IMG/VR virus record: IMGVR_UViG_3300049190_000028
Span: 1 to 54,722 of that record
Source of the DNA: a virus
Taxonomy: Duplodnaviria; Caudoviricetes
Length of the DNA: 54,722 nucleotides
Strand: one strand, 5' to 3'
This document shows, piece by piece, positions 1 through 54,722 of the stretch (positions within the stretch are counted from its first letter, which is position 1; the number at the start of each line of letters is the position of its first letter). The notes below the pieces were generated by a model, which searched no databases, was not told the DNA's origin, and saw only the letters and a program-made list of their open reading frames with translations. Position numbers and translations under genes: made by a program.

Positions 1-1939
1 TCGCGGCGCCCTTGCTCTTCCAAGGCCCGCCGTCGCCGGCCCCGATCTCGCCCGTCGCCGCGGGCGCCGCCTGCGCTGGCGCAGCCTGTTCAGGAGCGGC
101 AGCAGCCGCGGGTTCATCGGTTGCATGAGCCTCCTGCGCCGGCAGGCGGCCAACGAAGTTGTTTGGCGAGATCTCGATGACCTCGTGCCCCTGGCCGGCG
201 CGCGCGGCCGCGGCCTGGGCCGCCCGCCGGTTGCGGAACGGCATGTCACCCGCCGCGGTCAGGTCGCCGGGCTGCGCGACGTTGCCCAGCGCGCGGCGCA
301 TGCTGGCGCGCTCGACGTCGGGCGTCAGGCCGAGTTCGGCGCGACGTCCCAGCTCCTGCTGTCGCGCGGTGGCGTCGGCCGCTGTCTCAGGCGCGACGGC
401 GCCGTCTTCGGTGGCGAGCATGACGCCGGTCGGGGTCGGCGCATAGGGCAGCGCCAGTGGGGCGGCCTGGGCCGGCGGCGCGCCTTCCAGGGCCAGGCCC
501 TGCGAAGACCAGTCGGTATCGAGCATTCCGCGTGCGTCTTGCACGGCGGCCATGCTGTCGATCATGGAGCGCGTCACCCAGCGCCGCGGCGCCAGCGTGT
601 ATCCACCAGCCGGGTGCGGAACGATATTCAAGTCGATTCCGCCCGCGTCGCCCTCCGCCTTGATCTGCTCGGCGCGCTCGAGGTCGAAGCTCGGCAGCTT
701 CTGCAGGTTGGCCCGCGCGATCTCCTCGACGTCACCGAGGGCTAGGTCCCCGGTGTCGACATGGGCCGTGGGCTCGTAGTCGATCGAGTTCGGATCCTTG
801 GCGACCTCCTTGGCCAGGCCGAGGCCCGAGGTGTCGATGCTGGCCGGCGCCTGGCCGGGCGCCTTGCTCACCCGCTCGGCGGCCTGGGCGGCAGTCTCGA
901 TGCTGGCATTGATGCCCTTGGACAGCGGGCCGCCCTCCGGCAGTTTCGAATCTCGCAGCTGGTCCGCCGCCGTCGGCGTCTCGGCCTTACCGTGGAATGG
1001 CGCAGCACCGGCGCCCATCAGGCCGCCGGCAAGGGCGCCCATCGCCGCCGCCGCGCCGACGCCCTCGTCCCACGGCTTGCCCAGCGCGACGTTCTGAGCG
1101 ATCTGCTCCTGGGCCGACTGCGGCAGTTCCTGAAGCAGCCCCTCGGTGGCGAAGCCCTGGACCAGCGAGCGGACCAAGCCCTTCTGTGCCGCCGGCCCGG
1201 CCTGCTGCACGCCGGCCACCAGCTGGTTCACGTCGCCAATGCCAAGCCGGTTGGCTACCCGGCCTGCCACGCCGGTGATGAGCGAGGTCAGCGCACCGGA
1301 CGCACCCGCAATGCCGGCCTGCTCAAGCGACAACGTGCCGTCGGGTGTCTCCTGACGAATCTGCTCGGCGGTCTGGCCCGCGGAAACTGCACCCTCACCG
1401 ATGCCAGCGGCCATGGCGCCGCCGATCTTGGGCGCCACCTTCATCACGCCGCGCGCCACAGCGCCGGCCGGCAGCAGCGACGGCGCGGATTCCAGCACCG
1501 CGTGAGCGACGGTGCTGGGGTTCTCGACCGCGGCCATGAACGTGTCGCCGAAGCCCTGGGCCTCCTTCACCTTCCGATTCGCTGCCTGCTGCTCGGGCGA
1601 GTAGTACTCGTCCAGGATCTGACGGGCCTCTCGCGGGCGGAAGCCGGCTGCCTCAGCGGCCTTGCCGGCGTAGCCGCCCGTCACCAGGTCGGCCAGACCC
1701 ACGGCCGCCTCGGGCACGCCGATCGCGCCCTTGAGCAGCGAGATGCCGCCGTCACCGAGCACCCTGCGCCCGACGCCGCTGCTTTCAGGCGCCACTTCGG
1801 GCGCGGCGACCTGCAGCCGATTCGCGATCACCTGGCGGTCCATGTCCGGGTAGAACGTCCGCTGGATGACGTCGACGGCCGCGTTGTCGTCGAGCCCCGA
1901 CAGCTCGGGGTATTGCTTGCGCAGCTGGGCGATGTTCAT
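1..1939 (-). CDS. Large internal virion / DNA-ejection protein, N-terminal part (runs off window)
   Basis: Not in the ORF track; ATG at 1939 overlaps the upstream TGA and reads MNIAQLRKQYPELSGLDDNAAVDVIQRTFYPDMD..., then Gly/Ala-rich amphipathic segments typical of podovirus ejection proteins. Confidence 0.8.
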   Translation of the reverse strand, partial: MNIAQLRKQYPELSGLDDNAAVDVIQRTFYPDMDRQVIANRLQVAAPEVAPESSGVGRRVLGDGGISLLKGAIGVPEAAVGLADLVTGGYAGKAAEAAGFRPREARQILDEYYSPEQQAANRKVKEAQGFGDTFMAAVENPSTVAHAVLESAPSLLPAGAVARGVMKVAPKIGGAMAAGIGEGAVSAGQTAEQIRQETPDGTLSLEQAGIAGASGALTSLITGVAGRVANRLGIGDVNQLVAGVQQAGPAAQKGLVRSLVQGFATEGLLQELPQSAQEQIAQNVALGKPWDEGVGAAAAMGALAGGLMGAGAAPFHGKAETPTAADQLRDSKLPEGGPLSKGINASIETAAQAAERVSKAPGQAPASIDTSGLGLAKEVAKDPNSIDYEPTAHVDTGDLALGDVEEIARANLQKLPSFDLERAEQIKAEGDAGGIDLNIVPHPAGGYTLAPRRWVTRSMIDSMAAVQDARGMLDTDWSSQGLALEGAPPAQAAPLALPYAPTPTGVMLATEDGAVAPETAADATARQQELGRRAELGLTPDVERASMRRALGNVAQPGDLTAAGDMPFRNRRAAQAAAARAGQGHEVIEISPNNFVGRLPAQEAHATDEPAAAAAPEQAAPAQAAPAATGEIGAGDGGPWKSKGAA

Positions 1940-3420
1940 CAGGCGGAGACTCCGAGCGCTTGAAGGATGGCGGCGCGGTTCTGGGTGCCGTGCTTGTTGA
2001 GCTGCTGGTTCAGCGCAGTGCGGGCGGCCTGCACGGCCTGGGCGTGGCCCTGCAGCTCCTCCGGCGAGGCTCCCGACTTGATCGCCTGGCGCAAGCCGTT
2101 CTCCAGCGCCCGCAGCGAAGTGCCGAACGAAGCCAGGACCTGCGCCTCAGATTCGTTGCCCGAGCCAAGCACACGACCGACCGCCGCTTCCGGCGTGGCC
2201 GGGGCGGCCGGAGGCGCCTTCTGCGGCGCGGCCGTCGCGCCCGGCGCACGCGGCGCAATGGCTGCGCCGGGCGTAGGCGCCGGCGCGGGACCATCGGTTC
2301 GCAGGCCGAGCGGATCTGCAGGGCCGTCGTCCTTGATGTACTTGCCGGTGATCGCCCGGGCCTGCATGCTCAGCGCAGCCATCTCCGTCTGCAGCGCCTT
2401 GGCGTTCGGGCTTCCCTCCTGCCAATTGCCCTCGGCCCGGGCCTTGGTGATCTGCTGGTTGATGAACTCGGCCTTCTTGTTCAGGTCCGAAAGCGTGAGA
2501 CGGTCTGCCTCGGACATCTTGGCCAGCGGATCCTTCCTGCCGGCCTCGAGCTTGTCGCGCATCAGGCCCAACTGATCGCGGCGGTACTGCTCCTGCGTGT
2601 TGGCGTTCTGCTGAGCAATCTTCAGCATGCCGGCCTGATGCGCGATGGTCGCGTCAAGCTGCTTGGTGCTTTGCTGTTCCGTGAACTGCCGATCCTGGCG
2701 ATCCAACCACAACTTCGGGTCATAGGCCGCTACAGCGTTGCCGAAGAACTCACCGAGACTTGCGAAGCGGCGCTTGCCGACCTCCTTGCCAGCGCCATCG
2801 AGCTGATAGACCGTCGCGCCTCCCTTGCCATCCTCTTCGACGCGAGCGGTATGCCCGTCGTCGTAGTTCTCGTAGATCTTTGGCACCGCGGCCCATCCGC
2901 CCTTCTGCAAAGCGGAGCCTACGGCGCGGAAGGCAGCTGTCCGCTGCTGGTCTTGCAGTAGGTTGGCAAACTGGAGTTCCGCCACTTTCTCCTGTCGCGC
3001 GCCCGCGCGCAGCTGCTGTGCCTCCACTGGCCGGCCGGCTTTCATGAACGCGGACGACATCCGCGCCGAGATGGAGTCCGGCGCGTTGTGGGCGTCGCGG
3101 GCCTTCGTGGCGTCCGCCATGCTGGCGAACTGCTGGCCTTTGACGTTGAAGCCGTTCTGCACTGGTGCCGCCTCGCCGGGCATGCCGACGTCTCGGTTGT
3201 CCTGCGTGTCGGCCTTCTGCATCGTCGGGCGCACATCGGCCGGGTCTGCGGCCATCCGAAGATCGGCCTGCAGCTGATCGGCGTCGTCCCATTGCTTCTT
3301 CGCCCGTGCGCGCTGCATGGACACGAACTGCCGGTCTTCTTCGTCGCGACGAATGTCGCTGACCGTCCGATAGCCCTGATTGAACCCGTTGATCAGCGAG
3401 TTGAGGCTGGAAAGTTTCAT
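1939..3420 (-). CDS. Probable DNA-ejection / internal virion protein (493 aa)
   Basis: Gln/Ala-rich helical ORF coupled to both neighbours; position after tail genes. Confidence 0.65.
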   Translation of the reverse strand: MKLSSLNSLINGFNQGYRTVSDIRRDEEDRQFVSMQRARAKKQWDDADQLQADLRMAADPADVRPTMQKADTQDNRDVGMPGEAAPVQNGFNVKGQQFASMADATKARDAHNAPDSISARMSSAFMKAGRPVEAQQLRAGARQEKVAELQFANLLQDQQRTAAFRAVGSALQKGGWAAVPKIYENYDDGHTARVEEDGKGGATVYQLDGAGKEVGKRRFASLGEFFGNAVAAYDPKLWLDRQDRQFTEQQSTKQLDATIAHQAGMLKIAQQNANTQEQYRRDQLGLMRDKLEAGRKDPLAKMSEADRLTLSDLNKKAEFINQQITKARAEGNWQEGSPNAKALQTEMAALSMQARAITGKYIKDDGPADPLGLRTDGPAPAPTPGAAIAPRAPGATAAPQKAPPAAPATPEAAVGRVLGSGNESEAQVLASFGTSLRALENGLRQAIKSGASPEELQGHAQAVQAARTALNQQLNKHGTQNRAAILQALGVSA

Positions 3421-4190
3421 GCCTTGATTCCTTTGCTCTTGAGCAGCGCGTCCAGCTGCTGCTCGATGGCGTCGAGCTCCAGGCCGGCTTCCTTGATCAG
3501 CCCGACCTTCACGCCCAGTTCGTCGATGACGTTGTCGCCGTGCAGTCCGCGCATGACCAGCTCGCGTGCCGGCGTGCTGGCCGCCGTCTTCTTGGTCCGG
3601 CTGCTGACGATGATGGGCCGGCCCTCGGCGTCGAACTCCACCTCCAGCGGCTTCACGACGTCCCGCTTGCGCTGGTCCTGCTGGGCGCTGTTCATGCTCG
3701 GGAAGTCGAAGTCCGAACCGCCGCCGGCCAGTGCGCTGTCGTAGGCGCTGGTCTCGGCACCCGTCATGCCGCCGCCGTAGCCGGCCTCGCCGAACATCGC
3801 AGCCTTGTCGGCGGAACTCAGCGCGGCATTGCCGCCGGAACTGGTTGCCCCGCCCAGGCCTTCCGTCCCGCCAGCGCCGCCACCGCCCATCGCGTTGTTC
3901 GCCGCGCCTCCGGCGTAGAACGCCGCGATGACACGGGCGATGCGGTGCATGTTGTGCCCGGCCTTGGTATCGATCCCCGCCGCTTCCGCCTTGTCATAGG
4001 TGTCATGCGACGCACCGCCCCACTGGTCGGTGATGGGCTCGTAGTCCTTGCCAAGGACCTTGCCCCACATCTTGGACGACGCCGGGTCGGCCGCGCCCAG
4101 GAAGATCCGCTCTGGGTTCTTCTTGATCTTGCGGGCCATCTCCTTGAGGTTGAACCCCTCGAAGCCCAGGATGTCGGACAGGCTACTCAC
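3417..4190 (-). CDS. Probable virion/ejection protein (257 aa, Gly-rich)
   Basis: Coupled ORF with Gly/Ala-rich centre and C-terminal coiled coil. Confidence 0.55.
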   Translation of the reverse strand: MSSLSDILGFEGFNLKEMARKIKKNPERIFLGAADPASSKMWGKVLGKDYEPITDQWGGASHDTYDKAEAAGIDTKAGHNMHRIARVIAAFYAGGAANNAMGGGGAGGTEGLGGATSSGGNAALSSADKAAMFGEAGYGGGMTGAETSAYDSALAGGGSDFDFPSMNSAQQDQRKRDVVKPLEVEFDAEGRPIIVSSRTKKTAASTPARELVMRGLHGDNVIDELGVKVGLIKEAGLELDAIEQQLDALLKSKGIKA

Positions 4191-5394
4191 CGCCCTGCTC
4201 CATCAGCAGCTGCAGCTTCTTTTGCACGCGCATGAACTGGCCCAGCAGCTGCTGCTGCGCCTTGCCGGTGACGCCGCGCATCGCGTCGACGTTGATCACC
4301 TTGCCGCCCGGCGCGACGTCGTCGCCCAGTGCGGCCTGTGCGTCCTCGGCCGTCGGCCCGACGTGCTCGCCGCCGTCGCCCTCGCCCGGCTTGTAGCGCC
4401 AGCTGTAGACGTCCAGGTCCTTGACCGCGTCCAGTGCGCCGCCGCCGGAGGCCGCGCGCTTCGGCTCGTCACCGCCAGCGCCCAGGGCCTCGCTCATGCT
4501 GACGGGCTGCAGGTCGGTCTTCAGCTTCTTGGACGAGCTGAACACCTTGTACGCCGAGGCCAAACCGCCGATGAGGTTGCCCATACCGCTCAGGTCGTTG
4601 CCGCCGGAGCGGCTCAGGTCGGCGGCCTGGCCGAACAGATTGCCGGCCGACTGGGAGCCGGCGAGCGCCGTGTTGAAACCGGTTTGCACCAGCCCGGCGC
4701 CAGACGTCGCTGCACCCAGGGCCTGCTGACCCGACTGCGACGACACCCCGCCAGCCGACGCGGAGATCTGCTGCTGCGTCGCCTGGGTAGTCGCCAGATT
4801 GCGGCCCAGCGCCGCGGCGTCGGCCATTCGAGCATGCCCCTGCTGCTCGACGTTCTTGCGGGCCGTGTAGTCGGCGCCGGCTGCCAGCTTGGCGGCGCCG
4901 ATGTCCTGCATGGACGCCAGCGCTTGCGCCTTCCCGCTCTCGGGCGACACGCCGGCGCGCGCCAGTTCCTGGCTGGTGGCCAGCCGCTGCGCGCCGACCT
5001 GGCGGTTGACCTCGGCCACTGCCGCGCCAGCCTCCTGGCTGCGGCGCGCCTCGGTGTCGTAGTTCTGGGCATCGGCGACCAGCCGCTGCTCCAACGGGCG
5101 GAACGTGCCCTTGTTGTACGCCTCGGCATCCTTCGCCTGCTCCATGGCGTACTGCATGCCTGCCAGAGACGCGTCGCTGATGGCGTTCGACCGGTCAGTG
5201 GCTGCCTTGCGCTCATCCTCGGTGTCCGCGTATTCCTTCTTGAACCACTCGAACGACTCGCGTCCGAGCTTGGCGTTCTCTCGCGCCTGCTCTTGCACGC
5301 CGCTGGTGTCGGGCGCGTCGCTGCCGCCACCGCCGATGATGCGCAGCCCGAACAGGGCCCGCGGCAGCAGCATGGAAAGGATGTCTCGGATCAT
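4183..5394 (-). CDS. Ejection/pilot-like protein with C-terminal peptidase S74 (intramolecular chaperone)-like domain
   Basis: Start MIRDIL overlaps upstream stop (ATGA); C-terminus SSKKLKTD...VYSWRYK...HVGPTAED resembles the S74 pattern. Confidence 0.7.
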   Translation of the reverse strand: MIRDILSMLLPRALFGLRIIGGGGSDAPDTSGVQEQARENAKLGRESFEWFKKEYADTEDERKAATDRSNAISDASLAGMQYAMEQAKDAEAYNKGTFRPLEQRLVADAQNYDTEARRSQEAGAAVAEVNRQVGAQRLATSQELARAGVSPESGKAQALASMQDIGAAKLAAGADYTARKNVEQQGHARMADAAALGRNLATTQATQQQISASAGGVSSQSGQQALGAATSGAGLVQTGFNTALAGSQSAGNLFGQAADLSRSGGNDLSGMGNLIGGLASAYKVFSSSKKLKTDLQPVSMSEALGAGGDEPKRAASGGGALDAVKDLDVYSWRYKPGEGDGGEHVGPTAEDAQAALGDDVAPGGKVINVDAMRGVTGKAQQQLLGQFMRVQKKLQLLMEQGGE

Positions 5395-5846
5395 GCTCGG
5401 ACCTCGATAGCGAACTGGGCCCACGTCTCAGCGGGGATGGCTGTGCGGAAGGCGACGGCTGCGCGGTTTGCTGCCTCCTGGCCATGGCACAGGCGGCAGC
5501 ACAGGATCCAGACCGCCAGGCCAGAGAAGCGAAGGGTGTGGGCCCGGGTGATCAGCTCCTCGTCGCCGCTGCGCTGCAGATGGTTCGCCGCATGCCAGTC
5601 GGAGATCGCCACCTCAATCACCGGCTGCAGCTCCAGGCGGTGCCGCTGGTAGAACGCATTGCGCGGGATGTGCACCAGCAGGATCTCGAAGGCGCGGCTG
5701 ATGTCAGCCGGGCCGTGGGCCGGGTTGTCGCCGTCGACCGCGTCGTCCCAGACGTTGATCACGTCGTTCAAGAAGCGCAGGAACTCCAGCGCACTGGTGT
5801 CCTTGATGTGGTCGGCAACGAGCTGCCAGTGCTGGTCGGGCGTCAT
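5391..5846 (-). CDS. Helical phage protein with DDxxD motif (isoprenoid-synthase-like fold?)
   Basis: VWDDAVDGD motif; ATG at 5846 downstream of late-promoter motif. Confidence 0.55.
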   Translation of the reverse strand: MTPDQHWQLVADHIKDTSALEFLRFLNDVINVWDDAVDGDNPAHGPADISRAFEILLVHIPRNAFYQRHRLELQPVIEVAISDWHAANHLQRSGDEELITRAHTLRFSGLAVWILCCRLCHGQEAANRAAVAFRTAIPAETWAQFAIEVRA

Positions 5847-5871
5847 GGGGCTGCCTGTGGATTGGCAGCCC

Positions 5872-5908
5872 ATTGCACGGTCAAAACCGCGCAAGTCAAC
5901 CCGTGCAG
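5872..5908 (-). promoter_or_regulatory. Putative late promoter copy 1 (ejection operon)
   Basis: CTGCACGGG-TTGACT-N16-TGCAAT. Confidence 0.75.
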
Positions 5909-5909
5909 G

Positions 5910-6467
5910 TCAGGCGGGCCAGCGCACGGCGTCGATCTCCGCGGCGGTGCTGGCCGCGGCAAGTTGCGCCTTCAAGGCCTGCGCCGTGGCGAAGTTCTGA
6001 GCGCCTTGCGCCACCATCGCGGCATAGAAGGCCTTCCAGGTCTCTATGTCAGTGATCGGGATGTAGCTGTTGTCTTCGGTCTTCCAGGCGCCTGGCCAGC
6101 CGGCGGGGAATTCGCCGGTGAGCGCGACGGCTCCGTTTGTGCCGTCGATGTCGCTGCGGCTCAGCTCGTCGGTGCTGATGAGCTTGCCCGCGAACATGAA
6201 CCCGCCGCGATTGGCTGCCAAGCGGGCGGCGTTGATCTCGGCGTTCTTGTCGACTCGCATCTGATCGAGGCTCCGAGGGTCGTTCCATTGCCGCACACCC
6301 TCCACCAGCCGCAACTGTGCGCCGGGATGCGGCGCCACCGGCCAGCCGGTCCATCCCGACAGCTCGACGCATTGCGCTGGGTCCTCCTCGGCCGGGAGCT
6401 GGTCATTCGGGCACTGGACGACGCGCAGCACAAAGCCCGCGGCGTTGACAACTGCAAAGTGCTTCAC
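5910..6467 (-). CDS. Tail fibre assembly protein (DUF4376-like)
   Basis: GTG overlaps fibre stop; EINAARLAAN...WKTEDN...LKAQLAAA...IDAVRW pattern. Confidence 0.75.
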   Translation of the reverse strand: MKHFAVVNAAGFVLRVVQCPNDQLPAEEDPAQCVELSGWTGWPVAPHPGAQLRLVEGVRQWNDPRSLDQMRVDKNAEINAARLAANRGGFMFAGKLISTDELSRSDIDGTNGAVALTGEFPAGWPGAWKTEDNSYIPITDIETWKAFYAAMVAQGAQNFATAQALKAQLAAASTAAEIDAVRWPA

Positions 6468-9400
6468 GGCGGCGTCCCATGCGTGGCGTAGATGGTGAAG
6501 ATCGTCTCGGCGATGCGCCCGTTGGCGTCTACCACCGTGCATTCAAAGGTGGCGGTGACGATGTTGTCCACGCTTGATCCGGTGAAGGTGGCAGTCGCGG
6601 AGTAGGCCCCGGTGTTCACCTCCGCGTAGACGGGCGTACCGTTGTCGCCGACGAGGCTCACGAGGCGCCACTTGTAAGAGTAGGGCGAATTGCCGCCGGT
6701 GACGGAGACGGTGCGAGACCCGTATGAAGCTCCCCCATTGCCAACGTAGACGTAGATGTCGCCCGCTGGAATTGATGCGCTGAATGGCGGCAGCTTCAGC
6801 TCGAAGCCGGTGCTGGGCGAGAACTTGAGCCATGACGTGCTGTTGCCCACCGCGAACTGCGGATCGCCCGCGATGTTGGCGAGGTAGAAGCCCGCCGACG
6901 TGTCGCTGAAACTGGTCTTTCCTGAGCGCAGGTAGCCGCCGGCCGCGATCTCCACCGTGCCCATGAACGACGAGAGCGCGGACAACGTGTTGATGCTGGC
7001 CACCTTGATCTGCGCCAGCTCGATAGCCGCCCCGGCGATGTAGGTCGAGACGTTGGCGTTCGTGATTTGGTTGATGAGCGCCATCGCTCCGGCGCCCATA
7101 CCGCTGAGCGTGGCCGAGGTGCCCAGGAAGACCCCGGCGCTGTACAGCTTCCCGTCGACGCCGATGGACATCTGAGCGTTGCTGACCACGATGCCAGTGC
7201 CGGCGCCTCCGCCGTAGAACTGGCCCGAGCTGTTGATGCCGATCAGGTCGTTGTTGACAGTGGTACCTGCGCCCGACGCCACACCCTGGATCGCGCCGCC
7301 GCCGTCGACGTAGGTCTGGTTGGCGTTGTCCTGCGGCTTGCCCGCGCCAGATACGTCGCTCCATTGCTGGGCCGAGTTCAGCACCGCCGACTGCTCAAAA
7401 TACTCGCGCAGGCTCGGCTCCGTGCCGTCAACCAGGTTGATCATGGGGCGACCGAAAAGCTGGGTCGCGTTGGCTCCGGCGTAGTACTGGTAGGCGCGAT
7501 GGTTGTTCGCACCCGTTGCATCGTGGTTCCAGTTGGTCCCGGTGGCCACGAACTGGCCCGTCTTGCAGTCAATGAGGCCCGAGCCTGCGTTGCTGTTGCT
7601 GACGCTGCCGTACGGGAATACGTACCCAACCATCAAGTACCAGCGATCGGTGCTCATCGAGTTGCGCCCGTAGCTGATGAAGTACGGGTTGGAGTTCGAC
7701 GACGTTGTGTTCAGATTGCAGACGTTATACGTGCCCCAGTAGACGTTGCCTCCCAGACCTGTGTCCCGAACCCGAACAGGAACGACGAATCTATACGTCT
7801 TGCTCGGGTCCAGAGTGATACCGGTGTCCCAGCCTCCGCCCGAGCCACCGTCCCCAGACGCCTCGCGGCAATACCAGACAATATCGCTGCCTCCGCGGGG
7901 GCCGGTACCACCCACGTCATCCGTGGTGTAGATGATGTTCTCTTCGCCATTGAGCCCCCAAGGAATGGTGGCGCCACGCTTCCACCAGCTCACGTCGATC
8001 AAGTTGTTGCGGATCGCGTCGTCGGCTGGCCGGTTCAGCACCTGCGACCACTGCTGGTTGCTGTTGAGCCACCCGCCGTCGGCCAGCACCGAGCTGTAGT
8101 GGATCGGCGTCCCGGTGCCGCTGGCGTCGAGGATGATGGTCCCGTCGGGCTTGCGGATGGTCAGGCCGTTGGTGTTGATCTGAGCCGCCGACAGTTGGCC
8201 CCGGATGGCCGCCGCACCAAACTCCGCCGATCCATCGGCCTGGATGATCCAGCCCGACGTGCCAGCGACGTAGTTTGTGCTCTTGATGTACTGCCCCACC
8301 GCCAGCGCGCCGGCCAGGAGCTTCGCAACACTGACATTCGCGACCTTCAAGTCGTCAATGGCACCGTTCGCGACCAGCAGGTTTGTGACCGCGAAGTTGG
8401 CGATTGCGCCGTCGCCGGCCACGATGGTGTTGAGCGCCAGCTTGCCGGCATATCCCGTGAGCGTGTCGCCTTCTTCGAGCTGGACGTCGTCGAACTCCAC
8501 CCAGCCCGTCATTGCCGCGCCGTAGGCAATGGTGATAAAGATCGTCGAATCGACGGCCGCCCCGGTCGTCAGGCGATAGGCATATCGCTGCCAGGACGTC
8601 GTCAGATTCGGATTTCTCAGCGTCGTGATCGAGGCCGGCGCAACGTTCCACGCCAGATGCGTCCCGCCACCCTGCGCGACGTTCGACCGCGCATACCAGC
8701 TGAGGACATACGTCGAATTTGGCTTCCAGGGCGCACCGGTGAGCAAACCCTTGCTGCTGGTGTTCGTGCCGGTCCAGGTGCATCGCTGCGCCAAACCACT
8801 GATGCGTCCCGGCGTTCGGGTGTACGTCGACGGCTCAGTGCCCGCCGTGTTGTTGTATTGCCCCCAGCCATCCGCGAGGCCATCGCCGTCGCTGTCCAGC
8901 TCGAAGCTGTTGTTCCCGACGAGATTGCTTCCGCCGATTTCAAGCGCCGCCTTGTCAGCCGTCACCGAGCCCGGCGCCAGGGCCTGCGACAGCACGACGG
9001 CCGTGCCGAGGTCGCTGGAGCCGACCTTACCCGTCGTCGCGGTGTAGCCATTGGTGCCACCGGCCGGCGCCGTCGACTCCACACCGTCAACGCTGACCCA
9101 TTTCAGCCAGATGTGCCAAGCGGTTCCAAGGGTGGTCCCGTGCGCAAACACCGTGCCTACGAACTCGGTGATCAGCACCGCATCGGCGAACACCGGCAGC
9201 GGGCCGCTCCCGCCATAGGCCGCACCGTAGACCTTCGTCCGCGCGTGGCCGTGGCCCACGGTGTAGAGCGGCGTGTCGTGCTCGATGATGAGGTTCGAGA
9301 ACGTCGGCGTGACGCTCACGCCAGTGGGCGTCGGTGGCGGCGTGTAGTCCGGCGTGGTGCTTCCGCCACCGCCGGTGCCAGGCAGCACGATGGTCGTGCT

Positions 9401-9556
9401 GTTCCCGACCGTCACCTCGTTCAGTGTGACGGCGCGCTGCTTGGGGTCGCCGTCCAGGCCACGCAACTCGCGGACGTGCTCGCGCAGGCCTTCCAGCAGC
9501 AGCCGCACGCCGCGATCGAGCGCCTTGGGGACGCCAGGCAGGTCAGGCAGCGCCAT
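6464..9556 (-). CDS. Tail fibre / receptor-binding protein (1030 aa) with carbohydrate-binding-like modules
   Basis: Gly/Thr/Ser-rich; NLVGNNSFE...YVLSWYAR...FDDVQLEEG CBM-like module; repeated NSxQQWSxV linker. Confidence 0.85.
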   Translation of the reverse strand: MALPDLPGVPKALDRGVRLLLEGLREHVRELRGLDGDPKQRAVTLNEVTVGNSTTIVLPGTGGGGSTTPDYTPPPTPTGVSVTPTFSNLIIEHDTPLYTVGHGHARTKVYGAAYGGSGPLPVFADAVLITEFVGTVFAHGTTLGTAWHIWLKWVSVDGVESTAPAGGTNGYTATTGKVGSSDLGTAVVLSQALAPGSVTADKAALEIGGSNLVGNNSFELDSDGDGLADGWGQYNNTAGTEPSTYTRTPGRISGLAQRCTWTGTNTSSKGLLTGAPWKPNSTYVLSWYARSNVAQGGGTHLAWNVAPASITTLRNPNLTTSWQRYAYRLTTGAAVDSTIFITIAYGAAMTGWVEFDDVQLEEGDTLTGYAGKLALNTIVAGDGAIANFAVTNLLVANGAIDDLKVANVSVAKLLAGALAVGQYIKSTNYVAGTSGWIIQADGSAEFGAAAIRGQLSAAQINTNGLTIRKPDGTIILDASGTGTPIHYSSVLADGGWLNSNQQWSQVLNRPADDAIRNNLIDVSWWKRGATIPWGLNGEENIIYTTDDVGGTGPRGGSDIVWYCREASGDGGSGGGWDTGITLDPSKTYRFVVPVRVRDTGLGGNVYWGTYNVCNLNTTSSNSNPYFISYGRNSMSTDRWYLMVGYVFPYGSVSNSNAGSGLIDCKTGQFVATGTNWNHDATGANNHRAYQYYAGANATQLFGRPMINLVDGTEPSLREYFEQSAVLNSAQQWSDVSGAGKPQDNANQTYVDGGGAIQGVASGAGTTVNNDLIGINSSGQFYGGGAGTGIVVSNAQMSIGVDGKLYSAGVFLGTSATLSGMGAGAMALINQITNANVSTYIAGAAIELAQIKVASINTLSALSSFMGTVEIAAGGYLRSGKTSFSDTSAGFYLANIAGDPQFAVGNSTSWLKFSPSTGFELKLPPFSASIPAGDIYVYVGNGGASYGSRTVSVTGGNSPYSYKWRLVSLVGDNGTPVYAEVNTGAYSATATFTGSSVDNIVTATFECTVVDANGRIAETIFTIYATHGTPP

Positions 9557-11159
9557 CGGTCCTCAGCTCCGTCAGCGTGGGAGCGGCAGCCATGCCGATC
9601 ACGGCGCCGGCCGACTGCAGTTCGAACACCCATTCGGTGGCCGGCGTGCCGCTCTTCATCGTCACTGGCCGCGGGCCGGTCACAACGCGCGTGTCGCGTA
9701 GCGTTCCGTCGCCGTAGGTCTTGACCGTCACCGGCCAGGTTCTGGCGATGACCTCAACGGCTGAGATCGCAACCGGCCGCGGCGCCCTGAAGGTCTTGCT
9801 GACGAACTTCGCCGTCATGAACGACGTGCCAACGTCCCACTTCTTCACGTCCGTGCCGTCGAGGATGTAGACCGCGTCGCGGAGCTTGTCCAGGTAGGCC
9901 GCCTGGAAGCCCTGGTCCATGAAGTAGATGCCCTTGGGGTCGCGGATGTCGATCGCGAAGCCCTTGCGCACGCCGGACACGTCGTAGCTGCCCAGGTACA
10001 GCCCCTCATAGAGCACGCCGACCAGCGTGTCGGGGTTCAAGGCCAGCCACTGCTCGCGGGTCAGGATGCCGTCGGTCAGCAGCCGCGCGCCCAGGTTGCC
10101 GTAGTACGCCAGGCCGTCGGCGGAGGCCCACACCACGCCATGCTCGGCATTGGTCACCGACTGGACCGAGACGCACCCCTTCTCGAACTCCACCGGTTCG
10201 TCACCCATCGAGCCGGGCGTGCTGCCGGTCACCAGGTACGGCCGGCCCGTGGTCAGCAGCAGCAGGTTCTTGCTCCAGACCGCCAGCGCCACCGGCGTGA
10301 CGTCGGCCGGCAGGGTTTCATAGGCCACCGGCCACGCATAAGGCTTGAAAGGCTCGCAGTACCTCACCGCACGGCCCGAGATCCCGGCCAGCATGCCGGA
10401 CCACAGGCCGATCAGACATTTCAGGTCGCTCGGCGGCGGCTCCCAGCCGGTCGTCACCATCGTGCCGGCGCCAACGCTCAGGCCGTTGTCCACCGCCGAG
10501 GTGTTGGTGGCCAGCGTGTCGAGCAGAAAGAAGAACTCTCCCTGCCCGCTCGTGCCGACCTCGCTGCGATAGATCCTGCGCGTGGTGATGCCGTAGTTGC
10601 CGCCCGGCGCCGGCGGCAGTGAGCCCAACGTGATCACCGCGCCTGGCTTGGCCGTGATGGACCCGATCAGCCTCGGCGCGCTCTCTTCGCCGTGGTCGGT
10701 GACGAAGGTGTCGGCGTAGAAGGTCAGCCGGTCGGTGCCTGTCCCTGCCGTCGTCTGCGTGATGGTCGATGTGCCGCTGGGAGCGGGCACGCCGAGCTCG
10801 CGCGCCGCCGTCGGATAGGGCGTGCCGGCCAGGCCCATAACGTTGTCCGTGACCTTGGGCGCGCCTGAGCCGGTGAAGTAGGTCCGCTCGGTGGGATCGC
10901 TGGCCAGGAACCCGCGCACGACATGCACGATGGTCGTCCACGACAGCCAGTAGCTGGCATCGGAGACCACGTCGCGGCCCATGCGGTAGATGGTCTTGCG
11001 GCTGGCCGGGACCGTCGCGACGGTCGTCGGCTGGCGCCACGGGCTCAATTCGCCATTGCGAGGGCGCTGGTTGACCGAGTCCGCCCCGATCGCATCGGCG
11101 AGGAGGCGGGAGTCCAGTGCTTTGACGCAGCCAGCCAGGCCGGCGAGGAGAAATCGCAT
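9543..11159 (-). CDS. Tail nozzle / stabilisation protein (538 aa)
   Basis: Beta-rich podovirus tail protein with EPFKPYAWP and GCVS motifs; precedes the fibre gene. Confidence 0.7.
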   Translation of the reverse strand: MRFLLAGLAGCVKALDSRLLADAIGADSVNQRPRNGELSPWRQPTTVATVPASRKTIYRMGRDVVSDASYWLSWTTIVHVVRGFLASDPTERTYFTGSGAPKVTDNVMGLAGTPYPTAARELGVPAPSGTSTITQTTAGTGTDRLTFYADTFVTDHGEESAPRLIGSITAKPGAVITLGSLPPAPGGNYGITTRRIYRSEVGTSGQGEFFFLLDTLATNTSAVDNGLSVGAGTMVTTGWEPPPSDLKCLIGLWSGMLAGISGRAVRYCEPFKPYAWPVAYETLPADVTPVALAVWSKNLLLLTTGRPYLVTGSTPGSMGDEPVEFEKGCVSVQSVTNAEHGVVWASADGLAYYGNLGARLLTDGILTREQWLALNPDTLVGVLYEGLYLGSYDVSGVRKGFAIDIRDPKGIYFMDQGFQAAYLDKLRDAVYILDGTDVKKWDVGTSFMTAKFVSKTFRAPRPVAISAVEVIARTWPVTVKTYGDGTLRDTRVVTGPRPVTMKSGTPATEWVFELQSAGAVIGMAAAPTLTELRTDGAA

Positions 11160-11165
11160 CCCGTC

Positions 11166-11202
11166 AGCGTCATTCAGGATGGGCGGAAGTCAACCCGTGC
11201 AG
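11166..11202 (-). promoter_or_regulatory. Putative late promoter copy 2 (tail operon; likely leaderless mRNA)
   Basis: CTGCACGGG-TTGACT-N16-GACGCT-N6-ATG; overlaps the recombinase stop codon. Confidence 0.7.
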
Positions 11203-12287
11203 GCGACCTCGACCGTCTTCCATTCCTTCGCGGACAGGCCCCGGTCGTCGAGATAGACCTCGGTCATCTCTTTGTTCTTGTGGCCGAGCAACGACTGCAC
11301 CGTCTGCGCCGGCATGCCCTCGGCCATGTAGGTCCGAGCGCTGAGGCTGCGCACCTCGTGCAGCGAAGGCCATTCGTACTGCTTGTAGGCTTCTTTGCCG
11401 CACACCGCCACGATCAGCTCGTGGAAGCGGGCCGACAAGCTGGACATCTCGATGGGCTTGCCGTTGGCCTGGCGCAGCAGTGTGTCGCCCGGCGCACCGA
11501 TGTCGCGGCAGAGCTCGATGACTTCGCCAAGCGTCATCCCGGTCGCCTCCAGGCGCAGGCTGAGCGGGATGGCCACGCGCGCGCCGATCTTCTTGCGGGC
11601 CTTCTTTTGCTGCTCGATGCGCAGATGCCCATCGACCACGTCGCTGAACCGCATCTTGGCAAGGTCCGCGCGACGCTGGCCGGTGTGCAGCGCGAGCAGC
11701 AGCATCGCCGGCACCCACGGGACGGTGCCAGCGCTGGCCAGCAGCAGCATGTCGTTCCACGTCTCCAGAGTCAGCCGTTTGCGCAGCCCTGGCGCCCTGG
11801 GCGGCTTGACGTGGGCGGCCGGGCTTGTTTCGGCCTCCCCGTTGGCGATGGCCTCGACGTAGACGTCTCGCAGTTCGCCGAGCACCCTCACCGCCTTGTG
11901 CGGGCTGCAGGTCTTCAGCAGCGACGCGATCTCGTGCGGCTTGACGGCACGCAGCGGCCGCGCGCCCAAGCTGGACTCGATGAACTTCACCGATGCGGAG
12001 CGGTTGCGGATCGTCTGCGGGTCATAGCCGCGGTCGCCGAGGATGGTCCGGTAGGTCGCGAGCCATGCGGCCATCGACATGCCGTCCGCCGGCGGCTCCT
12101 GGGGCGCCAGGGCGGCGGCAGGTACCTCGATGGGGACTGCGGCAACGGGCGGCGTTGGCGGCGGCGGAGGCGGCGCGGGCGCCGGCTGCATGGATGGGAA
12201 GACCTGCGCCACTTGGCCGCCTGCCGGCAGCGCTCGAATTGCGTTGGCGATGGACTCGAGAACGTCCGCGAGGTGTCCGCCTGTCAT
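11190..12287 (-). CDS. Second tyrosine recombinase (lambda Int-like catalytic domain)
   Basis: TGQRRADL, HEVRSL and LLGHK...TEVY catalytic motifs. Confidence 0.92.
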   Translation of the reverse strand: MTGGHLADVLESIANAIRALPAGGQVAQVFPSMQPAPAPPPPPPTPPVAAVPIEVPAAALAPQEPPADGMSMAAWLATYRTILGDRGYDPQTIRNRSASVKFIESSLGARPLRAVKPHEIASLLKTCSPHKAVRVLGELRDVYVEAIANGEAETSPAAHVKPPRAPGLRKRLTLETWNDMLLLASAGTVPWVPAMLLLALHTGQRRADLAKMRFSDVVDGHLRIEQQKKARKKIGARVAIPLSLRLEATGMTLGEVIELCRDIGAPGDTLLRQANGKPIEMSSLSARFHELIVAVCGKEAYKQYEWPSLHEVRSLSARTYMAEGMPAQTVQSLLGHKNKEMTEVYLDDRGLSAKEWKTVEVACTG

Positions 12288-12310
12288 GGTGCTAACTGTG
12301 TAGTCATGCG

Positions 12311-12367
12311 GTTATGAGACCACGATAACCAGGCGCTGCGCACCCCCGGTTTGCGTGGTCTAATAAC
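12311..12367. repeat. 20-bp imperfect inverted repeat (17/20) with 17-bp spacer
   Basis: GTTATGAGACCACGATAACC (12311-12330) versus reverse complement of 12348-12367, GTTATTAGACCACGCAAACC. Confidence 0.75.
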
Positions 12368-12370
12368 TCC

Positions 12371-12556
12371 ATGACTGCCGACATCAAGAACAAGGGCGGC
12401 CGGCCTCCGAAGCCGGCATCCGAGGTCCGCGTGCACCGCTCGCAGCGGCTACTGCCGCGCCACTGGGCCAAGATCGACATGGCCGGCAAAGCCGCGTTTG
12501 AGGCGTATCTAGACGCATGGGAGCCGGCGCCGGAAAAGAAAAAGCCCGCCAAGTAG
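12371..12556 (+). CDS. Small basic DNA-binding protein (GGRP / ribbon-helix-helix-like)
   Basis: KNKGGRPPKP motif; divergent from the recombinase; GCCCGCC/GGCGGGC hairpin spans its stop. Confidence 0.6.
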   Translation: MTADIKNKGGRPPKPASEVRVHRSQRLLPRHWAKIDMAGKAAFEAYLDAWEPAPEKKKPAK

Positions 12557-12582
12557 GCGGGCGTGGCTTCGGCGAAAGCCGC

Positions 12583-13506
12583 TCAAGCTGGTGGCTTCAA
12601 TGCAAGCGGCGCTTGCAGCGGCGAACGGTGTTCATGAACCCGGATGATCTCGTGCTCCGCTTTCAAGCCGTTGTCCGAGACGAACTGAACGCGTCGCAGG
12701 TCAACGATGAGGACGTCTCCCTTGCCGAACCGCTCGCCTGCTTCGATCTTCGCCAGAAACGCTTCGTCAGTAATCTCCGCGAAAAATGCCGCGGACCCGT
12801 CGTTGAACCGCCACTTGTTGCCGTCCTTGAACACCGCCGACTCAATCTGGAGCAGCAGGTTTTGGGCGACCGTGTCAGAGACCACCTCCGCGTCACCTGC
12901 CGCGCTCTCAAAGGAAGCGACGTCTTCCTTCGTGACGAGCACCGACGCCACGCCGTCAGCTCCGCTCGAGAAGCTGTCGATACCTTCACGCTCAAGCGGC
13001 TTGATGACCTTTGCAAGCGCCTGTCGAACAACGCGGCTCTGATACAGCCGCCCGGCAACGAGATCGACTTCAAGCGTCTCGACGTGTTCGGACATGTGCA
13101 GTTCGAAGACCGTCTTCTCTCCCTCGAAGCGCACAACGTTCGGCTTGCGGCCTTTCAACCACCGGATCACCTGGATCAGGCCGCCACCCGCGCCGGCGAC
13201 AAGGCCGATGCCGCCGAGGATGCCGAACAGGTTTGCCACGGCCGTCGACTCAGGGCCAGACAGAAGCGAGACCAACTGTTCCTTGACGCTTTGGACAGCG
13301 ATCAGATCTATGCCGAACGACCCGCCTTTGAAATTTCCCTGGACGTTAACGCGAACCGGCGGGGCATCAGCAAACGCTGCCTTGTTCGCCTCTTCCAGCA
13401 GGTCTGACAGCGCGATCAAGGCGGGCGCCAATTCGCGCACGTCCATCTGATGGCTGGTCAGGGCCGGGCCGTCGTACTTGATCGAAAAATGCACCGTGGC
13501 GCTCAT
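12583..13506 (-). CDS. Moron-encoded hypothetical protein (~307 aa)
   Basis: Lower-GC clean ORF (YDGPAL...MDVRELAPAL; KWRFNDG...FGKGDVL) within the tail cluster. Confidence 0.75.
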   Translation of the reverse strand: MSATVHFSIKYDGPALTSHQMDVRELAPALIALSDLLEEANKAAFADAPPVRVNVQGNFKGGSFGIDLIAVQSVKEQLVSLLSGPESTAVANLFGILGGIGLVAGAGGGLIQVIRWLKGRKPNVVRFEGEKTVFELHMSEHVETLEVDLVAGRLYQSRVVRQALAKVIKPLEREGIDSFSSGADGVASVLVTKEDVASFESAAGDAEVVSDTVAQNLLLQIESAVFKDGNKWRFNDGSAAFFAEITDEAFLAKIEAGERFGKGDVLIVDLRRVQFVSDNGLKAEHEIIRVHEHRSPLQAPLALKPPA

Positions 13507-13685
13507 GGCTGCCATTTTATTGATCCCCCCTGTTGCGGCCTGTCAGCAGACATGCCTTTCGCATGGTAGCGCCCGGCGAGGGGGGCCCGCCGGCCATCCC
13601 CACCGGCAGGGGATGGGAATCAGGTCAGCTGGAAACATGTAACATTTCGCCAAGGCCCCTAGAACGTGGGCCAGGGAGAAGAGAC

Positions 13686-13880
13686 ATGTTCACGAACAAG
13701 CAATTCGAGACGCTTGAGGCCTGGGTCAGCGCCGCAGCGCGCGCGGCAGCGGAGCCCACACCAGACAACACGGCTGCCGCCGACAAGCGGCTGACGGAAG
13801 CCCGCAACCTCTTGACGAGGTGCTGCGCTGGCGGTGCGTACTTCGGGCACGCCGACGATTGCCTGCAGCCGCGCATCTGA
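13686..13880 (+). CDS. Small hypothetical protein (64 aa)
   Basis: GGAG upstream of ATG 13686; counter-oriented in the moron. Confidence 0.45.
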   Translation: MFTNKQFETLEAWVSAAARAAAEPTPDNTAAADKRLTEARNLLTRCCAGGAYFGHADDCLQPRI

Positions 13881-13881
13881 G

Positions 13882-15174
13882 TCAGGCGCTGATGACCTGC
13901 GAGATCAGCAGGGCCGCGTTGGCGTAGCCTGCGGCGCCCGGGTGGACAACGTCATTGGCCGGCAAGAAGTAGCCGCTGGCCACCGCCGTGGTGTAGTCGC
14001 ACCAGGCCGACGACACATCGACCACAGGGATGTTGAGCGGCTGAGCAAGCAGCCGCGTCGCCACGGTGATGGCATCCTGCGCCGCCTGCGTGGCGCTGGT
14101 GATCTTGCTCGGCATGCCGGTCTGCAGCAGCACGTCGCCCGACAACTGGGCCTGCGTGATGATGGTCTGCATCTGAGACGTGAACGTCGCCGCTGCGGTG
14201 CCGGCGATCCAATCGTTGATGTTGATGTTCAACAGCGTCAGGTCTGGCGCGAACGTGCCAAGCATCGGCAGCGGGTCCCACACGTTGGTGTTTGCGACGA
14301 AGTCGCTGGCCTTCTTGCCAGGGTAGCCGCCGTTGAAGATGTTCACCGACTTGACCTGAGAGTCATAGGCGCAGAAGCCAGCGATGAAGACGTTGCCGTC
14401 AGCCACCTTGTTGAACTCAAGGACGTGGTTGCTGCCGCGCGTGAAGGTCTTGGTCACCTTCTGCATGCTGATCGCGCCGGCCGCAACGATGTTGGCGCTG
14501 GTGGACTGCCCGCCGTCGATAGACACAGTGAAGGTGCCGTAGCTGGTGTTCTGGAGATACCAGATGTCGACCGTGTCGGTGATGCCGCTGGTCTGAAACT
14601 TGGCAGTCGTGTAGTTGCCAGCGTTGTTGTTGCCGATCAGTGACCCGCCAAAACTCGGGATCGCTCCTACCGTCCAGTTCGTGCCGAGAGATGTCCAGCG
14701 GGGGTCGTAGGCCAGAAAGTCTGAGCTGCCGGCGTTGGAACCCGCGAAGGTGTTCAGATTGATCGGCAGCCCCGTCGCCGTCGCCATCAGGGCGGCCAAC
14801 TGCGTTGGGTAGCTCATCGACCGGGCGCTTGCGACATACCCGTTGCCGGTGGCAAAGGAGCCGGCAGTCGTGCTGTCGCCGAGTGCCATCAGGTTGGCGT
14901 TAGCAGTCCCTGCCCTGACCTTGGCCAGCGCGCGGCGCCACTTGGGGAGCTTCACATTGTTCCCACCCCCTGACACCGGGGATACGGCCTTGCCATCGGG
15001 CCCGACGAGCGCGTTGCTCGCAGGATCGAAGCGAACCGGCACCTGAGGATCCGGCGCAGCGGTCACGGACACGGCCACCCGCGCAGCGACTGCGGCCGCC
15101 TCATCCGCGGCACTGAGCGTGCGCGTCTGGCCTTCCTTGTAGCCGTTCCAGTCGTTCACAAAGCGAATCGTCAT
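13882..15174 (-). CDS. SGNH/GDSL hydrolase, probable virion-associated esterase (tail spike)
   Basis: GDSTTAG block I, NGGYPG, NINDW, DVVHPGAAGY catalytic DxxH. Confidence 0.85.
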   Translation of the reverse strand: MTIRFVNDWNGYKEGQTRTLSAADEAAAVAARVAVSVTAAPDPQVPVRFDPASNALVGPDGKAVSPVSGGGNNVKLPKWRRALAKVRAGTANANLMALGDSTTAGSFATGNGYVASARSMSYPTQLAALMATATGLPINLNTFAGSNAGSSDFLAYDPRWTSLGTNWTVGAIPSFGGSLIGNNNAGNYTTAKFQTSGITDTVDIWYLQNTSYGTFTVSIDGGQSTSANIVAAGAISMQKVTKTFTRGSNHVLEFNKVADGNVFIAGFCAYDSQVKSVNIFNGGYPGKKASDFVANTNVWDPLPMLGTFAPDLTLLNININDWIAGTAAATFTSQMQTIITQAQLSGDVLLQTGMPSKITSATQAAQDAITVATRLLAQPLNIPVVDVSSAWCDYTTAVASGYFLPANDVVHPGAAGYANAALLISQVISA

Positions 15175-15183
15175 CGCTACCCC

Positions 15184-15792
15184 TCAGTAGAACGTTGCTT
15201 GCCGGTGCCTCTTGGCGGCCCGGCCCTTGGTCTTGATCAGCGCGGCGGCGCTGCACGCGCTCAGAAACTTCGCCGTCGCGACCTGCGCGCCGGCCGGGTC
15301 GCTCCAATCGACCTGGGCCATCGCCTTCAGCGTGCCCTCGGCACCGAGCCGCAGCGTTTGCGCGTGGTCCTCGGCCAGCCAGTCGGGCACGGAGTCGCTG
15401 GTCAGAGATGGCTTCAGCGACAGCTGGACCAGGGTCGCGAGCGCCTCGGTCGGTACCGGGTTGACGAAGAGCTGGCCGGCTTCCCACCAGACGAACGTCG
15501 ACTGCGATTCCCGGCTGACCTCGGTCCGCGCCTCTTGCTGGTCGAGGATGTCGACGTCCTTCTGGTCGCCGACGTCCACCTGGGACAGTCGCACCAGGCT
15601 GGACCCCGCGGGCAGGCCCAGCGTGTAGCCGGCCACGCCAACCTGCGTGTTGAAGCTGGCCAGCGTCACCGTCCAGACGTGCGTGCGCGAGCAGAACTCG
15701 CGCGCCGCGTCGCGCAGATGGTCCTCCGCGGTGAAGTGCGGGCAGCCCTTCACCTGTGTCATCAGGCGCGGCAGGAGCTCTTCGAGCGTCAC
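15184..15792 (-). CDS. Head-tail adaptor / tail tubular-like protein
   Basis: LRDAAREFCSRTHVW pattern; position after head genes. Confidence 0.6.
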   Translation of the reverse strand: MTLEELLPRLMTQVKGCPHFTAEDHLRDAAREFCSRTHVWTVTLASFNTQVGVAGYTLGLPAGSSLVRLSQVDVGDQKDVDILDQQEARTEVSRESQSTFVWWEAGQLFVNPVPTEALATLVQLSLKPSLTSDSVPDWLAEDHAQTLRLGAEGTLKAMAQVDWSDPAGAQVATAKFLSACSAAALIKTKGRAAKRHRQATFY

Positions 15793-16580
15793 GACGCCGC
15801 TCCGGCCGGCTCAGGGGCCAGCGGCAGACGCTTGAGGTTCGGGTTCACGCCCGTGATCGCCGTGACACGCGCGTTGATCGAGCCGACGAAGAGGCTGCTG
15901 TACTGGGCGACCTTCGTATCGTCCTGGCTGCCCTCGGCGCTCTTCAGGCAGGCGCGGGCGCAGATGTAGTTCACCAGGTCATCGACGTTCTCGTCGCCGA
16001 TGCTGATCGTCACCATGCTGCCGCCGGAGTAGGCGTAAATCTCGGTGCCTGGCGCCCCGCCCGCAGGGATGCGGTCCGGCTGTGCCGTGAACGCCAGCTG
16101 CACCCACAGCCGACCCGTCGGGATGCCGGGCTCCACCCAGAAGTGCCGCGGCATGCGCGGGTCATAGACGTACTGGCGAACCTTCGTCCCGGTCGTCGTG
16201 TGCCAGTTCGGCCGGTTCAGGTCGAGGATGCGGCGGTCGATCGGGTCTGGGATGGCGTCGCCCGGCGTCGAGCCGTCCGCGCCCTGGTTGCTGATCAGGC
16301 CGAGCAGCTGCACGCCCTGGATCGGTTGCGTCGCCAGCGTGCCACCGCCCACCTTCACGTCAGCCGCGGCCAGCAGCTCGATGCTCTGCTTTGTCCCGGG
16401 CTGGAGACGGACATGGTCAACGCGGCTGCAGGCCGATGGCATGAACTTCGCGATGGCCATCTGGCCGTCGTTCAGCCAGTCGACCATCTCGCGCTCGGTG
16501 TGCAGCGTGAACTGCGCCGAGATGTCCTGCAGCATGGACGACGCCCGCCACAGCACTTCCTTGACCAGCGTCAGGCCCAT
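15789..16580 (-). CDS. Head-tail adaptor protein (DUF6682-like)
   Basis: EMVDWLNDGQ...YVYDPRMPRHFWV...DDLVNY pattern. Confidence 0.65.
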   Translation of the reverse strand: MGLTLVKEVLWRASSMLQDISAQFTLHTEREMVDWLNDGQMAIAKFMPSACSRVDHVRLQPGTKQSIELLAAADVKVGGGTLATQPIQGVQLLGLISNQGADGSTPGDAIPDPIDRRILDLNRPNWHTTTGTKVRQYVYDPRMPRHFWVEPGIPTGRLWVQLAFTAQPDRIPAGGAPGTEIYAYSGGSMVTISIGDENVDDLVNYICARACLKSAEGSQDDTKVAQYSSLFVGSINARVTAITGVNPNLKRLPLAPEPAGAAS

Positions 16581-16584
16581 CGCG

Positions 16585-17040
16585 TCAGGCCCCCTTCAGG
16601 GAGTCGATGACGAACTGGCGGAGCTTGTCGCCCTTCTTGGAGTGGTGCGGCTTGGCCAGGCCTTGCGCCACTGCGAACTCGCGGACCTCATCGTCGGACA
16701 TCGGGCCCAGGTCGTAGACCGTATCGTCGGGCGACGTGACGGTGAACTGCGACCGCTGGGCACTGTCGCCTTCGTCCGGGTTCTGCACGGCCTCGCCGTC
16801 GGCGGTGCCGCCGTCGCTGTCTTTCGGCGCAGCGGCAGGGACCACGGCGGCCTTGGCCGCAGGCGCCACACCATAGGGCGCCATCGCGCTGCCGACGGCC
16901 GCCAGAAGGTCCTCGGCGATCTCGTCGGGCACGTCGCAGACGACGTCACCGGCCGCGTTGGCCTTGAACTGCAGCTTGTGGCCGGCAAAGTCATGCTCCG
17001 GCGCCTCATCGGCGCGGCGGCGAACTTCGTGGATCAGCAT
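16585..17040 (-). CDS. Hypothetical virion morphogenesis protein
   Basis: ORF in late operon, ATG 17040. Confidence 0.55.
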   Translation of the reverse strand: MLIHEVRRRADEAPEHDFAGHKLQFKANAAGDVVCDVPDEIAEDLLAAVGSAMAPYGVAPAAKAAVVPAAAPKDSDGGTADGEAVQNPDEGDSAQRSQFTVTSPDDTVYDLGPMSDDEVREFAVAQGLAKPHHSKKGDKLRQFVIDSLKGA

Positions 17041-17042
17041 GG

Positions 17043-17234
17043 TCAGTCGTCCTCGTAGTGGCGACCGATGGCGATGCGGCACTGCAACTTGAGCTGCGCA
17101 TCGGTCAGGCGGGCGATCTCGCTGCGCGCGATACCCAGCGAGTGGGCATAGGCGCGCAGCGGCTCGCCGCTCATGTGCATGTAGTTGTCGCGGTTGACCG
17201 AGGTCGCCGCGACCACTTCAGCCGCGGCGGTCAT
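17043..17234 (-). CDS. Small hypothetical protein
   Basis: Coupled ORF in late operon. Confidence 0.55.
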   Translation of the reverse strand: MTAAAEVVAATSVNRDNYMHMSGEPLRAYAHSLGIARSEIARLTDAQLKLQCRIAIGRHYEDD

Positions 17235-17692
17235 CAGGCGATGCCGATCGGCGCCGGCGCGCAGAACAGCACGGCGCGGATGATCTGGCCCGCTTGCAGC
17301 GCGGCGCCAGCCACCACGAAGCCCCAGCCCTTGGTGTCATCGGTCTGGGTGTTGGCCGTGTACGCCTTGCCCATGCGCGTGATGGCCGCAGCCGTCACCG
17401 AGTAGGCGGCGATGAACTCGGCGCCGCAGGTGCGCGCGCCATCCGTCGAGCCGTAGGTGCCCGACATCAGGCCGAAGGCCAGCGTGCTGGACGCGGCGCC
17501 GGCCGAGTTGTGGACGGACATGTCCAGCGGCACCATGCCGGCCGGCAGGCCGCCCATTTCGACCACGTCGCCGATGGCGATGCCACCGGTCGGGACCACA
17601 TACTCGGCCAGGATCGGCACGAGGCTGACAGCGTCGATGGCCGCCGGGATCGGAAGACCGGCCGCGACCTGCTTGGATTGCTTGAGAGCCAT
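17234..17692 (-). CDS. Capsid decoration/cement protein
   Basis: Small beta-rich protein directly after the capsid gene; AAGGAG RBS. Confidence 0.65.
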   Translation of the reverse strand: MALKQSKQVAAGLPIPAAIDAVSLVPILAEYVVPTGGIAIGDVVEMGGLPAGMVPLDMSVHNSAGAASSTLAFGLMSGTYGSTDGARTCGAEFIAAYSVTAAAITRMGKAYTANTQTDDTKGWGFVVAGAALQAGQIIRAVLFCAPAPIGIA

Positions 17693-17748
17693 GCTCTGCT
17701 CCTTGAAAAGTCAGGGGACAGAGGCCCGCGCGAGGCGGGCCCCGCGCG

Positions 17749-18879
17749 TCAGACGGCCGCCGTGAAGGCCGAGTCGACCGTGATCAAGCCGTAGTCGAGG
17801 CCGTTGTAGGCCGTCTTGTCGGCGCCGAAGATCATCTCGAAGAAGAGGATCTTGTCGTGGCCGCGGTCGTCCTCGTCCTCGTCCAGCGCCACTTCCAGGC
17901 CGTCAGCCATGCCCTTGGTGCCGTGGGCGATGAAGCCCGCGTTGGCGCCGAGGAACAGCGAGCGGGCCGCCGGGATGTTGCCGCCGGCGCCGTAGTCGTT
18001 GAACTTGACGCCCGTCTCCATCTCGTCCACCAGCACGCCGTTGAACATGCCGGCGCCGCCCTTGAAGATCTCGCTCTCCTTGCCGATCTGGGCGGTCAGG
18101 GCCTTCTGCGCCTCGAACCAGCCTTGGGCGCCGGTGTCGTCGCGGATGTCCTGCATGACCTCGGGGAGCACGGCCAGTGCGAAGAACTTCTTGCCGCCCT
18201 TGGAGATGGGCGTCATCTTCACAGCCTTGTCCGGCTGGCCGCCCAGCATCTTCTTGCTCTTGGTGCGGAGCTTGTTGATGCTGGCCAGGTTCAGCTTGTC
18301 GCCAGCGACCAGCGTCGCCTTGGCCGCGGTGCCGGCCTGGCCCACGTACAGGTGCGCCGTATCGGGCGCGCGCAGCGCGTTCGGGTAACCGGCGTAGGTC
18401 AGGCCGAAGTGCTGGATCTCCTCGGTGTTCGTGCCGCGGGCGCCGGACAGCGCCATGCACAGCACCTCCTCGTACATCTCCTTGATGTAGTCGGTCAGGC
18501 GCTCGCGGCCCTGCTTCTTGAGGTTGAAGCCCACGCGCGACTGCTCGATGCGAGCGCCGACGTTCACGCCGTGGCGGAACTCGTTGATGCGCATCGTGTG
18601 GCTGGCGTGCTGGAGCTTGAACTCGCGGCCGGCCAGCTTCTTGCCCTCGGTGATGGGCTCGCCGCGGAGCTTGGCCACCAGCGCGGTCGTCACCTCGTCG
18701 CCGGGGCCGCCATTGCTGGAGCCCTTCTCGGTGTCGACCTTCTTGATGATCGCGGAGTTGGTGCCTTCCTCGCCGATGTGGCGAGCGAAGTACATCTCCT
18801 TGATGGAGTCCTGGGCGACCGTGGCCGACCAAGCCTTGCGCTTGTTCGGGTCGCTCGGAAGGATCGAAGTGCGTGCCAT
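17749..18879 (-). CDS. Major capsid protein, N4-gp56 family
   Basis: GDEVTTALVAKLRGEP, INEFRHGV, IFKGGAGMFNGV, DYGLITVDSA; AGGAGG RBS. Confidence 0.92.
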   Translation of the reverse strand: MARTSILPSDPNKRKAWSATVAQDSIKEMYFARHIGEEGTNSAIIKKVDTEKGSSNGGPGDEVTTALVAKLRGEPITEGKKLAGREFKLQHASHTMRINEFRHGVNVGARIEQSRVGFNLKKQGRERLTDYIKEMYEEVLCMALSGARGTNTEEIQHFGLTYAGYPNALRAPDTAHLYVGQAGTAAKATLVAGDKLNLASINKLRTKSKKMLGGQPDKAVKMTPISKGGKKFFALAVLPEVMQDIRDDTGAQGWFEAQKALTAQIGKESEIFKGGAGMFNGVLVDEMETGVKFNDYGAGGNIPAARSLFLGANAGFIAHGTKGMADGLEVALDEDEDDRGHDKILFFEMIFGADKTAYNGLDYGLITVDSAFTAAV

Positions 18880-18904
18880 GAAACCTCCTGTTGGTGAGGC
18901 ACAT

Positions 18905-18922
18905 GGCGCACTCATGCGCGCC
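18905..18922 (-). promoter_or_regulatory. Hairpin GGCGCGC-AUGA-GUGCGCC in capsid mRNA leader
   Basis: 7-bp stem; 13-nt core identical to 25740-25752. Confidence 0.55.
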
Positions 18923-18936
18923 TGGGAATGACCGGG

Positions 18937-19134
18937 TTAACCGGTCCGCTTGGTGGGCCTTTTGATGCGAACCGCGTCGGGGGCCTTCACCAGAAACCGA
19001 GCGATCTGCCCGGACTTCTGCAAAAGTGTCAGAGTGATTTCGGGGGAGTCAACCCCACCAGCACCCGTCAACGTCAAGGTCTCGCCGACCTTGACCTCGA
19101 TGGCCACCTGACGTGGTGTCGCGTCGTTCATCAT
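18937..19134 (-). CDS. CsrA/RsmA-like RNA-binding protein (65 aa)
   Basis: VKVGETLTL...ITLTLLQKSGQIARFLVKAPDAVRIKR aligns by eye to CsrA RRVGETLMI...[27 protein letters not shown]; ATG overlaps scaffold stop. Confidence 0.7.
   Translation of the reverse strand: MMNDATPRQVAIEVKVGETLTLTGAGGVDSPEITLTLLQKSGQIARFLVKAPDAVRIKRPTKRTG
19025..19061 (-). promoter_or_regulatory. Putative late promoter copy 3 (capsid), inside the csrA-like gene
   Basis: CTGGTGGGG-TTGACT-N16-GACACT. Confidence 0.6.
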
Positions 19135-20120
19135 TCGTCCAGCATCCTGGCCTTCTGGGCCGGGCTCAGGCGGTTGAAGGCATCCTGGTAGTCCTGCCCC
19201 TTCAGGTTGGCCAGCGCGTCGAGCGCATCGCCGCCCGTGTTCGGCGTGGAGGCCGACGGCAGGGTGCGCAGCGTCGTCGGGACCGCCGGCGTGGTGCGCT
19301 TGCCAGCAGCAGGCGCAGCAGGGCTCTCGGCAGGCGACGCAGCAGCGGCCGGCGCCGGCGCAGCCTTGACGCCTCGCACAGCGCACAGCGCGTCATGGGC
19401 CAGGCGTGCCAGCTGCTGGAAGGTCTTGCCCTCGTTCGCCGGGTCGCCCGCGACCGCGTGCAGCATGCGGTCGTAGGCCGCACCGACTTTGGCGTCGCTG
19501 TAGTCGAGCTGACCAGCCGCCTTCGAATCCGCCGCCAGCGAGGTCAGCACGCGGGTCTGGTGGCGCACCAGCGCCTGGCGGTTCATGTCGGCAATGGTCT
19601 GCGCCTGCGTCTCCTCGCGGATCAGCTCGGTCTGCTGGTCGCGCAGTCCACGCAGCTCCTTCCGACGGTCCTCGTCGGTGAGTTCGCCCTTGGCCCACCT
19701 CTCTTCGATGGCGTCCTCGGCTGCTGCCAGCTTCTGGCGCTCGGCCTTGAAGTCCTTATCGCTGACCTGCAGCACGTCCGGCTCGACGTCCAGGTCGTCG
19801 CCGGCCACCGCGGCCAGCGCCTCGGCGTCGAGCGCGGGTTCGTCCTTCGGCACCGCCTGGGTGTCGGCAGCGGCCGCTTCCGCACCTGCAGCCGCAGCAG
19901 CGTCGGTTTCGCCGTCGGCCTGGCTGGCCGCCGCAGCCGCGACATCGGCAGCTGCGTCGGCTTCCTCGCTGGCGGCCGCATCGGATTCGGTCGCGCCACC
20001 TTCGTCGTCCGGGTCGTCGTTGTCGCCCAGCGGATCCTCGCCACGCGCGATGGCCTCGGCGATCTTGCTGGCGAGTACTTCGGAGGCGGACTGGCCGCCC
20101 GTGGTGTTCATTTGCATCAT
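19131..20120 (-). CDS. Capsid scaffolding protein
   Basis: Acidic N-terminus and coiled coil; lies between portal and capsid. Confidence 0.8.
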   Translation of the reverse strand: MMQMNTTGGQSASEVLASKIAEAIARGEDPLGDNDDPDDEGGATESDAAASEEADAAADVAAAAASQADGETDAAAAAGAEAAAADTQAVPKDEPALDAEALAAVAGDDLDVEPDVLQVSDKDFKAERQKLAAAEDAIEERWAKGELTDEDRRKELRGLRDQQTELIREETQAQTIADMNRQALVRHQTRVLTSLAADSKAAGQLDYSDAKVGAAYDRMLHAVAGDPANEGKTFQQLARLAHDALCAVRGVKAAPAPAAAASPAESPAAPAAGKRTTPAVPTTLRTLPSASTPNTGGDALDALANLKGQDYQDAFNRLSPAQKARMLDE

Positions 20121-20133
20121 GTGCTCCTGGTGG

Positions 20134-20337
20134 TTACTTGCCGTCGGCCACGGCCGCTGTCGCGTCCGTCACCTTCTTGAGGTTGGCCAGCTCCTCGCGC
20201 GCCGCAGCCTTCGCCTTGGCATGGCGGGCCTTGTCGCGCTTGATCTCCTCGGCCCTGGCCAGGGTCCGCATGTCGTCTTGGATTTGCCAGTTCGGATCCG
20301 GGCCGATGCAGCAACCCGTCGACTTCTTTGACATCAC
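20134..20337 (-). CDS. Small phage protein
   Basis: WQIQDDMRTLARAEEIKRD; coupled to portal. Confidence 0.65.
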   Translation of the reverse strand: MMSKKSTGCCIGPDPNWQIQDDMRTLARAEEIKRDKARHAKAKAAAREELANLKKVTDATAAVADGK

Positions 20338-22529
20338 ATCGCTCCTTGTGCGACGCCATCCGGCGCCATGGTTTCAATACCTCGCATGGCGCCGTCCGCC
20401 TGCAGAGGTTCGGGAACGGAAGGCCCGGGCTGGGCCTGGGCCGGCTGCTGCGCAACAGCGCCGCCGTCGCGGTCTTCGAAGCCGGCCGACTTCAGCAGCT
20501 GGTCCGCGACCGGCATGGCGCCGGGAATCTGCACAGCGACCTGCGCGGCCTGGGCGGCCATGTAGATCGTCTCCAGCCGCTTGGCCATGCCCTCGGCTTC
20601 CAGCTTCTCGCCCTTGGCCTGCGCCTCCAGGACGGTCGCCTTCAGCTGTGCCATGTGCGCCTCGAACTCGGCCTTCGCCTTCGCGGCCGCCATTTGCTGG
20701 GCCTGCTGCTGCTCGGGCGTCAGCTTGCCGTCGGGCGAGCTCTGGCCTGTGACCTGGCGGATGCGCTGCAGGATCAGCGCCTTCTTCGGCAGGTTCGGGT
20801 GGATCTCGAACAGCACATCCAGCATGGCGATGACCACGTTCGGCGCCGCGGCGGCCAGCTGCGTGAAGACCTGCATCAGCTGCTCGAAGGCGGCCTCGGC
20901 GTAGTTCTGCTTCCAGGCCTGCTCGCTGACCACGAACCGCGACCGACGCTTCGTGATGTCGTTGCGGTAGCTGCCGTCCGCCTGCTGCTCGTTGATCTTC
21001 AGGAACTCATGCTTAGCGTCGCCGGGGATCGTGATGGTCCGGGGCGTCACCATGAACTGCTCCATCAGGCTCAGCACCATCTCGCCTTCCATCTGCCGGG
21101 CGAAGTACTGGTTGTCCACCAGCTGCGCCGTCAGGATCGAGCCCTGATCCGCCTTGGCGAGCACCGCCTTGCCGCTGGTCGCGTTCGAGTCGAGTCCGCG
21201 GTTCTCCGACGTCACGCCGGACGTCTGCCGCAAGTGCATGAGGTCGTGCTCGGCCAGCTGCAGCTGCCTCTGGGCCTTGCCAAGGTCATCGCGCTCCTGC
21301 ACCCTGCCTGCGGACAGCGCGCCATCGGCGAAGACGGCGATGCCGTTCGGGTCATCGAGTTCGGCCCGAATCTCCTCGATGTCCATCACTTCCGCGTCGA
21401 TGGCGGTCCTCTCCATCTTGACCTGGTTCTTTGCCGCCTCCCAGACCGAACGCCCCATCCGCATGTTCAGCGCGTCCTGCGGGCCGATCATGCGCACGAT
21501 TGGGCTGTAGGGCATGCCCGTCGACCGCTTGACGTAGGCGACGTACGGGATGAACGGGAACAGCTCATGCCGAAACGGGCTGACGTCGGTGTGCAGCACG
21601 TCGTGCTCGGTCATGATCGTGACTCTGATCTCCCAGGTGACGGGATCGCCCAGGCCCTCGTCGTCGAGCTTGCGCTTGATGGGCTCACGATGCCAGCACT
21701 CGACCAGCATCACGCGCTCGCGCGGGTTGAAGACGTCGACCGGCCGTGCGGTGTTGAACTCGTCGGGCTCCCAGCTGCCGTCGAAGTGATCCAGCCCAGA
21801 GATCAGTCCGCTGCCCAGCCAGGCGCCGAACGAGTTCAACTGGTCGCCCTCCTGCATGACGCGGCGCAGCTCCGTCTCCTTGTCCGGGAAGCAGGCGATA
21901 GCGACGTCCAGGTCCACGACCTTGATGCGGAAGTGATAGCGGCCATCGGTGAAACCGCGCTTGGTGGCCTGGCTGTCGTGCAGATGGTTGCGCCAGCTGT
22001 CGCCGCCGATGAACACGATCGGTCCAGAGCGATCGCCGCGAACGCCCACCTCCACCCAGCCCAGCCCCGCCTTCAGCTGCGACTGCACGGCGTCGCTGCG
22101 CTCGAACGACGCCTTGTTCGTCGCGTCGAGCCACTTCATGGTCTTGGTCTTCGCCTGCGCTTCGTCGGCGGCTTCCTCGCCCTCTTCCTCCGGCACGACG
22201 ACAAAGTCCGTGCGGTTGCGGATCTCCGTGCCGATCATCCAGTCGATGGCAGGCGCGATCTCGTTGTAGACGACAGGATCCTGGCCGCGGTCGCGCAGGT
22301 CGTCGGCGCGCTTGCGGGCGATCTGCTCGTTGTCGTAGTAGGCCTCGCACTTCGCCATCTGCCGACGGTTCGACGCCTGGCGGGTTGCCTCGTGGAAGAA
22401 CCAGCCGATCAGCCGGCGGTGCAGCGCCTCGTTCTTCTCCGCCTCGCTGGATGCGCGCTGCTGCAGCGCATCGGCGTGCGCGGCGCGGTCCTTCTTGGGA
22501 ATGGTGCGCTTGAGTTCAGGGCTTGCCAT
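20334..22529 (-). CDS. Portal protein (P22-like)
   Basis: AYYDNEQ, RGQDPVVYNEI, FPFIPY, PQDALN; C-terminal Gln-rich barrel. Confidence 0.92.
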   Translation of the reverse strand: MASPELKRTIPKKDRAAHADALQQRASSEAEKNEALHRRLIGWFFHEATRQASNRRQMAKCEAYYDNEQIARKRADDLRDRGQDPVVYNEIAPAIDWMIGTEIRNRTDFVVVPEEEGEEAADEAQAKTKTMKWLDATNKASFERSDAVQSQLKAGLGWVEVGVRGDRSGPIVFIGGDSWRNHLHDSQATKRGFTDGRYHFRIKVVDLDVAIACFPDKETELRRVMQEGDQLNSFGAWLGSGLISGLDHFDGSWEPDEFNTARPVDVFNPRERVMLVECWHREPIKRKLDDEGLGDPVTWEIRVTIMTEHDVLHTDVSPFRHELFPFIPYVAYVKRSTGMPYSPIVRMIGPQDALNMRMGRSVWEAAKNQVKMERTAIDAEVMDIEEIRAELDDPNGIAVFADGALSAGRVQERDDLGKAQRQLQLAEHDLMHLRQTSGVTSENRGLDSNATSGKAVLAKADQGSILTAQLVDNQYFARQMEGEMVLSLMEQFMVTPRTITIPGDAKHEFLKINEQQADGSYRNDITKRRSRFVVSEQAWKQNYAEAAFEQLMQVFTQLAAAAPNVVIAMLDVLFEIHPNLPKKALILQRIRQVTGQSSPDGKLTPEQQQAQQMAAAKAKAEFEAHMAQLKATVLEAQAKGEKLEAEGMAKRLETIYMAAQAAQVAVQIPGAMPVADQLLKSAGFEDRDGGAVAQQPAQAQPGPSVPEPLQADGAMRGIETMAPDGVAQGAM

Positions 22530-22530
22530 G

Positions 22531-23031
22531 TCAGACCGCCGCCTCGCTGATGACCTTGCCGGTGTTCTTGTCCTTCGCCGTCACCTCCCACATGGCCTGG
22601 CCCGCCATCTCGCGGCGGATGCTCCGCGGGGTGGGCGGCATGTGCACCAGCTCGGGCGCGAAGCGGACCACGCAATCGACCAGCGCCAGGAACGCTTGCT
22701 TGTCGTTGGCGTCCTTGCCCAGCACCTCGAGCGCCGCCAGGGCCTCGCGGTAGCAGTGCTCGGACGCGCCGCCTGTGCAGCGGCCGTCGTTCGTGAAGCC
22801 GATGAACTCGGTGATGGCGCGGCGGCTGATCACCCAGATGCCGTTGCCCTCGCCAGAGACGAACACGTTGCTGGCCGACCAGATGCACATGCACGGCGCG
22901 GCGCGGCGGTGATTGCCGACCCATTCGAGGCTCACGACAAAGCCGCGGTGCTCGAAGGTCTTCCAGGCGTGATCGCCACCGGCCGACCACATGGGCCGGC
23001 TGTCGGGCGTGAGGATGGGAGAGAGTTGCAT
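22531..23031 (-). CDS. Hypothetical protein between terminase and portal
   Basis: ORF tightly fills the gap. Confidence 0.7.
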   Translation of the reverse strand: MQLSPILTPDSRPMWSAGGDHAWKTFEHRGFVVSLEWVGNHRRAAPCMCIWSASNVFVSGEGNGIWVISRRAITEFIGFTNDGRCTGGASEHCYREALAALEVLGKDANDKQAFLALVDCVVRFAPELVHMPPTPRSIRREMAGQAMWEVTAKDKNTGKVISEAAV

Positions 23032-23033
23032 GC

Positions 23034-24677
23034 TTACCTCCAGCGCCTGTCGCGCTGCTTGAACCGTGAAAGGGAATCGCCGGCGGCCTGGGTGACTGGG
23101 CCCTGGTAGCCCTGCGCGAACTGGCGCCAGCCATCGGCACCATGGCTCGCCCAGTTGTGCAGCGGCTCGCTTGACCAGACGCCGCGCTTCTCATCCCAGA
23201 CGAATTGGTAGCCGTCCAGGCACCGGATGCCATGACCAGCGCCCATGTCCTCGCCGGCCTCGAAATCGGGCTTGCGCTCATCGAACCAGTGGTTGCCGCG
23301 CAGCGCCGAGCGCGTGATCTCGATGCCCTGGCCGATGGTGGCCACGCGCGGCACGACGACGATGGCGCCGCCCTCGCCGCGGCCCATGCCCAGGCCTTCC
23401 AAGATCCTTCGCTTGGTCGTCACGACCTCGCCCAGGATCTCGGCGTCGGCATCGTGCGGCAGGTAGTGGCGGCCCCAGACGTAGCCGTGGCGCTTGCGGT
23501 GCGCCTCGCACACCGTCAGCCACCAGTGGCGCAGGTCCTTGCCGTTGCCCTCGATGTAGTAGAACCAGCGGTGCTGCAGGCCGATCTGCTGGTGGAACCA
23601 GATCGTGTTGTTGTCCGAGAGGCCGAAGTCCCAGAAGGTGTCGACCGGGAAGTTGATGTCCAGCGGCACCGAGCCGATGCGGCCCTGCTCGCGCAGCCAT
23701 GTCATCTGCTCGCCGTAGACCGCTCCCTCGATGGCCTGCTCGAACGCTTCCTTGGGCGTCGCAGGGTATTCCTGCTTCATCTTCTTGCCCAAGGTCTCGG
23801 CCTTCTTGGCGTACCAGGCGCGCTGGTTCGCGTCGATGGTGATCCGCAGCTCGGCTTCCAGCTTGCGGAAGTACTGCTTCATGGCCGCCGGGATCTCGAC
23901 GACGGCCGTGTCCTCGTCGCTCAGGCGGTAGTCCTTGCAATCGAACCACGGATAGAAGTGCAGACGCCAGTCGAGCACCGTCTCGGGCATGCCGGCCTCG
24001 CGCCGCTTCATCGCCGGCTCGCACAACTCGTAGAACAGGCCGAAGGCGCCCTCGGCGGTGGACTCGACCACGATGCAGCCGTCCTGCGGCACCGCCTCGA
24101 AGGCGCCTGTCTTGATTTCCTCGGCGCGCTGGGGGAACTTGAGTGCGATCTTTCCGAGCTCGGAGACGTGCAGCAGCTGCACGGTGCCGCCGCGAGCCGA
24201 CACGCTCACGCTGATCGTGCTCGGGTGCAGCTTGCCCTCGGCGTCCAGGTGCCCGAAGGTGATCTCGCTGCCCTGGGTCTTCTTGTGGACCGGAAACATG
24301 CCCTTCAGCAGGTCGGGCAGATGGTCGTAGGCGAACTCGACTTTCTTGAACAGCTTGCCGGCGTTCGGCAGCGTGTCCGCTATGACCACGCAGTTGAAGT
24401 CGCGGTTGAACAGCGCCTGGTCCAGCTCCAGGATCTGCATGAGCGTCGAGAAGCCCAGCTGGCGGGCCTTCAGGATCAGGTTCCGGTACCAGAGCCGCGA
24501 CACAAAATCGCGCTGCTGGTCGTTCATGCAGAACGGCACCGGCTTGGCGTCCTTGTTGACGATCCAGTACAAGTTGTCCAGGCGCCAGTTCAGATCGTCG
24601 AGCCGCGCATCGGGCCCGAGCATGGCTTCGATGTTGATCGCCAGCTCGCCGCCGGCCTCGATCTCCGTCACTTCCAC
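23034..24677 (-). CDS. terL: Terminase large subunit
   Basis: LKARQLGFST Walker A, LLHVSE Walker B, VESTAEG, WDFG, HNWASHGAD nuclease motifs. Confidence 0.95.
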   Translation of the reverse strand: MEVTEIEAGGELAINIEAMLGPDARLDDLNWRLDNLYWIVNKDAKPVPFCMNDQQRDFVSRLWYRNLILKARQLGFSTLMQILELDQALFNRDFNCVVIADTLPNAGKLFKKVEFAYDHLPDLLKGMFPVHKKTQGSEITFGHLDAEGKLHPSTISVSVSARGGTVQLLHVSELGKIALKFPQRAEEIKTGAFEAVPQDGCIVVESTAEGAFGLFYELCEPAMKRREAGMPETVLDWRLHFYPWFDCKDYRLSDEDTAVVEIPAAMKQYFRKLEAELRITIDANQRAWYAKKAETLGKKMKQEYPATPKEAFEQAIEGAVYGEQMTWLREQGRIGSVPLDINFPVDTFWDFGLSDNNTIWFHQQIGLQHRWFYYIEGNGKDLRHWWLTVCEAHRKRHGYVWGRHYLPHDADAEILGEVVTTKRRILEGLGMGRGEGGAIVVVPRVATIGQGIEITRSALRGNHWFDERKPDFEAGEDMGAGHGIRCLDGYQFVWDEKRGVWSSEPLHNWASHGADGWRQFAQGYQGPVTQAAGDSLSRFKQRDRRWR

Positions 24678-25606
24678 GTCTTGCCCTTCTGGCCGCCCAG
24701 CGGCGGCTTCAGGTCAGCGGTGGCTTTCGGCGCCGCGATGGGCAGCCGGCCGCCCTGGCGCGAGTGGATGCCCGCAGCGAAGGCCGTCAGCATGTCGCCC
24801 AGGCCCTTGCCCTTCTGCTCGTTGTCCTTCTCGTAGATGCCCAGATGGCGAGCGATCTTCTCCGCCGCGTCGAGCTTCGAATGCATCTTGACCTCGATGC
24901 CCTTCTCCGTCTCCTTGATGCCCGCATACAGCGCGGCGGCCTGCGGGCTCAAGTTGCGCGTGTCCTTGATGAACGTGCGGCCGCGCCCGGCGCCCAGGCA
25001 TTCCGGGCAATCGGGATGAGGTTCCAGGCGCGGATCGAAGCCGAAGCCGCCCGCGTCGGATGGGAGCCGCAGCGTTGGCTCCGGTTCACCCGGCCGCCGG
25101 GATGCACGCTTCTTCTCGTACTCCACCAGCGCCGTCTCGTGCGCGACCTCAAACTCCTCCTGCGTCTTCCACTGGTGCGCGTGGCCGATGCCATGGCAGT
25201 GGCGGCAGCACAGCACGATGTGCGAGACCAGCTCACGCGGATCAGCGATCACGACGTTCCAGATCTCCGCCAGCAGCGCCTCGCGCGTGATCTCCAGCTT
25301 CTTGGCCGTTTTGGCCCGCTCAGAAGCGATGAAAGCGGCCACACTAGGGTTAGCTAGTAGTCGGCAACCCTCGACGTTCGCGGTCGATGCCTTCACGCCT
25401 GGGAAGGCGCGCAGATAGGCCTGCGTGGCGTTCAGGTCGATCAGGTACTCGTGGGCGAAGCGCTCCGCCTTTGGGGTCAGTTGCTCTGCGAGCGACAGCT
25501 TCTTGCCCGGTCGCGCTGGAGCCGCTGCCTTGGGCTTCGCCTTGGCTGCTGGCTTCTTCGCGGGGGCGGCCTTCTTGGCGGCGGGCTTGGTCTTAGCGGT
25601 CGCCAT
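24668..25606 (-). CDS. terS: Terminase small subunit with Zn-finger insertion
   Basis: FAHEYLIDLNATQAYLRA HTH; CRHCHG / CPECLGAG; KMHSKLDA...RHLG. Confidence 0.88.
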   Translation of the reverse strand: MATAKTKPAAKKAAPAKKPAAKAKPKAAAPARPGKKLSLAEQLTPKAERFAHEYLIDLNATQAYLRAFPGVKASTANVEGCRLLANPSVAAFIASERAKTAKKLEITREALLAEIWNVVIADPRELVSHIVLCCRHCHGIGHAHQWKTQEEFEVAHETALVEYEKKRASRRPGEPEPTLRLPSDAGGFGFDPRLEPHPDCPECLGAGRGRTFIKDTRNLSPQAAALYAGIKETEKGIEVKMHSKLDAAEKIARHLGIYEKDNEQKGKGLGDMLTAFAAGIHSRQGGRLPIAAPKATADLKPPLGGQKGKTWK

Positions 25607-25760
25607 GGCTTTCCGCTTTGGCCCAGATGCGCTCGATCTGGGCGGCCTCGTGCCGGGGGAGCTGCTGGCGCCTCTCTGCGGCTTGGCGCAGGACGGCGGA
25701 GTAGATGTTCTCGCGGGGCGGGGGCTGCTGTGCGCTCAGGCACTCATGCGCGGTGGGCAT
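25593..25760 (-). CDS. Small leader ORF upstream of terS (55 aa)
   Basis: ATG 7 nt after the -10 of late promoter 4; overlaps the terS start. Confidence 0.4.
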   Translation of the reverse strand: MPTAHECLSAQQPPPRENIYSAVLRQAAERRQQLPRHEAAQIERIWAKAESHGDR

Positions 25761-25767
25761 GAGCAGC

Positions 25768-25804
25768 ATTGCAAGGGTGAAAGGTCGAATGTCAACCCGT
25801 GCAG
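25768..25804 (-). promoter_or_regulatory. Putative late promoter copy 4 (terminase/head operon)
   Basis: CTGCACGGG-TTGACA-N16-TGCAAT. Confidence 0.75.
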
Positions 25805-25857
25805 AATGCCTGCGCGGCTTGCATCGGGCCGCTGACAACCTATCAGGAGGGACCCCA

Positions 25858-26310
25858 ATGCAGGCAATCATGTGGAACGCGGAGCGGGAGCGGTCGCTCG
25901 CGCGCCAGATCGAACGGGTGAAGCAAACCTTCGCAGACTTTCAAGGAGCAGTCGATTACTTGAAAAGCGAGCCATGCAAGTTGAAGGGCATCGAACTAGA
26001 GCTCGCGCCGAACAATTCACTCATGCGGATCGCATACGAGCAGATCGAGTTGGAACTGCGCCTGACCTACTTGCGCTCGACGACCTTGGGCGTCATCGGT
26101 CGCGTGTCTGCGGTGCTCACCAAGCATCCGCTCGATGCCAGCAGGCCGATCCTTGAACGCTTCCAGATCGACCGCGATGGCAACTGCCATGTGACGGGGA
26201 CGACAGACGCCGACGATCAGCGGCTGAGCCGCTGGGCATCCGACATAGTCATGACGCTCGTCGAGCGAGCCCTCATGCACGAACCCGCTGATGGCGCAAA
26301 AGTGCCCTGA
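25858..26310 (+). CDS. Counter-oriented moron, hypothetical protein (150 aa)
   Basis: AGGAGG RBS, lower GC, opposite strand. Confidence 0.75.
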   Translation: MQAIMWNAERERSLARQIERVKQTFADFQGAVDYLKSEPCKLKGIELELAPNNSLMRIAYEQIELELRLTYLRSTTLGVIGRVSAVLTKHPLDASRPILERFQIDRDGNCHVTGTTDADDQRLSRWASDIVMTLVERALMHEPADGAKVP

Positions 26311-26468
26311 GGGTGCCCGGTTCGCTAGTTTCCAGCCGGGCGCTGGCTTGAAAAGGGTCAGGCTTTCCGGCGTGCAACCGCCGTCGCGTCACAAGACCAC
26401 AGCAGACCACCTCACGGACTAGCCCTGGTGCGCCCACCCACCGAACCCGGCCCCGCGTGGCTCTGTGT
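26311..26468 (-). ncRNA. Putative structured ncRNA (~155 nt)
   Basis: Directly downstream of late promoter 5; no credible ORF; nested long-range stems and internal hairpins. Confidence 0.5.
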
Positions 26469-26474
26469 GTGGTG

Positions 26475-26511
26475 ATTGCAAGAGCAGAAGGCCAGAAGTC
26501 AACCCGTATCA
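26475..26511 (-). promoter_or_regulatory. Putative late promoter copy 5
   Basis: TGATACGGG-TTGACT-N16-TGCAAT. Confidence 0.7.
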
Positions 26512-26724
26512 GAGCCCGCCGCGCATGACCCACTCGCGCGCCTGCTCGACCAGGAACAGGGCGTCAGCGCGTGTCATCTGCGACGACCGCACCGCCAGCA
26601 CGCCCGCGGGGTCATAGCCGATGACCAGCACGTCGCTCAGGTCCATCTGCAGCGCCGAATGCAGCGCCTGCTCAGGCTTGAACGATGTCGACGCGGGAAG
26701 CTCGACGACCTTGGCGCTGTTCAT
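26509..26724 (-). CDS. Small hypothetical protein (nin region)
   Basis: Coupled ORF. Confidence 0.65.
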   Translation of the reverse strand: MNSAKVVELPASTSFKPEQALHSALQMDLSDVLVIGYDPAGVLAVRSSQMTRADALFLVEQAREWVMRGGL

Positions 26725-26945
26725 GGCACTGCCCTTCCGGCATCGCCAGCCAACAGGCCGGCGTTGATGAGGTTGACCCAGTCAACCTGGTGGGTGTCGG
26801 GCTGCGTGGCCCGGATGTCGAAGAGGCGCACGCGAGGTGAGCGCTCTGGTGCCAGGCCGCGCTTTGCAGCGCAGGTCGGGCCGATGGCGATGCCCGGTAC
26901 AGCGCAGTGCAGCAGCGGGCGGTTGCAGATGGAGCAGCGCATCAC
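26721..26945 (-). CDS. Small Zn-finger protein
   Basis: CSICNRPL...IGPTCA. Confidence 0.6.
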   Translation of the reverse strand: MMRCSICNRPLLHCAVPGIAIGPTCAAKRGLAPERSPRVRLFDIRATQPDTHQVDWVNLINAGLLAGDAGRAVP

Positions 26946-27517
26946 GCTGGCTCCCCGCGCTTCACCAGACGCCAGTCGTCACCGTCCGCCTCGAGCACGT
27001 CGCCAGCGCCGTTGCAGTTCCAGCAGTGGTAGTGCTTGCCGCGCCTCTCCCACGAGTCGTGGTGGCATATGCCACAGACGACGCGATCCTTCCATCCGTC
27101 TGGCCGCCGGCGCGTCAGCATGACCAAGTCGCCGATGGCGTCGCTGGGCAACGCGGGCCGCAGGCCATCTGTCAGTCGCATGAGCTCGTCATCGGCCGCA
27201 AACGCGATCTCCACGCCCCACGGGCCGCGCCGCTGCGTGCAGATGTACCTTACGCGGTCCGAATGCTTGTCGTCCACGCCCAACCACGCGGCGACCTGGT
27301 CGCGCACCGCCTTGAGTGCGCCGGCCAGGTTGTCGTCGTCGAGCCCGTTCGATGGCGCCGTGCGAGTCAGCGTGACAACGCACGGAAGCGCCGGCTTCGG
27401 AACTCCGACGAGCATCCACGCGACGGCTTGGCGCTCCGCCTTCACGCGCCGGGCCCTCGCGCGCCAGTGCTCGCGGACATTCATTCCAGGCACGGTGCGC
27501 ATGTCGACACGGATCAT
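26942..27517 (-). CDS. RusA-like Holliday junction resolvase with C-terminal Zn ribbon
   Basis: LDDDNLAGALKAVRD RusA-type acidic/Lys motif; CGIC...CWNC. Confidence 0.65.
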   Translation of the reverse strand: MIRVDMRTVPGMNVREHWRARARRVKAERQAVAWMLVGVPKPALPCVVTLTRTAPSNGLDDDNLAGALKAVRDQVAAWLGVDDKHSDRVRYICTQRRGPWGVEIAFAADDELMRLTDGLRPALPSDAIGDLVMLTRRRPDGWKDRVVCGICHHDSWERRGKHYHCWNCNGAGDVLEADGDDWRLVKRGEPA

Positions 27518-27996
27518 GCTGCAGCCCTTCCCTGCACCAGCTGCTGACTCAGCTCCAGCAGATCCATCTCGGCGCCATACTGCGCCTCGAAGCGAGCCTT
27601 CCACGGGTGGCGGCTGACCTTGCCGAGCTGCTGGCCGTTCTGATGATGGCCGGGGTCGCACAGGCAGATCGTGAACAGGTGGCCAATGCGCTGGCCGCCG
27701 CTCAGGATGTGGTGCACGGCGCCGGGCGTGCCCGGGTGGCCATCGATGAGGCAGGCGATGCAGCCCAGTGCAGTGATCGAGTCCATCCAGGCTTTCTCGG
27801 CCACGGTCGCCGTACGCTTGCCGGGCTTCGTCGGCGACGCCTTCGGCAGCGCGATGACGGTCTCATCGATGACCGCGGCGCTGCAGGGTCTGGTCAGCCG
27901 GTACGCCGGCACCGGTGCGCGCTCGGGCTTGGCGAGCTTCTTGAAACCGGCTCCGCGGGCCAGGGGCTTGCCGCGCTTCATTGGGCTGCGCTTCAT
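27514..27996 (-). CDS. Ref-like (recombination enhancement) HNH nuclease
   Basis: LGCIAC...VHHI...HLFTICLC..HH; basic N-terminus. Confidence 0.75.
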   Translation of the reverse strand: MKRSPMKRGKPLARGAGFKKLAKPERAPVPAYRLTRPCSAAVIDETVIALPKASPTKPGKRTATVAEKAWMDSITALGCIACLIDGHPGTPGAVHHILSGGQRIGHLFTICLCDPGHHQNGQQLGKVSRHPWKARFEAQYGAEMDLLELSQQLVQGRAAA

Positions 27997-28199
27997 CGCG
28001 CGCCCTCCAACACTCGCCACCCGGCCTCGCTCAAGCGCCCGCGTCCAGGAAACGGCCACGCTCTCAGGAGGCCATTGCGCGTGCAGTTGGACTCGACCTC
28101 TGCAGCCTTGCCCGATGCGATGCCGTCGCCCGCGGGGCGACCATCACGCAGGTTGGCCAGCAGACGAAGCTGCGCTTTCGTTGGCTTGTAGGCGCTCAT
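27993..28199 (-). CDS. Small hypothetical protein
   Basis: ATGA-coupled ORF. Confidence 0.5.
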   Translation of the reverse strand: MSAYKPTKAQLRLLANLRDGRPAGDGIASGKAAEVESNCTRNGLLRAWPFPGRGRLSEAGWRVLEGAR

Positions 28200-28744
28200 G
28201 CCGGCATCGCCTCTCCGCGCTCCGCCGTGGCCTTCTGCGCCTTTCGCAGCGGCGGCCGGTACCGCACCGCCTCCCGCTCGTCGAACGTGAAGACGAACTC
28301 GACGCCCCATTCGGTGGCCGCGTGCGCCAAGACCTGATCGATGAAGTCGGAGCGGGCGCGACCGGTCAACTGGGTCAGGCTCTTCTCGACCTTGCGCGGC
28401 ACCTTGCGCTTGGAGGGCCTCCAGTGTCCGGTCCTGGCGTCGCGGACGAAGGGTGCCTGGACCATCACGAAGCGGTCGGGGATGAACAGCTCCTTCAGGT
28501 GGCGCTTCCAGACCTCCTTCGTGTAGCGCACGCCCTCGACGGCGACCTGCTCGCTGATCTGCTTCAGGATTGGCCCGTGGATGAAGCGCAGCTGCCGCAG
28601 GGTCAGCGTGTCGCCCTCCGCGGTCAGCTCGACGTGCGGGCGCTTGTCGTCGTCGAACATCGCCTTACCGGCCTGGTACACGGCCGTGATCGCTGCGTGC
28701 CACTCTTCGGGCGTACTAGCAGTGCGTTCCATCAGCGCGGTCAT
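28196..28744 (-). CDS. NinB-like protein
   Basis: TLRQLRFIH..LKQISEQV...EVWK...SLTQL...FIDQV.AHA..WGV. Confidence 0.65.
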   Translation of the reverse strand: MTALMERTASTPEEWHAAITAVYQAGKAMFDDDKRPHVELTAEGDTLTLRQLRFIHGPILKQISEQVAVEGVRYTKEVWKRHLKELFIPDRFVMVQAPFVRDARTGHWRPSKRKVPRKVEKSLTQLTGRARSDFIDQVLAHAATEWGVEFVFTFDEREAVRYRPPLRKAQKATAERGEAMPA

Positions 28745-28989
28745 GCTGGAGCCCTTTCCCGGTCGGTCTCGGCCGCCTTGACGACAGCCTCATGAGTCAC
28801 GCCGACGGCGGCGAGTAGGTCGCGGTGCCGGCGGTCCTGCTTGCCGGCGGTGCGGCAGCGGTGGAAGTCCGGGCCGCGAGCGACAGCGCGCGCAGCACAG
28901 CCCTTGCAGCCGGAGCGGTAGCCGGCGTGTAGGCGGTCAGCCGCAGCGGCCAGGCAGTCGGGGCAGGCGGTGGCGTACAGATCGGTCAT
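28741..28989 (-). CDS. Small Cys-rich protein
   Basis: CPDC...CKGC; coupled. Confidence 0.5.
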   Translation of the reverse strand: MTDLYATACPDCLAAAADRLHAGYRSGCKGCAARAVARGPDFHRCRTAGKQDRRHRDLLAAVGVTHEAVVKAAETDRERAPA

Positions 28990-29399
28990 GCGGCCACCCT
29001 GTTTCCTGCCGCGGCTTGGCACCACGCCCAGGCCTTGAGCTTGTCCTCCGGGCTGGAGACGGCGAGCAGTTGGACCGCGATGTCCAGCGCGTCGCACAGC
29101 GGCTCAGCATGCGCCTGGTCCCAACGTGAGCCGCCGTCCGTCATGGCCACCAGCCGGCCCATCGCTTCGGTCAGTGTGCCGCGCACGTCCTGCGGATCGT
29201 CGAAGCCCTCGGCGGCCTTGCACGCCATGCCCAGCGCTTCCGCAAGGCCAATCAACAGCGAACCGCCGGGCGCGCCATCGGCCATGGACTGAACCTGTAG
29301 GGCGGTCGCGGTGAACCAGCGACGCAGATTTGCACGCTCGACGGCGCGGGCGACTGGGTTCCTGGCCAGCACCATCGGGACGTTGATGGTGATGCTCAT
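28986..29399 (-). CDS. Hypothetical protein
   Basis: ATGA-coupled ORF. Confidence 0.55.
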   Translation of the reverse strand: MSITINVPMVLARNPVARAVERANLRRWFTATALQVQSMADGAPGGSLLIGLAEALGMACKAAEGFDDPQDVRGTLTEAMGRLVAMTDGGSRWDQAHAEPLCDALDIAVQLLAVSSPEDKLKAWAWCQAAAGNRVAA

Positions 29400-30328
29400 G
29401 CCGCGACGGCCTCCGCCCACTTGCGGCACTGGACGGACGAGACGACGCTCGGCGCCTGGGTGACGGTGAAGCGGTCCGGCGGCGTCGGCGCCCGGGTGAT
29501 CTTGGCTCGGGACATGTCCAGTTCGCCAGCGATGTGCGCCGGGCCCTTCGGCACGACGACGCGCGGCGCCGCAACGGCAGTCACCTTAAGCTTGGCCAGT
29601 TGGCCAGCCGCCTTCGTCTCGGCCTTGAGCCGGTCCTTCAGCTTCTTTGCCTCGGCTTTCTCGCGCTGGTTGGCGGCGGCCTTGGCTTCTCGCTCCAGGC
29701 GAGCCCGCCGCTTGGCCTGCTCGCGCTCCGCGGCCTTCATGGCGGTACTGTCCGAGCGCTGGCTGGCCTGGCCCTGTCCCGCGTGCTGGGCCGCCCGCTG
29801 GTCCGCGGCCTCTGCTGCCCGGCGCTTGGCCACCTCGCTGCCGCGGTGCCGCAGATAGCTGTCGCGCGACCGCTTCGCCTGACGCTCCTTGTGCTTGGCC
29901 GCTCGAGCCTCGTCATAGGAGCGCTTGAACGCATCGCGGGCGTCGGCGGTCGGGAAGTAGACAGTCTCGGCTGTCTTCATCGTCTGGGACACACGCGCCA
30001 CGGCCAGGAACGCTTCGCCCTTGGCCACGGCGATCTGCATGATGCGCGCCATGCAGGACTTGGTCTTGATGCCGATGGCCGCCGCGATGGCGTTGCGGGG
30101 CGTACCCTCTGGCTTGAGCAGCGGGCGGATCTGCTCGATCCGGTCGTCGATGAACATGTAGTTGTCTCGCACGTTGATCTCCTCGGATAGAGGTTGCAGG
30201 CCTGCGCCGTCATGACCTGGAGGGCACAGGCGCTGGGAAGGGGTTTGGTCTGGGCTGGCGGCGTGGAAGTGGGCGCAGTGGTCGCGCCTCGTGCACCAGC
30301 CGCCCATGCAGGACTGCAGCGCACTCAT
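29396..30328 (-). CDS. Hypothetical basic coiled-coil protein (possible DNA-binding)
   Basis: Coupled ORF; HTH-like segment followed by Arg/Lys/Ala-rich coil. Confidence 0.55.
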   Translation of the reverse strand: MSALQSCMGGWCTRRDHCAHFHAASPDQTPSQRLCPPGHDGAGLQPLSEEINVRDNYMFIDDRIEQIRPLLKPEGTPRNAIAAAIGIKTKSCMARIMQIAVAKGEAFLAVARVSQTMKTAETVYFPTADARDAFKRSYDEARAAKHKERQAKRSRDSYLRHRGSEVAKRRAAEAADQRAAQHAGQGQASQRSDSTAMKAAEREQAKRRARLEREAKAAANQREKAEAKKLKDRLKAETKAAGQLAKLKVTAVAAPRVVVPKGPAHIAGELDMSRAKITRAPTPPDRFTVTQAPSVVSSVQCRKWAEAVAA

Positions 30329-30975
30329 GCCGCTTCTCCGTGCATTGGCGGCGGCAGCGCAGCCAGCGCCGGCACGGCGGCCAGACGCTGCACCGCGGCG
30401 CCGCCGGCGAGGACCTGCAGGGCGAGTTCCCGGTTGCCCACCAGTCGCGGCTTCGGCGGCGCCATGCCAACCTTTGCAAAATCATCTGCGCCGCTTCCGG
30501 CGCCCGTCAGGCGGGCGGGGTATTCCGAGGGAGCTCCGCGCGCCGCGTAGGCCCGGTAGGACTCGCAGAAGCGGTGCTGCAGATAGCTTTGCTCGTCGAA
30601 CGGCGTGCGGCAGAACTTGGGCCAGCCGCCGTGGTCAACGATGCAGAGGTGGATCAGCGGATCGTCGAAGACAACATCTGTGTAGGCGCCGACGTCGCTC
30701 AGCGCCGCCGCGACCTTGCCCCAAGCGATCAGCGCGCGGTCGGTCTGCGTGCCCTGCAGGTGCTTCACCAGGTCCGCGACCTTGGGCGGGAAGCGGCCGC
30801 TTTCCGGGTCCTTGGCGTGCGCCTCGAAGGCACGGCGCACCTGCTCGAAGTCGACGCCGCGACAGGCGTTCCAGAACAGGTCCTGCGTGAAGCTGGAGAC
30901 GTCCTTGCCGTAGTAGGCCATAACGTCGGACAGCAGCACCGAGAACGGCTTCAAGTCACTGGGTCGCATGGTCAT
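30325..30975 (-). CDS. Replication protein, helicase-loader-like (DUF6475-like)
   Basis: FPPKVADL, VVFDDPLIH...GGW; directly follows the initiator. Confidence 0.75.
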   Translation of the reverse strand: MTMRPSDLKPFSVLLSDVMAYYGKDVSSFTQDLFWNACRGVDFEQVRRAFEAHAKDPESGRFPPKVADLVKHLQGTQTDRALIAWGKVAAALSDVGAYTDVVFDDPLIHLCIVDHGGWPKFCRTPFDEQSYLQHRFCESYRAYAARGAPSEYPARLTGAGSGADDFAKVGMAPPKPRLVGNRELALQVLAGGAAVQRLAAVPALAALPPPMHGEAA

Positions 30976-31912
30976 CCTCCATCTCGCGTTGCTTGCGGGC
31001 TACCCAGTCGTCGGCAGCCGCACGGTTGCGCTGCTCCTGGGCCTCTTGTCGATTCGGCTGCTGGCGCCGGCCGCAGCGCTCGGCTACCGCGGCAGAGAGC
31101 CATGTCTCGGGGTTGATCGGCCGCTCGACGCAGGCGGCCTGAATGGCTTCAAAGAGGACGCGGCGGTCGGCACCGGCGGTCTTGATGCGCTTACCCAGGC
31201 CGCCGACGAACAGCCTGGCCTTGGCTTCGCGCTGCTTGGCCTCGCCCGCCGCTTCGCTGTAGCTGGGAATGAGAAGACCCAGGGCGCCGTTCCAGAGCAA
31301 CACTTCCTCTGCTTCGGAGAGGTCCCGACCTTCGATTTGAAGCGCGGCGCCTGCGGCGATCACATCGGCGGCGGCGCCGCCCGATGCGTCAGCATCGGAA
31401 TGCTTCTGTTCCTGTTCCTGCTCCTGCTTCTGTTCCTGCTCCTGGTTAAGGAACCGTTTCTGAACGGTTGCCGAAGGGTTCGGCGCCGGAGGCATAGGCG
31501 GGGGTGGCAACGGCGGCGGCTCGATGCCAAGAGACGGGCCGATTTCAGAGAGAAAACGCTCGCGCCATGTGCACTGATCCGGCACGCGCGCGACCACCTT
31601 CGCGGCGGCCTTACGCTGGTTCGGGTTCTCAGGCGGGTTCCACTCCAAAAACTTCGTTACCCAAACCCACAGGGTTGCCGAGCAACGCGTTGCAAAACCC
31701 TTTGCGGCGAGGTTCTCGAACCCTTTCGAAACCCTTTCCGGAGTCCACTGCAAGTCTTCGCAGACGTACCCATCCGGCACCCGGAACACGCCTGCGATGG
31801 TCGCGTGCTTGCAGATCAGCAGGTACAGCACCAACGTGCGACCGTCCTCGCTGAGCGAGCGGAAATCGTCGCTCTCGTAGATGCTGCTGAAGACCTTGCC
31901 GTACTCGCGCAT
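30956..31912 (-). CDS. Replication initiator (O-like)
   Basis: LSEDGRTLVLYLL N-terminal wHTH, WNPPENPN, EQEQ linker; internal iteron-like repeats. Confidence 0.8.
   Translation of the reverse strand: MREYGKVFSSIYESDDFRSLSEDGRTLVLYLLICKHATIAGVFRVPDGYVCEDLQWTPERVSKGFENLAAKGFATRCSATLWVWVTKFLEWNPPENPNQRKAAAKVVARVPDQCTWRERFLSEIGPSLGIEPPPLPPPPMPPAPNPSATVQKRFLNQEQEQKQEQEQEQKHSDADASGGAAADVIAAGAALQIEGRDLSEAEEVLLWNGALGLLIPSYSEAAGEAKQREAKARLFVGGLGKRIKTAGADRRVLFEAIQAACVERPINPETWLSAAVAERCGRRQQPNRQEAQEQRNRAAADDWVARKQREMEDDHATQ
31451..31740. repeat. Iteron-like repeats (AACCSTT core); probable replication origin
   Basis: gaaccgtttc...gaacggtt...gaagggttc (31451-31481); aaaccctttg, gaaccctttc, aaaccctttc (31695-31740). 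Confidence 0.55.
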
Positions 31913-32253
31913 CAGCCGCACCTCGAATAGATGGAGCCACCGCGGCTGCCGTGGCCGCGCCGGCGCTTGCACTCGCCGATGACCACGATCAGCCCGCGGC
32001 GGAGCATCGAAGCGAACACCGAGCCCATGGCCCGGCCGTCCTTGAAGCCGACGACCTGCTGCACGTAGTCGGTGATGTCCTCGCCGCTCGCCGGGCCCGT
32101 GGCGAGCTTGGCAAGCACTGCCGCCTCCGCACGCGCAACGAAGCCCGGCGCGTCGCGCTCTGCCCGGTCGGTGGCCAGCTGGGCGCCGACCTCGCCGACG
32201 GCGCGGGCCGTGGCCAGGTCAGGAGGGCGGACGTCAAGGGTGGCTTGGCTCAT
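31912..32253 (-). CDS. Hypothetical wHTH-like protein
   Basis: Coupled ORF, DGRAMGSVF...RGLI. Confidence 0.6.
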   Translation of the reverse strand: MSQATLDVRPPDLATARAVGEVGAQLATDRAERDAPGFVARAEAAVLAKLATGPASGEDITDYVQQVVGFKDGRAMGSVFASMLRRGLIVVIGECKRRRGHGSRGGSIYSRCG

Positions 32254-32414
32254 GGCTTGTGGACAGGAACGGTGCGGAGCTGGCCATCGGTGTTGCGCTC
32301 GATGCCCGGCTTGTCAGTGGCACGCCATTGCTCTACCGCGGGCGGTGCCGGCGTCGGCGCAGGCCGAGGCGGAAGGACCAGCGGCTTGTCGGTGGGGTCG
32401 GTGGGGGTGCGCAT
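32250..32414 (-). CDS. Small Pro-rich protein (54 aa)
   Basis: Fills the gap with TGATG and ATGA overlaps. Confidence 0.4.
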   Translation of the reverse strand: MRTPTDPTDKPLVLPPRPAPTPAPPAVEQWRATDKPGIERNTDGQLRTVPVHKP

Positions 32415-33643
32415 CAGGCGGCCTCCGTTTCAACGTTGGCGAACAGGGGCGCGTCAGCGGCGATGCGGCGGCGCGCGATGGCGATGTAGTCCGGGTCCAA
32501 CTCGATGCCGATGGCGCCAAAGCCTTCCAGCTCGGCCGCCTTGAGGGTCGAGCCGCTGCCGAGGAACGGGTCAAGTACTACGCCGCCAGCCGGCGTTACG
32601 AGGCGGCACAGGTACCGCATCAGGTCAGTAGGCTTGACGGTCGGATGGTTGTTCTGGCGGACGGTCTTGCCGCGCTGGTAGGCGTTGTCCGCTTGGACCT
32701 TGCGGCCATCGTCAGTAGTCTGGCCTTCGAGGCCTTCGAGGCCTTCGTTGCGGTCGGCGCGGTCAGCCTTTGCGCAGTAGAAGAAGCGCGCCGCACTGCC
32801 CGAGTCCAAGCGGCGCGCGCCCGGCTTCATCTTGAAACCCACGGCGCCGGTGTTGTCGCTGTTGGCGCTTGGCTCATGCCCGCGCTTCATCGCGCCGTAG
32901 ACGGTGCCCGTCTTGCGTTCCTCGGCGTCGAACTTCACAGGGGCGATCTGACCGGGGGCGATCGGGAACGCCGCCAGCACTTCATCGCTGCCGTCGTGGA
33001 TCAGGTTGGCGGGCCAGCGACCCAACTCGTGCGGTTGAGCGACGACGCCGGGCGTGCGGACCTCATCGACCGTGTGACGCGTCGGTAGGCCGCCGGCGCC
33101 GGTGATGGGTGCGCGCTCTTCGTCTTCGACGAGGATGCGGCAACCGTCGATGTTCAGCGCCCCGGTACCCCACTTGGCGAAGTTGGCGGCAACGGTGAGG
33201 CCCTTCTCCAGCGGCTTGCGGCACATAGCAACCGGCTCCCAAGCCGGTTTCAGCGCGGTGCCGCCCCACGGCCCGTTGTGGCTCTTGGGGAAGCCGCTGC
33301 CGAAGGCCCAGCCTACCTGGTCCCGAACTTCAAAACCGGCGTCCTCGATGGCGCAGACCATGCGGTGATAGGTGCGGGTGCCGCTGAAGGCCAGTAGGTA
33401 GCCGCCGGGCTTCAATACGCGGAGTGCTTCGGACCAGGTCGTGACGTCGAAGGCCACGCCAGTGCCGTCCCACTTCATGCCCATGAAGCCGCCCATGACC
33501 TTGCCGCGGGTGGCTTCGCTGCGGCCGCCGGGCCGCGCGCTGGTCAGTTCGTAGGGTGGGTCCGTCACGATGGCGTCGACGCTGTTCTCTGGCAGCGTGC
33601 GCATAACGTCGCGGCAGTCGCCCTGAAGGATTCGGACCGTCAT
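32414..33643 (-). CDS. Orphan N6A/N4C DNA methyltransferase (beta class)
   Basis: TDPPY, HPTVKP, VLDPFLGSGST. Confidence 0.93.
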   Translation of the reverse strand: MTVRILQGDCRDVMRTLPENSVDAIVTDPPYELTSARPGGRSEATRGKVMGGFMGMKWDGTGVAFDVTTWSEALRVLKPGGYLLAFSGTRTYHRMVCAIEDAGFEVRDQVGWAFGSGFPKSHNGPWGGTALKPAWEPVAMCRKPLEKGLTVAANFAKWGTGALNIDGCRILVEDEERAPITGAGGLPTRHTVDEVRTPGVVAQPHELGRWPANLIHDGSDEVLAAFPIAPGQIAPVKFDAEERKTGTVYGAMKRGHEPSANSDNTGAVGFKMKPGARRLDSGSAARFFYCAKADRADRNEGLEGLEGQTTDDGRKVQADNAYQRGKTVRQNNHPTVKPTDLMRYLCRLVTPAGGVVLDPFLGSGSTLKAAELEGFGAIGIELDPDYIAIARRRIAADAPLFANVETEAA

Positions 33644-33801
33644 GCAATCAGCCTCAGTTGACCCGCGCGCTCCAGCTCCTCGGGAGTGGGGCGGCCCGCG
33701 GTTTCAGCCGCTGCAGGGGCGGCAGGCTTCGCCGCCTCTTTGCGGCGCTTGGTAGCGAGCCTCTTGGCGCGAGCCATGGCGGAGCGGTTGGACTTAGTCA
33801 T
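33640..33801 (-). CDS. Small basic protein
   Basis: ATGA-coupled. Confidence 0.4.
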   Translation of the reverse strand: MTKSNRSAMARAKRLATKRRKEAAKPAAPAAAETAGRPTPEELERAGQLRLIA

Positions 33802-33950
33802 GCCGTCGCCGACTCCTCGTCGATCACTGCCTGCACCGTCTCGACGGCCTGGCCGGTCTCGCCGGCCACCTGAGCAACGGCGTCTTCGTGACCGAGGGTG
33901 TTGCGGGCCTCGCAGTAGGCGGCGAGGACGTATTGCTTGTTGACGACCAT
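33798..33950 (-). CDS. Small hypothetical protein (50 aa)
   Basis: GGAGACCAGG upstream; MVVNKQYVLAAYCEAR... Confidence 0.45.
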   Translation of the reverse strand: MVVNKQYVLAAYCEARNTLGHEDAVAQVAGETGQAVETVQAVIDEESATA

Positions 33951-33977
33951 CCTGGTCTCCGGTGAGGGTGGAAGGGT

Positions 33978-34277
33978 TCAGGCGCCGGCCGGAATGGCCG
34001 CGGCGCTCTCGGAATCGGCGCCCTGCCCTCGCGGTGCGGCCGCCATCAATCGGGCGCGATAGCCCTTGGGATCGCACTTCCCCTGCAGGTGCATCGCGTG
34101 GGCGTGCTTCGCCGGGCAGTCGCTGCAGAACTGGAACTCCGGCCGGTAGGCGCCGTCCTTGAACGGCAGTACCTTGCCGGCGGCCTGGGCGCTGCTCAGG
34201 TACTCCACCCATTGCCCGCGGGTCTCGAAGCACGCGGGGGCCGGCGGCGCCTTGATGAAGATGACGCGGCGGTCCAT
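33978..34277 (-). CDS. Cys-rich hypothetical protein
   Basis: PACFE...FCSDC...GKC. Confidence 0.6.
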   Translation of the reverse strand: MDRRVIFIKAPPAPACFETRGQWVEYLSSAQAAGKVLPFKDGAYRPEFQFCSDCPAKHAHAMHLQGKCDPKGYRARLMAAAPRGQGADSESAAAIPAGA

Positions 34278-34280
34278 AGC

Positions 34281-34526
34281 TCAGCCAACCAATCCGGCGG
34301 CCTCCGCGGGCAGCGGATTGCCCTGCAGCACGCGAGAGACGAGACTGGCTTCATGCACCTTCGCCTTCGCCCAGTCGCCCAAGATCTCGTTGACCAGCTC
34401 AGTGCGGGTCTGCCCCTTGCTCAGGCTCACGGCGTCAAGCACCGACACCGTCATGGCCGGGCACATGCCGCGCAATTCGATGTGTCTCTCGTTGCCGCGG
34501 GACAGCAGCAGGTCTTCGTCAGCCAT
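34281..34526 (-). CDS. Regulator at the CII position (ribbon-helix-helix-like)
   Basis: GGAGG RBS; ELRG...VLDAVS...RTELVNEIL; downstream of cro. Confidence 0.55.
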   Translation of the reverse strand: MADEDLLLSRGNERHIELRGMCPAMTVSVLDAVSLSKGQTRTELVNEILGDWAKAKVHEASLVSRVLQGNPLPAEAAGLVG

Positions 34527-34777
34527 TGCGAGGCCTCCCAGTGAAATCGTTGAATGAACAGGCCAAGGAGTCGCTGGCCTTCTGGCTGCGGCACTGGATG
34601 GAGATGGCGGCAGCAGAGCTGGCGCGCCGGGCGATGCAGAACGCGCTCGCAGCGCAGGACCTGCGCCAGCGGGTTGCGCAGATGCCGCCGCAGAAGCGGT
34701 GATGGCGCCGAATGGGCGGGCGCCCTGCCCCGGATACGCTTGCGGCTTCCACACCAGCAAGCCCAGGGAGGGCACCC

Positions 34778-35023
34778 ATGACGGAAGTCGAGACGCTCCG
34801 CGCCGAGATCGAAGCGATCAAGCTCATTTGCATGTGCCTGCTGCAGAACATGCCAGCGCACGAGCGATCCAGCGCCATGCACGACATAGCAAAGACGGCG
34901 TCGCTCTACTCCGATCGGCTGCTGTTTCAGCCGATGCCGGATGCGCAGCGCGAACACATGAACACGGTGATTCGGGCGCTTTCCGAGCCTCCGCGTGCGC
35001 CCGGATCGCCACAAGGCGCCTGA
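34778..35023 (+). CDS. Small counter-oriented hypothetical protein (81 aa)
   Basis: GGAGGG RBS; helical protein. Confidence 0.55.
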   Translation: MTEVETLRAEIEAIKLICMCLLQNMPAHERSSAMHDIAKTASLYSDRLLFQPMPDAQREHMNTVIRALSEPPRAPGSPQGA

Positions 35024-35235
35024 CGTTCTCGGCAGCGCGTTCGCCAGGACGCGATGCTTCAGCGGTTGGTCGAGGATGCAGCCCGCTCGACCTGAGCAGC
35101 TGGTCCGCGAGGTCGTCCGGCTCCTTCCCGACCGCTGCCGCCGCGAGCCGCGCACGAACATCCGCCAGAGCGGACCGCATGTGCCACGGCAGCGGAGGGA
35201 CCGGCGCAACGCGGCGTCGTTTGCAGCGCCTCATG

Positions 35236-35547
35236 TCAGGCCTCCTGTGCAGCAGGAGCTGTGACGTCGACCGCCGGCGGAACGGGAGCGCCCTTGGCGC
35301 CGACCAGATCGGGCCACTCGCGCCACCAGTCATCGGGTCGCAGATCCCACCGCATCACCGGACGCTCCGAAGCGCGGTTCAGTGGATGAATCTCGATGGC
35401 GATGCAGAGTCGGGGCGGGACAGGCCGCCAGGCCGGGTCAGATTGCTCTCTCGCCCAGCCGCTGACGGTGGGCTGCGAGATGCGGAGCGCGTCGGCCATT
35501 GCGACCTGGTTGCCGAAGTTTTTGATTGCCCGTTGAACACCGTTCAT
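35236..35547 (-). CDS. cro: Cro / YdaS-like HTH regulator
   Basis: GNQVAMADALRISQPTVSGW HTH; RWDLRPDDW..WPDL; divergent from cI. Confidence 0.85.
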   Translation of the reverse strand: MNGVQRAIKNFGNQVAMADALRISQPTVSGWAREQSDPAWRPVPPRLCIAIEIHPLNRASERPVMRWDLRPDDWWREWPDLVGAKGAPVPPAVDVTAPAAQEA

Positions 35548-35553
35548 GGGCTG

Positions 35554-35618
35554 AAATATAGGCAATGCGCTTACTTCGGTCAAGCGCATTGCACGTTATA
35601 GGCAATGCCTGTTGGAAT
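35554..35618. promoter_or_regulatory. oR: pR, putative pRM and repressor operators
   Basis: Minus strand TTGACC-N17-TATATT-N7-ATG(cro); three GCAATGC-core sites; 23 bp shared with pL. Confidence 0.85.
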
Positions 35619-35624
35619 GCGCGA

Positions 35625-36095
35625 ATGCTGACGGGGAAGGAACTAGGAGCCGCGATCAAAGCGGCAATGAAGCTGAAGGGCGTGACCCAGCAGGACGTCG
35701 CGACCGAATTCGGCGTCATGCAGCCATCGGTGTCGGCCTGGACCCGAACCGGCCGCATCGACAAAGAGCACCTAGACCATCTGATGGCCTACTTCGCTGA
35801 CGTCGTCGGCCCGGATCATTGGGGCTTCAAGGCCTTTACCGTCAACTATGACGAGGCCCTGGGGCAGGCGATCAAGCGTGTCAACGAGGAGTTGTCGCCA
35901 AACGGTGTTCCGCCCGGCATGTCGCTCCGTGCAATCAGTTTGGCACGGCGGTTTGACTCGCTGAAGGACGAAGAAGCCCAGCGGATCGTGTACGCGTTGA
36001 TGGACAACGCGCTTCAGCAGTTCGAGGGGACGCCACCGCAAGCCTCGCCGCGCGCACCGCGTAAGCCAAAGCGTCCACCAGGTTCCGATCGCTAA
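35625..36095 (+). CDS. cI: CI-like repressor: XRE HTH without S24 autoprotease domain
   Basis: TQQDVATEFGVMQPSVSAW HTH; 156 aa; no Ser/Lys peptidase motif. Confidence 0.85.
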   Translation: MLTGKELGAAIKAAMKLKGVTQQDVATEFGVMQPSVSAWTRTGRIDKEHLDHLMAYFADVVGPDHWGFKAFTVNYDEALGQAIKRVNEELSPNGVPPGMSLRAISLARRFDSLKDEEAQRIVYALMDNALQQFEGTPPQASPRAPRKPKRPPGSDR

Positions 36096-36528
36096 AGACG
36101 CCCACCGGAATGCCCTTCCTAGCGAGGTCGGCAGCGATGCCGCGAAACGCCTGGACTGTGCAGTCGTTCCCGACCATCGCCAAGCCGCTCGAGCTTGATG
36201 TGCCGCAAGCCCAGTTCAGAAGGGCAGAATGCATTCGCAGCACATCGACGTGCTGACCAAGCATGTGGATCACGATGCCGCAGCTTGGCTCAATGGGGCA
36301 CCCAAGCGCTTCTCGGACGGCTTCTGCCGCGGCGGCGGCATGTAGGTTGTTGATGACGATGACGCGCAGCGCCTGCTGCTCGATGACCTGGAACGCGGCT
36401 GACAAGTTTCTTCCTCCCGTCGCTGCAGCCCCAATGCTGAGGATGTTGCCAACCCCCGATGTGGTGCCCGGTATACCTTCCAGGGTCCCGTTCTCGTAGG
36501 GGTTGCGCCTCGTACCATCAAGTGGCAT
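35935..36528 (-). CDS. Hypothetical alpha/beta protein, weakly STAS/SpoIIAA-like; overlaps the cI 3' end
   Basis: Open 197 codons; ...RKGIPVGVFSDRNLVDALAYA; has its own promoter. Confidence 0.5.
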   Translation of the reverse strand: MPLDGTRRNPYENGTLEGIPGTTSGVGNILSIGAAATGGRNLSAAFQVIEQQALRVIVINNLHAAAAAEAVREALGCPIEPSCGIVIHMLGQHVDVLRMHSALLNWACGTSSSSGLAMVGNDCTVQAFRGIAADLARKGIPVGVFSDRNLVDALAYAVRAARLAVASPRTAEARCPSTRTRSAGLLRPSASQTAVPN

Positions 36529-36542
36529 GCGCGACAGATGTC

Positions 36543-36591
36543 AGTGTGACGACGGCGCCCTGCAATGGCAACTACCAGGAATACGTAAGTA
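36543..36591 (-). promoter_or_regulatory. Leftward promoter with abutting 20-bp box (candidate LuxR site A)
   Basis: TTGCCA-N17-CACACT; CTACCAGGAATACGTAAGTA (36572-36591) immediately upstream of the -35. Confidence 0.6.
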
Positions 36592-36604
36592 GCAGGCAGC
36601 GTTG

Positions 36605-37297
36605 ATGTTTTCGAACCACTACCAAGAACTAGAGAAGCCCAGTTCCGTTGAAAAGTTCACGGAGGCCATGCAGGCCCTGTGCCTCGCCGCTGGCGCCGAG
36701 CGGTTCATCGTCTTCGGCCTTGGTGGCGCAGAAGACGGCGAAGTGCAGCATCTGCTGCACAGCGGCAGCGATGCGGCTGGCGTTGTGCTGCTCGGCTCTC
36801 GGCATTGGACGGTGGACCGGCTGCTGACAACGCTGCGCGTGACGGGCATGCCAGTCGAGCTCGGCGCTGGTGGCCTGGAGGTGAGCGTCGAGGGGTTCGA
36901 GTTCGGGGCCGCCGCGATCTCGCGCGATGCGCATTCGGCGTGTGCCGTGGTATTCGGAACCGACCAACCCCACGCGACGCGCGAGGCGTTGTACGAACTG
37001 CACGCAGGCGCTCAGATGGCGGCGATCTATGCCAGCTGTGGCCTGAAGGTCCTCATGCCACCGAAGACGTGCATGCTGCGGCCACGCGAGTTGGAGTGCC
37101 TGGCCTACTACATGGCCGGCAAATCGACGAAGGAAACGGCCGAGGCCATGGGAATTGGGCCTCGGACCGTAGAAGTGCACTTGGACCGCGCTCGCGCGCG
37201 GTACGGCGTCAAGGCCACGATGGTGGCGGGCATGCGCGCCGTGCGAGAGGGCTGGATCACAACGGCCCAGATTGGGGCCATTCGCGACGCTGCCTGA
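36605..37297 (+). CDS. LuxR-family regulator A (intact HTH, degenerate ligand domain)
   Basis: LRPRELECL...GKSTKETA..MGIGPRTVEVHL. Confidence 0.9.
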   Translation: MFSNHYQELEKPSSVEKFTEAMQALCLAAGAERFIVFGLGGAEDGEVQHLLHSGSDAAGVVLLGSRHWTVDRLLTTLRVTGMPVELGAGGLEVSVEGFEFGAAAISRDAHSACAVVFGTDQPHATREALYELHAGAQMAAIYASCGLKVLMPPKTCMLRPRELECLAYYMAGKSTKETAEAMGIGPRTVEVHLDRARARYGVKATMVAGMRAVREGWITTAQIGAIRDAA

Positions 37298-37357
37298 TCA
37301 GCCGCCACCGTAGGGGATGCCGAGGAGTTCAAGGAAGGCGTCGAAAAAGCTATGCAT
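37298..37357 (-). CDS. 19-aa peptide MHSFFDAFLELLGIPYGGG
   Basis: GGAG 7 nt before ATG; stop abuts the luxR-A stop (TGATCA); lux-box-like site upstream. Confidence 0.6.
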   Translation of the reverse strand: MHSFFDAFLELLGIPYGGG

Positions 37358-37403
37358 GTAGATGCTCCAGTGGGTTGCGTTCGAACCGAATCGGCTCGAA
37401 GCC

Positions 37404-37450
37404 ACTGTGGCATACGTACGTATTTCTGGTAGCTACCAACCCTTGTAGGG
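37404..37450 (-). promoter_or_regulatory. Peptide-gene promoter: lux-box-like site, box copy B and extended -10
   Basis: AG-CTACCAACCCTTGTAG-GG (CT-N12-AG, 37431-37450); CTACCAGAAATACGTACGTA (37413-37432, 18/20 to site A); TGc-CACAGT. Confidence 0.55.
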
Positions 37451-37462
37451 CGGGTGCAATCC

Positions 37463-38185
37463 CTAGGCTGGCTTGATCAGGCCGCCTTCGATGGCGCGCA
37501 GGATCGCCATTGGGCCCGTGGTGGCGGCGAGCTTCTGGGCAGCCGTTCGCTGGGCCCGGGCCCTAGTTGGGTTCGTGATGACGACCTTGTCGCCGCGCAG
37601 GTGCACGACCTGAGCGTCAGCGGCCCATTTCAAGGCTTCTACCTCTTCCTTGCCGACGGCGTTCAGATCAATAGCCGGCGCGGCCGTGTGGATCCGCTTC
37701 GCCGCTGATTGCGCATGCAGCACGATCAGCCGGAGATCGCCCTCGAGCTTGAACCGTGCCGCGCCAGTCGGAACCGGATCAGCGCTGTCCACGCCGAAGC
37801 AGAAGGTCTCAGCGTGCGAGAACTCGTGCAGCGAGATCGCCATGCCGTTGCGGTATCCGAACGGCGCCTGCAGCTCCCACAACTCGCCAGCCCCTGCGGC
37901 GACGTAGAAGGCTTGGTCGTAGACGTGGCACCCCTGCTTGGCCTGCATCGCAGTCAGCAGCGGATCACGTACTCCAACGTCCTGCGACTTAAAGACCTCG
38001 TAGAACCCATCTGGCGGGTTCCCGAAGCTGTGCACCATCGCCTTACGCGACGCCAGCCGGCCGCGGATCAACGTCCCGCCGGCCAGGCCGAACCCGAGCT
38101 TGCCTGCGGCCGCCACGAGCCGCGCCTGCAGCGTCTCCGCGTCAGGCGACAGGCCGATGTCGAGCAGGTCCTGGTAAGCGAGCAT
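37463..38185 (-). CDS. LuxR-family protein B (autoinducer-binding domain, degenerate HTH)
   Basis: GNPP..F...F......RDP...YDQ...LWE..APFGY..G; C-terminus EEVEALKW...AQKL...AILRAIEGGLI lacks the GK and TVxxH motifs. Confidence 0.85.
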   Translation of the reverse strand: MLAYQDLLDIGLSPDAETLQARLVAAAGKLGFGLAGGTLIRGRLASRKAMVHSFGNPPDGFYEVFKSQDVGVRDPLLTAMQAKQGCHVYDQAFYVAAGAGELWELQAPFGYRNGMAISLHEFSHAETFCFGVDSADPVPTGAARFKLEGDLRLIVLHAQSAAKRIHTAAPAIDLNAVGKEEVEALKWAADAQVVHLRGDKVVITNPTRARAQRTAAQKLAATTGPMAILRAIEGGLIKPA

Positions 38186-38209
38186 GGCTTGATGCGGTCA
38201 GAGGGCCGG

Positions 38210-38551
38210 CTACTTTGTTTCCACCTGCACTGCTGAAGGCTTAGGCGCACGCTTCCGCTTTGTGCGGCCCTGCTTGGCCAGCTCGGCAGCATCAAAAACC
38301 AGCGGCCCTGGCTCATTAACCGGCGCCAGTCCGACACCCGCTATGCCAACCAGCGCGGTCGGCAGGTACGCGGGAGGACCGTCTCCGGCCTGTGTCCAGC
38401 CGTGGACTCCACCGCCGAGGGTCAGATGCACACCCAGCCTCCAAAGTCCGGAAGTAATGCCTTTGGCCGCAAGCAGCGTGGTTGCGATTTCCTCGACGGT
38501 GAAGTTCACAGCCCCAGGGGGGCCGGACTGCGATGGAACGGACGTGCTCAT
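38210..38551 (-). CDS. Hypothetical third gene of TA operon (113 aa)
   Basis: ATG at 38551 overlaps the 3' end of the antitoxin ORF as given in the track. Confidence 0.7.
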   Translation of the reverse strand: MSTSVPSQSGPPGAVNFTVEEIATTLLAAKGITSGLWRLGVHLTLGGGVHGWTQAGDGPPAYLPTALVGIAGVGLAPVNEPGPLVFDAAELAKQGRTKRKRAPKPSAVQVETK

Positions 38552-39123
38552 GTAATCGCTGCTGGGCCGAAAGTGGTTTTGGTCTCTTCAGGGCGGAGCC
38601 GTTGATCAGAGTTGGACGTCATGAAGCTCTGAATGACCGTCCACGTCGCCTCCGCCGCCTGCGCCTTGATGGGCTCGAGTGCGTTAGCGCTGCTCACATC
38701 GCGCCACTCGCCATTGACGTACTCAAAGACGTAGCCGTGGGAAACGAAGTCGCGGTCGCAGAGCATCTTCTCGACGGCCTTGTTCAGGTCGCGTCTCGAA
38801 TGCTTGTTCAGCCACGCGAGCCGCAGTAATCGCGCTGCCGCAACTGGCACGGGAGTTGTCCCCTTCTCCCACTTGGCGACAGCCTGGTCCGTGGCGCCGA
38901 CGTACCGGCCGACCTCGGATTGGCTCATGGACAAGCGCTTGCGAAGGAAGCGGAACTCCGGAGCCGTCAGGTTTGCACCGCGGCAAGCGACAGTCCTCGC
39001 AAGCACTTTGAAGAGCCCTTGCAGATCCTCGTAGGCGACGGACTGGTCGTCTCCTTCGCCCTGAATGTCGAAGCCGTTGACCAACCGGACATCCGGCAGG
39101 CCGGTGCCTCTCATGCGATGCAT
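38548..39123 (-). CDS. XRE-HTH antitoxin (MqsA/HigA-like) with C-terminal extension
   Basis: GLPDVRLVNGF...LTAPEFRFLRKRLSMSQ...AVAKWEKG; start overlaps the toxin stop. Confidence 0.8.
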   Translation of the reverse strand: MHRMRGTGLPDVRLVNGFDIQGEGDDQSVAYEDLQGLFKVLARTVACRGANLTAPEFRFLRKRLSMSQSEVGRYVGATDQAVAKWEKGTTPVPVAAARLLRLAWLNKHSRRDLNKAVEKMLCDRDFVSHGYVFEYVNGEWRDVSSANALEPIKAQAAEATWTVIQSFMTSNSDQRLRPEETKTTFGPAAIT

Positions 39124-39443
39124 CACTTTGCCTCGATCACTGTGACAACCAGGCACCCCGTTAGGGCTGCCCAATCTTCTGATGCGTGCTCAATGCCCGC
39201 AATGACAACGCGAACTGAACACCCGCGGTGAACCACTTCTGCCCGCAACTCGCCGTTGGTGTAAACCGGCTCGTAAGCCTTCCCCTTCGACAGGCAGGTC
39301 ATAACGTCCTCGTGGTCAATGTCCCGTTCCTCCATACGTTCCAACGCGTGAGTGCGGAAGCGAACGTTTCGGGAGCTCGCTTTCGCCAAGGCGTTAACGG
39401 CCTTGGTTAAGCGGGAATTGATGCTACCAGACTTGTCTCGCAT
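39123..39443 (-). CDS. DUF4258-like (RelE/BrnT-fold) putative toxin
   Basis: FRTHALERMEERDI...V..CL..G...LVVTVI. Confidence 0.75.
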   Translation of the reverse strand: MRDKSGSINSRLTKAVNALAKASSRNVRFRTHALERMEERDIDHEDVMTCLSKGKAYEPVYTNGELRAEVVHRGCSVRVVIAGIEHASEDWAALTGCLVVTVIEAK

Positions 39444-39453
39444 CCTATACTTT

Positions 39454-39771
39454 TTATAGGTTTGCTTGATGCGATACGTGAGATTCGACCGTCTTTGAGG
39501 GGCGACACAGCCGCGCCTCGCGCTTGGTCTTCAGCGCATGGTCATGCACCGTCAACCACTGCATGTTCGCCGGCGCATCCGCTCCCCCGCACTTCAGGGG
39601 AACGACGTGATCGATCTGCCAGCCTGGGCATGCGGCGCTGGCGCTGGTCTTGCCGGTGGCGGGGCAGGAGTGGGTGCGCTTGAAGTCCCGCATTGCAGCC
39701 TGTGACCGCCCTGGCCATCCGAAAGCTGCGCAGCTGACGGCAAATGCGCAGAAACACAGCAACCACCTCAT
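39454..39771 (-). CDS. HNH nuclease-like protein with N-terminal signal peptide
   Basis: MRWLLCFCAFAVSCAAFG; IDHVVPLKCGGAD...NMQWL...H..KT. Confidence 0.8.
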   Translation of the reverse strand: MRWLLCFCAFAVSCAAFGWPGRSQAAMRDFKRTHSCPATGKTSASAACPGWQIDHVVPLKCGGADAPANMQWLTVHDHALKTKREARLCRPSKTVESHVSHQANL

Positions 39772-40358
39772 GTGCCGACTGTAAAAGCGGCCGGTGGTAT
39801 GCCTTTGACCACCCGATACAGATCAATGTTCACGAACAGTTGGTCATCCGTCAGCCCGCCATCCGCCCACAAAACGACCTTCTCGGCGAGGTCTTCGGCC
39901 GCAGTCGATGACGCTGGAGCATCCCGTCGATAACCCATGCCCAGCCGTGGGTTGTGGTGCAGGTAGAGGCTGCGACTGAGCTCACGATCCGCTTCATGCT
40001 GTGCAAGGAGTCGCCAATAGGCGGACCGCTCGCCCGCGATGTACGGATCGCTCCCGCCGATGCCAGGGTGTTCTTGCATGAAGAAATAGAAGCCAAGCGC
40101 GCGGGCGGAGTCCGGCCATCCGATGGTCGAGATGATGCGCGTCGCATCGATCGCCATCGCTCGAAGCATGTTGGTCGGTAGCAGTGACTCAACTGTGTTC
40201 ATCCGAGTCATGAACGCCAGCTGAAGCCACTCGTGAGGCTCCCCGTCTGGAAACACCGCCTGAGCAGCCTCGCAGTCGCGCGCCACTTCTGCGGTGATCC
40301 GTTCGCATAGCGCGCGCGGGCTTATCAACCCTGCAACCTTGTTGCGAAGCGTTTTCAT
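39768..40358 (-). CDS. Hypothetical protein (196 aa)
   Basis: GGAGGA RBS; ATGA coupling to the HNH gene. Confidence 0.65.
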   Translation of the reverse strand: MKTLRNKVAGLISPRALCERITAEVARDCEAAQAVFPDGEPHEWLQLAFMTRMNTVESLLPTNMLRAMAIDATRIISTIGWPDSARALGFYFFMQEHPGIGGSDPYIAGERSAYWRLLAQHEADRELSRSLYLHHNPRLGMGYRRDAPASSTAAEDLAEKVVLWADGGLTDDQLFVNIDLYRVVKGIPPAAFTVGT

Positions 40359-40396
40359 CTTGTCCTCCCTAACTCGGCAGTAAAGCACGTACGCAA

Positions 40397-40443
40397 AAAT
40401 ATAGGCAATGCGCTTGACTCAAGTAAGCGCATTGCCTATATTT
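40397..40443. promoter_or_regulatory. oL: pL inside a perfect 19-bp inverted repeat of operators
   Basis: AAATATAGGCAATGCGCTT-N9-AAGCGCATTGCCTATATTT; TTGACT-N17-TATATT on +. Confidence 0.88.
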
Positions 40444-40491
40444 GCGCCCAGACCCACGAAAACGCCACTCGGCGGGGCAGCGAGGCAGGGG

Positions 40492-40869
40492 ATGCAAGCA
40501 CAGAGCACGGGGGCCGGCGACAGCTGCCTCACCCTCGGACGGCGGGCGGCGATCGAGCTGGCGCTGTCGGATGCCAGGCGGGACCTGGCCGAACTGGTGG
40601 AGCGCCGGAACGGGCTGCTGGCCCAAGCTGACGTCGAGCGCGCGCTGGCCTGCGAGCCGGGTAGCGGAACGGTCCGTCACAACACCCGGGCCGCCCGTCT
40701 GCGCCTCGACGCTTTTCTGATGGACCCGGACGTCGCCGCGGCGCGCCTGCGGGTCCGCAACCTCGAATCGCAGCTGAAGAGCGCGCCGGCTGAAGTGGCA
40801 CCCGTGGTACTGAGCGCCGCGCAGTGCGAGGCGGTGGACGAAACGGCTGGCCTGTGCGGGGTGCTGTGA
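40492..40869 (+). CDS. First pL gene, coiled-coil hypothetical
   Basis: ORF following pL. Confidence 0.5.
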   Translation: MQAQSTGAGDSCLTLGRRAAIELALSDARRDLAELVERRNGLLAQADVERALACEPGSGTVRHNTRAARLRLDAFLMDPDVAAARLRVRNLESQLKSAPAEVAPVVLSAAQCEAVDETAGLCGVL

Positions 40870-41090
40870 TGGGTACCTACATCGAGCACACCAGCGTGGA
40901 ATCCCAGGACTTCCGCATTGTCGATGCAACCACCGAAAACGCGCTCGGCGACACGCTCCATTTGATCTGGGTCGGCTTCTACGGCGAGGGCCGCTGGCTC
41001 ACCGCCGACGAAGCTGAGCAGCTGGCCGGCGCCGTCTTCGGCGTTGCCGCCATCCACCGCGCTCGCCGCGGCGCCGAGGTGCCGGCATGA
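40869..41090 (+). CDS. Hypothetical protein
   Basis: TGATG coupling. Confidence 0.5.
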   Translation: MGTYIEHTSVESQDFRIVDATTENALGDTLHLIWVGFYGEGRWLTADEAEQLAGAVFGVAAIHRARRGAEVPA

Positions 41091-41482
41091 GCGCCGCCTG
41101 GAAGTGGATCGCCAAGCCCAACGGCGCCGTTCTGCTGGCCGAGGTGGAGACCGGGCACACGGTCATGGACTGCGTGCGCAAGAGCATGCAGGCCTGCGTG
41201 CCGCGCTTCGCCAGCTGGCCGGGCCTGCCTGAGGGCGAGCCGCGCGCGGGCCGCGAAGGCGTCATGGCCATGGCGCAGAGCTGGTTCGACGCCGACGGCC
41301 GCCTGACTCACCCGCACGCACGCACCATCGAAGCGTCGCCCGCACTGCTGGATGCGCTGGCCCGCGCCCAAGCCAAGCTCACTGCCGCACTGCAGGCCCA
41401 CCCCGCCGCCGTGCCGCATCTGGTCGCCGAGGCGCATGCCATCCAGGCCGGCGCGCTGGCCGCTGCTGGAGCTGCAGCATGA
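41087..41482 (+). CDS. Hypothetical protein
   Basis: Coupled; VMDCVRKSMQ...PRF; HPHARTIEASP. Confidence 0.6.
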   Translation: MSAAWKWIAKPNGAVLLAEVETGHTVMDCVRKSMQACVPRFASWPGLPEGEPRAGREGVMAMAQSWFDADGRLTHPHARTIEASPALLDALARAQAKLTAALQAHPAAVPHLVAEAHAIQAGALAAAGAAA

Positions 41483-41757
41483 GCGCCGCCCGCCCCTACG
41501 TCCCCGCGGGCTGCGATCAGCAGGGCCGCGTCCCGCAAACCCGCCTCCTGTCCTGGGAAGACGCCGCCGGTACCTGCAACACCTGCCCAGGTGAGCTGGA
41601 GCCGGCCGAGTACCTGCAGCGCGACCCCGCGCCCAAGGTGCCTGCCTACCCGTGGCGCACCCTCGGCGCAGGCCTGGCCGTCGTGTTCGCCGCCGTCGTC
41701 GGGGTGCACGTCGCCTCGCTCGTCCTGGCTCCGACCGTCACGGTGGCCGCGCGATGA
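41479..41757 (+). CDS. Small membrane-anchored protein
   Basis: PAGCDQQGR; C-terminal hydrophobic stretch. Confidence 0.55.
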   Translation: MSAARPYVPAGCDQQGRVPQTRLLSWEDAAGTCNTCPGELEPAEYLQRDPAPKVPAYPWRTLGAGLAVVFAAVVGVHVASLVLAPTVTVAAR

Positions 41758-41867
41758 ACCTCGACCCCCTCGCCTCCGAGGCCCTGAGCCTCATCACCGC
41801 TGGCGGCGCTCTGCTGGCGGCCCTGTTCCTGGTCGCTGCGCCGGCCATCCCCTACCTCTTTCCCTGA
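41754..41867 (+). CDS. Small hydrophobic peptide (37 aa)
   Basis: ATGA coupling; single TM segment. Confidence 0.4.
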   Translation: MNLDPLASEALSLITAGGALLAALFLVAAPAIPYLFP

Positions 41868-41875
41868 GAACCACC

Positions 41876-42739
41876 ATGGACCTCGCTGAACAAGTAGCGC
41901 TGGCCGAAGACCACCCGGCCGGCTTTCGCCCGACGACCCTGGAACTGGAGCCGACCGAGACCACGCGTAGCGTGCCCGTCGTGCGCCCGCAGGCCGCCGT
42001 CGCGCTGGCCGAGAACAGCCCGGCCGCGATCATGATGGCCGCGCTGAAGCAGGGCATCCCGCTCGACCAGATCGAGAAGATGATGGACCTGCAGGACCGC
42101 TACGAGCGTCGCGAGGCCGAGAAGGCCTATGCCGCCGCGTTCTCTGCCTTCAAGGCCGAGACGGTCGAAATCATCAAGCGCAAGGAGGTCGACTACCCGA
42201 GCAAGGGAGGTCGCACCCAGTACAAGCACGCCGAGCTGTCGGACGTTCTGGAAGCGGTGACGCCGCACCTGTCGAAGCACGGCCTTGGTATCAGTTGGAA
42301 TACCACCAAGCAGGATCGCGGCTGGGTGGAAGTGACCTGCACGCTGCGCCACACCGGCGGTCACAGCGAGACCGTCACCCTTGGCGCTGCGCCCGACGAC
42401 AGCGGCGGCAAGAACGCCATCCAGGCCGTCGGCTCCGCCATCACCTACCTGGAGCGCTACACCGCCAAGGCCATTCTTGGCGTGGCCGAGAAGGGTCAGG
42501 ACGACGACGGCGCCAGCACGAGCGCTCGCGCTGATCGTCAGACCGAGGGCGGTGATGGCCGGCCCGATCCGCTGCAGACCCACCGCGATGCCGGCCAGGC
42601 CGCCGCTATGGAAGGGATGGCCAAGCTCACCGCGTGGTGGAAGACGCTGAACGCGAAGGAGCAGTCCGCGCTCAGCAAGGACTTCGGCGAAATGCGCAAG
42701 TGCGCGCGCCGTGCTGATGGGGAGACCAGCCGTGTCTGA
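41876..42739 (+). CDS. ERF-family ssDNA annealing recombinase
   Basis: YKHAEL..V...V.PHLSKHGL; LRHTGGHSE; QAVGSAITYLERY; DDDG. Confidence 0.92.
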   Translation: MDLAEQVALAEDHPAGFRPTTLELEPTETTRSVPVVRPQAAVALAENSPAAIMMAALKQGIPLDQIEKMMDLQDRYERREAEKAYAAAFSAFKAETVEIIKRKEVDYPSKGGRTQYKHAELSDVLEAVTPHLSKHGLGISWNTTKQDRGWVEVTCTLRHTGGHSETVTLGAAPDDSGGKNAIQAVGSAITYLERYTAKAILGVAEKGQDDDGASTSARADRQTEGGDGRPDPLQTHRDAGQAAAMEGMAKLTAWWKTLNAKEQSALSKDFGEMRKCARRADGETSRV

Positions 42740-43586
42740 GCTCATCGTCCGCTGCAGCTCCATCGGCAAGCTGATGGCTGCGCCGCTCAACGCCGACATT
42801 GACCCGGCTTACATGACGGCCGAGCTCGCCGGCATCATTGCCAAGACCAAGCGCACCGACGAAGAGAAGTCGGTGCTGGAGGAGGCGCGCCGCAAGAGCC
42901 TGTCCGCCGGCGGCAAGACACACGTTCGCGAGCTGGTGCGCGAGGCCATCTATGGCTTCGAGCCGGCCGAGATCGAGACGCGCCCCATCCTCAAGGGCCG
43001 CGCCGTCGAGTCCGAGTGCATCGCGCTGCTGGCCAAGCTCACCGGGCGCCCGCTGGTGAAGAACACCGAGCGCCGCAGCAACGGCCTGATCTCCGGCGAG
43101 TGCGACATCTTCGACGCACCGCTGCGCCACGGCCGAGACATCAAGGCGCCGTTCTCCATGGAGACGATGCCCATCGTCCTGGCCGACTGCTACGACAGCG
43201 GCTACGAGTACCAGATGCAGGGCTACGAGATCCTGTGGGACGCGGAGACCTGGAGCGTGGACTACGTGCTGGTCAGCACGCCCGAGGAGTTCATCGGCCT
43301 GGAGCCGCAGCACCTGCACTTCGTTGACCACATCGCCGAGACGCACCGCTGGACGACGTGGACGGTGAACCGCGACCGCGCGCTGGAGTCGCTGATCGTG
43401 GACAAGGTGCTGGCAGCCCGCCGCTACTACCGCCAGGTCATCAACGAATTCGACCGCACGCACGGCGGCTCTGTGCCCGAGGTTCCGCCGTGGGATTCAC
43501 CGCGCGCGCCGGCCGCCGCCCCCTCGCCCATCGCTGCCCCGGCGCCGCGCGCTGCGGCTGTCGACCTTGCCTCCCTGGACTTCTGA
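42732..43586 (+). CDS. Phage exonuclease (lambda Exo/YqaJ-like)
   Basis: RCSSIGKLM; ISGECD...DIKAP; YEYQMQGY. Confidence 0.8.
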   Translation: MSELIVRCSSIGKLMAAPLNADIDPAYMTAELAGIIAKTKRTDEEKSVLEEARRKSLSAGGKTHVRELVREAIYGFEPAEIETRPILKGRAVESECIALLAKLTGRPLVKNTERRSNGLISGECDIFDAPLRHGRDIKAPFSMETMPIVLADCYDSGYEYQMQGYEILWDAETWSVDYVLVSTPEEFIGLEPQHLHFVDHIAETHRWTTWTVNRDRALESLIVDKVLAARRYYRQVINEFDRTHGGSVPEVPPWDSPRAPAAAPSPIAAPAPRAAAVDLASLDF

Positions 43587-43594
43587 GGACCATC

Positions 43595-44920
43595 ATGGAA
43601 CTGGACTTCCCCACCATCGAATCCCCGGCCGCCGAGCCGGCCCCTTCCACCGCCGTCACGAAGCAACCCAGCGGCGACGTTGACCTGGCCAAGATCGACC
43701 TGCAGGCGGTTGCCCTGTCGGCCTTCAGCCCGGCCCGCGCCGCTATCGCGACGGCTCACGCCAAGCTGACCGGCGTTGTGCACGACCTGTCGACCACGAC
43801 GAAGCTGACCGAGGCCAAGTCGATGCGGCACCGTCTCATCGGCGCGCCGCTGGCCGAGACCCGCAAGACGTCCGCGGCGCTGAAGTCGAAGCTGACCGCT
43901 GTAAGCAAGGCCGTGGGCACGGAGCTGGCCGCCATCGAGGCCGCCTTCGAAGCCGCCGACCAGCTGATCAAACCGGCCATCGATGCCCGCGAGGCCGAGA
44001 TCGCCGAAGAGAAGCGCATCGCCGCGGAGAAGGAAGAGGCGCGTCTGCAGAAGCACCGCGACGCCCTCGCCAAGCTGGCCGAGCCCGCCGAGCGCTGCCG
44101 CCAGCCCGACATGACGGCCGAGCGCATCGCAAAGGGCATCGAACTGGTCACGGCCATCGTCATCGACCGCGCCGCATGGGAGGAGTTCGCCGACCGCGCC
44201 GAGGAGCAGAAGGCCGTGACGCTGGAGCGCATGCAGGCGCTGCACGCGGCCGCCGTGGCTGCTGAAGCCGAAGCCGCACGCCTGGCCGCAGAGAAGGCCG
44301 AGCAGGAGCGCAAGGCCGCGGAGCTGAAGGCCGAGGCCGACAGGCTGGCCGCCGAGCGCGCCGAGTTCGAGCGCCAGAAGGCCGAGCTGCAGGCGGAGAA
44401 GGACCGAGCCGCAGCGGAGAAGCTGAAGCGCGAGGAAGACGACGCCCGCGCGATGGTCAAGGACGCGCTGAAGCTGGCCGACGCAATCGGCCTGGGCGAC
44501 ACCAAGATGGAAGCACCGCAGGCCGGACCTGCGGGCGACGGGAGCCAGAAACCCGACGGCGACGCGGCAATTCCGCCCGCCAGAGCTGGCAGCCACTTTG
44601 CAGAGCATGGCTCTCAACAGGTTTTGAAGGCAGAGGCAAGCACGCCCGACGCTACCGACCGAGATGCCCATGTCATCGCCAGCCCGAGCGTCGGCTCTAT
44701 GGGCGCTGGGCAAGCCGCCGACGCGGCCCCCGTGGCGGGCGTGACCGAACTGCCCGCACTCAGCCTCGGCGAGATCAAGGCACGCATTGCGCCGCTGTCC
44801 ATCGACGCTGCAGGTCTGGAATCGCTGGGCTTCCCCGCCAAGAAGGTCAAGGCCTCGTGCATGTACCGCGCGAGTGACCTGCCCGACATGCTGGCCGCCA
44901 TGCGCAAGGTGCTGGCGTGA
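43595..44920 (+). CDS. Long coiled-coil phage protein
   Basis: Glu/Ala/Lys heptads; C-terminal LGEIKARIAPL...LGF domain. Confidence 0.7.
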   Translation: MELDFPTIESPAAEPAPSTAVTKQPSGDVDLAKIDLQAVALSAFSPARAAIATAHAKLTGVVHDLSTTTKLTEAKSMRHRLIGAPLAETRKTSAALKSKLTAVSKAVGTELAAIEAAFEAADQLIKPAIDAREAEIAEEKRIAAEKEEARLQKHRDALAKLAEPAERCRQPDMTAERIAKGIELVTAIVIDRAAWEEFADRAEEQKAVTLERMQALHAAAVAAEAEAARLAAEKAEQERKAAELKAEADRLAAERAEFERQKAELQAEKDRAAAEKLKREEDDARAMVKDALKLADAIGLGDTKMEAPQAGPAGDGSQKPDGDAAIPPARAGSHFAEHGSQQVLKAEASTPDATDRDAHVIASPSVGSMGAGQAADAAPVAGVTELPALSLGEIKARIAPLSIDAAGLESLGFPAKKVKASCMYRASDLPDMLAAMRKVLA

Positions 44921-45061
44921 GCCGCCGAGCACGCCAGCGCCAGGCCGCGCGCCCTTGGCAGCAACCCACCGAGCCGGCGCCCATCCCCTGGGACGCCATT
45001 GCCAACGACCGCGCCCAGCGCGAGCAGCCGCCGCAACAACAACCGAACAGCTGAGGAACGC

Positions 45062-46240
45062 ATGTTCAAGAACCTGATCACCTACCGCATCGACGCCGAT
45101 GTCGAGCTCGACCTGCAGATCCTGTCCGATGCGCTGGCCAAGGAGCCGTTCCTGCCCTGCGCACCGACGCAGCCGCTGTCTGTCGGCTGGGGCGCGCCGC
45201 GTGGCATCGAGCACGGAGCGCTGGTCGAAGCAGTCGACGGCCACTGGCTGCTGAAGCTCAAGCGCGAGCAGCGCATCCTGCCGGCGTCGGTCGTCGCTGA
45301 TCGCGTCGAAGAGCTGGCCGAGCACGTCGAGCAGACCACGGGCCGCAAGCCTGGCAAGAAGGCCCGCAAGGACTTGAAGGAGCAGGCCCAGCACGAGCTG
45401 CTGCCCCAGGCCTTCACCAAGCAGTCGGCCACGCTGGTGTGGATCGCCACCGAGCAGCGCCTACTGATGGTCGACGCCGGCAGCAGCGCACGGGCCGACG
45501 AGGTCGTGACGCTGTTGATCCAGGCGATGCCCGGCCTGTCCCTTCAGCTGGTGCAGACCGCGGAGAGCCCGGCCGCCGTCATGGCCGCTTGGCTCATGGA
45601 CGGCGTGACGCCCGAAGGCTTCCAGATCGAGCGCGAGGCCGAGCTGAAGGGCAGCGATGAGCAGAAGCCAGTCGTCCGCTACGGCCGCCATCCGCTGGAC
45701 ATCGGCGAGGTGCGCGCGCACCTGGTGGCAGGAAAGATGCCGACCCGCCTGGCGCTGTCCTGGCGCGAACGCGTCGCCTTCACGCTCACCGAGGGCTTCG
45801 CGGTCAAGAAGATCAACTTCTTGGATCTCGCCTTCGAGGGCCGGCCCGCGGCCAGCGGCGACGAAGCCTTTGACGCCGACATGGCGCTGGCCACCGGCGA
45901 GCTGGCCGTGCTGCTGCCGGCGCTGATCGAAGGCCTGGGCGGCGAGATGGACCTCAGCGCGCTAGCCGCTACGGCTGCGGCTGCGGCTCCAGCGCCCGCC
46001 GCGGGCCCAGCACCGGCCGCGCCCGCGCCTCACTTCGACGCCGACACGGACCCGCTCTACGAGAAGGCCGTCGCCATCGTCCGTCAGCACCGCAAGCCCT
46101 CGATCTCGCTGGTTCAGCGCCATCTGGCCATTGGCTACAACCGCGCCGCCCGTCTGCTGGAGCGCATGGAGAAGGAAGGCATCTGCGGCCCGCTGCTGGC
46201 CGACGGTGGCCGCGTCCTTCTGCAGGCCGCGCCTGCCTGA
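45062..46240 (+). CDS. rdgC: Recombination-associated RdgC fused to FtsK-gamma domain
   Basis: MFKNLITYR...LLPQAF...LAL.W; C-terminus DPLYEKAV...[21 protein letters not shown]. Confidence 0.9.
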
Positions 46241-46267
46241 CCCGAAGCCAATACCCGAGCGACGAGT

Positions 46268-46498
46268 ATGAGCAACACCGAACCCACACAACTCGGCGGC
46301 GCCGCCGCGATCTATGACGCACTCACCGGGTCGCCGCATGGCCTGGCTGGGGCTGTCGATTACTCGGACGCGTGGTTCACCGTCTGCGCCGCCTTGAGCG
46401 AGGCGGACCCGCAGTGGACAACGTTCGGCAACACGGGCGCGCAGGCGGCGGCCAATTTCATCCGGCACCTCGCCACGTTTCAGCAGCACTCAGCCTGA
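46268..46498 (+). CDS. Hypothetical protein
   Basis: ORF in early arm. Confidence 0.5.
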   Translation: MSNTEPTQLGGAAAIYDALTGSPHGLAGAVDYSDAWFTVCAALSEADPQWTTFGNTGAQAAANFIRHLATFQQHSA

Positions 46499-46524
46499 AT
46501 CCCGCCCTTTTGGAACTGCACATC

Positions 46525-47049
46525 ATGACCAACACCACTGAGAAACGCGCGCCCGTCCAGGGCTACCCTGGCGGCATCCCCTGGGCCATCCACCTGGAAG
46601 CCTATGAGGTCTACTGCAAGCGCTGGGGCGCCCAGCCCGCGCTGATCGACCTGGAGGGCCGCAACTGTCGCGGCGGCTTCAGCACGGGTGAATTGGACCA
46701 GTTCATCCCCGGCTGGCGCGACCGCGTTGCCGAGTTCGGTCTGCTGAAGACAGAAGTGGTGCAGCTCCGCGCCGAGGTGGAGCGACTGAAGCAGTCGCGC
46801 GACGACTGGAAGAAGGTTGCCGAGCAGCGAGGCGACGAGATCCAGGCCAGCCGGCCGCGCGCCCAGGAGTCGACGCTGCCCAACATCCCCGGCCTGGCCG
46901 CCGACCCTTCGGCCTTCGTGCGCTGGGCTGAGCCCAAGGGTTACGACATGACCAGCCACCCGCTGCACTTCCTGTTCTTGAACGAGAGGACCTATGCGGC
47001 GCGCGAGGGCTGGAACGCCTGCAAGCACCACTACGGCATCGACGCCTGA
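46525..47049 (+). CDS. Hypothetical mosaic protein
   Basis: IPWAIHLEAY...RGGF; preceded by junction repeat. Confidence 0.6.
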   Translation: MTNTTEKRAPVQGYPGGIPWAIHLEAYEVYCKRWGAQPALIDLEGRNCRGGFSTGELDQFIPGWRDRVAEFGLLKTEVVQLRAEVERLKQSRDDWKKVAEQRGDEIQASRPRAQESTLPNIPGLAADPSAFVRWAEPKGYDMTSHPLHFLFLNERTYAAREGWNACKHHYGIDA

Positions 47050-47076
47050 CCGGCGTCCCACCCTTGGAACTGGAAC

Positions 47077-47298
47077 ATGAGCCGCATCCCCCTGAAAGAC
47101 ATGCAAGCGCTGCTGGAGCGCGCGACCTACGAGGACAGCTATGGCGTCTACGGGTCCGAGTTTCTGGTCTGCCGCATCTGCGAGCGCGAGAGCGGTGCCG
47201 GCGTGCTGGCAAAGCCGAACTGGCATGCGCATGACTGCCCGGTGCCGCGCTTGCAGCGCAAGTACAGCCACCGCGGCGCCAAGCCGTTCAATGGATAA
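47077..47298 (+). CDS. Small Zn-binding protein
   Basis: CRIC...HAHDCP. Confidence 0.55.
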   Translation: MSRIPLKDMQALLERATYEDSYGVYGSEFLVCRICERESGAGVLAKPNWHAHDCPVPRLQRKYSHRGAKPFNG

Positions 47299-47307
47299 GC
47301 CTCAGCC

Positions 47308-47832
47308 ATGAGCAACAAGCCCAAGACCAATCTCACCGCCGAGTTCGTGCGGGAGCTTTTCGACTACGACCCTGAGACTGGTGTGTTCACTCGGCGCGTC
47401 AGCCGCCAGGGTCTGCGCGCCAAGGCCGGCACCATCGCAGGGACTCGCAAGCCCAACGGCTACCTGACGATCTGGATCTGCGGCGCGAACCACATGGCCC
47501 ATCGGCTGGCCTGGCTGCATTTCTACGGTCGCTGGCCCGCGGAGCATCTGGACCACATCAACCGCGTCCGGGACGACAACCGCATCGCCAATCTGCGCGA
47601 GGTGACCTTCTCCGAGAACAACCAGAACGTCGGGCTGCGGCGCACCAGCAGGTCTGGCTATCGGGGCGTCACCCGCGTGAAGGCTGGCTGGTGGGCGCGG
47701 ATCGTCATCAACGGCGAGACACACCCGCTCGGCACCTATGGCACGCCCGAGGAAGCCTATGCCGCCTACCTCGCGGCAGCAGCCTCCATGCACACCCACA
47801 ACCCGTTCGCAGGCCAAGCCCCGACGGCCTGA
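47308..47832 (+). CDS. HNH homing endonuclease with AP2-like domain
   Basis: YDPETG, AHRLAW, DHINRVRDDNRIANLR, SGYRGV. Confidence 0.9.
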   Translation: MSNKPKTNLTAEFVRELFDYDPETGVFTRRVSRQGLRAKAGTIAGTRKPNGYLTIWICGANHMAHRLAWLHFYGRWPAEHLDHINRVRDDNRIANLREVTFSENNQNVGLRRTSRSGYRGVTRVKAGWWARIVINGETHPLGTYGTPEEAYAAYLAAAASMHTHNPFAGQAPTA

Positions 47833-47852
47833 CTTTGAATCCTTCGACTGTG

Positions 47853-48047
47853 ATGACCGACTACCAAGAAACGCTGCAACTGCTTCGCAGGCGCGAAGCA
47901 GAAATCGAGCGCCTAGCCGATCAGAACGATGTGCTGCGCACGGCGCTGGAGCGCCTGCAGCGCTTCGACTTCGAGTGTCGCCGCGACGGCATCGAGCCGC
48001 TGCCCGCTGCTGTCGTCCGGATCATCGACACCGCGCTGGCGGCCTGA
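47853..48047 (+). CDS. Small coiled-coil protein
   Basis: ORF in early arm. Confidence 0.5.
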   Translation: MTDYQETLQLLRRREAEIERLADQNDVLRTALERLQRFDFECRRDGIEPLPAAVVRIIDTALAA

Positions 48048-48070
48048 CCTCCCACCCTTCGAACTCGGAC

Positions 48071-48343
48071 ATGACCATGACCAACACCCACCACGCCGGC
48101 CAGAAGCAGGTGCAGATTGCCGCCAAGCTGTACGAGCTGCGCGACCGCGCGAAGCTGCTGCTGGGCGACGCCTACAAACCCCGCATGGCCGAACTGGCCA
48201 AGATCATGGAGGACACGGGACGGCAGAACGGCAAGTCCGTGCTGGACGTGGCCATCGCCGTCGCGGAGAAGCGCCGCCTGATCGGCATGGATCTGATGAT
48301 GGTCATGGCCGCCGCCGTCGAGCACGCGGAGCCGTCGGCATGA
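48071..48343 (+). CDS. Hypothetical protein
   Basis: Preceded by junction repeat. Confidence 0.55.
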   Translation: MTMTNTHHAGQKQVQIAAKLYELRDRAKLLLGDAYKPRMAELAKIMEDTGRQNGKSVLDVAIAVAEKRRLIGMDLMMVMAAAVEHAEPSA

Positions 48344-48591
48344 GCTGGGAAGTCTGGGGCACGCCGCCCGACCCGGAGCCGTCGTACTGCCCGCAGTGCG
48401 GCGAGCAACACCACGTCGAGGGCTGCGAGCTGGGCGCCATGCAGGCCAGGGCCGTCAAGGCGGAGCTGCAGCGCGACCAACTGCTGGAAGCCCTCCGCGC
48501 CGCTCACGATCACCTTGACATGTGGTCGCTGGAAGTCAGCCACTGCAAGCACGCTGCGCTGATCCGCGCGGCGCTCAAAGCCAATACCTGA
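48340..48591 (+). CDS. Hypothetical protein
   Basis: ATGA coupling; CPQC. Confidence 0.5.
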   Translation: MSWEVWGTPPDPEPSYCPQCGEQHHVEGCELGAMQARAVKAELQRDQLLEALRAAHDHLDMWSLEVSHCKHAALIRAALKANT

Positions 48592-48622
48592 AGCCTGCCC
48601 ATCAACAACACAGGAGCCCACC

Positions 48623-49141
48623 ATGGGACGAGAAGTAAGGCGAGTGCCGGCCGACTGGCAACACCCCAAGCACGAGGTGCCCGACTGGCGCACCGGCCGC
48701 ATGGTCGAGCGCTACAAGCCGCTGTTCGGCGGGAGCTGGTCGCAGGCCGCGCGCGAATGGGATGAGGCCAACGCCAAGTGGGAGCGGGGCGAGTTCCCTG
48801 ACTACGCCTCCGAAGAGTGCCGCGCGCTGCCATACGACCAGTGGAACGGACGGCGGCCCTTCAGTGAGGACTACATGCCCGACTGGCCCGCCGAGCAGCG
48901 CACCCACCTCATGATGTACGAGGACACCAGCGAGGGCACGCCGATCAGCCCGGCCTTCGCCACGCCCGAGGAACTGGCCCGCTGGCTGGTGGACAACGGC
49001 GCCAGCGCCTTCGGCAGCTCGACCGGCACCTACGAGGGCTGGCTGCGCGTGGCGCAAGGCGGCTGGGCGCCGTCGATGGTCGCGACCGCCGAAGGCATCA
49101 CCAGCGGTGTCGATGCTGCCGCCGTCCAAGCCCCCGCTTGA
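48623..49141 (+). CDS. Hypothetical phage protein
   Basis: MGREVRRVP..W.HP; YEDTSEGTPISP.F; AGGAG RBS. Confidence 0.75.
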   Translation: MGREVRRVPADWQHPKHEVPDWRTGRMVERYKPLFGGSWSQAAREWDEANAKWERGEFPDYASEECRALPYDQWNGRRPFSEDYMPDWPAEQRTHLMMYEDTSEGTPISPAFATPEELARWLVDNGASAFGSSTGTYEGWLRVAQGGWAPSMVATAEGITSGVDAAAVQAPA

Positions 49142-49151
49142 GGGTCTGACC

Positions 49152-49358
49152 ATGAACAACCAGCCAACGTTCCCGCAGGCGCGCGAGCGTTACTACGTGG
49201 AGAAGGCGTCCGGGTCCGACTGGGCCTACGTCATTGACCGCAAAACCGGCCGCCGCTGCTCCCGCTTCAACTGCCACAAGCTGTACGGCCAGTTGGAGGG
49301 ATTCCAGGCTGCCGAGCGGCGCGCTGGGTGGATGAACCGCCAAGCCGCCTCCGCCTGA
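49152..49358 (+). CDS. Hypothetical protein
   Basis: ORF in early arm. Confidence 0.5.
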   Translation: MNNQPTFPQARERYYVEKASGSDWAYVIDRKTGRRCSRFNCHKLYGQLEGFQAAERRAGWMNRQAASA

Positions 49359-49380
49359 AAACCATCCTTGGGAAGAGCCC

Positions 49381-49596
49381 ATGCAGATCCTTGAACACCT
49401 CAGCGACGACGAAGTCGTCAAGCTGGCCGCCAAGCCGACACCCAAGCCGATGGCCGGCGAATGGACGCTGACGGCGCCGGACGGCCGGACCTGGAAAGCC
49501 GCCTCGCCGATTCACTGCGTGCAGGCTGAGAGCAACAGCCGCATCCCGCCCGAAATCGCACTCGCGCGCATCCGGGCCAGCCTCCTGAAGGACTGA
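49381..49596 (+). CDS. Hypothetical protein
   Basis: WTLTAPDGRTW motif. Confidence 0.55.
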   Translation: MQILEHLSDDEVVKLAAKPTPKPMAGEWTLTAPDGRTWKAASPIHCVQAESNSRIPPEIALARIRASLLKD

Positions 49597-49601
49597 CCAC
49601 C

Positions 49602-51038
49602 TTGAGCACACCAGACATTGCCGAAGCCCGGACGCAGTTCGACTACCTGCTGAACGCTTACACCGCCGCGGCGCAGGCCGACAAGCCCGCCGAGCACGAC
49701 TACAAGGTCAAGCGCGAGGCGCTGTTTGCCTACGTCCGCGAGACCGAGCGCGCAGCCCGCAACCAGGCCGCCGAGGTGGAGCGGCTGCGCTCTGCCGTGC
49801 ACTCCTGCGGCCCCACCTGTGACAAAGCCGGCTGCGTCAATGCGCGACTCACGCAAGAGCTTGAGCGGCTGCGCGCCCAGGTGGCGCCGGACGGCTGGAA
49901 GCTGGTGCCGGTGGAGATGACGGACGAGATGCGCGACGCCGGCAATGAGGTCGTCGGCAACCGCTACCTTCTCAGCAGAGCCTACGCCGCCATGCTCGCC
50001 GCCTCCCCCGCCGCCCCGGCACAGCAAGACACCACGGCACCGGCTGGGAGAGCCCGGCTGGCAGAGTCTGGGGGATCCCGGGCTTGCGCCGTGGTGCCCG
50101 CCCCGGCACAGCAGGCCGAGCCCTGCGACATGGGCGAAATCTGCATCGGCTGCCAGCCCCGTGCGGTTGATGGTGGGTGTCCTCACGCCGAGCAGGCCCC
50201 ATCCCTGACGGTTGGGGATGAGCCGCGCCCTCCCAGCCCAACGGCCGGCATGACCCTCGCCCAGCGCATCCTGCACGTCGGCGGCCGGAACAACGCTGCG
50301 GGCTATGTGGAGTTCGGCAGCACGCAGGCTGTTCAAGCGCTGGTGCATCAGGTGCTGCGCGACCTGCCGGACGGCGGCGTGCCCGCCGAGCCGAACGACT
50401 GGCGCCTGCCGGCTGACCTGAAGGCCGGTCACGTCACCTTCCGCAAGGGCGTCCACTGCTCCGCGCTGGTGTCGCGCATGAAGATGCTGCACGAGACGGC
50501 TTTCGGCGTGGACAACCTGACGCCGGAGCAGAAGGCTGCAAACCTCGCGGCGCTTCAGGCCGGCGAGCCGCTGCCCCACGGCTTCCTGTCGTCCCAGCCT
50601 GCCGCGCAGGGGGTGGAAGTGCCGGCCGGGCTGGCAAGGTCGGACGCCGAGTTCTGGCTGCGCCACCGCGCCGCGATCATCGACGCGTGCGAGCGCGCCG
50701 GCCTCACCATCGTGACCACAGCCAGCGGCGTCGAGTTGTGGTTGCGCAAGCATCTGCGCGCCGCCCTTGCCCAGGCGCCGGCCGCCGAGCCGCAAGCTGT
50801 CGTGTCGGCTTACCGCATCGGCGACGGCATCAATGCCGTCAAGGTGGAGCGGGTCCAGCAGATGGAAGGCCCCGACCTGTGGGCGGTGCGCCGGCATGCC
50901 GAGGTGCTCAGCAAGGAAGGCGCCTGGGAGTGGGAGCCGATGCCCAGCAGCCGGGATGACGACTTCCTGGCCCGGTGCCGCTTCTCGACCAGCGACGACG
51001 CCATTGCGGCGGCCGTTGCGGCTGCTGCGACCGCCTAA
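49602..51038 (+). CDS. Mosaic Ea/Eaa-like early protein (478 aa)
   Basis: PDGWKLVPVEMT..M...YAAMLAA module and repeated APAQQ linkers. Confidence 0.65.
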   Translation: MSTPDIAEARTQFDYLLNAYTAAAQADKPAEHDYKVKREALFAYVRETERAARNQAAEVERLRSAVHSCGPTCDKAGCVNARLTQELERLRAQVAPDGWKLVPVEMTDEMRDAGNEVVGNRYLLSRAYAAMLAASPAAPAQQDTTAPAGRARLAESGGSRACAVVPAPAQQAEPCDMGEICIGCQPRAVDGGCPHAEQAPSLTVGDEPRPPSPTAGMTLAQRILHVGGRNNAAGYVEFGSTQAVQALVHQVLRDLPDGGVPAEPNDWRLPADLKAGHVTFRKGVHCSALVSRMKMLHETAFGVDNLTPEQKAANLAALQAGEPLPHGFLSSQPAAQGVEVPAGLARSDAEFWLRHRAAIIDACERAGLTIVTTASGVELWLRKHLRAALAQAPAAEPQAVVSAYRIGDGINAVKVERVQQMEGPDLWAVRRHAEVLSKEGAWEWEPMPSSRDDDFLARCRFSTSDDAIAAAVAAAATA

Positions 51039-51054
51039 ATCCCATGTACGGAAG

Positions 51055-51369
51055 ATGAGCATGACCGACTACGCACCCTGGGCCGACCAGACCGGCAGCC
51101 GCCACATCAGCCAGAGCTACGAAGACTGGATGAACGACATGGCAACCCGGGAGCCGAAGCCCATCCGCTGGACGCGCCGCACCTACCGGCAGGCGCACAG
51201 CCTCGCACGCTTCCTGGGCGGCTACGACTGCGACACTGCCGGCGTTGCTCGCGAGCCGCTGCTGCAGCGTTATTTCGAGCTTTGGGCCGATCACCCGCAG
51301 AACGACGACCCGCTCGCCGTTCCCACTCAACAACGCTACTGGAAGCACCTCGATGGCATCCCCTTCTGA
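51055..51369 (+). CDS. Hypothetical protein
   Basis: Ends DGIPF (SSB-like tail). Confidence 0.5.
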   Translation: MSMTDYAPWADQTGSRHISQSYEDWMNDMATREPKPIRWTRRTYRQAHSLARFLGGYDCDTAGVAREPLLQRYFELWADHPQNDDPLAVPTQQRYWKHLDGIPF

Positions 51370-51544
51370 CGCCGCGAACGTCCAGGCCGACGAGCCGCTC
51401 ATCGCGCTGATGTACGACCACGACGGGCACGGCGGCTACTACGCCCAGGCCCGAGTGGTGGGCCTCAAGACGGAGGCCGAGGCGCTGGCGGCCGTCGCGC
51501 ATCTGCAAGAGATGCTTTGCTCCGACGAGCTGAGAGCCAACTGA
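51353..51544 (+). CDS. Hypothetical protein
   Basis: Overlapping ORF before xis. Confidence 0.45.
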   Translation: MASPSDAANVQADEPLIALMYDHDGHGGYYAQARVVGLKTEAEALAAVAHLQEMLCSDELRAN

Positions 51545-51568
51545 CCGTCCCACCCTTCGAACTGACGT

Positions 51569-51793
51569 ATGAGCACCGCCACCTTAGACAGCGAATTCCT
51601 GTCGGCGGCCGAGGTCAAAGACCTGACCGGCTGCGCGAAGCCTGACGACCAGGAGGCCGAACTGAAGCGCCAGGGCCTGCCGGCCAAGCGCCGAGGCAAC
51701 CGCCTGCTGGTGTCGCGCTTCCATTGCCGGGAGTGGCTGTCCGGCCGGCCCGTGGCACCATCGCGCGGCATCAACCTCGCCCTGGTGAAATGA
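51569..51793 (+). CDS. Excisionase-like protein (DUF4224)
   Basis: FLSAAEVKDLTG...Q...L...G; upstream of int. Confidence 0.75.
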   Translation: MSTATLDSEFLSAAEVKDLTGCAKPDDQEAELKRQGLPAKRRGNRLLVSRFHCREWLSGRPVAPSRGINLALVK

Positions 51794-52302
51794 CTGCATC
51801 AACATCCGGAGCAAAGGACTGGGGCGTCACGCTGGAAGACGCTCAGCGCGAATTGACCTTCTTGCCCGAACTGGGTCGATTCCGCTGGAATTGCGCTGTC
51901 AAGCGTGGTCGCTCAAAAGGCGGCATCGCGGGATTTGCGATCAACGGCGGAAAGTACCGCGTCATATTCTTGCTAGGCCATCGGCACATGGAGCATCGCC
52001 TTGCTTGGCTATTCCATACCGGCTCGTGGCCGCTCTACGATATTGACCATATTGATGGCGACCGGCAGAACAATCGACCAAGCAATCTACGCGACGTTCC
52101 TCGCAAGACAAATTCCGAAAATCAGCGCGTTGGCCGCAATGGCCGCCTCATGGGCACGACGCAGCTTCCAAACGGCGCGTGGGTGGCGTTCATAGGCCAC
52201 AACTACAAGAGCATCAACCTCGGCACGTTTCAAACCGAAGCTGCCGCCCACGCCGCTTATCTGGCGGCTAAGCGCAAGCTACATGCAGGTTGCACCATAT
52301 GA
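51790..52302 (+). CDS. HNH homing endonuclease
   Basis: EHRLAW...IDHIDGDRQNNRPSNLR; lower GC. Confidence 0.88.
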   Translation: MTASTSGAKDWGVTLEDAQRELTFLPELGRFRWNCAVKRGRSKGGIAGFAINGGKYRVIFLLGHRHMEHRLAWLFHTGSWPLYDIDHIDGDRQNNRPSNLRDVPRKTNSENQRVGRNGRLMGTTQLPNGAWVAFIGHNYKSINLGTFQTEAAAHAAYLAAKRKLHAGCTI

Positions 52303-53333
52303 CTGGGCAATACCCCGGGCTTCGGTCCCATGTCAGAAAGCGGAAAAGCGGAAAGGTAGTGGTTTACTACTTCTACGACCGTCGAGCCGAGGGCGGTCCT
52401 GACATTCCGCTCGGTTCAGACTACACGCAGGCGTTGGTCAAGTGGGATGAAATCAGAAACCGTGCGCCGCGCATCGCCGGCACGCTGGAAGAGGCGTTCT
52501 CCAGCTGGGAGACCGACAAAGAGCGCGGCCTGCCCAGCTACACCAGCGCCGAAACGAAGCGCGGATACACGAAGAACCTGCGCCAGCTGCGACCGGTGTT
52601 CGGCGAGGCCACATGGGATCAGATCGACCTGCCGGCGCTGAAGGCCTATCTGCGGGCGCGCACGGCGAAGACGCAGGGCAACCGCGAGATGTCCCTGCTG
52701 TCGATCATCTGGAATTGGGCGCGCATGGAGGGGATGACCCGCCTGCCCTGGCCGGCTGCCGGCATGGAGCGCAGCCGCTGGAAGAACGAGGAGCAGCCCC
52801 GCGAGTTCGAGGTCACGCCCGAGCTGTTCGCCGCCGTCTACGCGGAGGCCGACCAGGTGCTGCGCGACTGCATGGACATCGCCAGCGCTACCGGCATGCG
52901 CCTGACCGATGCCCGCCAGGTGCTGCTGCCAGCCGGCGATCTGCTGCGCCTGAAGGCCAGCAAGACCGGCAAGAAGGCCGACTTCGACCTGTCGCTGTCC
53001 GCGGTGCTACCGGACCTGATCACCCGGCGCCGCGCCGTGAAGGCGTCGCACCTCATGCTGCTGTCGACGCCAGACGGCCGGCCGGTTTCTCAGCGCATGC
53101 TGCGCGACCGTTGGGATGAGGCGCGCGAGGCCGCCGCCAAGGCTGCCGAAGAGGCTGGCGACCAAGCCTTCGCCACCTTGGTCCGCGCCATGTACCTGCG
53201 CGACATGCGCAAGATGGCCAGCGATCTGGTCGAGACGGACGAGGAGGCGGCGACCCTGCTGCAGCACGGCAACGTTGCCCTCACGCGACGGCATTACCGG
53301 ACCCGCGCGACCAAGCTCAAGCCGGTGCGCTGA
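52299..53333 (+). CDS. int: Prophage integrase (tyrosine recombinase)
   Basis: TGMRLTD, RDMRK, LLQH...TRRHY; adjacent to att. Confidence 0.93.
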   Translation: MTGQYPGLRSHVRKRKSGKVVVYYFYDRRAEGGPDIPLGSDYTQALVKWDEIRNRAPRIAGTLEEAFSSWETDKERGLPSYTSAETKRGYTKNLRQLRPVFGEATWDQIDLPALKAYLRARTAKTQGNREMSLLSIIWNWARMEGMTRLPWPAAGMERSRWKNEEQPREFEVTPELFAAVYAEADQVLRDCMDIASATGMRLTDARQVLLPAGDLLRLKASKTGKKADFDLSLSAVLPDLITRRRAVKASHLMLLSTPDGRPVSQRMLRDRWDEAREAAAKAAEEAGDQAFATLVRAMYLRDMRKMASDLVETDEEAATLLQHGNVALTRRHYRTRATKLKPVR

Positions 53334-53335
53334 GG

Positions 53336-53408
53336 CGTTCCGCATTCTTTGCGCTAGCCCTGGGCGATCTGGGTTCAAACGCGGAACACTTTGCGGCACC
53401 TGTTCCGA
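53336..53408. repeat. Probable integrase arm-type sites (GCGGAAC-like)
   Basis: cgttccgca, gcggaacac, tgcggcacc and tgttccga clustered between int and the att core. Confidence 0.5.
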
Positions 53409-53438
53409 TGCCTACTGACGAAAGTCGGCGCGGGCTAT

Positions 53439-53495
53439 GGGACTCAAAATCCCCCGCCGCAAGGTGTGCCGGTTCGAGTCCGGCCCCGGGCACCA
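53439..53495 (+). tRNA. 3' fragment of tRNA-Leu(CAA); prophage att site, not an intact gene
   Basis: GGGA-CTCAAAA-TCCC anticodon arm, long variable arm, GGTTCGAGTCC T arm, CCA end; 5' half absent. Confidence 0.92.
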
Positions 53496-53590
53496 GGCGA
53501 AACGGCAGCCGGCTTGTGCTGGCATACTCAAAACGGTAAGCATCGGCCCTCCCGGTGCACGCGCCCCTCTCCGCGCACCGCCCCACCCCC

Positions 53591-54175
53591 ATGCCCCCGC
53601 TGCCTCCGGTCACCAAAGCCTTCCTGCTGGCTTGCGTCGGCTTCTTCTGCTTCTTCGAACTTCTGCCCGGCCTGGCGCCCTGGTTCGAGCTTTGGCCACT
53701 GAACTCGGGCGTCTTCATGCCCTGGCAGCTGCTGACCTATGCCTTCCTGCATGGCAGCTTCACCCACCTGCTGTTCAACATGCTGGGCCTGTGGATGTTC
53801 GGCGGCGAGCTGGAACGCGTCTGGGGCCCCAAGCGCTACACGCAGATCCTCGTCGCCAGCACATTGAGCGCGGCCATCGTGCAGCTGGTCTTCACCTGGG
53901 TCATCGGTTCACGCTCGCCGACGGTCGGCGCCTCGGGGGCGATCTTCGGGCTGCTGCTGTCCTTCGGCATGCTGTTCCCCAACCGCATCATCGTGCCGCT
54001 GATCCCACCCATCCCGATGAAGGCGAAGTACTTCGTCGCGATCTTCGGCGGCCTGGAACTCATCCTCGGCTTCAATGGCGCCAGCGGCGTCGCCCACTTC
54101 GCTCACCTGGGCGGCATGCTGGGCGCCTGGCTGCTGATCCGCAGCTGGCGCTCGCCGCGCCGGCGGCGCGGCTAA
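53591..54175 (+). CDS. Rhomboid intramembrane serine protease (host)
   Basis: WQLLTYAFLH, HLLFNM, GASG, AHFAHLGG. Confidence 0.93.
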   Translation: MPPLPPVTKAFLLACVGFFCFFELLPGLAPWFELWPLNSGVFMPWQLLTYAFLHGSFTHLLFNMLGLWMFGGELERVWGPKRYTQILVASTLSAAIVQLVFTWVIGSRSPTVGASGAIFGLLLSFGMLFPNRIIVPLIPPIPMKAKYFVAIFGGLELILGFNGASGVAHFAHLGGMLGAWLLIRSWRSPRRRRG

Positions 54176-54722
54176 AGACCCTCGCCGGGCGTCGGATAGC
54201 GCAGCGCCAGGCGCAGCTCGCGCTTGAGACGCGAGTTGTCCAGCCGTCGGGACTCGCTCCAGAAGCTCAGCTGCATGGCGCTCATGCGCTCGGCCGCCTC
54301 GGCACGCGTGATGCGCTCGGGGCGTGGCAGGCCGGCCAGGTCGGCGGCCAGGTCGAAGTAGTCGCCCATCAGCAGCTGGCTGTCGTCGCAGACGTTCACG
54401 GCGCGCTGCGGCAGGCCGCGCAGCAGCGCGAGCACGCAGGCACGGGCCAGGTCGTCCGCGTGGATGTGGTTGGTGAACACATCGTCCTCGCGCCGCAGCA
54501 CCGGCGTACCGCGCGCCAGGCGCTCGCGCGGATGCCCGCCCTCGCGGTCGCGGGCATAGATGCCGGGGATGCGCAGCAGGCTGACGCGCGTGCCGTGGCG
54601 GCGGCCGAAAGCGCGCAGTTGGGCCTCGGCGTCGACGCGACGCGCGGCGCGGTCCGTGGCCGGGTTCAAGGCCCGCGTCTCGTCGATGAAGTCACCCTGG
54701 CAGTCGCCATAGACACCGGTCG
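54172..54722 (-). CDS. NAD-dependent epimerase / extended SDR, C-terminal part (host)
   Basis: TGVYGD, LRIPGIY, NHIHADDLA, ESRRLDNSR. Confidence 0.85.
   Translation of the reverse strand, partial: TGVYGDCQGDFIDETRALNPATDRAARRVDAEAQLRAFGRRHGTRVSLLRIPGIYARDREGGHPRERLARGTPVLRREDDVFTNHIHADDLARACVLALLRGLPQRAVNVCDDSQLLMGDYFDLAADLAGLPRPERITRAEAAERMSAMQLSFWSESRRLDNSRLKRELRLALRYPTPGEGL

Follow-up and report, generated by a model that had tools for sequence, protein, structure and literature searches.

The 65-aa open reading frame ahead of the capsid gene in the window, i. e. the 54,722 nt of viral DNA analysed here, encodes a small helix-less relative of CsrA in a soil phage of the Bcep22 type. Between this gene and the start of the capsid gene lies a hairpin that is probably a binding site of the CsrA-like protein. 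The presence of a helix-less CsrA-like gene and of a conserved hairpin beside the capsid gene most likely means that the phage itself tunes the translation of its capsid and packaging genes. Taken as a whole, our data are best explained by binding of the CsrA-like protein to hairpins at late genes and a resulting change in the initiation of their translation, a reading to which we assign a probability of about 0.6.

The CsrA-like protein between scaffold and capsid

The CsrA-like gene (18937..19134, minus strand) can be translated to 65 aa from its first ATG or to 64 aa from a second ATG at position 19131. It is followed by the gene for the major capsid protein of 376 aa (17749..18879, minus strand; Pfam Phage_capsid_3, E 5.1e-39; PHROG 334, E 1.9e-68). 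The upstream neighbour, located between portal and capsid, codes for an acidic, Ala-rich protein of 329 aa (19131..20120, minus strand) that matches PHROG 8246, a group of unknown function, with an E-value of 1.5e-18; we infer that this is the scaffold protein. The first ATG of the CsrA-like gene overlaps the TGA stop codon of the putative scaffold gene, and the second ATG forms a TGATG overlap with the same stop codon, an arrangement that is also present in 13 of 33 distinct junctions from relatives. Some of the stop-to-stop frames are long, which raised the possibility that the small domain is fused to the scaffold protein; this was discarded because the two genes are read in different frames.

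The first-pass annotation had described the small ORF as CsrA-like, with VGETL, AP and the arginine equivalent to R44 of CsrA retained and the C-terminal helix missing, and our profile searches, the fold comparisons and the residue alignment bear out each of these points. The protein matches PHROG 8397 ("CsrA-like regulator") with an E-value of 1.5e-9, and it fits the type of this group as defined by an HMM match, a length of 59-71 aa, the lack of the helix and a position in the late structural module. With the Pfam CsrA profile (PF02599) it scores 15.8 bits (E 0.014), which is below the cut-off of 27, and a relative of the L261 type from the same family reaches 29.4 bits and thus exceeds this cut-off. 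When a profile of the family (17 sequences) was compared with the PDB, the seven best sequences were all CsrA or RsmE (E 2.7e-4 to 0.022), and the alignment spanned strands 1-5. The PDB search also returned entry 5z38 with a 49-residue chain designated "Truncated-CsrA". Long cadherin-like repeat proteins (P0007 and others) were among the HMMER matches as well; they look compositional and were excluded from the family alignment.

Structure comparison gives the same ranking. The AF2 model of the 65-aa protein (pLDDT 84) contains no helix, and its ten top Foldseek matches are all CsrA, RsmA or RsmE (TM 0.56-0.65, rmsd 2.1-3.3 over 48-54 columns), with probabilities of 0.99-1.00 and E-values of 0.05-0.2. 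In a VIA-align search of 48,161 chains, the two highest ranks went to CsrA chains (Z 6.3 and 5.0, with 3.2 for the next), the better of them with an rmsd of 3.9 over 52 aligned residues. On the level of sequence profiles the protein is a homologue of CsrA, and the fold of its modelled chain is that of CsrA.

The alignment places VGETL at residues 16-20, AP at 51-52 and R59 opposite R44 of RsmE and CsrA. The protein ends six residues past R59, and the helix that follows strand 5 in CsrA is absent; in addition, there is a seven-residue insertion relative to CsrA, GAGGVDS, between strands 2 and 3. The equivalents of the RNA-contacting residues L4, R6, R7, V42 and R44 of CsrA are I12, V14, K15, I57 and R59: the counterpart of R6 is lost to a hydrophobic residue, and those of R7 and R44 are retained. 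Most members of the phage family have R or K at the R44 position, and the others have N, P, Q, L, S or T (F116 has Asn, 8P has Pro, and Bcep22 and the two closest relatives, P0004 and P0005, have Gln). DSSP assigns only three strands to the monomer model (19-23, 32-41 and 44-50) and none to the regions aligned with strands 1 and 5 of CsrA, as would be expected if these were paired with a second chain. A homodimer prediction with two copies reached a score of 0.38 as compared to a mark of 0.42 and to 0.00 for the controls.

One might ask whether the protein is instead a part of the head or of its assembly machinery that has a small beta fold in common with CsrA and does not bind RNA. It is encoded inside the head-morphogenesis module, and its translation is coupled to that of the scaffold gene; the R44 equivalent varies within the family; and small beta proteins give weak structural matches, here with Foldseek E-values of 0.05-0.2. 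However, the homology is detected at the level of the sequence and is specific for CsrA, the gene resides in the tail region rather than beside a scaffold gene in F116 and 8P, and a structural role would leave the co-inherited hairpin with its GGA loop unexplained. We regard a purely structural protein as highly improbable.

The capsid leader hairpin and its counterparts in relatives

Hairpin P1 (GGCGCGC-AUGA-GUGCGCC; 18905..18922, minus strand), our candidate operator, has seven pairs and is located 21 nt past the stop codon of the CsrA-like gene and 26 nt ahead of the capsid ATG (18879). Its core, GCGC-AUGA-GUGC, had already been recognized in the first-pass annotation, and our covariance model, with P1 itself in the training set, scores it at 28 bits (E 3.6e-4). 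As had also been read, the capsid Shine-Dalgarno sequence is ACAGGAGG, with AGGAGG at 18884..18889 (minus strand); it contains another GGA motif, 26 nt downstream of the P1 loop. The window indeed has two copies of the 13-mer CGCGCATGAGTGC, 18908-18920 and 25740-25752, both of them minus-strand, against a chance expectation of 0.01, and none of 100 shuffles reached two copies. The two AUGA sites are found unchanged in contigs from other runs on soil metagenomes (the first in X6; the second in X6, X8, X12 and X14) and are thus not an assembly artefact. A search of the whole window against Rfam yielded nothing at the gathering thresholds and, around the leader, chance-level rows only, and a permissive hairpin scan of the window returned noise. 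Two other covariance-model matches, 1756-1772 and 31017-31034, were rejected as sites, since they are inside coding sequence and have non-consensus loops. The scaffold Shine-Dalgarno sequence carries no hairpin in the window; in the relatives G002, G003 and L259 it does.

The hairpin accompanies the CsrA-like gene throughout the relatives. With the small protein as single query, no relative was found in viral, metagenome or genome contigs, and the relatives were collected through the capsid protein; 43 of the 44 viral loci selected in this way have the CsrA-like gene ahead of the capsid gene, the 44th having no upstream DNA. Loci found by TerS come from different groups of phages (identity of 50% or less) and were left out. 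All 47 loci that have the gene also have a CGC-N4-5-GUG hairpin between its 3' end and the capsid start, with partial redundancy among the loci (39 distinct leaders among 49). Seven of seven pairs are formed in 41 of these 47, and the density of sites is 3.72 per kb as compared to 0.035 elsewhere in the same loci. Cultured phages with other backbones (Bcep22, Cimandef, F116, 8P and Stean) have the same hairpin downstream of the gene.

The aligned hairpins point to conservation of an RNA structure. The outer stem covaries, and the inner C-G, G.U and C-G pairs are invariant. Four of the seven pairs change on both sides, and 96.3% of the cells are paired, a percentage that is inflated because the pattern by which the alignment was chosen required at least six of seven pairs, Bcep22 excepted. 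The covariation score of 0.426 obtained with this alignment compares with 0.126 in shuffles, none of 500 reaching the observed value, and with at most 0.112 when the alignment was slid. The invariant stem sequence with its G.U pair suggests, from the comparison of sequences, that the stem itself is recognized.

In the relatives, the usual form of the hairpin is GGCGCGC-AGGA-GUGCGUC with a canonical CsrA-type GGA loop, and a second GGA is present in the Shine-Dalgarno sequence about 25 nt downstream. P1 is one of several loop variants: positions 1 and 2 of the loop vary, giving AGGA, UGGA, AAGA, AUGA and AGUA. The pattern GGCGCGCANGAGTGCG has 120 matches in viral contigs, 27 of them with a CsrA-like gene within 400 nt upstream; in these 27, N is G in 25 cases, A in two, and never T or C, and in the other 93 it is G in 36, C in 22, T in 20 and A in 15. 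The hairpin is the best candidate for the RNA target of the CsrA-like protein.

From the non-GGA loop, the first-pass annotation had concluded that the specificity of the protein is altered, and the two identical AUGA copies could in this case be a private code that connects capsid and terminase after a switch from GGA to AUGA. In the window, both candidate sites and a third copy of a 10-mer do read AUGA, CGCATGAGTG is present three times with 0.37 expected, the GGA form CGCWGGAGTG has a single occurrence, which is antisense to genes and no more than chance predicts, and the R6 equivalent of the protein is not basic. The relatives speak against such a code. Different loops coexist within single phages (AUGA and AGGA in 8P, UGGA and AAGA in G004, AGGA and UGGA in G002), AUGA is also used by the unrelated members 8P and Stean, and the nearly identical leader of L042 has an AGGAA loop. 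Moreover, near-identical proteins are associated with different loops (AGGA in L036 and UGGA in L027; AGGA in L013 and AAGA in L016), and no residue of the protein tracks the AUGA group or any other loop type. Altered specificity is thus not supported, and we consider a dedicated AUGA code very improbable: the AUGA loop of this phage is a variant, not a new code.

Alternative pairing, the packaging operon and a proposed control of late genes

P1 is not the minimum-energy fold of the capsid leader. Over 64 nt of leader, an alternative structure has -27.0 as compared to -23.5 kcal/mol, and in this alternative the 3' arm of P1 pairs with the capsid start-codon region. This region (-2 to +13; 18866..18881, minus strand) can pair with the P1 loop, the 3' arm and the next three nucleotides (18902-18915), and the resulting duplex has -16.3 kcal/mol, corresponding to a z of -3.2 versus shuffles. 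The complementarity of loop and 3' arm to the Shine-Dalgarno/AUG region exceeds that of shuffled sequences across the relatives as well (mean z -2.24; 18 of 35 leaders below -2). This alternative pairing with the capsid start region suggests a switch.

Such a switch would work without any protein. The hairpin might be a cis element of its own, acting by the fold-back, in RNase processing or stability or as a transcription signal, and the protein might act elsewhere, e. g. on host mRNAs or sRNAs, so that their adjacency would simply be synteny. The pairing with the start region, above chance in most leaders, is in line with this idea, and so is a terminator-like hairpin with a U-run directly before the hairpin in many relatives. 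Manipulation of the host has also been proposed for CsrA homologues of mobile elements in PMC11879866 and PMC7366521. On the other hand, the hairpin stays with the gene in other backbones and ahead of other downstream genes, namely a tail-module gene in F116 and 8P and, in place of the capsid gene, an inserted gene in L010, L011, L017 and L018. In addition, its usual loop is the motif that the fold family of the protein recognizes. The likely host family, that of a host MAG, was sampled with 81 genomes, and a canonical CsrA turned up in three of them; a Csr sRNA network that could be hijacked would therefore be unlikely there. For the same reason, the term "phage-private circuit" used in the first-pass annotation is a fair description. 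All in all, a hairpin that is independent of the protein seems unlikely to us.

The packaging operon begins with a small ORF of 55 aa without a PHROG match (25593..25760, minus strand), and the second copy of the 13-mer (GCGC-AUGA-GUGC; 25740..25752, minus strand) falls in its codons 4-7. The stop codon of this ORF, which is conserved in the closest relative, L259, overlaps the start of terS (24668..25606, minus strand; Pfam Terminase_2, E 1.1e-28), the gene for the small terminase subunit. Only four pairs are possible at this site, and the covariance model scores it at 11.6 bits (E 2.5, rank 10 of 44). Five of nine relatives also have the hairpin within the initial codons of the first ORF of this operon, read there in a frame other than that of the window, and this suggests that selection acts on the RNA and not on the peptide; in the other four, L259 included, the covariance model detected none at the head of the operon. 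The copy had been assigned to the very 5' end of the terminase transcript. Its place at the head of the packaging operon was confirmed, and the putative start of the transcript depends on a promoter-like motif read by eye (TTGACA-N16-TGCAAT; 25768..25795, minus strand), with TTGACA at 25795-25790, a 16-nt spacer and TGCAAT at 25773-25768, that ends 7 nt before the ATG at 25760. Similar TTGAC...TTGCAAT motifs are found in L135 and L263, and a promoter scan called nothing at 25768-25795. Starting from this motif, the packaging-operon transcript would be leaderless or nearly so.

We propose the following model for the control of late genes. The CsrA-like protein would be translated in tight coupling with the scaffold gene and, probably as a dimer, would bind the hairpin via the invariant inner stem (C-G, G.U, C-G) and a loop of 4-5 nt with the sequence N-N-G-A(N), usually AGGA and, in this phage, AUGA. 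Its sites would be the capsid leader, with the GGA-containing Shine-Dalgarno sequence 26 nt farther downstream, and the shorter site in the first codons of the packaging operon, and binding would alter the initiation of translation of these late genes. By precedent in the CsrA family, repression would be the most likely effect: at the capsid gene, the protein may bridge the hairpin loop and the Shine-Dalgarno sequence, and at the head of the packaging operon it may occlude the ribosome footprint. The outcome would be a feedback that ties the output of capsid and packaging proteins to that of the scaffold, and a balance of capsid against packaging proteins may be its purpose. Moreover, since the leader can refold such that the 3' arm of P1 buries the capsid start codon, the protein may instead or in addition select between two conformations of the RNA.

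It is not obvious why the most abundant protein of the virion should need repression, and this counts against the repressive reading. It is possible to turn the argument around and to regard the protein as a licensing factor: made in coupling with the scaffold, it would clamp P1, block the fold-back, keep the 3' arm away from the capsid start codon and thus switch capsid translation on only once scaffold is present, and the same protein would turn the packaging operon down. A helix-less CsrA that reads a stem with a G.U pair and an N-N-G-A loop rather than a strict GGA would then operate a two-way late switch based on RNA conformation. We hold this variant only tentatively and think it rather doubtful. 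The broader reading, a CsrA-like protein that acts on the initiation of late-gene translation through these hairpins, is the one we prefer.

Comparison with known regulators

CsrA, RsmA and RsmE (PF02599) are translational regulators of bacteria that bind GGA in hairpin loops and in Shine-Dalgarno sequences. Canonical CsrA needs GGA, and a geometry with two sites, a GGA in a hairpin and another one in the Shine-Dalgarno sequence about 25 nt apart, is typical for CsrA dimers. The phage protein resembles these regulators in the chain fold over strands 1-5 and in VGETL, G-Q-x-R, AP and the position equivalent to R44, and its candidate target resembles theirs: a short hairpin, mostly with an AGGA loop, and another GGA in the Shine-Dalgarno sequence. 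In contrast to CsrA, the phage protein lacks the C-terminal helix, has the seven-residue insertion and stays below the Pfam cut-off, its R6 equivalent is hydrophobic and the R44 equivalent is variable in the family, and the candidate loop tolerates AUGA, AAGA and AGUA. As the loop is not strictly GGA, the mode of binding, if there is any, must differ from the textbook. Finally, the protein is phage-encoded and linked in cis to its candidate sites rather than being a global regulator of the host with sRNA antagonists; no decoy sRNA for it was seen here.

Members of the gene family in Bcep22, F116 and other phages already carry the name "CsrA-like regulator", and the family is uncharacterised; to our knowledge, the annotations of the Bcep22 gp54 family rest on similarity only. 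Bcep22 gp54, F116p47 and the homologues in PEp14, Cimandef and 8P (PHROG 8397) belong to the same family as the protein of the window, and a tblastn search with the family member P0011 found 88 phage records. Bcep22 and the window have the same gene order: portal, two genes, the CsrA-like gene and the major head protein. Within the family, the protein studied here is a divergent member with its GAGGVDS insertion and the AUGA loop. In the literature consulted on CsrA-like proteins or CsrA homologues and phages, no such hairpin is described as the target of a phage homologue. The survey PMC7366521 lists phages with such CsrA homologues without targets, and the word "capsid" is absent from its text. 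Another phage-encoded CsrA homologue, gp28 of the E. coli phage PTXU04, appears in a CRISPRi-ART screen (PMC11879866), and the available part of this article reports no RNA target for it. The 88 records retrieved with P0011 include no Escherichia phage, so gp28 probably represents a different, more canonical lineage. According to the same part of PMC11879866 (2025), no earlier study had tested the role of these phage and plasmid homologues in the life cycle of phages.

Catalogues of phage and plasmid CsrA homologues exist; the comparative data provide the phage family with a concrete candidate target, a hairpin of about 18 nt that travels with the gene across several backbones and is found at the starts of capsid, scaffold and packaging genes. 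If the protein does bind this hairpin, it would constitute a compact and host-independent module of translational control that can be used in hosts mostly devoid of CsrA. It would also be a natural CsrA fold that combines relaxed recognition of the loop with recognition of the stem, and this would be useful both for understanding the specificity of CsrA-RNA interactions and as an orthogonal regulatory part.

Translational repressors with RNA operators are well established in phages: the MS2 coat protein acts on a hairpin of the replicase gene, and T4 has RegA. The system proposed here would be similar in that a small phage protein controls the ratios of late proteins via a putative hairpin operator near the start of another phage gene. 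The folds of the MS2 coat protein and RegA are unrelated to that of the CsrA-like protein. Unlike the operators of MS2 and T4 RegA, the candidate operator is present at several late genes, and it can alternatively pair with the start region of the gene it precedes.

The CsrA-like protein encoded between scaffold and capsid genes

The 54.7-kb IMG/VR virus record has a G+C content of 67%, and its late genes lie on the minus strand: a 55-aa ORF (25760-25593) comes first, followed by terS (25606-24668; Pfam Terminase_2, E 1.1e-28), terL (24677-23034), a 166-aa ORF (22531-23031), the portal gene (22529-20334; P22_portal, E 3.9e-111), a 67-aa ORF (20134-20337), the gene for a putative scaffold, an acidic and Ala-rich protein of 329 aa (20120-19131), the CsrA-like ORF of 65 aa (19134-18937), the gene for the major capsid protein (18879-17749; Phage_capsid_3, E 5.1e-39) and the gene for a 152-aa virion protein. 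The 67-aa and 166-aa ORFs have no family match, though they are small and look conserved. The host is probably a member of the Burkholderiales, since the MAGs that contain relatives of the capsid gene are labelled Roseateles, Rhodoferax, Rhizobacter or 'beta proteobacterium'.

The first-pass annotation had described the 65-aa ORF (MMNDATPRQVAIEVKVGETLTLTGAGGVDSPEITLTLLQKSGQIARFLVKAPDAVRIKRPTKRTG) as CsrA-like but devoid of the C-terminal helix, and both profile and fold searches bear this out in that they rank the CsrA family first. Pfam CsrA matches the window protein below threshold (15.8 bits, E 0.014, cut-off 27), and PHROG 8397, 'CsrA-like regulator', matches it with an E value of 1.5e-9. 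With a profile made from 17 family sequences, the best seven PDB sequences are all CsrA or RsmE (E 2.7e-4 to 0.022): in the alignment, CsrA residues 7-44 correspond to a stretch with VGETL, the G-Q-x-A-R turn, AP and the last Arg, R59 of the window protein falls on R44, and the phage family has a 7-residue insertion after strand 2. The helix is absent from the AF2 model (pLDDT 84), the ten best Foldseek matches of which are CsrA, RsmA or RsmE chains (TM 0.56-0.65); when it is compared exhaustively with 48,161 chains, the first two are of the CsrA family (Z 6.3 and 5.0) and unrelated chains come next at 3.2. Finally, one member of the phage family exceeds the Pfam CsrA cut-off with 29.4 bits. 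The PHROG match, the profile, the two structure comparisons and this family member lead us to accept the predicted homology to the CsrA fold. A structural role for the small protein might be read from its place between scaffold and capsid genes; beside the sequence-level homology to CsrA we regard it as highly improbable.

HMMER, run over the full set of 1.84 billion representatives, returned 18 proteins at E <= 0.001, 14 of them with 59-102 aa and the same pattern as the window protein. The other four (P0007, P0016, P0018 and P0022) are long repeat proteins of 799-1814 aa, each matching the small protein in 4-7 stretches; P0007 is cadherin-like, and these matches are probably compositional, via T/I/D-rich strands.

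The hairpin in the capsid leader

The leader of the capsid gene carries the hairpin GGCGCGC-AUGA-GUGCGCC (18922-18905, minus strand), a candidate operator termed P1. The small gene precedes the capsid gene in 43 of 44 viral loci selected by their capsid, the 44th being without upstream DNA. All 47 gene-bearing loci, four genome-derived ones among them, have a CGC-N4-5-GUG hairpin in the interval from the 3' end of the gene to the capsid start, and all seven pairs are formed in 41 of the 47; the loci are partly redundant, with 39 distinct leaders among 49. The density of seven-pair hairpins is 3.72 sites per kb in this interval and 0.035 per kb in the rest of these loci. The commonest form in the relatives is GGCGCGC-AGGA-GUGCGUC with a canonical A-GGA loop, and an AAGGAG-type SD follows 20-25 nt downstream. 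Covariation is evident in the stem: pairs 1, 2 and 4 of the outer part change from G-C to U-A, A-U or C-G, no change occurs in the inner pairs C-G, G.U and C-G, and the score is 0.426 as opposed to 0.126 in shuffles (0 of 500 reach 0.426) and at most 0.112 in slid controls. The proportion of paired cells in the alignment (96.3%, n=23 sequences) is inflated because the pattern used to choose the sequences, Bcep22 excepted, demanded at least six of seven pairs. No Rfam family covers the hairpin.

A further hairpin, GACCGG-UUAAC-CCGGUC (18930-18946, minus strand), has a loop that includes the stop codon of the CsrA-like gene; many relatives have a terminator-like hairpin with a U-run in its place, directly before the operator hairpin. 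One contig of soil run X8 carries a 1-nt deletion at 18931.

The hairpin is linked to the CsrA-like gene and not to the capsid gene as such: it also stands 3' of the gene in the cultured phages Bcep22, Cimandef, F116, 8P and Stean, the gene downstream of it belongs to the tail module in F116 and 8P, and an extra gene is inserted ahead of the capsid gene in the related loci L010, L011, L017 and L018. Such an intervening gene, of about 100-200 aa, is also present in L030, L032, L040 and L046 as well as in Cimandef (L266, 3768-4067), and where an extra gene intervenes, the hairpin is next to the CsrA-like gene in some loci and next to the capsid gene in others. Viral contigs gave 120 matches to GGCGCGCANGAGTGCG, of which 27 have the CsrA-like gene within 400 nt upstream, and N is G in 25 and A in 2 of these; in the remaining 93 it is G in 36, C in 22, T in 20 and A in 15.

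The AUGA loop had been taken for a non-GGA target of a protein with altered specificity. This is not supported, as relatives usually have AGGA and loops mix within genomes: AGGA, AGGA and UGGA in genome G002, AGGA, AGGA and AAGA in G003, UGGA and AAGA in G004, AGGA and AAGA in G005, and AUGA next to AGGA in 8P. AUGA is met again, independently, in 8P and, in the form AUGAC, in the Erwinia phage Stean. The locus L042 has a leader nearly identical to that of the window with the loop AGGAA, and the loop is AAGA in L259, the closest relative, whose capsid is 85% identical. Near-identical proteins are paired with differing loops, and the family comparison revealed no protein feature that tracks AUGA. 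It thus seems that the first two bases of the loop may vary; the third, a G or rarely a U, the fourth, an A, and the inner stem look like the constant parts. The AUGA loop is a variant, and altered specificity is not needed to explain it; a switch in the specificity of the protein is very unlikely. The AUGA forms are genuine, because both sites are identical in contigs of other soil runs.

The leader can also be folded differently. For the window, AUGAGUGCGCCAUG, which comprises the loop, the 3' arm and three bases beyond it, is predicted to pair with CAUGGCACGCACUU, a stretch spanning the capsid start codon, and this fold-back is the MFE structure (-27.0 versus -23.5 kcal/mol with P1 enforced). 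Among 35 distinct leaders, the complementarity exceeds that of shuffled controls (mean z -2.24; below -2 in 18 and below -1 in 30), and the partners vary by group: GGAUGUGC/GCACAUCC in Bcep22, GGAGUGUG/CACACUCC in Cimandef and CAGUAGUGC/GCACUACUG in L032. In about one third of the leaders, P1 is kept in the MFE structure beside a second hairpin that has the SD in its loop and the start codon paired. One may therefore ask whether the hairpin is a protein-independent cis switch, with the CsrA-like protein acting on the host; next to the linkage of hairpin and gene, we consider this possible but unlikely.

The head of the packaging operon

The recurrence of the 13-mer GCGC-AUGA-GUGC at 25752-25740 (minus strand) was confirmed, with 0.01 copies expected by chance. 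It falls within codons 4-7 (A-H-E-C) of the 55-aa ORF, the stop of which overlaps the terS start and which is conserved in L259. In isolation, this copy is weak in the covariance model (4 pairs, 11.6 bits, E 2.5, rank 10 of 44), but it is rescued by its counterparts: in five of the nine relatives that cover this region (G002, G003, G004, G005 and L262), the model detects a complete hairpin (18-22 bits) at nt +7 to +30 of the operon's first ORF, and it detects none at E <= 1 in G001, L259, L261 and L263. In those five it encodes (S/A)-R-(K/W/R)-S-A in a reading frame that differs from that of the window, and the maintenance of the motif at one position across different frames argues for selection as RNA. 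The position claimed for the copy, the very 5' end of the terminase transcript, would follow from a promoter-like TTGACA-N16-TGCAAT (25768-25795, minus strand) that was read by eye and not called by the promoter scan. This motif ends 7 nt before the ATG at 25760, so that the packaging operon may be transcribed without a leader; L135 and L263 have comparable TTGAC...TTGCAAT motifs ahead of the operon. A further hairpin with the scaffold SD in its loop occurs in G002, G003 and L259; the window has none over its scaffold SD.

On one strand, CGCATGAGTG occurs three times as compared to 0.37 expected. The third copy (26027-26018, minus strand; AUGA loop and 6 of 7 pairs within 26014-26031) is antisense to a divergent plus-strand gene (25858-26310) for a 150-aa protein, which has a third-position G+C of 0.76, lower than its neighbours, and no PHROG match. 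This gene faces the late promoter region and may encode a regulator.

A putative circuit and its relation to known systems

We suggest, with a probability of roughly 60%, that the scaffold-coupled protein would attach to hairpins of the P1 type, its candidate targets, and change how translation starts on the capsid gene and at the packaging-operon head. The scaffold stop and the CsrA-like start overlap in the window and in 13 of 33 distinct junctions, and most of the other junctions have a gap within 7 nt; the protein would thus be made in translational coupling with the scaffold. Repression would be the default effect, because of the analogy with CsrA and because the operon-head site lies inside the ribosome footprint, and with the fold-back, activation or licensing of the capsid gene is also conceivable. 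The circuit would be self-contained, since only 3 of the 81 genomes sampled in the family of a host MAG yielded a canonical CsrA (about 70 bits; L268-L270, in G043, G051 and G068), and a CsrA search of the four host MAGs matched only the gene of the phage itself.

The gene is a new member of an already annotated family, not CHARACTERISED. With one family member as the query, tblastn found 88 cultured-phage records (41 Pseudomonas, 31 Ralstonia, 10 Burkholderia, 5 Erwinia and 1 Bacillus), many labelled 'CsrA-like regulator'. The accessible part of a 2020 survey lists 30 csrA-positive phages, among them Bcep22, BcepIL02, DC1, PEp14 and Pavtok, describes Burkholderia hosts as lacking a chromosomal csrA and proposes no targets for phage csrA (PMC7366521). 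According to another report, knock-down of the csrA homologue of phage PTXU04 results in small plaques (PMC11879866). The module of gene and hairpin, in which the loop is relaxed, the G.U stem invariant and a second fold available, is not described in the accessible parts of the literature searched. In contrast to CsrA, the window protein has no C-terminal helix and is hydrophobic at the R6 position, and the R44 position is not invariant across the phage family (N in F116, P in 8P, Q in Bcep22 and the two closest relatives). The order of the late genes is the same as in Burkholderia phage Bcep22, in which gp54, immediately ahead of the major head protein, is annotated as 'CsrA-like regulator'.

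What the first reader, a model, noticed from the sequence alone, without database searches (positions are those of the whole stretch)
35625..38185. Candidate new lysis-lysogeny signalling module: split LuxR pair, peptide and divergent ORF beside a non-cleavable repressor
Seen: two convergent LuxR-family genes sit in the immunity region. LuxR-A has a canonical HTH (E-L-G, TVxxH) but its ligand domain lacks the DP motif. LuxR-B keeps the autoinducer-binding signature (RDP, G) but has lost the GK turn and the TVxxH recognition helix. No luxI is present in the window. A 19-codon ORF lies between the pair, a 20-bp box is shared at both ends of luxR-A, and cI lacks the RecA-stimulated S24 domain. 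Known: some phages use LuxR-type receptors to switch on small antirepressors independently of SOS, and LuxR proteins dimerise. Inference: B senses and A binds DNA (heterodimer or anti-activator pair), coupling a non-SOS cue to induction.
Basis: partly seen in the sequence, partly recalled or inferred. Interest (0 to 1): 0.93.

Follow-up and report, generated by a model that had tools for sequence, protein, structure and literature searches.

The report
Phage LuxR pair with micropeptide gene
A temperate phage carries, next to its repressor gene, two complementary half-degenerate LuxR-type regulators and a conserved 19-codon peptide gene that appear to be borrowed from a host LuxR-plus-peptide circuit and may give the phage a signal-dependent switch.

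Summary
The window is a 54.7-kb temperate phage. Two copies of a 46-nt operator bound its immunity region, which contains cI (no S24 domain), luxR-A and luxR-B.

- **Fold:** Both proteins have the full LuxR fold. A keeps a canonical GerE HTH but has lost the ligand-pocket residues. B keeps the pocket but has a degenerate HTH.
- **Micro-ORF:** The 19-codon ORF is a real gene. A 17-27-codon homologue with a Shine-Dalgarno site and a structured leader follows B in 12 loci. A lies convergent in 11 of the 12 loci with room.
- **Selection:** Neither gene is decaying (dN/dS 0.15-0.40).
- **Shared box:** The 26-nt box occurs only twice in the window, upstream of A and upstream of the peptide gene.
- **Heterodimer:** An A:B heterodimer is modelled (0.74 against 0.00 for controls), but through the generic LuxR interface.
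- **Host relatives:** Chromosomal LuxR solos of the host family have B's pocket, a normal HTH, a lux-box-like palindrome and the same kind of micro-ORF downstream (18 of 28 loci).

The phage therefore carries a split derivative of a host LuxR-micropeptide circuit. Control of induction is inferred, not shown. The inference rests on the variable gene divergent from A, which reads antisense through cI towards cro.

The parts
35236..35547 (-). cro-like gene (YdaS/Cro HTH); the ORF is open from 35589 but the likely start is MNGVQ at 35547
   Evidence: PF15943 YdaS_toxin, E 1.1e-11. phrog_35, E 4.9e-11. Sigma-70-like promoter TTGACC-17-TATATT at 35583-35555 on the minus strand.
35547..35592 (.). operator/promoter copy 1 (between cro and cI)
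   Evidence: A 46-nt inverted copy, 91% alike, lies at 40405-40450.
35625..36095 (+). cI-like repressor, HTH only, no S24 domain
   Evidence: HTH_37 and HTH_3. RacR-like NF049929, E 2e-18, below its cut-off. 81% identical to the L001 homologue.
35935..36402 (-). orf155: gene divergent from luxR-A and convergent with cI, overlapping the cI 3' end by 161 nt; no known family
   Evidence: Homologues in L001 (48%) and L012 (25%, E 1e-5 in a small set); L004 also has a 161-aa ORF in the same position (23% identical in alignment A8). TTG start behind GGGAGGA. A database gene call gives 156 aa. No Pfam, PHROG, PDB or Atlas match.
36403..36604 (.). divergent control region between orf155 and luxR-A, with blocks conserved in L001 and L002
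   Evidence: Alignment A4. On the orf155 strand it includes a TTGAT(G/T)-N17-TA(C/G)(G/A)A(G/T)-like stretch; that promoter reading is mine by eye.
36566..36591 (+). box 1: the shared 26-nt element, ending 10-13 nt before the luxR-A start
   Evidence: The same layout occurs in L002 (22 nt, 91%) and L001 (17 of 22).
36605..37297 (+). luxR-A: LuxR-fold protein with a canonical GerE HTH and a degenerate ligand pocket
   Evidence: GerE 41 bits. Profile against TraR 2q0o, E 5.2e-16 over residues 6-215. AF2 pLDDT 88.5. Top Foldseek hits are TraR, QscR and RhlR. Pocket residue table.
37298..37357 (-). 19-codon micropeptide gene (MHSFFDAFLELLGIPYGGG), same strand as luxR-B; its stop abuts the luxR-A stop
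   Evidence: Homologous micro-ORFs are complete in 12 loci. Synonymous codon variation. No Pfam or NCBIfam match for the four that are 20 aa or longer.
37358..37408 (-). structured leader of the micropeptide gene: inner GC hairpin plus an outer stem next to the Shine-Dalgarno site
   Evidence: RNAfold z of -2.3 or lower in 10 of 12 loci. Own-locus stem complementarity exceeds cross-locus complementarity, 21 of 10,000 permutations. No Rfam family.
37404..37409 (-). -10-like hexamer CACAGT (xAxAxT in all 12 phage-type loci)
   Evidence: Alignment A7. No transcript start was mapped.
37413..37438 (-). box 2: the second copy of the shared 26-nt element, between the lux-box-like element and the -10-like hexamer
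37432..37449 (-). degenerate lux-box-like element CCTACAAGGGTTGGTAGC, 22 nt upstream of the -10-like hexamer
   Evidence: Host and other phage loci have 18-22-bp palindromes matching 6-8 of 8 half-site positions, 21-23 nt before xAxAxT.
37463..38185 (-). luxR-B: LuxR-fold protein with the ligand pocket of the host LuxR solos and a degenerate C-terminal domain
   Evidence: Autoind_bind. 74 homologues, 42-100% identical. Profile against RhlR, E 1.3e-12 over residues 25-238. AF2 pLDDT 87.3, with a low-confidence beta-hairpin at 194-203 where HTH helix 2 should be. Pocket residue table.
40405..40450 (.). operator/promoter copy 2, the far edge of the immunity region

Best explanation
This is a phage-borne, split derivative of a host LuxR-solo/micropeptide circuit, built into the immunity region as a signal input to the lysis-lysogeny switch.

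Shown:

- luxR-B, a micropeptide gene and convergent luxR-A form one conserved unit.
- B has the sensor pocket of the chromosomal LuxR solos but a degenerate DNA-binding domain.
- A has the DNA-binding domain but a decayed pocket.
- In the window's clade, A and the peptide gene share a 26-nt cis element.
- The peptide gene has a lux-box-like element at about the classic distance from a -10-like hexamer.

Inferred:

- A is the DNA-binding component. It binds the shared element and so controls its own gene and the peptide gene. It may also control the divergent promoter.
- B tunes A by forming heterodimers, depending on what B's pocket binds. This is the logic of CerN/CerM and TrlR/TraR.
- The output is the variable gene divergent from A. 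In the window, L001, L003 and L012 its transcript would run antisense through cI and on into cro (L004 has the same gene order, with its ORF overlapping cI). In L002 it would run directly into the early operon.
- Switching that promoter on would therefore lower cI and bypass the cI-repressed early promoter, and it might also deliver an antirepressor. No RecA-dependent cleavage would be needed.

Whether A activates or represses at the box is open. The box lies over the -35/spacer region of the peptide promoter, which fits a repressor at least as well.
For: Synteny:
- B is followed by a convergent A in 9 of the 10 B-found loci (12 in all; 2 too short) that have room, and again in L051; with the window, 11 of 12.
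- The micro-ORF is complete in 12 loci.

Immunity-region placement:
- Window.
- L001, where the 2.8 kb between the operator copies holds only B, the peptide gene, A, orf155 and cI.
- L002, which has a different operator and a different cI.

Domain states:
-.
- 16 pocket positions are shared by 5 or more of the 7 B proteins and all 10 host solos. They are mostly lost in A.
- Ligand-domain identity is 37% for B against host and 16% for A against host.

Other evidence:
- Selection: dN/dS is 0.15-0.29 for B and 0.32-0.40 for A.
- Heterodimer model: ipSAE 0.74, best of 3 controls 0.00. That mark was reached by 58 of 80 solved complexes and 2 of 110 mismatched pairs. The three runs share at least 73% of their contacts and the partner's pLDDT is at least 76.
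- Shared box.
- Variable divergent gene next to variable cI types.
- No CTGT-N8-ACAG site anywhere in the window (motif recalled).
- Precedents: phage TF-smORF modules, including two that need both an XRE protein and a LuxR protein (PMC10432266, passages read). CerN-AHL binds CerM and blocks its DNA binding (PMC11655674, abstract and passages).
Against: - No experiment or transcript map links any of these genes to induction.
- The A:B interface is the generic LuxR ligand-domain dimer. The pass may only reflect likeness to solved homodimers, and homodimers were not modelled.
- The box duplication is seen only in the window, L001 and L002. In the 5 other loci tested the best match was at or below the shuffled-control maximum.
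- The box ends 10-13 nt before the A start, and no -10-like hexamer follows it there.
- dS is saturated (above 1), so the dN/dS values are rough.
- B keeps a conserved C-terminal domain and may still bind DNA or another partner.
- In the window, B lies at the end of a row of five other genes, so its own regulation is unclear.
- L007 and several genomes have tandem copies of the LuxR gene without an A gene; for L007 this was checked, for the others it was not. So the sensor protein can work without A.
Confidence: 0.45

Rival explanations
1. The module manipulates or eavesdrops on the host circuit and does not control the phage switch. B carries the host solos' sensor domain but has no working HTH. 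It would therefore soak up the host signal or form dead heterodimers with the host LuxR solo, as TrlR does with TraR. A and the peptide would then reprogramme or replace the host circuit's output in lysogens.
For: - B's ligand domain is 37% identical to the host solos' and shares their signature residues.
- Such solos were found in 99 of 401 genomes of the host family at E 1e-20 or better.
- The phage peptide belongs to the same micro-ORF family as the host ones.
- The window's immunity region also carries other accessory genes, including an MqsA-like HTH protein, a DUF4258 protein and an HNH-like protein.
- Dominant-negative LuxR relatives are known; TrlR is one (review PMC13043044, passages).
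Against: - This does not explain why A is kept in 11 of the 12 loci with room (window included).
- It does not explain why the module sits between the two operator copies in three phages with two different operator sequences.
- It does not explain why a variable gene divergent from A always points towards cI/cro or the early operon.
- The host of this particular phage is unknown, so I could not check whether it has the solo.
Confidence: 0.25
2. Receptor-ligand pair. The micropeptide, whole or processed, is the ligand of B and of the host solos. The phage would then make and sense its own peptide signal, or listen to the host's. This would be a LuxR-family counterpart of the arbitrium and Rgg/SHP systems.
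For: - The micro-ORF sits where luxI sits in tandem luxR-luxI loci (the luxR-luxI layout is recalled). It lies behind a lux-box-like palindrome 21-23 nt before a -10-like hexamer.
- 18 of 28 host loci have the micro-ORF. The controls gave 1 of 28 on the opposite strand and 2 of 28 upstream.
- The core motif h-P-(R/K/T)-x-G-(G)-(W/G) is conserved, while the rest of the peptide varies like a specificity determinant.
- The pocket differs from the six AHL hallmark residues at three positions. W57 is replaced by F or Y, W85 by Y, and Y61 is variable (the hallmark list is from PMC11655674).
- The rsaM-luxR solos of Pelomonas and relatives are reported without a luxI gene (PMC10710839, passages).
Against: - The peptides have no signal sequence, and no transporter or processing gene is conserved beside them.
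- A peptide of 17-27 aa is large for a LuxR pocket.
- No binding model could be run.
- The peptide could equally be an intracellular inhibitor or partner of B or A.
Confidence: 0.15
3. Decay or chance. A and B are two decaying LuxR pseudogenes, the small ORF is an accident of the intergenic sequence, and the repeat is a coincidence.
For: - Each protein has lost hallmark residues in one domain.
- A has few close relatives in the word-indexed search, 2 hits including itself.
Against: - Frames are intact in all 9 B and 8 A genes compared, with dN/dS 0.15-0.40.
- 63 cluster representatives match the A profile at E 1e-30 or better.
- B has 74 homologues of near-constant length.
- The micro-ORF, its Shine-Dalgarno site and its leader are conserved in 12 loci.
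- The box occurs twice against 0 expected.
Confidence: 0.03

Closest known systems
Phage TF-smORF induction modules, especially XRE-LuxR-smORF of Aeromonas phages ARM81ld and Apop (Silpe et al., Nature 2023, PMC10432266; passages read)
   Same: - A phage-encoded LuxR-type protein lies beside the repressor gene.
- A counter-oriented small gene without homologues sits next to the transcription factor.
- Two regulators are needed together.
- In those phages the pathway is independent of repressor cleavage.
   Different: - Here the second regulator is another LuxR-fold protein, not an XRE protein.
- The two genes are convergent, not in an operon.
- The sensor protein lacks a canonical HTH, and its pocket differs from the AHL hallmark residues.
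- A conserved micropeptide gene is part of the unit.
- These are integrase-carrying lambdoid phages, not linear plasmid-like phages.
- No function has been tested here.
CerN/CerM of Cereibacter sphaeroides (PMC11655674) and TrlR/TraR of Agrobacterium (via PMC13043044 and PMC11655674)
   Same: - A LuxR homologue without a working DNA-binding domain controls a DNA-binding LuxR homologue by direct binding.
- CerM binds DNA without AHL, and CerN needs the signal. That matches A's decayed pocket and B's kept pocket.
   Different: - CerN and TrlR lack the C-terminal domain altogether. B keeps a conserved, remodelled one.
- Those systems are chromosomal or plasmid-borne and use AHL.
- Neither has an associated micropeptide gene.
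[quoted passage not shown]
   Same: - The host loci found here have a DUF4902 (RsaM-type) gene divergent from a LuxR solo. Four of the 6 genes tested matched at E 0.005 or better, and one exceeded the Pfam cut-off.
- B's sensor domain belongs to this LuxR lineage.
   Different: - The passages I read do not mention the downstream micro-ORF or its lux-box-like element.
- The phage module has no DUF4902 gene, and orf155 gave no match.
- The phage adds luxR-A.
Peptide-pheromone receptor loci with an adjacent micro-ORF: Rgg/SHP, arbitrium AimR/AimP (recalled, no paper read here)
   Same: - A cytoplasmic receptor gene has a very short peptide gene beside it, under a receptor-type promoter.
- In arbitrium the pair sits in a phage and sets lysis or lysogeny.
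   Different: - The receptor fold is different (LuxR, not RRNPP/TPR).
- The hosts are Gram-negative.
- There is no signal sequence.
- Nothing shows that the peptide is exported or sensed.

Membership tests
LuxR family (quorum-sensing type): luxR-A | C-terminal GerE/LuxR-type HTH | tested here: met
   PF00196, 41 bits (cut-off 23.5), residues 160-208. Four-helix C-terminal domain in the model.
LuxR family (quorum-sensing type): luxR-A | N-terminal autoinducer-binding domain fold | tested here: met
   No Pfam hit from the single sequence. The family profile aligns to TraR 2q0o over residues 6-215, E 5.2e-16. Foldseek hits full-length QscR, RhlR and SdiA at E 1e-7 to 1e-10.
LuxR family (quorum-sensing type): luxR-A | Six AHL-pocket residues W57, Y61, D70, P71, W85, G113 (list from PMC11655674) | tested here: not met
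   Only the D and G equivalents remain in the window's A. A homologues in L003 and L004 still have D-P and W.
LuxR family (quorum-sensing type): luxR-B | N-terminal autoinducer-binding domain | tested here: met
   PF03472, 27.9 bits (cut-off 23). Profile against RhlR, SdiA and LasR. Foldseek.
LuxR family (quorum-sensing type): luxR-B | Six AHL-pocket residues | tested here: not met
   D74, P75 and G110/G114 are kept. The W57 equivalent is F or Y, the W85 equivalent is Y, and the Y61 equivalent varies. The host solos show the same pattern.
LuxR family (quorum-sensing type): luxR-B | Canonical GerE HTH | tested here: not met
   No PF00196 hit for the window protein; 2 of 74 homologues carry one. 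The C-terminus aligns to the RhlR DNA-binding domain. However, the model puts a low-confidence beta-hairpin at 194-203 where helix 2 should be, and the T-V-x-x-H stretch is absent.
AHL luxI/luxR circuit | A cognate LuxI-type synthase gene nearby | tested here: inconclusive
   The PF00765 search of the record found nothing, but its controls also found nothing. None of the 8 ORFs scanned between 35236 and 39443 is a synthase.
Phage TF-smORF induction module (PMC10432266) | Transcription factor with a counter-oriented small gene beside the phage repressor | tested here: met
   orf155 is divergent from luxR-A and convergent with cI. The same layout holds with related or unrelated small genes in L001, L002, L003, L004 and L012.
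Phage TF-smORF induction module (PMC10432266) | The small protein inactivates cI and induces lysis without repressor cleavage | not testable with these tools
   Needs lysogen genetics and repressor assays.
HTH-less LuxR antagonists (TrlR, CerN) | Absence of the DNA-binding domain | tested here: not met
   B keeps a conserved 70-residue C-terminal domain. It works like this family at most; it is not a member.
HTH-less LuxR antagonists (TrlR, CerN) | Direct binding to a DNA-binding LuxR partner | tested here: inconclusive
   Model only: 0.74 against a best control of 0.00. The interface is the generic LuxR dimer, and no homodimer was modelled for comparison.
RsaM-associated LuxR solo locus (PMC10710839) | DUF4902 gene adjacent to the luxR gene | tested here: not met
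   There is none in the phage module. It is present beside the host relatives.

The most novel reading that the evidence does not exclude
The micropeptide, or a piece of it carrying the h-P-R-x-G-G-W/G core, is the cognate signal of a whole lineage of 'LuxR solos' in Burkholderiales. That would be a ribosomal peptide in the place of an AHL. Temperate phages would have captured the receptor-signal pair and split the receptor into a sensor (B) and a DNA binder (A). This would make a peptide-based, arbitrium-like lysis-lysogeny communication system in Gram-negative hosts.
Probability: 0.12. Interest if true: 0.95.

Novelty: new variant of a known kind. Interest (0 to 1): 0.8.

Why it matters
Phage LuxR receptors and SOS-independent induction modules are known from only a handful of vibrio and Aeromonas phages. 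This module would extend that logic in several ways.

- **New hosts and phage type:** it would apply to lambdoid phages of soil and rhizosphere Burkholderiales.
- **Division of labour:** it shows a natural split between a sensing and a DNA-binding LuxR protein.
- **Unannotated micro-ORF family:** it points to a family of micro-ORFs tied to LuxR solos that have been reported as lacking any signal synthase.

If the peptide turns out to be the signal, or a dedicated partner of these receptors, two open questions become directly testable with synthetic peptides and reporters. One is what the rsaM-luxR solos of Pelomonas-like bacteria sense. The other is whether Gram-negative phages run peptide-based decision systems.

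My four literature searches on LuxR plus phage, small peptide or RsaM, together, listed no paper describing such a module.

Tried and rejected
- **Phage collection:** blastn of 35200-38600 and tblastn of A and B found no match.
- **BFVD fold search with B:** no viral relative, best E 1.1e-3, GAF-like.
- **Rfam on 36300-37600:** only chance-level hits, E 0.25 or worse and far below gathering scores.
- **RNAalifold:** run on a MAFFT alignment of the 12 leaders it predicted no pairs, because loop lengths differ and the stems were misaligned. I used single-sequence folds and a cross-locus permutation instead.
- **orf155:**
  - No Pfam, NCBIfam or PHROG family.
  - No usable Atlas hit.
  - No PDB relative from a 4-sequence profile, best E 1.3.
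  - Only itself in the 5.8-billion-protein search.
  - By eye it looked STAS-like; nothing supported this and I dropped the idea.
- **Box in the more distant loci:** looking for the shared box upstream of A in L003, L004, L005, L011 and L012 gave matches at or below the shuffled-control maximum.
- **Promoters:** the sigma-70 consensus scan found only the cro promoter in 35100-38700, and the terminator-like hits were at chance level. The promoter readings for the peptide gene and orf155 are therefore mine by eye.
- **LexA box:** CTGT-N8-ACAG gave 0 matches against 0.58 expected.
- **Peptide resemblance:** I considered that the peptide mimics the N-terminal helix of B, which has a similar h-h-D/E-h-G-h-x-P pattern. 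I did not test this.
- **RNA evidence:**
  - Two rhizosphere metatranscriptome runs hold contigs identical to 35655-35815, 37125-37286 and 37126-37368.
  - They are contigs without strand information, the shares were small (0.07-0.08), and DNA carry-over cannot be excluded.
  - I count them only as a hint that the stretch carrying the peptide gene and the 3' end of A is present in RNA libraries. Uncovered parts say nothing.
- **Paper supplements** were closed. Those of PMC10432266 and PMC10710839 may list related loci that I could not see.

Full report
**What the window is.** The window is a whole IMG/VR virus record of 54,722 bases, estimated 90% complete, with about 66% G+C.
- PHROG scans name a portal protein, a major head protein, a large terminase and tail proteins. 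They also name a DnaD-like loader and a DNA methyltransferase on the minus strand.
- On the plus strand they name an Erf-like annealing protein, exonucleases and an integrase at 52290-53333.
- It is therefore a lambdoid temperate phage.
- A 46-nt operator/promoter stretch at 35547-35592 recurs, inverted and 91% alike, at 40405-40450.
- The first copy carries a sigma-70-like promoter pointing into a YdaS/Cro-like gene.
- Everything between the two copies is the immunity region, and the finding lies inside it.

**Check of the observation.**
- luxR-A (36605-37297, +) has a GerE HTH (41 bits) and no Autoind_bind hit. luxR-B (37463-38185, -) has Autoind_bind (27.9 bits) and no GerE hit.
- The two genes are convergent.
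- The 19-codon ORF lies at 37298-37357 on B's strand, with GGAG 7 nt before its ATG.
- The box is a 26-nt inverted repeat at 36566-36591 and 37413-37438. These are its only two occurrences in the window, with 0 expected.
- cI (35625-36095) matches only HTH families.
- Two points need correcting:
  - Profile searches against solved structures align the B family to RhlR end to end (E 1.3e-12) and the A family to TraR (E 5.2e-16).
  - AlphaFold models (pLDDT 87.3 and 88.5) find full-length TraR, QscR, RhlR and SdiA. Both are therefore whole LuxR folds, each with one worn domain.
  - The divergent ORF starts most likely at the TTG at 36402, giving 155 aa. The evidence is a strong ribosome-binding site, codon-position G+C, the L001 homologue and a database gene call.
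- 'No luxI' could not be checked, because the one search had silent controls.

**The pair is conserved and selected.**
- B has 74 relatives of 42-100% identity and near-constant length. Where named, they come from Roseateles, Pelomonas and Rubrivivax.
- A looked almost orphan in the word-indexed search, with 2 hits. A profile of nine A proteins then found 63 cluster representatives at E 1e-30 or better.
- Twelve loci were found through B in genome, viral and metagenome collections. An A homologue of 29-47% identity lies convergent just downstream in nine of them.
  - Two loci are too short to tell.
  - One, L007, a 1.2-Mb chromosome contig, has two tandem B-like genes and no A.
  - A thirteenth locus from a complete chromosome, L051, has the same layout.
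- No B or A gene compared has a stop or frameshift. dN/dS is 0.15-0.29 for B and 0.32-0.40 for A, and 0.65 for the most distant A pair. dS is saturated, so these values are rough.

**The micropeptide gene.**
- The B-A spacer aligns between the window, L001 and L002, and the aligned small ORF keeps its frame, start and ribosome-binding site.
- A homologous ORF of 17-27 codons is complete in 12 loci. It is cut by the contig end in L008 and absent in L007.
- The peptides share a hydrophobic, acidic N-terminal part and a core h-P-(R/Y/F/V/I)-x-G-G-(G/W).
- Gly, Pro and Leu codons vary synonymously.
- The ORF ends within a base or two of the end of the convergent A gene, or overlaps it by up to 44 nt.
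- Its leader folds into an inner GC hairpin and an outer stem.
  - In eight loci the 3' strand of the outer stem covers the Shine-Dalgarno site or the AUG.
  - The fold z-score is -2.3 or lower in 10 of 12 loci.
  - The stems differ in sequence between loci but stay complementary within each locus. Own-locus helices are longer than cross-locus ones, a result reached by 21 of 10,000 permutations.
- No Rfam, Pfam or NCBIfam family matches.

**Where the module comes from.**
- A profile of B searched against 401 genomes of the bacterial family holding L001 matched 99 of them.
- Apart from two phage-type modules, the best 30 loci encode chromosomal LuxR homologues with a canonical HTH.
- They share with B the residues N56, P58, F/Y61, D74, P75, Y89, D90, Y94, W103, G110, Y111, G114, H120, F128, G131 and D133, which A has mostly lost.
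- Ligand-domain identity is 37% for B against host and 16% for A against host.
- In 18 of the 28 host loci with enough downstream DNA, the gene is followed on the same strand by a micro-ORF carrying P-(R/K/T)-x-G-(G/W/P).
  - The controls gave 1 of 28 on the opposite strand and 2 of 28 upstream.
- Where the palindrome search picked the upstream element rather than the leader hairpin, it found an 18-22-bp lux-box-like palindrome. For six host and two phage loci this lies 21-23 nt before an xAxAxT hexamer.
  - That puts its centre near the classic lux-box position, about -43. The classic figure is recalled, and no transcript start was mapped.
- The window keeps a degenerate copy, CCTACAAGGGTTGGTAGC at 37432-37449, 22 nt before CACAGT.
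- Divergent from the host luxR gene lies a DUF4902 (RsaM-type) gene in 4 of 6 cases tested, one of them above the Pfam cut-off.
- A review describes exactly such divergent rsaM-luxR solo pairs without luxI in Pelomonas and a few other genera (PMC10710839, passages). The passages I saw do not mention the micro-ORF.
- The host thus has one protein that senses and binds DNA, plus a peptide gene. The phage has the sensor (B), the peptide gene and a separate DNA binder (A).

**Link to the switch.**
- In L001 the 2.8 kb between the two operator copies holds only B, the peptide gene, A, orf155 and cI.
- In L002, which has a different operator repeat and an unrelated cI, the operator-bounded region holds cI, a DUF4468 protein, B, the peptide gene, A and a 119-aa ORF.
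- The gene divergent from A varies between loci:
  - orf155-like in the window, L001 and L012, and a 161-aa ORF in the same position in L004, 23% identical in alignment A8.
  - Unrelated in L002 and L003.
- In every case that gene points towards the lytic side.
  - In the window, L001, L003 and L012 it is convergent with cI, and cro lies beyond cI on the same strand; L004 has the same order, and its ORF overlaps cI as in the window and L001.
  - In L002 it is directly upstream of the early operon.
- A conserved sensor next to a variable output next to a variable repressor is the pattern expected if the output must match the cognate repressor. This is the pattern described for the TF-smORF modules (PMC10432266).
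- The geometry also mirrors lambda's PRE, which reads antisense through cro into cI (recalled). Here the read would go antisense through cI into cro.

**How A and B may work together.**
- The complex model places the long helix and N-terminus of A (residues 2-6 and 126-141) against those of B (2-7 and 141-160).
- It scored 0.74 against a best control of 0.00. That mark was reached by 58 of 80 solved complexes and 2 of 110 mismatched pairs. The runs share at least 73% of their contacts, and the partner's pLDDT is at least 76.
- This is the dimer interface of solved LuxR proteins. The pass shows likeness, not a preference for the heterodimer.
- The nearest tested precedent is CerN/CerM: CerM binds DNA without signal, and CerN plus AHL binds CerM and stops it (PMC11655674).
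- In the window's clade the shared 26-nt element lies over the right half of the lux-box-like element and the spacer of the peptide promoter. A second copy ends 10-13 nt before the A start.
- That position suits a repressor at least as well as an activator, so I leave the sign open.
- One further reading follows if CACAGT is a true -10. Transcripts starting there would lack the 5' strand of the outer stem and would translate the peptide. Read-through from B would contain that strand and would mask the ribosome-binding site in the loci where the stem covers it. This is inference only.

**Verdict.**
- Its role in induction is a reasoned inference, with confidence about 0.45.
- The main rival is interference with the host's own LuxR-peptide circuit (0.25).
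- The boldest reading not excluded is that the peptide is the signal of this LuxR lineage (about 0.12-0.15).
- I file it as a new variant of known kinds: phage LuxR/TF-smORF modules and LuxR antagonist pairs.
- In six searches I found no paper describing a LuxR-micropeptide-LuxR module or the host micro-ORF family.

Noticed in passing
L021, L023-L050 (chromosomal loci of the host bacterial family): Canonical LuxR solos are followed by an unannotated micro-ORF of 9-35 codons with core P-(R/K/T)-x-G-(G)-W. It occurs in 18 of 28 loci, behind a lux-box-like palindrome. Four of 6 tested loci have a divergent DUF4902 (RsaM-type) gene. Two peptides, in L030 and L032, carry the hydrophobic part after the core instead of before it.
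   Followed up: partly
window 38548-39443 (-): An MqsA-like HTH protein of 208 aa (TIGR03830, E 9e-11, below its cut-off) overlaps a DUF4258 protein of 106 aa upstream of it. This is a toxin-antitoxin-like pair inside the immunity region, and it is absent from the L001 immunity region.
   Followed up: no
window 39454-39771 (-); L004 8710-8997: A small HNH-like protein with a hydrophobic N-terminus (phrog_333, E 6e-7). A 51%-identical copy lies between B and A in L004, so it moves together with the module's surroundings.
   Followed up: no
window 35935-36095; L001 8079-8236; L004 10871-11064: The gene divergent from A overlaps the 3' end of the convergent cI gene by about 160-190 nt in three loci. 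The overlapped tail of orf155 may simply be an open antisense frame. In L012 the related protein stops earlier.
   Followed up: partly
L007 4259-5708; G145:C21 409536-413725; G099:C143 186641-189671; G318:C1 3616647-3618895; G331:C16 91125-93953: Tandem arrays of two to five LuxR homologues of this lineage lie on chromosomes. L007 has no A-type partner and no micro-ORF. I did not inspect the other arrays.
   Followed up: no
window 37125-37368 and 35655-35815: Contigs from two rhizosphere metatranscriptome studies are identical to these stretches. Two of them begin at 37125 and 37126, and one ends at 37368, the first G of the peptide gene's GGAG. The strand is unknown and DNA carry-over is possible.
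   Followed up: partly
luxR-B residues 120-126 (window about 37808-37828): An H-E-x-x-H-x-E stretch lies on a predicted beta-hairpin. H120 is invariant, and H124 and E126 are at least 90% conserved in the B family. H120 is also kept in the host solos, but H124 falls in a gap there. It may be a ligand or metal contact.
   Followed up: no
window 36450-36456 and 36500-36506: CAACCCC and GGGGTTG form an inverted pair about 43 nt apart in the A-orf155 control region. Both halves are conserved in L001 and L002 (alignment A4).
   Followed up: no
G001:C283 14955-15665 (L021): The genome that carries the L001 prophage module also has a chromosomal LuxR solo with its own micro-ORF (MYLIDLICEVLGVPRFGG). 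Phage and host versions therefore coexist in one cell.
   Followed up: partly

What the first reader, a model, noticed from the sequence alone, without database searches (positions are those of the whole stretch)
37298..37450. Hidden 19-aa peptide gene (MHSFFDAFLELLGIPYGGG) under a lux-box-like promoter
Seen: the ORF is absent from the track. It has GGAG 7 nt before the ATG, its stop abuts the luxR-A stop exactly, and upstream lie an extended -10-like TGc-CACAGT and a CTAC-N8-GTAG (CT-N12-AG) palindrome centred about 43 bp before the predicted start. Known: lux/las boxes have this signature and sit near -42. The peptide is an amphipathic acidic helix with a PYGGG tail. Inference: it is a LuxR-controlled antirepressor, a LuxR-binding modulator, or a peptide signal precursor, which would be an arbitrium-like logic built on LuxR in a Gram-negative phage.
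Basis: partly seen in the sequence, partly recalled or inferred. Interest (0 to 1): 0.88.

Follow-up and report, generated by a model that had tools for sequence, protein, structure and literature searches.

The report
Phage LuxR-coupled micropeptide gene
A 19-amino-acid gene hidden between two LuxR-type receptor genes of a soil phage is real, and it belongs to an unannotated family of tiny peptide genes that sit beside LuxR receptors in the place where the signal-making enzyme gene normally sits.

Summary
The ORF is exactly as described (minus strand 37357-37298, GGAG 7 nt upstream, stop abutting the luxR-A stop) and is a real, conserved gene. Eleven of 12 loci retrieved through LuxR-B carry a similar 17-27-aa ORF at the same place. 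A profile of the peptides alone matched 45 of 47 genomes of the host genus (40 at E<=0.001; 0 of 399 other genomes of the order), and 36 of 36 inspected hits lie 91-139 nt downstream of a LuxR-type gene on the same strand. The phage therefore carries a genus-wide, unannotated cassette: LuxR-type receptor, lux-box-like palindrome, -10-like hexamer, SD-masking leader, micropeptide. The peptide gene sits where luxI would. Only 1 of 47 genomes has a clear LuxI, and the receptors lack the AHL-contacting tryptophans. Three metatranscriptomes hold exact RNA contigs confined to 37125-37380 (strand unknown). The phage adds a convergent second receptor, LuxR-A, whose 3' end the peptide transcript must overlap. 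LuxR control is supported by comparison but not shown, and the peptide's target is unknown. I favour a dedicated intracellular LuxR partner (0.45). An exported peptide signal remains possible (0.2). A cI antirepressor is unlikely.

The parts
37463..38185 (-). luxR-B: LuxR-type receptor gene (240 aa) directly upstream of the peptide gene on the same strand
   Evidence: Pfam Autoind_bind 1.8e-6. The family profile aligns over its full length to RhlR, SdiA and LasR. 74 homologues found.
37433..37448 (.). lux-box-like palindrome (4+8+4), centred 43.5 nt before the predicted start
   Evidence: The same place in relatives holds palindromes with the lux-box core. It matches the box of host cassette types 2 and 4 at 17 of 20 positions (my reading).
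37427..37438 (.). second, perfect 12-bp palindrome overlapping the first
   Evidence: Read. Seen in the window only.
37404..37412 (-). -10-like hexamer (37409-37404) with TG two bases upstream
   Evidence: Hexamer positions 2, 4 and 6 and the next G are invariant in 12 aligned leaders. A hexamer of this pattern lies 33-54 nt before the ATG in 45 of 50 loci.
37368..37407 (-). structured leader: outer helix (37407-37402 pairs with 37373-37368, touching the SD) around an inner hairpin (37400-37380)
   Evidence: MFE -22.3 kcal/mol, z -4.0, 0 of 200 shuffles as stable. The same architecture appears in 12 of 12 leaders. Cognate arms pair better than non-cognate ones, permutation p 2e-5.
37365..37368 (-). 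Shine-Dalgarno GGAG, 7 nt before the ATG
   Evidence: SD-like runs lie 4-7 nt before the ATG in 12 of 12 loci.
37298..37357 (-). micropeptide gene, 19 codons plus stop
36602..37297 (+). luxR-A: second, convergent LuxR-type receptor gene (231 aa); its stop abuts the peptide stop
   Evidence: Pfam GerE 1.5e-10. The profile aligns to TraR of NGR234 (2q0o) over positions 9-213, E 3e-14. It lies convergent to the peptide gene in 9 of 9 related loci whose contigs reach that far.
37130..37165 (-). terminator-like hairpin (8-bp stem, 10-nt loop) with a T-rich tail inside luxR-A, on the peptide strand
   Evidence: Two RNA contigs end at 37125 and 37126. A like hairpin is found in only 2 of 10 loci.
37125..37380 (.). 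stretch covered by exact RNA contigs in three metatranscriptome runs (strand not known)
   Evidence: X18 37126-37368, X19 37125-37286, X20 37225-37380, each with 0 other letters.

Best explanation
The ORF is the phage's copy of a conserved two-gene cassette. A LuxR-type receptor gene is followed, after about 100 nt, by a 16-27-aa peptide gene. SHOWN by sequence comparison: the peptide gene is conserved and strictly linked to a LuxR-type gene. The spacer holds a lux-box-type palindrome, a -10-like hexamer and a leader whose 5' arm starts in or just after the hexamer and pairs with the SD region. The receptors have replaced the AHL-contacting tryptophans. The host genus mostly lacks LuxI. RNA covering the gene exists in nature. 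INFERRED: a LuxR-type receptor of the cassette binds the palindrome and fires the peptide promoter. Transcripts that start there lack the 5' arm and can be translated. Read-through from luxR-B carries the arm and is masked, as in fold-back inhibition. The peptide is an acidic amphipathic helix with an invariant proline and a glycine tail. I think it acts inside the cell as the receptor's dedicated partner, as co-factor or anti-activator, and so closes a feedback loop in the place that luxI holds in classic circuits. In the phage the transcript must also run antisense into the convergent luxR-A. Firing the promoter would then oppose LuxR-A at the RNA level and perhaps the protein level, giving a LuxR-B versus LuxR-A toggle beside the immunity genes.
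For: Gene is real. 11 of 12 LuxR-B loci have the ORF. Cross-group profiles put the peptides at the top of six-frame searches: L013 at 1.7e-9, L003 at 3.6e-5, L004 and L007 at about 1e-3. In six loci a four-codon block keeps its amino acids while all four third positions vary. Linkage. The peptide profile alone hits 45 of 47 genus genomes. 30 of 30 and 6 of 6 inspected hits have a LuxR-type ORF ending 91-139 nt upstream on the same strand. 0 of 399 other genomes of the order match. Control region. Hexamer invariants. Palindromes include canonical lux-box arms in L029. Leader z -4.0. Helix covariation p 2e-5. The SD is more open in the short than in the long transcript in 28 of 45 leaders, p 0.0015, and in the window 0.37 versus 0.58. 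Receptors. Full-length LuxR homology. First tryptophan replaced by Phe, Tyr or His in 57 of 57; Asp-Pro kept in 57 of 57. A clear LuxI in 1 of 47 genomes and none in the window. RNA. Exact contigs at 37125-37380 in 3 runs. Antisense overlap. The gap between peptide stop and luxR-A stop is -44 to +3 nt in 9 loci and 0 in the window. No export signal. Net charge is mostly -1, and the longest uncharged stretch is at most 12 residues.
Against: Nothing shows translation, a start site, LuxR binding or any peptide-protein contact. The strand of the RNA contigs is unknown. They could be a stable 3' piece of luxR-A mRNA, and the three runs may belong to one campaign. pN/pS does not separate the reading frame from other frames: 0.66 against 0.74-1.52. 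The window's own peptide is not significant against the distant-group profile (E 3.3, rank 2 of 1391 segments). SD masking is weak or absent in most type-1 host leaders and in some phage-type ones. The terminator-like hairpin is not conserved (2 of 10). An intracellular partner leaves open what signal the conserved ligand-binding domains sense. In host types 2 and 4 a decarboxylase gene follows on the same strand, which fits a leader-peptide role there.
Confidence: 0.45

Rival explanations
1. Exported peptide signal. The peptide, or a processed C-terminal fragment, leaves the cell and is the cognate ligand of these non-AHL LuxR-type receptors. That would make a ribosomal autoinducer circuit. 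The phage's private receptor-peptide pair plus LuxR-A would then give arbitrium- or SHP-like logic.
For: The peptide gene sits where luxI sits, behind a lux-type box. LuxI is clear in only 1 of 47 genomes. The AHL-contact tryptophans are replaced in 57 of 57 receptors while the domain stays conserved. Genomes hold 1-3 cassettes with distinct boxes and distinct peptide tails, as pherotype families do. Variation is concentrated in the two residues after the invariant proline. Peptide Arg at that site goes with receptor Asp or Asn at position 124 in 14 of 15 loci, though this is confounded by clade.
Against: There is no basic N-terminus and no hydrophobic core of signal-peptide length, and acidic residues sit inside the helix. 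No exporter, protease or importer is conserved next to the cassette in 15 loci of 12 kb. The whole 16-18 residues are constrained, not only a short mature part. Phage-type receptors keep the same residues at positions 124 and 126 whatever the peptide tail.
Confidence: 0.2
2. Cis-acting element. The RNA is the product, acting as antisense to luxR-A in the phage and as a leader for downstream genes in the host. The ORF is a leader peptide whose translation only tunes that RNA.
For: The transcript must overlap the luxR-A 3' end. The RNA contigs span the 173 nt of luxR-A next to the ORF. The leader is structured. In host types 2 and 4 an Orn/Lys/Arg decarboxylase gene follows on the same strand, with a nearly invariant hairpin 42-49 nt after the peptide stop in 9 loci.
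Against: The amino-acid pattern is kept across cassettes whose downstream context is unrelated: convergent luxR-A, an opposite-strand gene, or the decarboxylase. The C-terminus after the glycines varies in length, which speaks against a fixed arrest site at the stop. Type 1 and type 3 cassettes have no same-strand gene close by.
Confidence: 0.12
3. Antirepressor or other effector aimed at a protein outside the cassette, such as the phage cI-like repressor at 35565-36095, as in the TF-smORF modules of linear plasmid-like phages.
For: The module lies about 1.2 kb from a cI/Cro-like divergent pair. Phage LuxR-smORF modules that inactivate cI are known (PMC10432266, passages read). An XRE-type gene lies two genes upstream of luxR-B.
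Against: The peptides stay alike where the repressor is unrelated or absent, and only L002 shares the cI (81% identity) while its peptide is only 50% identical. The cassette is a chromosomal feature of 45 of 47 host genomes. RNA covering it is present together with cI RNA in a natural sample, which is not what a silent induction switch predicts.
Confidence: 0.08
4. Small membrane-active or toxic peptide, like a type I toxin or a PSM, under LuxR control.
For: Very small size, an amphipathic helix (helical moment 1.54), an SD-masking mRNA fold and overlapping antisense transcription in the phage.
Against: The longest stretch without a charged residue is 5-12 residues and net charge is mostly -1. 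That is too short and too acidic to span or attack a membrane. Linkage to LuxR is strict.
Confidence: 0.05
5. Chance ORF in GC-rich intergenic DNA. The conserved DNA would be only the promoter, or the terminator of the flanking genes.
For: Open frames of this length are common at this GC content. pN/pS is not decisive.
Against: Peptide-level similarity across loci whose receptors are only 40-47% identical. Third-position-only changes in a conserved block. The ATG and SD are kept in 12 of 12 loci. The blind profile search gave 36 of 36 LuxR-adjacent hits and 0 of 399 hits in the control genomes.
Confidence: 0.02

Closest known systems
Phage TF-smORF modules, including XRE-LuxR-smORF of Aeromonas phages Apop and ARM81ld (Silpe et al. 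2023, PMC10432266; passages read)
   Same: A phage-borne LuxR-type receptor sits next to an unannotated small ORF whose promoter the receptor is thought to drive, close to the immunity genes.
   Different: Those smORFs are about 50 residues (156 nt in Apop), counter-oriented to the TF operon, specific to each phage, and inactivate that phage's cI. Here the ORF has 19 codons and lies downstream on the same strand as the receptor. It belongs to a family that is chromosomal in the host genus, and it keeps its sequence beside unrelated repressors.
TraR-TraM and the intergenic regulators RsaL and RsaM of LuxI/LuxR loci (TraM and Aqs1 read in PMC13043044; RsaL, RsaM and the convergent traR-traM layout are recalled)
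   Same: A small gene next to a luxR gene is activated by that LuxR and feeds back on it. LuxR-A's best solved relative is the TraR chain of the TraR-TraM complex 2q0o.
   Different: TraM (about 100 residues), RsaL (about 80) and RsaM (about 150) are folded proteins. The review has no occurrence of the word 'peptide'. Here there is no LuxI, and the product is 16-27 residues.
Rgg/SHP, ComR/ComS, PrgX/PrgQ and arbitrium AimR/AimP peptide cassettes of Gram-positive bacteria and their phages (recalled)
   Same: A tiny peptide gene lies adjacent to its receptor gene. Several paralogous cassettes per genome carry diversified peptides. A phage-borne copy lies near the lysis-lysogeny genes.
   Different: Those receptors have RRNPP or TPR folds, and their precursors carry export-competent N-termini. 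Here the receptor is LuxR-type, the host is Gram-negative, and the peptide has no secretion signal.
Fold-back inhibition of read-through transcripts in IS10 and IS50, and lambda OOP antisense RNA against cII (all recalled; one search found no paper on it in the library)
   Same: A sequence upstream of the gene's own start pairs with the ribosome-binding site, so only transcripts from the proper promoter are translated. A short convergent transcript overlaps the 3' end of a regulator gene.
   Different: Neither step is shown here, and the start site is only predicted. The masking effect is clear in only part of the family.
Non-AHL LuxR solos such as PluR, PauR and the plant-associated solos next to pip (recalled)
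   Same: These are LuxR-type receptors with substituted AHL-contact residues. They lie in genomes without a cognate LuxI, next to the gene they control or the gene that makes their ligand.
   Different: Their neighbours are enzymes (pyrone or dialkylresorcinol synthases, proline iminopeptidase), not a ribosomal micropeptide.

Membership tests
LuxR-type receptor (luxR-B, 37463-38185) | N-terminal autoinducer-binding domain (PF03472) | tested here: met
   E 1.8e-6, 27.9 bits against a cut-off of 23; the profile aligns to RhlR positions 24-241.
LuxR-type receptor (luxR-B, 37463-38185) | C-terminal GerE/LuxR helix-turn-helix (PF00196) | tested here: inconclusive
   No Pfam hit in the window copy. 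The family profile aligns to the last residue of RhlR, SdiA and LasR. Two of the 74 homologues carry PF00196, and a host-cassette receptor has it at 3.7e-15.
LuxR-type receptor (luxR-B family and host cassette receptors) | Hallmark AHL-contact residues (two Trp, Tyr, Asp-Pro, Gly; names recalled) | tested here: not met
   The site of the first Trp is Phe, Tyr, His or Leu in 57 of 57. The Tyr site is Ser, Ala, Phe or other. Asp-Pro is kept in 57 of 57. The site of the later Trp is Tyr in 56 of 57. Mapping comes from the RhlR alignment.
LuxR-type receptor (luxR-A, 36602-37297) | Ligand-binding domain plus GerE helix-turn-helix | tested here: met
   GerE 1.5e-10. There is no Pfam hit for the N-terminal half, but profile A2 aligns to TraR 2q0o over positions 9-213 at E 3e-14.
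lux box | 18-20-bp inverted repeat with three-base arms CTG and CAG ten bases apart | tested here: inconclusive
   The window has a symmetrical variant, with A and T in place of the G and C. L002, L003 and L007 have the core. L029 and L039 have the canonical six-base arms.
lux box | Centre near -42.5 of a promoter that lacks a good -35 | tested here: inconclusive
   The centre is at -43.5 from a start that is only predicted. The consensus scan found no sigma-70-type promoter in 36400-38400, as expected for an activator-dependent promoter. The spacing from box to hexamer falls in two classes about 10 nt apart.
lux box | Bound by a LuxR-type protein | not testable with these tools
   Needs EMSA, a reporter assay or ChIP.
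Phage TF-smORF antirepressor module | The small ORF product is specific to its phage and inactivates that phage's repressor | tested here: not met
   The specificity part was tested. The same peptide family occurs in 45 of 47 host genomes with chromosomal neighbours and beside unrelated regulators. Inactivation of cI cannot be tested here.
RRNPP / arbitrium peptide signalling | Peptide gene adjacent to receptor gene | tested here: met
   36 of 36 inspected hits.
RRNPP / arbitrium peptide signalling | Receptor of the TPR/RRNPP fold | tested here: not met
   The receptors are LuxR-type.
RRNPP / arbitrium peptide signalling | Precursor with an export-competent N-terminus; mature peptide found outside the cell | tested here: not met
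   The sequence part was tested. There is no basic N-terminus, acidic residues lie in the helix, and the longest uncharged stretch is at most 12 residues. Secretion itself cannot be tested here.
Type I toxin | Hydrophobic segment long enough to span a membrane | tested here: not met
Arrest or leader peptide of an operon | Structural gene downstream on the same strand, under control of the ORF's translation | tested here: inconclusive
   In the window and the other phage-type loci the next gene is convergent. In host types 2 and 4 a decarboxylase gene follows in 8 loci. There is none nearby in types 1 and 3.
Fold-back inhibition (works like, not a family) | The anti-SD arm lies upstream of the gene's own start and covaries with the SD region | tested here: inconclusive
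   Covariation is met (p 2e-5; cognate is the best partner in 9 of 12). The arm starts inside or just after the hexamer. The start site itself is not mapped. The effect on SD accessibility is seen in 28 of 45 leaders.

The most novel reading that the evidence does not exclude
These LuxR-type receptors have lost the AHL-contact tryptophans and live in a genus almost without LuxI. They would take as their ligand the ribosomal micropeptide encoded next to them, or a fragment of it. That would be the first peptide autoinducer for a LuxR-family receptor and a Gram-negative counterpart of Rgg/SHP and arbitrium. The temperate phage would carry its own receptor-peptide pair plus a second receptor (LuxR-A). 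Its promoter box is nearly identical to that of one host cassette type, so the phage could both talk to its kin and listen in on, or interfere with, the host's circuit when deciding between lysogeny and lysis.
Probability: 0.2. Interest if true: 0.97.

Novelty: new variant of a known kind. Interest (0 to 1): 0.82.

Why it matters
LuxR-type receptors without a LuxI partner (solos) are very common, and for most the ligand and the logic are unknown. Here a whole genus and its phages pair such receptors with a conserved, unannotated micropeptide gene. It sits behind a lux-type box in the slot that the signal synthase holds elsewhere. Whatever the peptide does, it is a dedicated part of a LuxR circuit that gene callers miss, and Pfam and NCBIfam have no model for it. 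If it binds the receptor it adds a new class of LuxR partner, far smaller than TraM, RsaL, QslA or Aqs1. If it is the ligand it breaks the rule that LuxR receptors sense small metabolites. For phage biology it gives a second, independent design of a LuxR-based decision module: two convergent receptors, a peptide gene between them, RNA overlap, and a read-through safeguard. Roseateles-type bacteria are cultivable and 40-45 of 47 genomes carry host cassettes, so the question can be tested directly without the uncultured phage.

Tried and rejected
- **Database searches that found nothing.** The region has no DNA match in deposited phages. LuxR-B has no protein match there at E<=1e-8. Single-protein scans of IMG/VR with LuxR-B and LuxR-A found no relatives. 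Only the alignment-based scans did, and one search returned the same four viral contigs plus generic HTH hits (L018-L021). Rfam at E<=1 gave nothing in 35000-40000. The consensus scan found no sigma-70 promoter and no terminator in the intergenic region.

- **Co-folding.** I sent LuxR-A (alignment A3), LuxR-B (A1) and the 35-codon mechanical ORF that contains the peptide. The result was no verdict (score 0.00, controls not run). It counts neither for nor against binding.

- **Codon tests.** The pN/pS test did not separate the frame from the other five frames.

- **Peptide similarity to the receptors.** I looked for a resemblance between the peptide and the N-terminus of LuxR-B or the helix-turn part of LuxR-A. 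All scores were below 1 bit, so I dropped the idea.

- **Terminator.** A conserved intrinsic terminator after the peptide gene was found in only 2 of 10 phage-type loci. With looser rules it was found in 13 of 47 loci against 3.6 expected. Nine of those are one conserved hairpin of host types 2 and 4.

- **Tool-based pair counting.** I did not count pairs on alignment A4, because MAFFT placed the hairpins in shifted columns. I used an alignment-free cognate versus non-cognate duplex test instead.

- **RNA runs.** Stretches without cover in the three RNA runs are not evidence. The same holds for the small shares of words.

- **Ideas considered and rejected.**
  - A double-glycine leader: the spacing of conserved residues does not fit (recalled consensus).
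  - A sortase motif: there is no signal peptide and no membrane anchor.
  - A sigma-54 promoter in the palindrome: the spacing is wrong.
  - A PqqA-like precursor: the tyrosine is not conserved.

- **Literature.** Searches listed no paper on a LuxR-adjacent micropeptide. One search found none on fold-back inhibition in the library.

Full report
**What is at the coordinates.** The window is a 54.7-kb virus record, estimated 90% complete. It has a tyrosine integrase at 11244-11708. On the minus strand an ATG at 37357 opens a 19-codon frame that stops at 37300-37298. GGAG lies 7 nt before the ATG. The stop touches the stop of the plus-strand gene 36602-37297.

That gene, LuxR-A, has a GerE helix-turn-helix by Pfam. 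The minus-strand gene 38185-37463, LuxR-B, has an autoinducer-binding domain.

**Relatives found through LuxR-B.** LuxR-B has 74 homologues of 42-100% identity. Sources name some of them Roseateles, Pelomonas or Rubrivivax. An alignment of 28 of them retrieved 12 loci: two genomes, four viral contigs and six metagenome contigs.
- Ten loci carry a complete ORF of 17-27 codons just downstream of luxR-B.
- One (L009) carries its start before the contig ends.
- One (L006) carries it about 1 kb further on, after an insertion, still next to luxR-A and with its own control region.
- One (L008, a tandem pair of luxR-B-like genes on a 1.2-Mb contig) has none.

A LuxR-A homologue lies convergent to the ORF in all 9 loci whose contigs reach that far. 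The gap between the two stops is -44 to +3 nt. Any transcript of the ORF must therefore end inside luxR-A on its antisense strand.

**Is it coding?**
- A profile built from the five loci closest to the window ranked the ORFs of L013 (E 1.7e-9) and L011 (3.8e-3) first among 854 six-frame segments of the six distant loci.
- The reverse profile ranked those of L003, L004, L007 and L002 first to fourth among 606 segments (3.6e-5, 1.3e-3, 1.4e-3, 0.47).
- The window's own ORF came second of 1391 segments at a non-significant E of 3.3.
- In six loci a four-codon block keeps its amino acids while each third position takes three different bases.
- Mean pairwise difference by codon position is 0.52, 0.33 and 0.61. 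pN/pS (0.66) does not stand out from the other frames, so that test is inconclusive.

**The blind test.** I aligned 16 peptides by reference (A5) and searched whole genomes in six frames with that 19-position profile.
- In the GTDB genus that holds the two MAGs titled Roseateles sp., 45 of 47 genomes matched at E<=0.05. Forty matched at E<=0.001. There were 72 matches in all, 1-3 per genome.
- I inspected the 30 loci returned for the best matches. Three of them are contigs I already held. All 30 have a LuxR-B-like open frame ending 91-133 nt upstream on the same strand.
- In an even sample of the family, 8 of 401 genomes matched, four of them members of the genus. All 6 loci inspected have the receptor 97-139 nt upstream.
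- In a sample of the order only 2 of 401 matched, both genus members. That gives 0 of 399 as a false-positive control.
- Weaker LuxR hits in the two MAGs and a third genome also have the peptide gene behind them.
- Over 50 loci there are 47 distinct peptides, 16-27 residues long (median 18). Net charge is mostly -1. The proline is invariant. An acidic residue lies four to six places before the proline in 42 of 47. The tail is rich in glycine.
- Pfam and NCBIfam have no model for six members of 20-27 residues.

**The control region.**
- *Hexamer.* In 12 aligned phage-type leaders, hexamer positions 2, 4 and 6 and the following G are invariant. A hexamer of that pattern lies 33-54 nt before the ATG in 45 of 50 loci. 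Three of the five misses show it at 29 nt.
- *Palindrome.* Upstream of the hexamer every group has a palindrome. The window and host types 2 and 4 share one form, identical at 17 of 20 positions by my reading. L002, L003 and L007 have the lux-box core. L029 and L039 have the canonical six-base lux-box arms. The distance from box to hexamer is 23-24 nt or 34 nt, about one helical turn apart.
- *Leader.* All 12 leaders fold alike. An outer helix starts inside or right after the hexamer and ends at the SD region, and it encloses a hairpin. The window's leader has z -4.0. From the predicted start it has z -0.9 and a free SD.
- *Covariation.* Cognate arms pair at -10.9 kcal/mol against -6.9 for non-cognate pairs. 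Permutation p is 2e-5, and the cognate is the best partner in 9 of 12.
- *SD accessibility.* Over 45 distinct leaders the SD is more open in the short than in the long transcript in 28. Medians are 0.42 and 0.30, p 0.0015, and the window gives 0.58 and 0.37. Most type-1 host leaders show no effect.

**RNA.** Three metatranscriptome runs held small shares of the region's words. Laid on 35000-39500 they gave exact contigs at 37126-37368, 37125-37286 and 37225-37380. One further exact contig lies in the cI-like gene (35655-35815). Nothing exact lies elsewhere.
- Contigs carry no strand, and the runs may be one campaign.
- On the peptide strand, an 8-bp GC-rich hairpin at 37165-37140 with a T-rich tail ends where two contigs end.
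- The upper contig ends fall 17 and 29 nt short of the predicted start.
- This fits a transcript of about 270 nt from the peptide promoter. A stable 3' piece of luxR-A mRNA is not excluded.

**The receptors.** Both families are full-length LuxR-type receptors. The LuxR-B profile aligns to RhlR, SdiA, LasR and QscR. The LuxR-A profile aligns to TraR. At the site of the first AHL-contact tryptophan, all 57 receptors examined have Phe, Tyr, His or Leu. Asp-Pro is kept in all, and the later tryptophan site is Tyr in 56. A clear LuxI is present in 1 of 47 genus genomes. Fourteen others have only short weak matches. The window has none. LuxR-A is rare: 2 of 401 family genomes and 3 of 47 genus genomes, one of them weak. 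In the large samples only the seven best candidates per genome were scored.

**Mechanism.**
- *Shown:* a conserved receptor-peptide cassette with a conserved control region, and RNA over the gene.
- *Inferred:* the receptor fires the peptide promoter from the palindrome. Only transcripts from that promoter escape SD masking. The peptide is the circuit's dedicated partner.

I favour action inside the cell on the receptor itself (0.45), because there is no export signal or exporter and because small LuxR-activated feedback genes next to luxR are known. An exported ligand (0.2) would explain the missing LuxI, the non-AHL pockets and the multiple cassette types. A purely cis-acting role (0.12) is suggested by the antisense overlap and by the decarboxylase gene that follows host types 2 and 4. 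A cI antirepressor (0.08) fits the phage precedent but not the chromosomal spread.

**Comparison and novelty.** The nearest described system is the phage XRE-LuxR-smORF module (PMC10432266, passages read). It differs in size, orientation, specificity and target. A 2026 review of LuxR partner proteins lists TraM, QslA, QteE, Aqs1 and others and never uses the word peptide (PMC13043044, passages read). Four literature searches listed nothing on such a cassette, and no deposited phage has a LuxR-B relative. I file it as a new variant of a known kind, a LuxR-adjacent feedback gene or phage TF-smORF. The ligand reading would make it categorically new.

**Limits.** There is no experiment. The start site, the strand of the RNA, translation, LuxR binding and the peptide's target are all open. 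The 42 weaker genus hits were not inspected. Gene calls in flanking DNA are my own crude ORF picks. The names of hallmark residues and several comparisons are recalled, as marked.

Noticed in passing
window 35000-38186: A 30-kb DNA contig of run X3 matches the window from 35000 to 38186 and then diverges exactly at the start codon of luxR-B. The immunity genes plus the two-receptor module therefore travel as a block between phages with different neighbours.
   Followed up: no
L071-L075, L078-L080 (host cassette types 2 and 4): An Orn/Lys/Arg decarboxylase gene of about 800 residues follows the peptide gene on the same strand in 8 loci, directly in type 4. In type 2 an opposite-strand SPFH gene lies in between. 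An enoyl-ACP reductase gene is convergent beyond it.
   Followed up: partly
L026, L045, L047, L051, L052, L056, L058, L059 (42-49 nt after the peptide stop): A nearly invariant 7-bp GC-rich hairpin with a 6-nt loop follows the peptide gene of host types 2 and 4. It may be a terminator or an attenuator ahead of the decarboxylase.
   Followed up: no
L005, L006, L011, L012, L013: In five phage-type loci the luxR-A frame runs on for 26-44 nt beyond its homologous end and overlaps the peptide ORF on the opposite strand. These tails are not conserved, so the constraint is on the peptide.
   Followed up: partly
L008 (2259-3708): Two tandem luxR-B-like genes lie on a 1.2-Mb metagenome contig, without a peptide gene and without luxR-A.
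   Followed up: no
window 38548-39443: An XRE/MqsA-like HTH gene (208 aa) overlaps a 106-aa gene upstream of luxR-B on the same strand. This may be a toxin-antitoxin-like pair, and it recalls the XRE-LuxR operon of Aeromonas phages.
   Followed up: no
host cassette receptors, position 124 of LuxR-B numbering: Peptides with Arg after the invariant proline go with Asp or Asn at receptor position 124 (14 of 15). Peptides with an aromatic or aliphatic residue there go with Tyr, Lys or Gly (14 of 14). The split follows clades, and phage-type receptors do not show it.
   Followed up: partly
window 37427-37438: A perfect 12-bp palindrome overlaps the right arm of the lux-box-like site, giving three half-sites in a row. 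It was seen only in the window.
   Followed up: no
genus genomes, e.g. L063-L065: Fourteen genomes have short weak matches to the LuxI family (24-35 bits, first third to half of the model) in frames of 185-341 residues. They are probably a related acyltransferase rather than LuxI.
   Followed up: no
window 35935-36528 (minus strand): A 197-aa ORF without any family lies between cI and luxR-A and overlaps the 3' end of the cI-like gene. It has a homologue of 47% identity at the same place in L002, so it is probably a real gene.
   Followed up: no
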